Source: a virus (lineage: Duplodnaviria; Caudoviricetes). From it: a stretch of DNA of 25,671 nucleotides. The stretch lies in the IMG/VR virus record IMGVR_UViG_3300037467_001294, positions 1 through 25,671 of that record. The stretch is one strand, 5' to 3'. A program made the position numbers and the translations under genes. How positions within the stretch are numbered: the first letter of the stretch is position 1; the number at the start of each line of letters is the position of its first letter. This document shows, in pieces, positions 1-25,671 of this stretch. A model generated the notes under the pieces. The model did not search any database. It was not told the DNA's origin and saw nothing but the letters and a program-made list of their open reading frames with translations.

Positions 1-65
1 CCGGCGGCGCTCGCATTGAATGGATGCTGGCAAGGTATCTGCGCATGAAGATCATCTATCTTTAA
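1..65 (+). CDS. 3' end of a DUF4406-like (nucleoside deoxyribosyltransferase-fold) phage protein, truncated by the window edge
   Basis: Frame 3 reads GGARIEWMLARYLRMKIIYL-TAA(63-65), resembling the S-x-GA-R-x-E-xxx-A-xx-L-xxx-I-x-Y C-terminus of DUF4406 proteins. A terminator follows. Confidence 0.6.
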   Translation, partial: GGARIEWMLARYLRMKIIYL

Positions 66-114
66 GACGCCCTCCCGCAGTAGGCCGGGTTACGCCTGCA
101 CCTCCCCAAACTAC

Positions 115-152
115 AGCCCGCCCTCCATGCTCGGAGAGCGGGCTTTTTTGTT
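115..152 (+). terminator. Rho-independent terminator between convergent genes
   Basis: AGCCCGCCCTCC-atgctc-GGAGAGCGGGCT stem (one mismatch) running into TTTTTTG. Confidence 0.85.
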
Positions 153-155
153 GTT

Positions 156-518
156 TCAGGCGTCGTTTGTATCGGCCAGCAAGTGGATCACGCGAACACC
201 AGCATCAACCGCCTGCTTGACCATGTTGGCTGTACCTCGCCCTCCGGGGAAGGCGATCACGGCGTCCGGTCCCCATTCAAGCATACGAGCATTACGGATC
301 GGCCCGGCAGCCTTGCCGTGCTTATCCCAATCGGCCCGGCATACGAACCGCTGAATGTCGGGATGTTTGGCGGCCCATTCCCTCGCGAAGGTATCGACGC
401 CTGTTGCGCCGCCCTGCATGAGTTGAGTAATCGGTGCTGCCTCATGCAGCCGATCCAGTTCCAGCCAGACCTGTGCAGGGCTTTGAAAATCCCGACCTCC
501 GCAAACGATCACTTTCAT
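156..518 (-). CDS. SLOG superfamily YspA/DUF2493-like protein (120 aa)
   Basis: MKVIVCGGRDF...GGATGVD...A..WA...ADWDKHGKAAGPIRNARML...VIAFPGGRGTANMV is the typical YspA-like SLOG motif set. Start reassigned to ATG 518 (GGTGA upstream). Confidence 0.85.
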   Translation of the reverse strand: MKVIVCGGRDFQSPAQVWLELDRLHEAAPITQLMQGGATGVDTFAREWAAKHPDIQRFVCRADWDKHGKAAGPIRNARMLEWGPDAVIAFPGGRGTANMVKQAVDAGVRVIHLLADTNDA

Positions 519-588
519 CGCTTCACCGGCCTGTCCCTCGACCCATGCTCCTCGACGTAGCCTAGACGCGGCTCGTTGAGGATTTGAG

Positions 589-732
589 TTAGGCCCATGG
601 CATTCCTGCATTCTGCCAGAATCGTTCTGCCCATGCGCGATCCTCTTCAGACCAATCCTTGGTTAGTTCTCTCCATCGCTTTTGCCCTTCTTCAAATTCT
701 CGCTTGCGGTCTTCGAAAAAGTTTTCGCTCAT
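589..732 (-). CDS. 47-aa Trp/Glu-rich small protein, candidate SOS-induced antirepressor (below the ORF-track cutoff)
   Basis: MSENFFEDRKREFEEGQKRWRELTKDWSEEDRAWAERFWQNAGMPWA-TAA. GAGG lies 7 nt upstream of the ATG, the start overlaps the uORF stop (ATGA), and it sits downstream of a LexA-boxed promoter. Confidence 0.65.
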   Translation of the reverse strand: MSENFFEDRKREFEEGQKRWRELTKDWSEEDRAWAERFWQNAGMPWA

Positions 733-776
733 GTATCTGCCTCATCGATGATCTTGGAGAGAGGGCCGGGGGTCAT
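729..776 (-). CDS. 15-aa leaderless upstream ORF (MTPGPLSKIIDEADT)
   Basis: Only 6 nt separate the TACGAT -10 element from this ATG, so it lies at the predicted +1. Its TGA overlaps the ATG of the 47-aa ORF. Confidence 0.4.
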   Translation of the reverse strand: MTPGPLSKIIDEADT

Positions 777-782
777 GGCCGG

Positions 783-815
783 ATCGTATATAGAGCACTC
801 GAACAGAGCAAGAAC
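783..815 (-). promoter_or_regulatory. Sigma70-type promoter overlapped by an alphaproteobacterial LexA (SOS) box
   Basis: GAAC-agagcaa-GAAC at 801-815 (GTTC-ttgctct-GTTC on minus). -35 TTGCTC (811-806), 17 bp spacer, -10 TACGAT (788-783). Confidence 0.75.
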
Positions 816-840
816 ATCGGACTGGCTAGATCAGGCGTTC

Positions 841-1020
841 GCATGGCTCAGTTTCGGCACAGATATAAGCAGATGTTGCCAATCCGTTCACGGTCTAACT
901 GCATCTATCGATCATTAGAAATCAATAACTTAGATAGGGGCGCTGTCTGACCCGGCCAATCCACCACCTACCACATGTATAGCATCCATCGCGTCTTGGC
1001 TCTTTTTCGGTTCAGTTTCG
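841..1020. other. Putative attP region with arm-type repeats
   Basis: Immediately downstream of int. TCAGTTTCG at 848-856 and 1012-1020; TTTCGGCACAG (852-862) and TTTCGGTTCAG (1005-1015) flank an AT-rich tract (GAAATCAATAACTTAG, 918-933) and a host-gene fragment. Confidence 0.7.
930..989 (-). other. trmFO: Phage-borne replacement 5' end of host trmFO (gid): MDAIHVVGGGLAGS then diverging to DSAPI-stop
   Basis: Translation matches the TrmFO N-terminal FAD-binding motif (IH[IV][IV]GGGLAGSEAAWQ). Similarity stops after GLAGS, at the presumed crossover. Confidence 0.75.
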
Positions 1021-2013
1021 TCATATATCGGCGGCGTCGGCTTGCCAATCAGGGCTGTGGTGACCGTATGTCGCCTCCAGCACCCTGACCGTCATTCCCA
1101 GATAGCCTGCGGCCTGCCAAGGCTGCACTCCGCGCTGCACCATCCACGTCGCGCGAGTGTGGCGCAAGACGTGAGGATGGACCTTTGTCAGCTTGGCGGC
1201 TTTGCATGCTTCCTTCCACGACCTCCAGGGATCACGCTTGATCTGCTGTCCATTGTAGTGGACCACATACTTGACCTTCCCGCCGTCAGCCTCTTTCCAT
1301 CGCTTCAGGAAGTGCTTCAGCTTCCTTGGGAGCCTTATAGGCGGCGTTCTCTTGTTTGCCGTCTCGGATACGCCGGGGGCACGGCGGCGCATCGTACCGG
1401 CCTCTAAATCGATCCATGACCATTCCAGATTTCGCAGCACTCCGGCGCGCGATCCTGTGTGGAGGCCGAGCAGGACAAATCGCTTAAGGTGTTCCGCTCG
1501 CTTCGCGGCCTTGACCAGTCTGGCCGCCTCTGGAACCGTTAGCCATCGATCGCGCGGCTCATTACGTGGCGGCTTCCAGACGCTCGGGACTACGGCCAGC
1601 GGCGTATGCTCCTTGTGCCAGTGCCGGATCGCGGATTGTAACTTTTCTAGATCGGCTCGCGCTGCTGACTGTGTGCGGCTCTTGGCGTAAGCCCGGCAAT
1701 TTGCAGCGGTCACCTCTGCGAGCGTCTTATCGCCCCAAAAGTCTGAAAGATTCGACACGTTGTATTTTGCCGAGCGGGATTTCATGCTCGGAACCCGGTC
1801 CTTCAGGTAGAACAGAAGAATGTCGGCAACCGGCGGGGAATCCGATCTTGGCGGCGTGTATTTGGCCGCGATGTATTTTGCTAGGAGCTTTTCAGCCCAC
1901 TCAAGCTGTGCCTCAGCGCATCCCGTGCGGATGAAACTCGATCCATCGCGAATGGCCCACTGTCGCCGTCTTTTATCGAGATAGAGGCGCGGTCCTGACG
2001 CTCGACGCGGCAT
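1021..2013 (-). CDS. int: Tyrosine recombinase / phage integrase (330 aa)
   Basis: LHTGSR (catalytic R), HPHVLRHTRATW (HxLR), YLG and TYGH (catalytic Y); N-terminal arm-binding-like region. Confidence 0.95.
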   Translation of the reverse strand: MPRRASGPRLYLDKRRRQWAIRDGSSFIRTGCAEAQLEWAEKLLAKYIAAKYTPPRSDSPPVADILLFYLKDRVPSMKSRSAKYNVSNLSDFWGDKTLAEVTAANCRAYAKSRTQSAARADLEKLQSAIRHWHKEHTPLAVVPSVWKPPRNEPRDRWLTVPEAARLVKAAKRAEHLKRFVLLGLHTGSRAGVLRNLEWSWIDLEAGTMRRRAPGVSETANKRTPPIRLPRKLKHFLKRWKEADGGKVKYVVHYNGQQIKRDPWRSWKEACKAAKLTKVHPHVLRHTRATWMVQRGVQPWQAAGYLGMTVRVLEATYGHHSPDWQADAADI

Positions 2014-2192
2014 CGTTCAACCCATTCCCTGACTGCATTTGGTGTCGTGTAGTATTGGCGCCCAAGCTTGTACATCGCGAGTTTCCCGCGCAGGCCGTCC
2101 GCCTTCAAGACGCCCTTGGACAGCCCAAAGTGGCTCGCGGCATCCGCAAGCGTTACAGGATCGTCATCGCGAGTAGGAGCAGCCCGCGTCAT
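1881..2192 (-). CDS. Excisionase-like HTH protein (103 aa)
   Basis: VTLADAASHFGLSKGVLK...GKLAMYKLGRQYYTTPNAVREW resembles a Xis/HTH_17 fold. Directly upstream of and overlapping int. ATG 2192 is coupled to the upstream TGA. Confidence 0.75.
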   Translation of the reverse strand: MTRAAPTRDDDPVTLADAASHFGLSKGVLKADGLRGKLAMYKLGRQYYTTPNAVREWVERCRVERQDRASISIKDGDSGPFAMDRVSSARDALRHSLSGLKSS

Positions 2193-2425
2193 CCAGCGTC
2201 CTCCGAATTGGGAGGGGAGGGGCGCAGTCGGCGAGACTTGGCCTTCTTGTGGTCGTCCAATGCTTGTTTGATAACGCGCCATGGCACCATATCAAGTTCG
2301 ATGCCTTTGCCATCGCGGCGCATGACAACGCACAGGCCTTTTCGATCAGCATAGGCCCATAACTGATCGCTAATATCGAACGGATCGCACGGGTATCCGC
2401 TATTATTGAATGTGCGTCTGCTCAT
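2189..2425 (-). CDS. Hypothetical phage protein (78 aa)
   Basis: ATGA coupling at both ends within the leftward operon. Confidence 0.65.
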   Translation of the reverse strand: MSRRTFNNSGYPCDPFDISDQLWAYADRKGLCVVMRRDGKGIELDMVPWRVIKQALDDHKKAKSRRLRPSPPNSEDAG

Positions 2426-2748
2426 CCCACATCCCTCTCTGTGAGTTCGGCTGATCGTGCTCGCTGCCATTCGCGCTGGTAGACTTCCTGACAGTTGCGC
2501 ATGTCAGATTCGAGTCTGTCAGCCACTTCGCGAAGCGGCTTGGTGATTGCGTTTCTTCGTTCAATTTTTCGGGTGTGATGTTTTGGATATCGCCCGCAGT
2601 ACAAGCTATCGAAACTTGCGATCATTCGCCGGATGGCGACGATGCTATGCACATAACCGTCAACAGCGCCAAGCAAGCGACTTAGGCCGTCCGGTGTCCA
2701 GAGAGGCGCCTCCGCCGCCTTCTCCAGGCGCTGTGGGGAGAGGGTCAT
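2422..2748 (-). CDS. Hypothetical phage protein (108 aa)
   Basis: ATGA overlaps with both neighbours. Confidence 0.65.
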   Translation of the reverse strand: MTLSPQRLEKAAEAPLWTPDGLSRLLGAVDGYVHSIVAIRRMIASFDSLYCGRYPKHHTRKIERRNAITKPLREVADRLESDMRNCQEVYQREWQRARSAELTERDVG

Positions 2749-2939
2749 GGCTTGCGCATCCTATCTTCAAGCTCTGGTAGAATGGCCGCCAGAGAATTTC
2801 TGATCTTAAACAGTTTGTTCGACAGGGTGTCGTCGCCGATCTTGTGAGCAATCTTATCTGCACCATTGATTGCATCGCAGGCCACGGCGAGATGACCGCC
2901 AATAGCGCCGACAGCAAAGGTGCGTTGAGAATCTGCCAT
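2745..2939 (-). CDS. Hypothetical phage protein (64 aa, MADSQRTF...)
   Basis: AAGGAG RBS and TGATG coupling at 2939. Confidence 0.65.
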   Translation of the reverse strand: MADSQRTFAVGAIGGHLAVACDAINGADKIAHKIGDDTLSNKLFKIRNSLAAILPELEDRMRKP

Positions 2940-3187
2940 CACTTCTCCTTGGACTGTTCGAGCGCGGTGCGTTTTGCCTCGAATGCAACTGACTGACGAC
3001 CGGAATCGGTAATGCGAAGCGCTGTCGCTGTAGCGGAATGCGGCAACCTTCCGCGCACCCATTCAGCAAATCCGGATCGAACAAGTCTTCCGACCGCGTA
3101 CCCATTTCCGTCGCCTTTGAAATGGTTCGGGTGTACCTCACCGAGGCGAGCGAGTTCGCAAATGATCTGCCTGTCTGTCAGCCTCAC
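2939..3187 (-). CDS. Hypothetical phage protein, possible winged-helix (82 aa)
   Basis: GTG start overlapping the upstream TGA, GGAGG RBS. VGRLVRSGFAEW...LRITDSGRQ resembles a wHTH wing. Confidence 0.6.
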   Translation of the reverse strand: MRLTDRQIICELARLGEVHPNHFKGDGNGYAVGRLVRSGFAEWVRGRLPHSATATALRITDSGRQSVAFEAKRTALEQSKEK

Positions 3188-3606
3188 TTCGCGCCTCCCC
3201 GGATAGCGGCGGCGATCTCTGACGCTGCCTTGGCACAGATTTGCGCGCACTGCTTCGCTTCGCCGTTCGGTAAGCTCCTAGACAGCTCACGCATATGAAT
3301 TTGTCCGGCATCGGCCTTTGCCGCGCACTGCTCCCTCTCTTCGGCAAGCTGGCGCTCTAGATCGGAGATGCGGGATTCGGCGGCTTCAGCGCGAGCAAGA
3401 AATTCTCGACGTAAGGCAGCTTCAACGCTCGCGGCCTGACGCCACTCCGCAATCTCCGCGTCCTTCGCTTCGATGGCGGAGGCGTTGGCGTTAAGATGTT
3501 CGATTGCAAGGCCAATGTCCCAAGCGTCAGCTTTCGTCTCGTTTGACGTCATTAGCCGAACTTCTATCTTCCGCAGTTCGCTCACCAGATCGTCGCGCGT
3601 CGTCAT
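3184..3606 (-). CDS. Hypothetical coiled-coil phage protein (140 aa)
   Basis: AAGGAG RBS, ATGA coupling, Ala/Glu/Arg heptad-like sequence. Confidence 0.75.
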   Translation of the reverse strand: MTTRDDLVSELRKIEVRLMTSNETKADAWDIGLAIEHLNANASAIEAKDAEIAEWRQAASVEAALRREFLARAEAAESRISDLERQLAEEREQCAAKADAGQIHMRELSRSLPNGEAKQCAQICAKAASEIAAAIRGGAK

Positions 3607-3899
3607 GGGCGGGGCTCCTTTAACCTTTGGTCATAACGAGGAGGAGTCCGAAGCTCGTCGGAATAACCAAAATGATAGTAGGGAGCCTTGAAGCTGGTAT
3701 GGCTGTGGCGCTCTTCTATGCGACCATCTGAGAACCGGATTCGAAAATGCTCAACGCCATCCCAACGAACACCTAGACTGCAATATGCAAGCGGTATGGC
3801 TTTCGTTGAATCGCCAGGGCAGTCTCCGGGCGCAACATCATCATGTGGCGTGTCGCAATGAATGCATGGATCGCCGAAGTGGGTCTTGAGCGCCATCAC
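3603..3899 (-). CDS. Hypothetical protein with CxxC-H-C cluster (98 aa)
   Basis: PCIHCDTPHDDVAPGDCPG; coupled to both neighbours. Confidence 0.7.
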   Translation of the reverse strand: MMALKTHFGDPCIHCDTPHDDVAPGDCPGDSTKAIPLAYCSLGVRWDGVEHFRIRFSDGRIEERHSHTSFKAPYYHFGYSDELRTPPRYDQRLKEPRP

Positions 3900-5368
3900 G
3901 TCATCCCTTCGATCAGGGCGAGGATGGCGTCGGTTTGCTCTTTTGCCGTTTCGAACACGTATCCGGCGATCTTATCTTCTCGTAAACGCCGCAGAATTAT
4001 TCCTTCTAGGATGTAGGAAAGTTCGTCAAGCACCGCCTCCCGGTCCAGTGAGACGGGGCGGGTGCGGTAAAGTGGCTGTTCTGTCCAACCTTGCTCGCGG
4101 TCGCAGGCTTCTAGTTGCGTGAATTGAAGGTCTCGACCAAATTTCCGATGACGGTGTAGATACGCAACCGCATCCGGTTCTTGTGCGTCCACATAAGTGT
4201 TCCGCGCGTCGCCTGGCCTACCGAAACAGGGGCTGCTTCCGCCGAATGTTGTTACGGACGGTTCTTGTGCGGGGTCTGACGGAGCCCGAGCCGCTGTCAC
4301 CAACAGCTCACTCTCTCCCGAAGGTAGAGAGGACAAACAAGCCCCGTCAGATTTCGTCCCGCCGCCGGGGGCTGCGGATTGGATTGTCGGCAAATCCTCA
4401 TCGAGCAAGTTGCAGCATTTGTCGAACAAGGTTTCTGCCGGGATCGCCGTGAACCACGCGACGTCATCGCAGACGCGGCCATCTACGCAAGCTTGCGCGA
4501 TGTCCCGAATGCCTTGCTTCAACCGTGCAAGCTCCGCCACGTCTGCGCTCGGTGGCGTGGGGGTGGCGGCAGGTTGCACGTTCGGCTTGCCCGCTTCCAT
4601 CCACGCTAAGATGTCATTTTTCATTTCCTGACATACTTGCGGATCATCAAGGGCGGCAGCCAGCCATCGACCGACGTTCTCAGTGGCCTTGCCATCCCTC
4701 GCATTCTCTGCCGGTGCGGTGAGCGCGGCGGGCACAAAGCCTGCGATGGCTTCAATGGCGTTCTGCCAAGTTTCACCGTTAAATTCGGATACATCGTCGA
4801 TGGACGACTGCTCCATGCCGCGACCGGTCAAATAAGCACGAGCCAGCGCCTCCCGCACAGCATCGCTATCTGCCTGGGCCTGTAGGGGTGGGGCGGCGTC
4901 CTTCGTGCGATCATGTTCAATCGCGCTGTCCTCGCTCATTGATCGCCAATCAGGCCAAACACGAGCCATGTTCTTCTGCTGCTTCGCCAGCAAGGCCGGG
5001 AGCAGGTTGGAAGCCTCGCCGCCATGTCGCCAGAAGCCATCCATCGCGAGAATGATGACATCAACCCACTCGGACAGATCATGCGGACTGTCCTCGATCT
5101 CCCGAAGCTCTTTGCGGATATGATCGATGACGCCTTTGGTGCGTAGCGCAGGACCGAAGGTCTGACGCGACCATTCAATCTGACGTTTGAAATACGAAAC
5201 CAGATCACCCCCACCCTCTGCCGGTGCAGCCGCGTCGAGGCGGAGAGCGGTAACGACACGAACGATGAGGTCACGCTCTCTGCCGTGGAAAACAGGCAAC
5301 TTGGCATCCAACTCATCAGCCAGCGCCAGCATCTCGTTCGTCGGGGCGGTTGTCATTGGGCTGTTCAT
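3896..5368 (-). CDS. Mosaic early protein with a DUF550 (MazG-like dATP/dGTP pyrophosphohydrolase) domain (490 aa)
   Basis: RQIEWSRQTFGP...GVIDHIRKELREIE..P.DLSEWVDVIILAMDGFWR...KQQKNMARVWPDWR at about aa 57-155. The rest is short modules joined by Ala/Pro linkers. Confidence 0.85.
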   Translation of the reverse strand: MNSPMTTAPTNEMLALADELDAKLPVFHGRERDLIVRVVTALRLDAAAPAEGGGDLVSYFKRQIEWSRQTFGPALRTKGVIDHIRKELREIEDSPHDLSEWVDVIILAMDGFWRHGGEASNLLPALLAKQQKNMARVWPDWRSMSEDSAIEHDRTKDAAPPLQAQADSDAVREALARAYLTGRGMEQSSIDDVSEFNGETWQNAIEAIAGFVPAALTAPAENARDGKATENVGRWLAAALDDPQVCQEMKNDILAWMEAGKPNVQPAATPTPPSADVAELARLKQGIRDIAQACVDGRVCDDVAWFTAIPAETLFDKCCNLLDEDLPTIQSAAPGGGTKSDGACLSSLPSGESELLVTAARAPSDPAQEPSVTTFGGSSPCFGRPGDARNTYVDAQEPDAVAYLHRHRKFGRDLQFTQLEACDREQGWTEQPLYRTRPVSLDREAVLDELSYILEGIILRRLREDKIAGYVFETAKEQTDAILALIEGMT

Positions 5369-6099
5369 GCCGCTTCCTTCTCTGCAAGAAATGACGGTGA
5401 AAATTGCAGATGCCCGTTGCGACTGCGCTTGAATATCTTGGCTTCAAGGCCGTGGACTGCCGCCCAGATCGACAGGTGGTCACGCCGGTCGAAGCCGACG
5501 AACTTGCCTTGCTGGCAATGCGTGACTTTGACGCGCGGTGAATGAAGAAAGTCTGCGCTTTTGTCGCTCGGTTCGGTTGAACCTATTTCACCTAAAACGG
5601 CGCGGGCATTCTCGGTGCTGAGATTGCCATAATCCATGTGGAAGCAAAGGCCGAGAACAATGGCCTTGTTGTCAGTGAAATTCCGAGTAGCAATCAGGTC
5701 GCGCCAATGTTTGTCAGTCAGCAGATCAACGGCGTGGAAATAGCGCCAGTTCGATCCGCGATCCCGGCCAAATTCGTCAAGCGGTTCCCAGACGGGGCGG
5801 ACTCCAGCCTTTGCCTCGATCTCATCAACGAACGGGAAGCAAGCAAGATCGGGATGGACTAGCAGCAACCGGCTTTCATCTTCCGTCCGATCCCGGCTTA
5901 CAAACTCAACCGGGAACTGAAATAAGCGCGAAGGCAAATCATCGCGGGCCACAGATAACGATGCGTTCAGGTTCAGCAGATACTCGTTCGCGACAAGGCC
6001 TGACGAAACCAGCCTTTCGACAAGCGCGTCCGGTTCGCGCTCGACTTCAACAGCGGGTGGCGCTGCGAACATATCGAGTTGTGCGGCGGTGGTTTGCAT
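5365..6099 (-). CDS. Hypothetical phage protein (244 aa, MQTTAAQLDMF...)
   Basis: GGAG RBS and TAATG coupling at 6099; long open frame. Confidence 0.75.
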   Translation of the reverse strand: MQTTAAQLDMFAAPPAVEVEREPDALVERLVSSGLVANEYLLNLNASLSVARDDLPSRLFQFPVEFVSRDRTEDESRLLLVHPDLACFPFVDEIEAKAGVRPVWEPLDEFGRDRGSNWRYFHAVDLLTDKHWRDLIATRNFTDNKAIVLGLCFHMDYGNLSTENARAVLGEIGSTEPSDKSADFLHSPRVKVTHCQQGKFVGFDRRDHLSIWAAVHGLEAKIFKRSRNGHLQFSPSFLAEKEAA

Positions 6100-6461
6100 T
6101 ATTCTCCACCCCCGGCCTGAGCCTCGCGGAAACGGGTGAGGGCGGAACGAGCCTTGCGTATTTTTAGATTGATGCACCCTGAACTCTCGCACCGATGACA
6201 AAGCTTCTCGGCGTGGCAATCCTCGTAATCGAACTCACTAAGATTTTCCTCTGCGTAGTAGAGCCAATCCTCCAACGCCTTCACCAACTCCGCTACTGCT
6301 GGGTAGGTGTTGACGGCGGTGACGATGAGGTTGGCGTAATCGGCGGCTCCTTCGACCTTGGTGGGAATGCTCGTCACGTCCGCGCGGCGTTCGTTACGAA
6401 TGATGAACCGATTGCCGCCGGTTTGAAAAACAGAAGTCCATTTTCCCTTTCCCTCAGCCAT
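6099..6461 (-). CDS. Hypothetical phage protein with a C-terminal Cys cluster (120 aa)
   Basis: GAGG RBS before ATG 6461. ADYANLIVTAVN..P...ELVKALE resembles a segment common in phage early proteins. CH..LCHRC...C. Confidence 0.7.
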   Translation of the reverse strand: MAEGKGKWTSVFQTGGNRFIIRNERRADVTSIPTKVEGAADYANLIVTAVNTYPAVAELVKALEDWLYYAEENLSEFDYEDCHAEKLCHRCESSGCINLKIRKARSALTRFREAQAGGGE

Positions 6462-7044
6462 GGGTGGCCTCGCGGGATTGGAGGAGGGTGGGTTTTGACG
6501 GACCAAGAATGAAGCAGACTATGTGTCTGCCAGTGCCCTTACCTCGGGATCCGTCCTCGGTTGCAAGCCAGCGCACGTCGCCTAGATTCCTGACCTCACC
6601 ATGTTCGCCAAGGATTTCCTTGAGCATCATGGGAAGCCACTTATCGACCGGATAGACGAGTAGAACTCGTTTGCCCTTGCGAGACTCGGCTATTGCTTTA
6701 CGCATCCAAGCAGTCGGACCGAGCTTTTTCCCCACCTCCCCACAATGAATGCAGGTGCGAGATTTCTTCGTCTCTGTTTCGTGCTTGCAGTTTTTGCTTT
6801 TGAAGCGAAGCACAGATCCGAACGGGATATTGACATAGCTGCACGGCCCCCAATCGGCCGTAAGGCCGTCATAGCCGTCTGGTCGGGGATACGGGCAGGG
6901 ATCGTAAAATGGTCCGAACTCCTCCCTGAGAGCAGCAAACGCCGGATCATCCCACGGCGTCAGCCAATAGTGTTTTCCGTCGGATCCGTTGCCGACGTGG
7001 AATTTATTTTCTGCCGGCGCGAGTTGCGACTGATGAAGGCTCAT
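6454..7044 (-). CDS. Phage Dam-like DNA N6-adenine methyltransferase family protein with atypical motif IV (196 aa)
   Basis: YWLTP...FYDPCPYP...DGL..DW...YVNIPFG...AWMRKAIAE...G..V.LV.P layout of phage N6-MTases; NPP(Y/F) replaced by NIPF. Confidence 0.7.
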   Translation of the reverse strand: MSLHQSQLAPAENKFHVGNGSDGKHYWLTPWDDPAFAALREEFGPFYDPCPYPRPDGYDGLTADWGPCSYVNIPFGSVLRFKSKNCKHETETKKSRTCIHCGEVGKKLGPTAWMRKAIAESRKGKRVLLVYPVDKWLPMMLKEILGEHGEVRNLGDVRWLATEDGSRGKGTGRHIVCFILGPSKPTLLQSREATHG

Positions 7045-7446
7045 TCACTCGCCTCCCGCAGTCTTGAGGGCGGCGCGGGCGTATTTTCGGCATAGTTTGC
7101 GATGATTGGCGTCAGCGGTTTTGTGGTCGTTTGCCGAGAGAAAGTCGATCTCCGAGGTGGAAAATGCCGGGAGTCCGCAGCCGCAGTTGCATTCTCCTTT
7201 GCCAACCTTGAAGACCATAGTTTCAAAGAAGCGATCACAGCCGATTTGTTCTCGCTTGCCTAATTGCTCGCCGTCCCGCCTCGGTCGGTAATCACCCACG
7301 GTCGAGACCAGAAAGTTGCCGACCCTTGTTGTAAGATGATGAAGGCAACGATCAGCGCAAATGAAATGACCGGCCATGCCGAACCATTCCCATTTGCTCT
7401 CTAGAATCGCCGTCCGCGCGCCTGCTGTGGTATGGGTGGGGGTCAT
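7045..7446 (-). CDS. Hypothetical phage protein, Cys/His-rich (133 aa)
   Basis: [13 protein letters not shown] and CNCGCG; abuts neighbours in the operon. Confidence 0.7.
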
Positions 7447-8180
7447 GCGGGCACCGAGACATTGGCAAGCGCCGCCAGAACGCCGTCACGGATTTGCTGG
7501 TACGCTGCCGACCTCGCTGCCGACCACGCTGCCGACCTCGCTGCCGACTCCGCTGCCGACTCCGCTGCCGACTCCGCTGCCGACTCCGCTGCCGACCTCG
7601 CTGCCGACTCCGCTGCCGGCCACGCTGCCGACCTCGCTGCCGACTCCGCTGCCGACTCCGCTGCCGACTCCGCTGCCGACCTCGCTGCCGACCACGCTGC
7701 CGACTCCGCTGCCGGCCACGCTGCCTCGCCGGTTGCGGCCTTATCGTGCAGATCAATAACAGCCAGGACGACCTCAGTTGCCGTACCAGCCGTAGGCAAC
7801 GTCACGCGCAGGATGGCTGCATGGCAACGATGAAGCGCCGCCTGCCAATCGTAATCATCGGGCATGGCATGAAGCGTCTCGGCAAGTTGAACATGCCACT
7901 TGGCACTTTCGCCGTTCGGCAGACCCTCGAATACAGAATCCTGCAATAGCGCGAGCCATTCCGGGTAGCCGTAGTGCATGGCGACTTTGAAATGCTTCTC
8001 GTCCATGTCGGAAACTTCATCCGGTGTTGCATCCGGGAAGATGTGGTGAAGGTGACATCCGACCGAGCAGCCCTTGAAGTTTTCGGCACCTTCTTCGCCA
8101 TATGTGCCACGAAGCAACATATCAGCCTTGAAGTGGGCTACTGACTGCTCAAGCAATTCTGCGCGCTGTTCAGCGTTCAT
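7443..8180 (-). CDS. Hypothetical protein with an AA(E/R/W)(S/P) tetrapeptide repeat (245 aa)
   Basis: N-terminal KGCSVGC...H......[15 protein letters not shown] globular region followed by 18 tetrapeptide repeats; ATGA coupling. Confidence 0.85.
7503..7725. repeat. Coding 12-bp tandem repeat (CGCTGCCGACTC and variants), 18 units plus a partial
   Basis: Units CGCTGCCGACTC / CGCTGCCGACCT / CGCTGCCGACCA / CGCTGCCGGCCA read directly, without spacers. Confidence 0.97.
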
Positions 8181-8416
8181 TGATGCACCTGTTCTGATTT
8201 GCGGTTGAGAGGACGGGAGGCGGAGCGGGTTTCGCGCAATTCCGAGCAGAGAAGCTGCAGGCTCGCCAAAGCCGCAAGCAAACTGCCTTCCTCGTTCGCG
8301 ATGAGTTCTTCTGTCGCCGGATCAATGCGGAGCTTCACAAGCTCGCTGATCGATGATGCAAGGGTGCTGACGTGGGCCTGCACCGCGAGGTGTTGCTGGA
8401 GAGTGGGGAGGATCAT
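8177..8416 (-). CDS. Hypothetical phage protein (79 aa, MILPTLQQH...)
   Basis: ATGA coupling to 8413..8640 and to 7443..8180. Confidence 0.6.
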   Translation of the reverse strand: MILPTLQQHLAVQAHVSTLASSISELVKLRIDPATEELIANEEGSLLAALASLQLLCSELRETRSASRPLNRKSEQVHQ

Positions 8417-8640
8417 GGCAAACCGGCCTTTCCGCAGTAGCCGCGCGGAATGCCGTCGCCAGTCTCGTCGGCAGAGAACCTCCACGCCATGCAGGCAGAG
8501 CCGATGCAATGCGTCGGAGACATCGGCTGGACGTAACCAGCTGAGACCGACATGTGCTGACTTCCGAATGGTGCGTTTGGCTGCGATCCGAATGATTCCT
8601 GACACCGCTTGGTCTGGGCTTCCTGCTCGGTGAGGATCAT
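8413..8640 (-). CDS. Small Cys-containing phage protein (75 aa)
   Basis: GGAGG RBS; KRC...CIGSACMAWRF...GYCG.AG.P four-Cys pattern. Confidence 0.75.
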   Translation of the reverse strand: MILTEQEAQTKRCQESFGSQPNAPFGSQHMSVSAGYVQPMSPTHCIGSACMAWRFSADETGDGIPRGYCGKAGLP

Positions 8641-8934
8641 TTACGCTGCCTCCGCAACAAGATCAGCAGCGCGCATCAACTGCCCGGCGCAGTCGTCACC
8701 AGCATCAGCAATGGCCCGCGCATCTTCCTCATCAATCCGCCCGCAGGAGATCGACACCGACGCATCGGCCATCAGTTCTTCGATGTGATCGGCTGCGAAC
8801 TTGGTGAATGCGCGGATATAGGACGCGCGACCTTCTAGTTCTTCCGAACCGGCGCGAAGGCCCATGATGAAAGGCTCAAGATTGGCAACCTTGGCGAGGA
8901 AATTGGTCTTGGAGGCTTCGGCGTTGAACATCAC
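8641..8934 (-). CDS. Hypothetical phage protein (97 aa)
   Basis: AAGGAG RBS; coupled to neighbours. Confidence 0.75.
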   Translation of the reverse strand: MMFNAEASKTNFLAKVANLEPFIMGLRAGSEELEGRASYIRAFTKFAADHIEELMADASVSISCGRIDEEDARAIADAGDDCAGQLMRAADLVAEAA

Positions 8935-9146
8935 GCAATCTCCTTCGCAGGAGCGGTGACGCTGTAAATACTGAGACGGCCAACAGAACCGGAAAACTCA
9001 ATCGACACTCCGTCGTCTTTGGAGTGCACCGTGTCCAATGTCAGGTCGAAAGTGACGGTGAATTTCTCGCCAGCCCGAATGCGCTTCGCCAACTCGTGCC
9101 GGCCGTCCTTTACGTCGAGGATCGCAAAATCTGAATGGATGTGCAT
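8931..9146 (-). CDS. Hypothetical phage protein (71 aa, MHIHSDF...)
   Basis: GGGAGAGCGCC-ATG initiation region. Confidence 0.7.
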   Translation of the reverse strand: MHIHSDFAILDVKDGRHELAKRIRAGEKFTVTFDLTLDTVHSKDDGVSIEFSGSVGRLSIYSVTAPAKEIA

Positions 9147-9157
9147 GGCGCTCTCCC

Positions 9158-9388
9158 TCAAATCCGAGTGAGGCCGAGATGCGGAGTGAACTCGTACTTC
9201 CGACCCGACTGGATGTGATGGAGGCTGTAGGTGCCGCTGGACTTCGCCATGACCAGAAGTCCGCGAAGAAAGCCGACGCTGACGAAAGAGCCGATTGACC
9301 AGTCCTGCTTGGCCTTCGGAGTGGCGTAGCCATTCAGCATTCCGCCGCCAGCGACTTTTGATGCTCGGTATCCGTTCCAGTTGCTCAT
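9158..9388 (-). CDS. First gene of the leftward early operon, hypothetical (76 aa, MSNWNGY...)
   Basis: GGGAGAGCGCC-ATG just downstream of the PL-like promoter. Confidence 0.75.
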   Translation of the reverse strand: MSNWNGYRASKVAGGGMLNGYATPKAKQDWSIGSFVSVGFLRGLLVMAKSSGTYSLHHIQSGRKYEFTPHLGLTRI

Positions 9389-9413
9389 GGCGCTCTCCCG
9401 TGGTGTGGAGATC

Positions 9414-9485
9414 ACCTTACACCAGATGCAAAACAACTCAAGTAAAAACTTACGTTAGATGCAAGAAATTTTGCATGGGAATTAA
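9414..9485 (-). promoter_or_regulatory. PL/OL-like promoter with 15-bp operators
   Basis: Operators TTACACCAGATGCAA (9417-9431) and TTACGTTAGATGCAA (9450-9464), weaker inverted site at 9471-9485. Minus-strand TTGAGT-N16-TAAGGT. Confidence 0.8.
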
Positions 9486-9633
9486 AACCCTGTATTCGCG
9501 GGCGAATCTAGGTCGGCATCGGCAGATGATGGGGAGAAGGGGTACGCGGGCGAAGAATTTCGCGCCCGATGGAACGCGGGGATGGGGCGGATGGCCCAAA
9601 AACTGAAATCTGGGAGCTGGAATTGACCGGCGC

Positions 9634-9972
9634 CTAGCCGGCTGTGCCGGTTTTGATGATCGTCCGGGCGACTTCCTCGATCATCTTGCGCTGCCCTTCC
9701 TGAGCCTGGTCCCAAATTGACCATAAAGCCTCAGGATTCGACGGATCACGCATTAGTAACGATGCCGGGTCCGTCATCAAGGCCTCTGCAAGGGCCTCTA
9801 AAACGTCCTGTGTATATGGCGTAATGCCCTTCTCGATGCGGGAAATCATGCTGCCAGACGTATCCAGCATCCCGGCCAGCTTTTCCTGGCTATAGCCACG
9901 GTACTCGCGCCACTCCTTGATGAAGGTGCGGCGACGCTGACCAGGCCTTTTATATCCAATTCGAGCAGACAT
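9634..9972 (-). CDS. CI-like XRE-family HTH repressor without an S24 peptidase domain (112 aa)
   Basis: FIKEWREYRGYSQEKLAGMLDTSGSMISRIEKG...VLEALAEAL..DPASLL; divergent from a cro-like gene across an operator cluster. Confidence 0.9.
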   Translation of the reverse strand: MSARIGYKRPGQRRRTFIKEWREYRGYSQEKLAGMLDTSGSMISRIEKGITPYTQDVLEALAEALMTDPASLLMRDPSNPEALWSIWDQAQEGQRKMIEEVARTIIKTGTAG

Positions 9973-10064
9973 TTCAGCAGTTTACACTAGATGCAAATTT
10001 ACACCATTCATCAGATGCAAATTACGCTTGTGCAGGACTTGCATCCGGTGTAAGTTTTCGCATT
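9973..10064. promoter_or_regulatory. OR-like divergent promoter/operator region
   Basis: TTACACTAGATGCAA (9982-9996), ATTCATCAGATGCAA (10006-10020), TTGCATCCGGTGTAA (10039-10053, inverted). Rightward TTGTGC(10028)-N17-TAAGTT(10051). Leftward -10 TAAACT 6 nt before the cI ATG. Confidence 0.85.
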
Positions 10065-10316
10065 ATGAGCACACAGCCCGAAAGCGCACTTAGGATTTGG
10101 CGGAAGGAAGCCGGGTATAGCTTGGATTATGTCTGCGACCTCCTTGAGCAGCATGGTCTGGAGCGCCCTTCCGCTGCGAAGTTGTCGCGGATTGAGCGCG
10201 ACCAAGACATTCCGCCGGAGATGATTCCGGCATTCACGGCAATAAGCGGCATCCCTGCGAAAGATCAGCGGCCCGATCTCGCAAAAATCTTTTCCGAGAG
10301 CGAGGCCGCATCATGA
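10065..10316 (+). CDS. Cro-like XRE HTH protein (83 aa)
   Basis: ALRIWRKEAGYSLDYV...SAAKLSRIER...GIPAKDQRPDLA; the RPDL C-terminal motif is typical of Cro/YdaS-like proteins. Confidence 0.85.
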   Translation: MSTQPESALRIWRKEAGYSLDYVCDLLEQHGLERPSAAKLSRIERDQDIPPEMIPAFTAISGIPAKDQRPDLAKIFSESEAAS

Positions 10317-10318
10317 TC

Positions 10319-10567
10319 TTAGTGCGCGAGCCGCGATCCAGACCAAACATTGAGCGTCCTGCCCTGTTTTTCGCGCAGAACCCTTCTGGTTTCTGCTTGC
10401 GCAACGTCTGCGCCGGCGAGGGAGACAACCAAGTTCAGCTGCGCCCCTCCTTCAAAAATGAATCCCACGCAACGCAACACGCCATTCACTTTGCGATATG
10501 CGCCGAACCCATCGACATAAACCGGCGGGAGTGTGGAGCTTTGTTCGATCAATTCCTCGTCTGTCAT
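10319..10567 (-). CDS. Counter-oriented hypothetical protein between cro and cII (82 aa, MTDEELIEQ...)
   Basis: Strong GGAGG RBS; protein-like sequence (PPVYVDGFGAYRKVNGVLRCVGF); stop lies 2 nt from the cro stop. Confidence 0.65.
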   Translation of the reverse strand: MTDEELIEQSSTLPPVYVDGFGAYRKVNGVLRCVGFIFEGGAQLNLVVSLAGADVAQAETRRVLREKQGRTLNVWSGSRLAH

Positions 10568-10713
10568 GAAAATTCCTCCCGTCCCGAGAAGAAATTTCAT
10601 CAAACCACACCCGATCCTGACTCCACAGAAAAAAATGTTAATCGCCGCGACTTTCGATTCCGCGCTGCGTCATCTCGCGGAGCGCAACTTGTCGCATTAG
10701 ACGAGGCATCGTC

Positions 10714-10929
10714 ATGAGCGCCCGTCACTTCGGCCTCCCACAAACGACCGCGCACCACCTCACACCGGGGCAAGTGCGAAGCGGTGCGCGCCATCATGCG
10801 CCGCCCGTTGAGGCGCGGTGCAATCCGATTTCCGAGGACCGGATTTCATTCTGGTTCTGGTCTGCCTTCATCATTTCCGTTTTCGCAATCCCGCTGCTGT
10901 GTGCGGCGGTCATTAGTTGGTTTCAGTGA
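10714..10929 (+). CDS. Small protein with a C-terminal transmembrane helix (71 aa)
   Basis: GAGG RBS; FWFWSAFIISVFAIPLLCAAVISWF hydrophobic stretch. Confidence 0.6.
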   Translation: MSARHFGLPQTTAHHLTPGQVRSGARHHAPPVEARCNPISEDRISFWFWSAFIISVFAIPLLCAAVISWFQ

Positions 10930-11032
10930 GTTTGCGACGGTCAGCGTAGCAGCGCCGATCATCGTGAAAGTTGAGTGTGTGTCTTCACTCTCGGTGTCCA
11001 TGGCTTGCAACTAAGCACATGGAGTTCCCGAG

Positions 11033-11404
11033 ATGTCGGAAAGTTCGGACGGAAAGAAAATGAGTACAGCAGTCGATTGGTCAGATCGCATCGCGGACAT
11101 TGCCGGTCCTTACCGGCCATTCGATACGCGCGAGTCCTGGCTTGCACGAGCGGCGACCAAGGCAGGTATCTCATTCCGGCAATGCAAGGCGCTGTTTTAC
11201 GGCGAAGCCAAGCGGCCGAAGCAGCAAGTAGCAGAGAAAATCATCGGCGCCTCAGAACGAGCGCGCCGCGAAGCAAGCGACCTCGCGTCCCGCTTCGAAA
11301 CACTGGCGGGAGCGATGAATGCGAGCGATGCGGATTTTTACGGCAAGGACATTACTGCGCTTATCCACGCGGCTCGCGCGCTTCGCGGTATTCATCGCCC
11401 CTGA
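11033..11404 (+). CDS. CII-position HTH-like regulator (123 aa; alternative start 11060)
   Basis: GGAG RBS; WLARAATKAGISFRQCKALFYGE HTH-like segment; located downstream of cro. Confidence 0.7.
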   Translation: MSESSDGKKMSTAVDWSDRIADIAGPYRPFDTRESWLARAATKAGISFRQCKALFYGEAKRPKQQVAEKIIGASERARREASDLASRFETLAGAMNASDADFYGKDITALIHAARALRGIHRP

Positions 11405-11415
11405 GATCGCAGAAC

Positions 11416-11904
11416 ATGAAAATATTGACCGCCGATAAAATCAGAAGCCTTCTCGACTATGACGAGAGAACTGGATTGTTCTTTCGTCGAGGCGGATCGA
11501 AGCCTTTAGGCTCCCTAACTTCAGATGGTTATCTAGAGTTCAGTGTAGACGGACGAGTTTACAAGGCACACCGCCTCGCATGGCTCTTTATGAAGGGCAG
11601 ATGGCCATTGTCTCGCATGGATCATATCGATGGCAACAGAACAAATAACGCTATCAAAAACCTGCGGGAAGCAGACGGCCAGCAGAACGCAGCAAACCGC
11701 AGAGTTCTAAGCCATCTCGGGACGAAGGGCGTTTATCGTCGCGGCAACAGGTTTATCGCCGGCATCAAAATTAATGGCCGACGCCATCATTTAGGTTCTT
11801 TCAAAAACCTATCGGACGCAACCGCGGCTTACTCGAGCGCCGCGCGCAAAGCATTTGGCGAATTCGCTTGGATCGCGCCTGAGATTGTGGAGGGGGGAGC
11901 ATGA
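11416..11904 (+). CDS. HNH homing endonuclease with a C-terminal AP2-like domain (162 aa)
   Basis: LLDYDERTGLF...GY......DGRVYKAHRLAW...DHIDGNRTNNAIKNLR, then KGV...F.A.I......HLGSF.....A..AY..AA...FGEFA. Confidence 0.9.
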   Translation: MKILTADKIRSLLDYDERTGLFFRRGGSKPLGSLTSDGYLEFSVDGRVYKAHRLAWLFMKGRWPLSRMDHIDGNRTNNAIKNLREADGQQNAANRRVLSHLGTKGVYRRGNRFIAGIKINGRRHHLGSFKNLSDATAAYSSAARKAFGEFAWIAPEIVEGGA

Positions 11905-12302
11905 GCCACTGGCACATACCGGCAACCAAGGAAGGACTGAACCGCTGGACGCCGGATCAGGTTGAGATGGCGCTCGCAATGAAGTCGAACGGGCATGACG
12001 TAAAGGAAATCGCGGAACGACTAGGGCGCTCCGTAAAGGCTGTGCAAGGGAAATTCGAATACATCGCATTGAATGAAGAACAGCGCGAGGAACGCAGGCA
12101 AGCATTGCGCCGGCGGCGCATCGCGAGTGGTATCCAATCAACACGTCTGCATCCAAACGGGCAGACGACGAAGGCAGAGCGTCCATCATGTGACGTTCTC
12201 ACCGAACGTAGTCTTCGCTTATCCGCCATGCCTCGCGATCTCACGGCAGCTTTCTTTGGCGATCCGCTTCCCGGCTATTCAGCACTGGATCGCCGCCAAT
12301 GA
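11901..12302 (+). CDS. HTH protein with a GcrA/Myb-like N-terminus (133 aa)
   Basis: RWTPDQVEMALAMKSNGHDVKEIAERLGRSVKAVQGK; C-terminal FFGDPLPGYSALD; GGAGG RBS. Confidence 0.75.
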   Translation: MSHWHIPATKEGLNRWTPDQVEMALAMKSNGHDVKEIAERLGRSVKAVQGKFEYIALNEEQREERRQALRRRRIASGIQSTRLHPNGQTTKAERPSCDVLTERSLRLSAMPRDLTAAFFGDPLPGYSALDRRQ

Positions 12303-12484
12303 CCGACCCCCGCGCCAAACTCGCCTATCTCAGCCAGCCTCAGCCCGGCAAGACGGTGCTGACCGTCAAGACTGAGCATGACATTTTCTTGCGCGTCGAA
12401 TTGAGCGAGGCGCAGCGCCGCAATCTGGTGGCTGATGGGGCCAAGTTTGCGCCGGCAGAATATGCGGAGGCTCGCTTCACATGA
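12299..12484 (+). CDS. Hypothetical protein (61 aa)
   Basis: ATGA coupling at both ends. Confidence 0.65.
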   Translation: MTDPRAKLAYLSQPQPGKTVLTVKTEHDIFLRVELSEAQRRNLVADGAKFAPAEYAEARFT

Positions 12485-12927
12485 AACGCGCCGCTCCCGA
12501 ACATCGCATCCAGGTTGCCTTGATGGATTACCTGCGCCTCGCGCTCCGCCCCGAGCTGGAAGTTCGCGCCATTCCGAACGGCGAGAAGCGCCACATTCGG
12601 GTTGCGTCACGCCTCAAAGCCGAAGGCGTTCGCCGCGGTACGCCAGACATTTTTGTCTGCCTCCCCCAAGGCCGCATCGGATGGCTTGAGATGAAGGCGC
12701 CGAAGGGCGTTCTCAGCCCCGAGCAGAAACATTTCCGCGACAAGGTTCTGGCGCTTGGGCACTTCTGGGCTCTCGCCCGGACCGTGGATCAGGCTCTTGA
12801 GCACCTGACCGAATGGGATGCTCTGAGGCCGGCTTATCGGCGGGCGCCAGCTATTTTTAAAACCAACCATCTCGAAACTATCCAGTTCAAAGCAGCAAAG
12901 GAGCATCAAAGTGGAACGCAAGCTTAG
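12481..12927 (+). CDS. VRR-NUC family nuclease (148 aa)
   Basis: PEHRIQ...AIPNG...LKAEGVRRGTPD...WLEMKAPKGVLSPEQK PD-(D/E)XK pattern. Confidence 0.88.
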   Translation: MKRAAPEHRIQVALMDYLRLALRPELEVRAIPNGEKRHIRVASRLKAEGVRRGTPDIFVCLPQGRIGWLEMKAPKGVLSPEQKHFRDKVLALGHFWALARTVDQALEHLTEWDALRPAYRRAPAIFKTNHLETIQFKAAKEHQSGTQA

Positions 12928-13768
12928 GATCATTTCCGCCGACGAGCGGATGGCACAAGACAAGGGCGTCAAGGCCCTCATCGTCGGTCCTGCCGGTATC
13001 GGCAAGACCACGCTTCTCAGGACGCTCAACGGCAGCGACACGCTGTTCGTTGACCTTGAGGCTGGCGACCTCGCCGTGCAGGACGTGCAAGTTGACACGT
13101 TCCAGCCACGCACATGGGAAGAGTGCAGGGATCTTGCCTGCTATCTGGGCGGCCCGAACCCGGCTCTTCCGGCGACGGCCTGTTACTCGCAGGCACATTA
13201 TGACTCCGTGGCGGAGGCCATGGGTGGTGCCGATGGGCTGAAGAAGTACGCAACTTATTTCATCGATTCCATCACGGTTGCCGGCCGTCTTTGCTTCCGC
13301 TGGTGCGAGCAGCAGCCTGAGAGTTTCAACGAGCGCGGCAAAAAGGACACCCGCGGCACTTACGGCCTCATGGGTCGCGAGATGATTGGGTGGCTGACGC
13401 ATTTGCAGCACACGCGCGGCAAGAACGTCATCTTTGTCGGCATCCTCGAAAACCTCAAAGATGAGTTCAACGTCTCAACCTGGCAATTGCAGATCGAGGG
13501 CGGCAAGACCGGCAAGGAATTGCCCGGCATTGTGGACCAGATCGCTACCATGCAGTTTGTCGATTTTGGCGATGGCAACGCCGTCCGTGCGTTGGTCTGC
13601 ACCCAGCCGAACCAATGGGCCTATCCGGCCAAGGATCGCTCCGGTCGCCTTGAGCAGATCGAAGAACCTCATCTCGGCAAGTGGCTCGCGAAGCTCACGA
13701 GCAAGACGCCTCGCAAGGCAACTGTTCACACCATTCCTGAAACCACCACAGCAACCGAAGCAGCATAA
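12911..13768 (+). CDS. AAA_24 / Sak4-like phage ATPase (285 aa)
   Basis: Walker A GPAGIGKT, LFVDLEAG, Walker B FIDSIT, AKDRSGRL. Confidence 0.88.
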   Translation: MERKLRIISADERMAQDKGVKALIVGPAGIGKTTLLRTLNGSDTLFVDLEAGDLAVQDVQVDTFQPRTWEECRDLACYLGGPNPALPATACYSQAHYDSVAEAMGGADGLKKYATYFIDSITVAGRLCFRWCEQQPESFNERGKKDTRGTYGLMGREMIGWLTHLQHTRGKNVIFVGILENLKDEFNVSTWQLQIEGGKTGKELPGIVDQIATMQFVDFGDGNAVRALVCTQPNQWAYPAKDRSGRLEQIEEPHLGKWLAKLTSKTPRKATVHTIPETTTATEAA

Positions 13769-13774
13769 GGAGAA

Positions 13775-14371
13775 GTGACAATGGCTTACGATTTCAACAA
13801 TGCATCCGAACAGCGCACCAACGACCTTATTCCGGACGGCACGATTGCCTCCGTCCACATGACCGTCCGCCCCGGCAATGCAGGCGAGGGTGGCTGGCTC
13901 AAGCGGTCCAAGTCAGGTGACAGCGAGGCCCTCGACTGCGAGTTCACCGTGGTCGATGGCTCGTTCGCTAAGCGCAAGTTCTGGACGCTCTTCACGGTCG
14001 AAGGCACCACAGAAGGCCAGAAGAAAGCCGGCGAAATCAGCGCTGCTCGCCTTCGCGCAATTCTCGAAAGTGTTCACGGTATCCGCCCGGACGACGAGAG
14101 CCCGAACGCCGCAGTCAAGCGCCGCGTCAACTCGTGGGGTGATTTCGACGGCCTGCGTTTCGTCGCCAAGATTGGCGTCGAGAAGGGTAAGGATGGTTAC
14201 AAGGACAAGAACGTTCTCGTGGCTGTCATTACCCCCGACCGCAAGGACTGGCTGAAGGTCGAACAGGTGAAGCAGGGCGGCATGGCGCCTATCGGCGTTG
14301 CTGCGCAGAATGTGGCTCAAGCCGCTGCGCAGGCTGCATCGTCCAGCGGCAAGCCTTCCTGGGCTCAGTAA
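13775..14371 (+). CDS. Putative single-stranded DNA-binding protein (DUF669-like, 198 aa; ATG at 13781 likely)
   Basis: DLIPDGT...LDCEFTVVDG.FAKRKFW...KDKN; C-terminal KPSWAQ; follows the Sak4-like gene. Confidence 0.7.
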   Translation: MTMAYDFNNASEQRTNDLIPDGTIASVHMTVRPGNAGEGGWLKRSKSGDSEALDCEFTVVDGSFAKRKFWTLFTVEGTTEGQKKAGEISAARLRAILESVHGIRPDDESPNAAVKRRVNSWGDFDGLRFVAKIGVEKGKDGYKDKNVLVAVITPDRKDWLKVEQVKQGGMAPIGVAAQNVAQAAAQAASSSGKPSWAQ

Positions 14372-14372
14372 C

Positions 14373-14918
14373 ATGGGCGAGCCGGCAGCAGCCATTATTA
14401 CCGAGGACGAGTGGCAGCGGAGAGCAACCGCTGCCGCCATCTCGGCTGCTAAAGACGTTCTGGGCGACGGGTTAAATTCCCGCGCCCCGATCGGTAGCCT
14501 TTCCGAAATCGAATGGGGTTGGATCGCAGCCGCCATCATCTTCGGCTGGATCAAAGTTCGTGCTGAACAGGCTGTGGCTGAGGGCACGTCTTACGATTCC
14601 ACCATCCAACGCGCCCTGCATCGTGATCCGGCCCCCTGGGAAGCTGGTGCAATCGAGACCATTCTGCCGAAGCTTGGCAGCCTGAAAGACATCGATTGGT
14701 CGAAGCCGGTAGGCGAATGGTCGAAGGGCCAGATCGTCGGTTTTGCGTGGCAAATCTACAAGATGACGGACGCCGCTCTGCAGGCTCGGGATGATGGGGC
14801 AAACGCAGGTCCGAAGATCGTTCGTTTCAGCCGCGAGAAAATGGAGCGGGAGAACTCCGCTGCCAACGGCGGGCCGCTGTTTTCGAAATCCGAACTCAAC
14901 GACGATATTCCGTTTTGA
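14373..14918 (+). CDS. Hypothetical replication-module protein ending in an SSB-like acidic tail (181 aa)
   Basis: ATG 1 nt after the upstream stop; C-terminus ELNDDIPF. Confidence 0.75.
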   Translation: MGEPAAAIITEDEWQRRATAAAISAAKDVLGDGLNSRAPIGSLSEIEWGWIAAAIIFGWIKVRAEQAVAEGTSYDSTIQRALHRDPAPWEAGAIETILPKLGSLKDIDWSKPVGEWSKGQIVGFAWQIYKMTDAALQARDDGANAGPKIVRFSREKMERENSAANGGPLFSKSELNDDIPF

Positions 14919-14925
14919 GGGGACC

Positions 14926-15648
14926 ATGCTCGACTTCAACCGTGAAAACCTGGCGTCGGCCGTCGTCCATAGCGAAATCAACGCGCTGATGGACAAGGCT
15001 GCACTTAATGAACAACGCGAAGAGCGCCGCACCTATCTCGGCGCGTCTGCGATCGGCTCTGAGTGCCTGCGCAAGGTTCAATATGACTGGCAATGCGATG
15101 CGGTCCACCCCGCTCGTACCAAGCGTATTTTCTCCCGCGGCCATATGTTTGAAGAGATTACCGTCAAGGCACTCGGGCAGGCGGGATTCCGCATCGAACG
15201 TGGAACACCGGCAACCGGCTTCTCAACCGCCGACGATATGTTCAAAGGGCATTGTGACGGGATCATTCTCGACGGCCCGCCGATCCATGAGCTCGGCTAT
15301 CCGTGCCTATGGGAGCACAAGGCCCTTGGATCCTCAGGCTGGAAGAAGCTCGAGAAGCACGGCCTGAAGCAGGCTTACCCGCAGTATTTTGATCAGGTGC
15401 AGCTTTACATGGCTTATCTAGGCCTTGATGCGAATCCTGCGCTGTTCACCGCAGTTAATTGCGACAACTGTGAAATCCTGCATCTAGCCGTCCCCTTTGA
15501 TGCGGAAACAGCACAAGCCGCGTCTGATCGGGCCGTTTCGGTCATTAAGGCCACGCAGGCCGGCGAATTGCTTGATCGCATTACCGACAAGGGCCCGACA
15601 GATTGGCGCTGCAAGATGTGCTCGCACCGTGAAAGGTGCTGGGCATGA
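14926..15648 (+). CDS. Cas4-like PD-(D/E)XK exonuclease (240 aa)
   Basis: YLGASAIGSECLR, GH..E, GHCDG, WEHK, Q..LYM, C-terminal CKMC....RC; GAGGG RBS. Confidence 0.88.
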   Translation: MLDFNRENLASAVVHSEINALMDKAALNEQREERRTYLGASAIGSECLRKVQYDWQCDAVHPARTKRIFSRGHMFEEITVKALGQAGFRIERGTPATGFSTADDMFKGHCDGIILDGPPIHELGYPCLWEHKALGSSGWKKLEKHGLKQAYPQYFDQVQLYMAYLGLDANPALFTAVNCDNCEILHLAVPFDAETAQAASDRAVSVIKATQAGELLDRITDKGPTDWRCKMCSHRERCWA

Positions 15649-17645
15649 CAGGCCAAATCCTCGACTTCAACCAGGCAAAGCGTCAGGGCGAAACGACCCA
15701 GCGCACCAGCGTGGACGCGGACGATATTCGTTCGCGTCTCCACGCGGACGCGAGGGGCTTTGTCGAATGGTTGTTTTCGGGGAGGGCATTTCTCACCAAG
15801 TCGGAAGCCCGCATCGGCAACGTTTACGGCGAGCCTGGTGCCTCGCTCTCGGTTCAACTTTCCGGTCCCGATGCCGGCCTTTGGCACGATCACGCTACCA
15901 ACGAAGGCGGCGACCTCATCTCGCTCTATCGCGCATGCATGGGCTATTCGGAGAATTCCAACTTCGTCTTGTCGCTGAAGGAAATTGCCAAGGAGTATTT
16001 TGGCGATCCTATCGAGGTTGAGAAATCTCAATGGCAGCCGTCAGCTATCGAACGTATTGAGCAGAAGAAATCCAAGCTCGGCACACAGCCGCGCGCAGAC
16101 CTTTTAGAGTTGGGCGCTCCAGTCTCAACTTTCCGTTATTACGACACCCGCGGTAACGTTACCGCATCAGTGGTTCGATATGAGCCTGATGGCACTCGCG
16201 AGTCCAAGACCTTCCGGCCATACTGCCATAAGACTGAGGGCGGTGTCACCAGGTGGGTGCAGGGCGCTCCTGACCTGCGGCCGCTCTATCGGCTTCCAGA
16301 TATTGCCATCGCATCCACGGTTGTTCTGTGTGAGGGCGAGGGCTGCGCGGATGCGCTGACAGCTATCGGCATTCCGGCCACTACAGCCATGCAGGGCGCC
16401 AACGCGCCTATCGAGAAAACCGACTGGTCGCCGCTGATCGGCAAGACCGTCATTATCTGGCCGGATAATGATGAACCGGGGAAGCGTTATGGTCAGGCTG
16501 TAGCGAACAAACTTGGTCAGATCGCCACAGTCCGGTTGATCACGCCGCCAGCAGACAAGCCGGCCAAATGGGACGCCGCGGACTGCGTGGCGGAATCTGG
16601 CGATGCAGCGGCAATCATTGCGAGTGCGCAGGCTCTCACATCTTCGCCGAAACCTCGCGTCCGTCTCGTCTCTATTGGCGAACTTGCATCCTTGCCGCCC
16701 CCGGAATGGCTGATCGACGGCATTATCACCGTCAATGGCCTCTCAATGCTCTGGGGACGGTCTGGATCGCTCAAAAGCTTCGCTGCCCTCGATCAATGCC
16801 TGTGCGTGGCAACTGGCTTTCCTTGGCACCATCGAGCAGTAAAGAAAGGCCGCGTCGTTTACATGGCAGCCGAAGGTGCTAGAGGCCTCGGATCTCGCGC
16901 GCTCGGCTGGCTCTCGACCCGGGGCCGTGAACTACCCGAGCCAGACTTCCAGATCATCCCTCACGCGCTCAACTTCACCAACGAAGCGGACATCGCGGCA
17001 CTATTAACGGCTCTCGATTCCGAAAACCGTCCGATCACCATGATCGTGGTGGACACGCTTAGCCGCACCTTCGGCAACGGCAATCCGAACCAGCCATCAG
17101 ACATGAACGCCTTTGTCACCGCCTGCGAAACCATCCGCCAGGCTACCGGTGCGCACCTGATGATCGTGCACCATGGCGGCAAGGACACCGACAAGAACGA
17201 ACTCGGCAACGAAGGCCTGCGCAACGCTGCGGACACCGTGATCCACGTGCGGCGCAAAACAACAGGAATCGAACTGATCAATGAAGCCCCAAAAGGAAAA
17301 CAGAAAGATTTTGACGAGTTCAAAACCATCCAACTGACAGCAGCCAAAGCACACTTCGAACAAAACGGAACTGAACAATCGACATTGATCCTTAATGAGG
17401 AAGCGCACCCGGTTGATCCAGAAGGGTCATCCGACCAACCCGAGCAGAAGCTTGGTGCAGTCGAAAAACGGTTGATCGCTGCTCTCAAAAAGGCCGGTGA
17501 GCCTCTTGGCGCTACACGTCTTGCCCTGATGGCCAGTACGGCAAAGGGCACCGTGTACACCTCACTCGACAGTCTGGTGCGTAAAAACCTGATCGAAAAA
17601 ATCAGGTCGAAGGATGATTCCCACGACGAATGGAGGTTGGTTTGA
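15645..17645 (+). CDS. Primase-helicase fusion (Toprim + AAA_25/RepA-like helicase + C-terminal wHTH; 666 aa)
   Basis: VVLCEGEGCAD and IIWPDNDEPG (Toprim); WLIDG, GRSGSLKS, YMAAEG, MIVVDTLSR, IVHHGGKD (helicase); C-terminal HTH-wing. Confidence 0.9.
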   Translation: MTGQILDFNQAKRQGETTQRTSVDADDIRSRLHADARGFVEWLFSGRAFLTKSEARIGNVYGEPGASLSVQLSGPDAGLWHDHATNEGGDLISLYRACMGYSENSNFVLSLKEIAKEYFGDPIEVEKSQWQPSAIERIEQKKSKLGTQPRADLLELGAPVSTFRYYDTRGNVTASVVRYEPDGTRESKTFRPYCHKTEGGVTRWVQGAPDLRPLYRLPDIAIASTVVLCEGEGCADALTAIGIPATTAMQGANAPIEKTDWSPLIGKTVIIWPDNDEPGKRYGQAVANKLGQIATVRLITPPADKPAKWDAADCVAESGDAAAIIASAQALTSSPKPRVRLVSIGELASLPPPEWLIDGIITVNGLSMLWGRSGSLKSFAALDQCLCVATGFPWHHRAVKKGRVVYMAAEGARGLGSRALGWLSTRGRELPEPDFQIIPHALNFTNEADIAALLTALDSENRPITMIVVDTLSRTFGNGNPNQPSDMNAFVTACETIRQATGAHLMIVHHGGKDTDKNELGNEGLRNAADTVIHVRRKTTGIELINEAPKGKQKDFDEFKTIQLTAAKAHFEQNGTEQSTLILNEEAHPVDPEGSSDQPEQKLGAVEKRLIAALKKAGEPLGATRLALMASTAKGTVYTSLDSLVRKNLIEKIRSKDDSHDEWRLV

Positions 17646-17658
17646 ACGCCAATTCACA

Positions 17659-17772
17659 TAGGTGGATTAGGTGGAATCCACCTATCAAATCCACCCAGTC
17701 CGAATGGGTGGATTTAGGGGTTGGGGTACGTAGTACCCCACCTAATCCACCCACGGACTCCGAGGTCCACCC
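17659..17772. repeat. Putative replication origin: seven GGTGGA/TCCACC iterons and palindromes
   Basis: GGTGGA at 17661, 17670, 17707; TCCACC at 17677, 17690, 17746, 17766; TAGGTGGA-A-TCCACCTA (17668-17684); TGGGGTAC-GTA-GTACCCCA (17722-17740). Confidence 0.75.
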
Positions 17773-18384
17773 ATGCTCAGCCTGACCTGGACCCGACAAT
17801 CCATCCCACTCAAGCAAGGGGCGATCACGATCATGGTAGGCCGATCGAGGAAGACAGGGCGCAGGCAGCCGAACGGACAGCTTGCCAGGGCTTACGTGAA
17901 CCCGAGAGCTCAGGTTGCAGCTCAGCCGCACAGGGCATCGGTGCCGAGAAAGCTTCGCGAGATGCCAGAAGCCGAATCCGAGTTCGGCCGAATGCTGCTC
18001 AAGGGCTGGATCACGCCGGCACAGCATGAGGCGGGAACGCGATACGCAATGTTGGCAGCCCGTTGGCGATCGGTGAAGGGCTATCCGCCGATTCATCCGG
18101 TTGCGATGGACCTGCTGCGCTCAGGGGGTGGCTTTGGAGCAGACGCTCCGGAGCATGTCATCCGCGCGGCAACTCGGGACTACGACGCGGCATTCTGCGC
18201 CTGTGAGCCGCACAAGGTTCAGCGGGCGGTCACGCATCACGTTGTGTTCGAGCGGAAGATCGATGATTTCGGAGCGCTCGATCTGGTTAAGCTTGGGCTC
18301 GACAAACTGGTGGAGCATTTTCACATCGACCCGAAACTGACTCTTGACAGGGAGTCGCGAATAGCAAAATCATTCAATTCGTAG
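17773..18384 (+). CDS. Hypothetical protein in the late-regulator (Q-like) position (203 aa; alternative start 17833)
   Basis: GR.RK.G.R.PNG, GRMLLKGWITPAQHEAG.RY, L.LGLD.LV.HF; lies between the replication and packaging modules. Confidence 0.7.
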   Translation: MLSLTWTRQSIPLKQGAITIMVGRSRKTGRRQPNGQLARAYVNPRAQVAAQPHRASVPRKLREMPEAESEFGRMLLKGWITPAQHEAGTRYAMLAARWRSVKGYPPIHPVAMDLLRSGGGFGADAPEHVIRAATRDYDAAFCACEPHKVQRAVTHHVVFERKIDDFGALDLVKLGLDKLVEHFHIDPKLTLDRESRIAKSFNS

Positions 18385-18393
18385 GAGGCTGCC

Positions 18394-18759
18394 ATGTGGA
18401 ATGACGCCAAGGACGCTCGTTTGAAAAAGTTAAAATCCGAGGGGTATTCGTTCGCCCAGATCGGTGAAGCAATCGGTGTGACACGAAATGCTGCCATAGG
18501 CCGGTATGCGAGGCTTACTGGGAAATATTTTCAATCGGAGACTGAGCGAAAGCAGAAAGCAAAACTGGGCACATTGGCGCGCAAGGCCGAGCATGAAAAA
18601 CAGCGATGTGCCCAGATTGACGAGATTAAGCATGCATTTGAGCGTGGTACTGATCGTGAAGAATTAATTCAGCAAGCCCGCGAGAACGGTGCAACTTTAC
18701 AAACTGTTGCCGACGCACTTGGTCTGACGAGACAGAGAATTCATCAAATCGTTTCTTGA
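18394..18759 (+). CDS. GcrA-like N-terminal HTH fused to a second sigma70-r4-like HTH (121 aa)
   Basis: MWNDAKDARLKKLKSEGYSFAQIGEAIGVTRNAAIGRYARL resembles the GcrA N-terminus; GATLQTVADALGLTRQRIHQI; AGGAGG RBS. Confidence 0.8.
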   Translation: MWNDAKDARLKKLKSEGYSFAQIGEAIGVTRNAAIGRYARLTGKYFQSETERKQKAKLGTLARKAEHEKQRCAQIDEIKHAFERGTDREELIQQARENGATLQTVADALGLTRQRIHQIVS

Positions 18760-18817
18760 CGTTTTGTAACAACGCAAATCAGTGTTACTCGCATTTAATG
18801 CACGGTACAGAATTGCG

Positions 18818-18852
18818 CCCGCTCGGAGGAATCCGGAGCGGGTTTTGTTTTT
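18818..18852 (+). terminator. Terminator-like hairpin immediately upstream of terS
   Basis: CCCGCTC-GGA-ggaa-TCC-g-GAGCGGG followed by TTTTGTTTTT. Confidence 0.7.
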
Positions 18853-18863
18853 GAGGGATTGAG

Positions 18864-19331
18864 ATGCCGGGTGGGCGGCCTTCGGATTACAGCGCTGAAA
18901 CTGCAACGGCGATCTGTGTCCGTCTTGGCCTTGGCGAAAGCCTCCGCGAAATTTGCGGCGATGAGGACATGCCGTCAAAAACGACGGTTATGCGCTGGCT
19001 TGCTGAACACAAGGAATTTCGTGACCAATACGCGGGCGCGCGCGAGGCCCAAGCCGATTACTACGCTGAAGAGATTCTGGAAATTGCCGACGACGGCACG
19101 AACGATTGGATGGAGCGCAAGCGCCCTGATGGTTCGACGGAAGAGGTCGAGAACCGCGAGGTTCTGAACCGGTCGCGGCTCCGTGTAGATACCCGCAAAT
19201 GGCTGATGGCCCGCATGGCGCCGAAAAAGTACGGCGATAAAATAACCCAAGAGGTCACAGGTGCAGACGGCGCTCCGCTCGTCCCGATCATCAACCTCAC
19301 CGGACGCCCTGAACCTTCATCTGCATCCTAG
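18864..19331 (+). CDS. terS: Terminase small subunit (155 aa)
   Basis: GRPSDY.......IC.RL..GESLREIC.DEDMP...TV.RWL...F...YA.ARE.QAD...RLRVDTRKW..A...PKKYGDK; directly upstream of terL. Confidence 0.92.
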   Translation: MPGGRPSDYSAETATAICVRLGLGESLREICGDEDMPSKTTVMRWLAEHKEFRDQYAGAREAQADYYAEEILEIADDGTNDWMERKRPDGSTEEVENREVLNRSRLRVDTRKWLMARMAPKKYGDKITQEVTGADGAPLVPIINLTGRPEPSSAS

Positions 19332-20772
19332 GCAATGGCAGGCGTTTGAAACGCCGGCAACGGAGGTTTTGTACGGCGGAGCGGCAGGAGGCGGAAAATC
19401 GCACCTGATGCGCATTGCAGCAATCGTATGGTGCGCTGCGATTCCGGGATTGCAGGTCTATCTATTTCGTCGCGTTCGGGACGACCTGATCAAGAACCAC
19501 ATGGAAGGCCCTAAAGGCTTTCGCGCCATGCTGGCAGTATGGGCTGCGCAAGGCTGGGTGACGATCGTTGAGGATGAAATTCGCTTCTGGAACGGAGCGA
19601 AGATTTATCTCTGCCACTGCAAGGATGAGAAGGACATCTACAAATATCAGGGCGCGGAGATCCATGTCCTGCTGGTTGATGAGCTGACGCATTTTACCGA
19701 GACGATGTATCGGTTCCTGCGCAATCGCGTTCGCATGGTCGGTATCGTTCTTCCGACTCAGTACGCCGGTCAGTTTCCTCGCATTCTGTGCGGCGCTAAC
19801 CCCGGCAATATTGGCCACCTGTGGGTGAAGACGACATTCGTCACCGCGGGCCAGCCGATGGATCTGCGGCTGATGCCGGCCAATGATGGCGGCATGTTGC
19901 GGCAGTACATCCCGGCGCGCTTGGAAGACAACCCAAGCATGGGCGAGGATGACCCAGGCTACGAGATGCGTCTTGAGGGCCTTGGCTCCGCCACGCTCGT
20001 CAAGGCTATGCGCTGGGGCGATTGGGATGTTATCGAGGGGGCATTCTTCGATTGCTGGGATTCGCGGCGACACGTCGTCAGGCCGTTTGAGGTCCCGAAA
20101 GACTGGACGCGGTTCAGGTCAGGGGATTGGGGATCTGCAAAGCCGTTCAGTTTTGGCTGGTGGGCAGTTGTTGGCGAGACGTTCAAGACCGAGCAGGGCT
20201 TAACGCTGCCGCGCGGATGCATGGTGCGGTATCGCGAATGGTACGGGATGCAGCCCGGCAAGCCGAACACTGGCTTGAAGCTGACGGCTGAAGCGGTGGG
20301 CGCCAAGCTCCGCGAGAAGGAATCGAGCGATCCGAAGCTATCCTACGGGGTGCTGGACCCGGCGGCCTTTTCGGAAGACGGCGGCCCGAGCATCAATGAG
20401 CGGATTACGAAGGGTTCGGGAAACAAGATTTTCTTTCGCCCGGCCGACAACAAGCGAGTTCCGGGCCGGGGCGCTATGGGTGGCTGGGATCAGTTACGCG
20501 CTCGTTTCGTCGGTGACGATGACGGACACCCGATGATTGTTTGCTTCTCGACGTGCGTGGACAGCATTCGAACAATTCCAGCGCTTCAGCACGATCCAGA
20601 CAGGCCGGAAGACCTCGACAGCGACATGGAAGACCACGCGGGCGATGAGTGGCGTTACGGCTGCATGTCGAGGCCGTGGGTTCGAAATGTTGATGGTGCG
20701 ATCAAGCCCAAGAATAATTCCGGGTTTTCCCGCATGTCTCGCGATACATCGACTTCGCTAAAGGTGCTTTGA
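19261..20772 (+). CDS. terL: Terminase large subunit (503 aa)
   Basis: YGGAAGGGKS Walker A, LLVDELTHF Walker B, GANPG motif, DWG and EDHAGDEWRY nuclease motifs. Confidence 0.95.
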   Translation: MQTALRSSRSSTSPDALNLHLHPRQWQAFETPATEVLYGGAAGGGKSHLMRIAAIVWCAAIPGLQVYLFRRVRDDLIKNHMEGPKGFRAMLAVWAAQGWVTIVEDEIRFWNGAKIYLCHCKDEKDIYKYQGAEIHVLLVDELTHFTETMYRFLRNRVRMVGIVLPTQYAGQFPRILCGANPGNIGHLWVKTTFVTAGQPMDLRLMPANDGGMLRQYIPARLEDNPSMGEDDPGYEMRLEGLGSATLVKAMRWGDWDVIEGAFFDCWDSRRHVVRPFEVPKDWTRFRSGDWGSAKPFSFGWWAVVGETFKTEQGLTLPRGCMVRYREWYGMQPGKPNTGLKLTAEAVGAKLREKESSDPKLSYGVLDPAAFSEDGGPSINERITKGSGNKIFFRPADNKRVPGRGAMGGWDQLRARFVGDDDGHPMIVCFSTCVDSIRTIPALQHDPDRPEDLDSDMEDHAGDEWRYGCMSRPWVRNVDGAIKPKNNSGFSRMSRDTSTSLKVL

Positions 20773-20773
20773 A

Positions 20774-22744
20774 ATGGTCAATAACGGTATCCTGCCCAGC
20801 GAGGAGGGTGATTACGTCTCGCTCTCGACGCTGAAGCGGCGGTATCAGGATTACTTGACTTCGAAGCGCGATGAGCGTGAGGAGGAGGAATGCTCGGATC
20901 GCTATTATCACGGCGATCAGTGGACGAGCGAAGAAATCCAGAAGCTGAAGGATCGCGGCCAGCCGGTCGTCACGGATAACCGCATCCAGCCGAATATTGA
21001 TGGCGTCGTCGGCGTGGTTGAAAAGCTGCGCCAAGATCCGAAGGCATATGCGCGAACGCCAAAGCATGAGATGGGCGCGGAAATCGCGACCTACGCGCTG
21101 AACTTTGTGCTTGATGAGAACCGCTGGAAGGACTTCACGCCGGTCATCGCACGGGAAGGGGCGATCAAGGCGGTTGTCGGCTTGGAGTTGTCTGTCGAGC
21201 CAGGCGATCAGGGTGACCCTGACATCAAGCTTGATCGCGTTCTGAACGGCTTCTTTTACGATCCGCGATCGATCAAGGAAGACTTGTCTGACGCCCGCTA
21301 TATGGGTGTTGCCAAGTGGGTTGACCTTGATCTGGCGAAAGAGATGTTCCCGGATCGGGCGGATGAACTGGATGACGTCGCATCGATGGGTGACGGCTCG
21401 GATTCGGCGGACCTGAACGATCAAGAGAAGGTCTGGGTTCAAGTCAACGAGAAGCGGCTGCGCCTTGTCGAGCAGTGGTACATCAAAAACGGAAAATGGT
21501 GCTTCTGCTTCTACACCGGCGCAATGAAGCTGATCGAAGGCGTCTCGCCGCATAAGGACGAGAAGGGCAAGACGTTCCCGCGCTATGTGATGTTTAGCGC
21601 AAACATTGACCATGACGGCGACCGCTACGGGCTGGTGCGTAACCTTCGCCCGATGCAGGACGAGGTGAACCATCGTCGGTCCAAGGGCCTGCATGCCCTG
21701 AATACGATCCGTGTCTATCTGGAAGCCGGGTCGGTTGACGACCCGAAGGAGATTCAGCGCCAGATCAACAGCAACGACGGGTTGGTGATTATCCCTCCCG
21801 GCGCGAAGGTGGATGAGAAATCGAACGCCGAGCAGGCTAAGGGCAACATGGAGATGTTGCAGGAGGCTAAACAGTCGCTGGAAACGGCTGGGCTGAGTCC
21901 TCAGTTGCTTGGCGAGGCTGGGAGCGATCAGTCGGGCCGAGCGATTGCGCTGCTTCAGCAGGCCGCGCTGAGTCAGCTAGGGCCATTTATCGTGAATTGG
22001 CGCGGCTGGAAGATGCGGGTCTATCGCGCGGTCTGGTGTCTCATCCAACAGAACTGGACGAGCGAACGCTGGATCAGGGTTACTGACGACGAAGGCCTTG
22101 CGCAGTTTTTGCCAGTCAACCAGCCAGTGAAGGACCCGGTGACGGGCATGTCGGTGTTAAGGCCGGATGGAACGCCAGTACTGCAAAACCCGCTCGGTGC
22201 GCTCGATGTGGACATCATCATCGATGAGGGGCCGGACACTGTTACGCAGATGCAGGACGTGTACCAGGCGCTGTCGAATATCCCGGGCGTTCCGCCGCAG
22301 GTCATCATTGAGACGGCGAATCTACCGCTGAGCATCAAAAAGAAGGTGCTTGGCATTATCGAGCAAGCGCAGCAGCAGCCGAGCCCAGAGGCCGCAGCAG
22401 GGCAGGCTAAGCTGCAACTGGAGGCCGCGAAGGCCAAGCAGGACCAGCAGAACAAGGTTGCCGAGTTCCAGCTAGAGCAGCAGAAGCAGGTCGCCGCGAC
22501 ACAGGCTGCGCGCGAAAAAATGATCGCTGAAATGGCGATGAAGCGTGAGCAGGCCGAGTTTGATCGCCAGCTAGAGCGCGAAAAGGCTGAGTCTGAAATA
22601 GCGATTGCTGAGTTCAAGGCCAACAAGGAAATCGAGATCATGCGAGCGAAGGCGCAGGCCGCCGCGCTCACGAACCATGAGGCGGCGATTACGCGAGCAA
22701 AACAGCAGCCAGCGCGCCCGCCTCAACGCGCCGCTGCGAATTAA
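20774..22744 (+). CDS. P22-like portal protein with a long C-terminal coiled coil (656 aa)
   Basis: YYHGDQW......L..RGQP....N.I, YGLVRNL...QDEVN.RRSK, SGRAI...QQ, DVDIIIDEGP; follows terL. Confidence 0.9.
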   Translation: MVNNGILPSEEGDYVSLSTLKRRYQDYLTSKRDEREEEECSDRYYHGDQWTSEEIQKLKDRGQPVVTDNRIQPNIDGVVGVVEKLRQDPKAYARTPKHEMGAEIATYALNFVLDENRWKDFTPVIAREGAIKAVVGLELSVEPGDQGDPDIKLDRVLNGFFYDPRSIKEDLSDARYMGVAKWVDLDLAKEMFPDRADELDDVASMGDGSDSADLNDQEKVWVQVNEKRLRLVEQWYIKNGKWCFCFYTGAMKLIEGVSPHKDEKGKTFPRYVMFSANIDHDGDRYGLVRNLRPMQDEVNHRRSKGLHALNTIRVYLEAGSVDDPKEIQRQINSNDGLVIIPPGAKVDEKSNAEQAKGNMEMLQEAKQSLETAGLSPQLLGEAGSDQSGRAIALLQQAALSQLGPFIVNWRGWKMRVYRAVWCLIQQNWTSERWIRVTDDEGLAQFLPVNQPVKDPVTGMSVLRPDGTPVLQNPLGALDVDIIIDEGPDTVTQMQDVYQALSNIPGVPPQVIIETANLPLSIKKKVLGIIEQAQQQPSPEAAAGQAKLQLEAAKAKQDQQNKVAEFQLEQQKQVAATQAAREKMIAEMAMKREQAEFDRQLEREKAESEIAIAEFKANKEIEIMRAKAQAAALTNHEAAITRAKQQPARPPQRAAAN

Positions 22745-22755
22745 CGGATAACAGT

Positions 22756-23097
22756 ATGGCAAAATTGATCTGGCTCGGTGAGCCCACAGAGGAAGAAGAA
22801 GGACCGCGACAGAACGTGTGGAATGGCATGACTTTTCCGCGCGGCGAGGAAGTCGAAGTTAGCAACGAGCATATGATTGCGAAAGCAAAGCGCAATCCGA
22901 TGTTCTCGGTCGATGGCGTGACTTATGTGCCAAAGGGTGCCGATCCTCATCCGAATGCCGGTCCCGTCCTGAACGACAAGACCGAGTACAGCGAAATGAA
23001 AGTCGGCCAACTTCGCGAGCTCGCTGCTGAGCGCGGTATCGACGTGGAAGGCCTGAACAAGGCGGAGATTGTCGAGAAGCTTTCAACGGCTTCCTGA
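22756..23097 (+). CDS. Hypothetical protein with a C-terminal HeH/Rho-N-like domain (113 aa)
   Basis: YSEMKVGQLRELAAERGIDVEGLNKAEIVEKL helix-extension-helix pattern. Confidence 0.75.
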   Translation: MAKLIWLGEPTEEEEGPRQNVWNGMTFPRGEEVEVSNEHMIAKAKRNPMFSVDGVTYVPKGADPHPNAGPVLNDKTEYSEMKVGQLRELAAERGIDVEGLNKAEIVEKLSTAS

Positions 23098-23110
23098 CCT
23101 GTAAAGCTTA

Positions 23111-23222
23111 GCCGTCGCCGGGCTTAACGGGCGTCAAGGCGTCGTCGGCCTTTAACGGACGTGAGTGAGCCTGACACATCACAGGCATCGTCGCCGGATC
23201 ACGGGCGAATGTGACCTATCAC
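23111..23222 (+). promoter_or_regulatory. Triple repeated hairpin motif in the scaffold gene leader (candidate cis-regulatory RNA)
   Basis: CGTCGYCGG-N3-6-ACGGRCG at 23113-23133, 23140-23161 and 23189-23207, with a compensatory C-G/U-A change. Confidence 0.65.
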
Positions 23223-23238
23223 ACAAACAGGAAAACCG

Positions 23239-24132
23239 ATGACAACCCACTCGCTGGACTCTGTCCTGGCGGACGTTGACGCGTCTGAACAGGAACTCGC
23301 TGACGAACTCCCGGTCGTTGAAACTGAACAGCCCTCGCAAGAGGATGGGCAGGAACAGACGCAAGAGAGCGACCAGGGGCATGATGATGCCCACGGCGCG
23401 CTTCATGCGGAACGCAACCGGGTAAAGCGGAAATACACTGAAACTGTTGCCGACTTCGAACGGCGTCTTACCGAGACGAACAGCGGCTTTGAGAAGAAGC
23501 TGACCGAAAGCCTCGCTGAGAATGACCGCAAGTGGGAGCAGCGCTTTAATCAGTTCGCGCAGCAAATCCAGCCACGTCAACCTGAGCCAAAAGCAGAGCC
23601 GGAAGAACGCCCGGACATTTTTGAGAACCCGGATGGGTTCGTTAGTCATGGCGTGAAAGCGGCAATCGATCCCGTCGAAAGCAAAGTCAGCAAGATCATC
23701 GAGACGTTCTCGATGCGCGATGCTGTCCGCGATCATGGGCGGGAAAAGGTTCAGGGGGCGTTTCAGGCACTTCATCAGGCGGCATTGTCTGGCGATCCTG
23801 AAGCGCGGGCGACAGTGGAGCGTGTCAAGCAGTCGATGGACCCGTTCGGGGACATCGTGAACTGGCACCAGAAAACATCGGTTCTCAGAGAGGTTGGCAG
23901 CGATCCGACCGCTTTCATCCAGAAAAAGCTGGATGAGGCGCTCAACGATCCAGCCTTCCTGCAAAAGGCGCTCGAAAAAGCGCAAGGCATCAAGACGCCT
24001 GCACCCAAGAGCGCGGCCACACCTGCACTTCCGTCTCTCAATCGCGTCACGGCTGCGGCCGACGAAAATGAGGACGAGGAGGACGCGGGGGAAGTCTTCA
24101 ACACTGCTTTGCGAAGCGGCGTAAGGCGCTGA
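23239..24132 (+). CDS. Capsid scaffolding protein (297 aa)
   Basis: Acidic N-terminus, ALHAER..., coiled coil, PDIFENPDGF, PSL near the C-terminus; between portal and capsid. Confidence 0.8.
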   Translation: MTTHSLDSVLADVDASEQELADELPVVETEQPSQEDGQEQTQESDQGHDDAHGALHAERNRVKRKYTETVADFERRLTETNSGFEKKLTESLAENDRKWEQRFNQFAQQIQPRQPEPKAEPEERPDIFENPDGFVSHGVKAAIDPVESKVSKIIETFSMRDAVRDHGREKVQGAFQALHQAALSGDPEARATVERVKQSMDPFGDIVNWHQKTSVLREVGSDPTAFIQKKLDEALNDPAFLQKALEKAQGIKTPAPKSAATPALPSLNRVTAAADENEDEEDAGEVFNTALRSGVRR

Positions 24133-24155
24133 CTTCGCGGAAAGGATGAGCGGCC

Positions 24156-25289
24156 ATGGCCGTCACCACGACTCAGACGAATAACCGGGGCATCAAGTTC
24201 CGCAACAAGCTGATTGTCGAATATGTGCGCGGGAATATGTTTTCGCCGTACATGAGCGACGACGGCATGAACGTGATCACCTCATTCCACGAGGAGGGCA
24301 AATACGGCGGCGATCAGATCAACGTTCCGATCATCACCGCCTTGCGTGGCTCGGGCAAGGGCTCCGGCACCTTGACGGGCAACGAGGAGGCCATCGGCAA
24401 CTACGGCTGGCGCATCTGGCTCGATTGGGCCCGTAACGCCGTGACCGCAACGAAGGCTGAAATCAAGAAAGCGTCGTTCGATCTATTCGGTCAGGCTGCG
24501 CCGCGTCTCAGCGAATGGGGCCGGACCAAACAGCGCGACGAGATGGTTCTGGCGTTCATGGCAATCCCGAGCCAGACCGAGCCCGCCGGGCTTGGTTCTG
24601 ACGACGGCCAGCGCGTGAACGGCATCATCTTCTCGGATGCAACTGCCTCTGACCGCAACGCATGGATGGTTGCGAACTCAGACCGTGTCCTGATGGGCAA
24701 AGCCCGTTCGAATCTCGGTTCGGTGTTCCTGACCTCCCTGCAGAACATCGATAACACGGATGACAAGGCTTCGGCTGCGATCCTCCGTCTTGCGCAGACG
24801 ATGGCGGAGAAGTCCGACCCGAAGATCACGCCGATCACGACCGACGACGGTTATGAGCGATATGTGTGGTTCGTCGGTTCGAACGCCTTCCGCGATCTGG
24901 AAGCCGATACGGCGATCCAGGCCGCGAACAAGGACGCCCGCCCGCGTGAGGGCACGTCCTACAAGAAGAACCCGATCTTCATGCCGGGCGATTTGCTCTA
25001 TCACGGCGTGATCATCCGCAAGGTGCCTGAAATCGACAAGTTGCTGACCTTCAGCAACGGTACGATCAACTGTGCGCCGTCGTTCTTCTGTGGCCGTAAC
25101 GCGCTGGGCCTTCTGTGGGGCCAGCTTCCTGAAGCCACCAAGCTCGATGACACCGACTACCAGTTCAAGAAGGGCGCCGGCGTCGAGATGGCCTATGGCA
25201 TGGGCAAGATCGTCTACAAGAACGCCGCCAATCAGCTCAAGGATTGGGGTTGCCTTACTGTTTGGACTGCATCTGTCGACGATGCCTAA
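24156..25289 (+). CDS. Major capsid protein (DUF4043/N4-gp56-like, 377 aa)
   Basis: GDQINVP....LRG.G.....LTGNEEA.......I..DWARNAV, NPIF..G...Y.GVII..VPEI, DYQF..G; AAGGA RBS; position after scaffold. Confidence 0.88.
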   Translation: MAVTTTQTNNRGIKFRNKLIVEYVRGNMFSPYMSDDGMNVITSFHEEGKYGGDQINVPIITALRGSGKGSGTLTGNEEAIGNYGWRIWLDWARNAVTATKAEIKKASFDLFGQAAPRLSEWGRTKQRDEMVLAFMAIPSQTEPAGLGSDDGQRVNGIIFSDATASDRNAWMVANSDRVLMGKARSNLGSVFLTSLQNIDNTDDKASAAILRLAQTMAEKSDPKITPITTDDGYERYVWFVGSNAFRDLEADTAIQAANKDARPREGTSYKKNPIFMPGDLLYHGVIIRKVPEIDKLLTFSNGTINCAPSFFCGRNALGLLWGQLPEATKLDDTDYQFKKGAGVEMAYGMGKIVYKNAANQLKDWGCLTVWTASVDDA

Positions 25290-25671
25290 GGCCTAACAAA
25301 ACCCGGAGAGCGGTGCTTCGTAATAGCTTCATTTCTGGCACTAATTGCTTCTGAAAAGGTGTGGTAGTCGCCTATAAATTCTCTCACTCCGTTGTGAGAG
25401 ATTTTAACGCGCCACTTTTTTGATGTTGCTCTTACAGTGTTCAGCCTGAAGATATTTGATGCGCCGCTCTCATTTGTTGAGCGAACCTTCGTATTCCATT
25501 GGTTCTGCGGTTGGCTTGCCTCTCTGAGATTTTGCCAAGCGTTGTTGTCACAGTTTCCGTCTTTGTGATCAATCTGCTCAGCCGGATCATTCCCTGTGAC
25601 AATCTTCCAGATGATCCTATGGGCCATCTGTAAGCGGCCATTAATTTTGATCTGTCGGTAGCCCCAAGACT
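25286..25671 (-). CDS. HNH homing endonuclease with an AP2-like C-terminus, 5' end beyond the window
   Basis: Frame is open to the window edge: SWGYRQIKINGRLQMAHRIIW...IDHKDGNCDNNAWQNLREA...KWRVKI; visibly AT-richer than the capsid gene. Confidence 0.88.
   Translation of the reverse strand, partial: SWGYRQIKINGRLQMAHRIIWKIVTGNDPAEQIDHKDGNCDNNAWQNLREASQPQNQWNTKVRSTNESGASNIFRLNTVRATSKKWRVKISHNGVREFIGDYHTFSEAISARNEAITKHRSPGFVRP

Follow-up and report, generated by a model that had tools for sequence, protein, structure and literature searches.

A phage attachment site holds a differently coded trmFO start, and close relatives of the phage are integrated in the FAD-loop codons of this host tRNA-modification gene

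Why would a soil phage carry, directly behind its integrase gene, a few codons that read like the start of the host enzyme TrmFO? The window, which is the whole stretch of DNA analyzed here, is a 25.7-kb virus record whose own assembly contains nothing further. On its minus strand (989-930) it encodes an open reading frame of 19 codons plus a stop with a TrmFO-like start, and the ATG lies 31 nt past the integrase stop codon; our translation is the same as that of the 19-residue peptide reported by the original prediction. A degenerate pattern for ten conserved codons has a single match in the window (977-949) and, even with one mismatch allowed, matched none of 100 shuffled sequences, which excludes a chance match. 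We consider it highly probable that this mini-ORF is part of the phage attachment site (attP), that relatives of the phage are integrated in the codons for the FAD-binding loop of trmFO with the phage start fused in frame to the host gene, and that TrmFO likely stays functional with a probable phage promoter. As close relatives are integrated in trmFO with an in-frame start, this phage is predicted to do likewise.

On one side of the mini-ORF, the window contains repressor-like, replication, terminase, portal, and capsid genes. On the other side there is a SLOG-family gene (Table 1), which indicates that phage DNA extends past the core of the attachment site. An ORF resembling this gene, with no Pfam match of its own, is also found inside the attL end of a lysogen, G143. 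A contig from an independent run (X3) covers positions 750 to 1500 without a break. With phage genes on both sides and this unbroken contig, we excluded the possibility that the window is a prophage border (attL or attR), and we interpret it as temperate-phage DNA that is not integrated and has its attP intact. Beside the SLOG gene, contigs of X3, X4, and X5 lack 172 to 177 bases in the stretch from 570 to 749, so this stretch is variable among close relatives. Elsewhere in the window, a 245-aa ORF on the minus strand (7443-8180) has a tract of A-A-[ERW]-S repeats in tandem and matches the unnamed PHROG families 3416 and 8332.

Table 1. Features in and around the attachment site, with positions in the window
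Feature	Position	Strand	Basis or remark
SLOG-family (YspA-like) phage gene	156..611	-	Pfam PF10686, E 1.7e-18; far side of attP
Predicted arm-type sites, P' arm	844..862	-	Second direct-repeat pair, 11 bp apart
IHF-consensus-like site	920..932	+	Sole match to the assumed consensus in the window; next to core
P' arm sequence beyond core	930..948	-	Ends the mini-ORF; would end the orphan host stub once integrated
Putative 7-bp strand-exchange (overlap) region of attP	949..955	-	Last two bases of Ala codon, Gly codon, first two of Ser codon
Replacement 5' end of trmFO	956..989	-	Supplies start codon, beta strand 1, and most of the FAD-binding GxGxxG loop; A/T-ending codons
Predicted integrase arm-type sites, P arm	997..1015	-	Direct-repeat pair, 11 bp apart
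Predicted -10, TATGAC	1020..1025	-	Spans integrase stop codon; 17 nt from -35
Predicted -35, TTGGCA	1043..1048	-	Script scan; inside integrase 3' end; promoter for the replacement start
Tyrosine integrase, 330 aa	1021..2013	-	Pfam PF00589 Phage_integrase, 62 bits (cut-off 27); PHROG phrog_1, E 2e-37
Likely excisionase	1881..2282	-	Weak PHROG excisionase match, E 5e-4; overlaps integrase start; equivalent position in G143 and G001

In the integrase, R189, K221, H281, R284, and Y316, which we take to be the catalytic residues of a tyrosine integrase (R-K-H-x-x-R-Y), are invariant across 40 aligned rows, and so is a Met at the usual position of the second His. NCBIfam gave Xer-type matches only, all below cut-off. 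Integrase loci were collected from viral, genome, and metagenome collections and by whole-genome searches, and the figures for them hold among the matches listed; the compared set comprises 78 distinct loci in which identity is 44% or more and the match extends to the integrase end. Among these listed matches, a TrmFO-like motif lies at most 45 codons past the integrase stop in 9 of 78 loci. Counting loci with readable downstream DNA, it is present in eight of nine with at least 65% integrase identity, compared to 1 of 69 with 44 to 57%. Four of the motif-bearing loci are in the attP form, like the window (L001, L002, L185, and L086), and in the five others (L213, L184, G143, G001, and G002) the motif runs on into host TrmFO. 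In a quick tree, the window and its nine closest loci among the matches listed form one clade of 10 rows (SH-aLRT 100), and the integrase of L213 is 97% identical to that of the window over 154 aa. Inside this clade, L186 has an integrase that is frameshifted near its end and adjoins a different gene (1757-1950) that matches the FlhA-family Pfam FHIPEP at E 0.048, below cut-off. Its position next to a possible flhA may represent a secondary site or a target switch. L086, with a 51% identical integrase, is placed outside the main clade and has its spare trmFO-like start at 3972-4060, which suggests that such a start arose a second time or that att modules were exchanged. Searches for further motif-bearing lysogens found none new in 176 genomes of the G002 genus, in 15 genomes of the G143 genus, or in 401 genomes of the order, and 401 genomes of the family gave one, G143. 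A plasmid search for the integrase resulted in a single match (39%). A DNA pattern scan of viral contigs resulted in six matches, three of which are L001, L002, and L086; the other three were judged unrelated, as they have no nearby integrase.

The phage-type start is in frame with host trmFO in all five integrated relatives, and in four of them the fused gene is full length, as had been predicted for lysogens of close integrase homologues. These four fusions, in G001, G002, G143, and L213, score 638, 655, 690, and 665 bits, respectively, with NF003739 (cut-off 262), and all pass TIGR00137; the fifth, L184, ends at the contig edge after 265 nt. The fused protein of G143 aligns from residue 1 with the Thermus TrmFO structure PDB 3G5Q (E 6e-124). 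Compared with Thermus TrmFO (3G5Q/3G5R/3G5S), it has the loop in place as well as the two conserved cysteine motifs, which we presume to be functionally important. G002 belongs to the Xanthobacteraceae, G001 to the same genus as G002, and G143 to the same family. Judged from the intact reading frame, TrmFO is likely kept functional in lysogens. An attR junction of the window's exact phage was not found in the eight runs compared, and the nearest one is that of L213.

At the other end of the element, all three genomes examined (G001, G143, and G002) have an orphan host trmFO start with G/C-ending codons, and the expected 5' stub at the far prophage end is thus in place. In G001, the stub is located on the same contig and strand as the fusion, 33 kb upstream. 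The 33-kb island of this genome (C52:136771-170150) contains genes for an SNF2 helicase, DUF499/HEPN, an IS21-interrupted DUF1156, and patatin. There is no phage structural Pfam match in 55 ORFs in and around the island, nor a PF03237 terminase in the G001 genome; this non-phage island at trmFO is possibly a defence island. In G001, both host and element have Ala where Ser usually follows the loop. In G143, the stub is on a separate contig, behind a DUF1127 gene, and such a gene is found nearby in 36 of 40 uninterrupted trmFO loci. The host side of this attL matches congeners up to 90%, and phage-like small genes are present on both G143 flanks. The first bases after the G002 stub agree with those in the attP of L185. 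The attP of L002, a free phage, is identical to G143 attR at 68 of 69 bases and to G143 attL at 105 of 106; by this measure, the three are the sites of nearly one phage. In contigs of X6 and X7, from two other studies, the match to the window breaks off at 956 and a host-type stub with G/C coding follows; these attL contigs of related strains have low depths of 3.2 and 4.8. Several runs also have contigs that end at 948 or 919; these ends resembled att branch points but were set aside, since they fit a single-base variant at 918.

Three attL/attR pairs share blocks of 8, 16, and 11 bp, and the intersection of these blocks is the 7 bp at window positions 949 to 955. This narrows the crossover, estimated earlier at 946 to 956, and places it in Ala-Gly-Ser codons, in agreement with the proposal that attB lies in the loop codons of trmFO. 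In native trmFO, an imperfect inverted repeat of 10 bp, formed by the Gly-Gly-Leu and Glu-Ala-Ala codons, surrounds the 7-bp core. Forty native loci were entered, of which 3 were off-motif and 37 were scored; the repeat matches at 7 or more of 10 positions in 31 of the 37, compared to about 1% of 40,687 control positions. Lambda-type integrases use a 7-bp overlap between inverted core sites. The core described here fits such an arrangement, with predicted cleavage positions. P-arm-like repeats follow the integrase stop in most family members, whatever their target. The IHF-like site, called with what we assume to be the IHF consensus, is conserved in L001 and L002, with a near match in L086 and a weak one in L185. 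The direct-repeat pairs, the IHF-like site, and the core give an attP of about 180 bp, and these sequence matches would fit lambda-type recombination with arm sites and IHF. In the mechanism that we propose, strands would be exchanged over exactly 7 bp and integration would need a matching overlap. The host promoter and the original start would be left behind at attL, where the frame would end a few codons past the core, as in the stubs of G143 and G002, in which it stops within six codons. Excision would rejoin native trmFO.

The codons of the replacement are unusual for this GC-rich phage, as the original prediction had pointed out. In the mini-ORF, two of seven third positions are G or C, compared to a fraction of 0.64 to 0.78 in five phage genes of the window, in which ATA accounts for 3 of 128 Ile codons and GTA for 7 of 155 Val codons. 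When host stub and replacement are compared over the seven codons before the core, third positions differ at 6, 6, and 5 of 7 in the three pairs and first or second positions at 3, 1, and 1, so the notion of a conserved peptide on recoded DNA holds; two native trmFO genes differ at a mean of 2.4 third positions over the same length. Ten replacements have G or C at 22 of 70 third positions (16 of 56 if three that are almost identical are counted as one), and native genes have it at 215 of 259. Eight distinct replacements have constant amino acids and varying synonymous bases, also outside the inverted repeat, and both codon families are used for Leu. As the peptide is kept while the DNA varies, selection on the translated product is indicated. 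A generic preference for A/T codons at N termini was rejected, because in four native genes whose starts are just as short, 25 of 28 third positions are G/C. The original prediction also gave the recoding a purpose, namely to limit homology to the core. There is, in our opinion, a slightly better than even chance that the A/T-ending codons instead reflect AT-rich attP DNA that binds recombination proteins, with selection on the peptide only, an explanation that opposes this purpose and not the integration mechanism. The 60 nt upstream of the motif have a G+C content of just 37 to 52%, and the coding stretch sits between the arm sites and the core, where lambda-type phages have their accessory protein sites. 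However, the merged third-position count is below the local 48% (binomial P value of 0.002, overstated because the elements are related), and the stub and its replacement differ at far more third positions than two host genes do.

With the original start left at attL, trmFO in a lysogen would be read from the predicted phage promoter at the integrase stop. A promoter-like score of at least 9/12 was obtained for 7 of 10 trmFO-linked integrases, six of the seven belonging to one subclade, and for none of 64 others. The -35 bases also encode Asp-Trp-Gln. A stricter scan, in which the last T of the -10 is required, found no promoter. RNA runs contain only small shares of the stretch. In L185 (1770-1845), the ATG of the replacement frame overlaps the integrase stop codon, which suggests translational coupling. 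On the attL host sides of L264, L167, and L172, a -10-like hexamer is visible by eye 2 to 7 nt before the native trmFO ATG, with no clear ribosome-binding site. The native trmFO mRNA may be leaderless, unlike that of the phage-supplied start. Could integration into trmFO be real and the fused gene nevertheless silent or poorly expressed, with the spare start only preserving the sequence of the attachment site? The fused start lies just 19 to 48 nt past the integrase stop in the relatives, the -10 is without its last T, and the G001 element scores 6/12. As is generally known, a repressed prophage may leave its xis-int unit untranscribed. In addition, the available text of PMC8409611 reports that dusA expression dropped after a comparable element had integrated. 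We nevertheless regard a silent fusion as improbable: constant amino acids with varying synonymous bases across the eight replacements argue for selection on a translated product, and most alphaproteobacterial promoters analyzed do without that T, which is present in only 30 to 43% of them according to the part of PMC7703639 available to us.

Relatives of this integrase are found at many other targets. By rough patterns, the remaining loci among the matches listed comprise 27 rhodanese-like targets, of which two were confirmed by Pfam, 7 tRNA-Val, 1 tRNA-Pro, 31 other, and 3 that were too short. A sister clade with 45 to 53% identity adjoins the 3' end of an opposite-strand gene with a rhodanese domain, in both attP and integrated forms (L005:2078-2419, L007:3994-4332, and about 25 other loci), and 3'-end repair at another protein-coding target is likely for this clade. 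Further integrase subclades lie beside other protein-coding genes (L188-L192, L202, L204, L210, and L230), and the family appears to switch targets often. Integrases at other loci, which the original prediction had counted against itself, are thus represented in part, by L186 and by the relatives with 44 to 57% identity. Of the nine with at least 65% identity, eight carry the TrmFO-like start, which is fused to trmFO in the five that are integrated. That the mini-ORF matches by chance or is left over from a different GxGxxG flavoprotein, in a phage that integrates at a tRNA gene or other locus, is hardly credible: although the 44 to 57% integrases among the matches listed are mostly at tRNA-Val, tRNA-Pro, the rhodanese gene, or unclassified DNA, and although further flavoproteins in G001 and G002 fit the loop pattern, the shuffles gave no match, each of the five integrated, motif-bearing clade members runs into TrmFO, three have the host stub, and these attR and attL junctions refute it.

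Integration in trmFO leaves a puzzle in the overlap itself. The 7-bp overlap includes two wobble bases and is the same in attL and attR in all three pairs. Among the 401 family genomes searched, just 5 have a trmFO-like site with the version of the window, and the version of G143 is absent from 13 congeners. The commonest host overlap, present in 24 of 37 native loci, is found in 0 of 10 elements. A simple overlap-matching rule does not explain this absence. Either a special subset of hosts is infected, or an overlap that does not match is changed into the phage version. We also considered that the bias might come from the GCCGGC palindrome being avoided, but rejected this effect as too weak (20 seen versus 26.7 expected). 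A more speculative idea, which we consider rather unlikely, is that the start region of the attR promoter overlaps the arm sites, so that occupancy by Int/Xis would set the level of m5U54, and that the two wobble bases would be a synonymous-codon key to the hosts that can be lysogenized. If this were true, the phage would take control of a host tRNA modification.

With these results, trmFO joins the few tRNA-modification genes that serve as integration sites, which in the available part of PMC4482086 include dusA, trmE, rimO, and rluA. An apparently unrelated integrase clade has come to repair its target in the same way, in this case by rebuilding a loop that binds a cofactor. Because the TrmFO start, the ribosome-binding region, and probably the promoter in a lysogen would be phage DNA, an effect of lysogeny on tRNA m5U54 is directly testable. 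The trmFO site is present in 115 of 121 host-family genomes searched, and therefore the integrase with its short attP could provide a landing system that leaves the target undisrupted in soil Xanthobacteraceae. Programs for gene annotation would label the hybrids as ordinary trmFO and overlook the border.

Repair of a target gene at its 5' end has already been published for dusA and prfC; we did not find trmFO as a target in print. A 2020 paper on TIGER reportedly deals with regulated gene integrity. Titles and the beginnings of abstracts did not mention integration at trmFO/gid, and the site may be listed in supplements or island tables. The available part of PMC11073494 is unrelated to trmFO integration, and the texts of PMC13626063, PMC12884075, and PMC11476347 do not contain "trm" or "gid." As other tRNA-modification targets, the available text of PMC4482086 names thdF/mnmE (trmE), rimO, and rluA, and the string "trm" is absent from it. 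The nearest named integrases are those of the Rhizobium phages RHph_Y25 and 16-3, Sinorhizobium phage phi3LM21, and Ochrobactrum phage POI1126, with 34 to 40% full-length identity; fetched loci at this distance mostly adjoin tRNA genes by eye, and none among the matches listed has the loop motif.

Several known elements resemble this phage in part. SGI1-family islands at trmE (mnmE) likewise use a tRNA-modification gene but, according to the parts of PMC4482086 and PMC8409611 that were available, insert at its 3' end, so that no start or promoter needs replacing. The ICE SXT replaces the 5' end of its target prfC (PMC8409611, available part), as the present phages do with trmFO, but SXT is a conjugative element of Gammaproteobacteria, not a phage, and its target is a release-factor gene. 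The closest parallel is the group of dusA-associated prophages and islands, which, as far as the available texts of PMC4482086 and PMC8409611 go, have tyrosine integrases, enter, at its 5' end, the gene for a tRNA-modification flavoenzyme, and supply a new N terminus; a lacZ fusion demonstrated a new promoter in the case of one Vibrio element. The present clade is of the same 5'-repair type, with an in-frame full-length gene at four of five attR sites and the original 5' end orphaned in three of three genomes. The tyrosine integrase, the 5'-end insertion, and the replacement start are shared with the dusA elements, whereas the target is different, as the five integrated clade members sit in trmFO and not at the 5' end of dusA or dusB. 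The dusA elements have a 21-bp semiconserved attL/attR repeat, and the present clade shares 7 to 16 bp in trmFO codons. The DAI integrase lineage is closest to Rci; the present integrase resembles those of rhizobial phages, with best named matches of 40%. A last difference concerns the cofactor. For GidA, a paralogue of TrmFO, the glycines of the dinucleotide-binding motif are needed for FAD binding and tRNA modification (PMC1635325, available part), and the replaced codons belong to this motif. Whereas none of the residues affected by the dusA elements is known to bind flavin or tRNA, as stated in the available part of PMC4482086, the present phages replace 12 to 16 codons and with them most of the loop that binds FAD.
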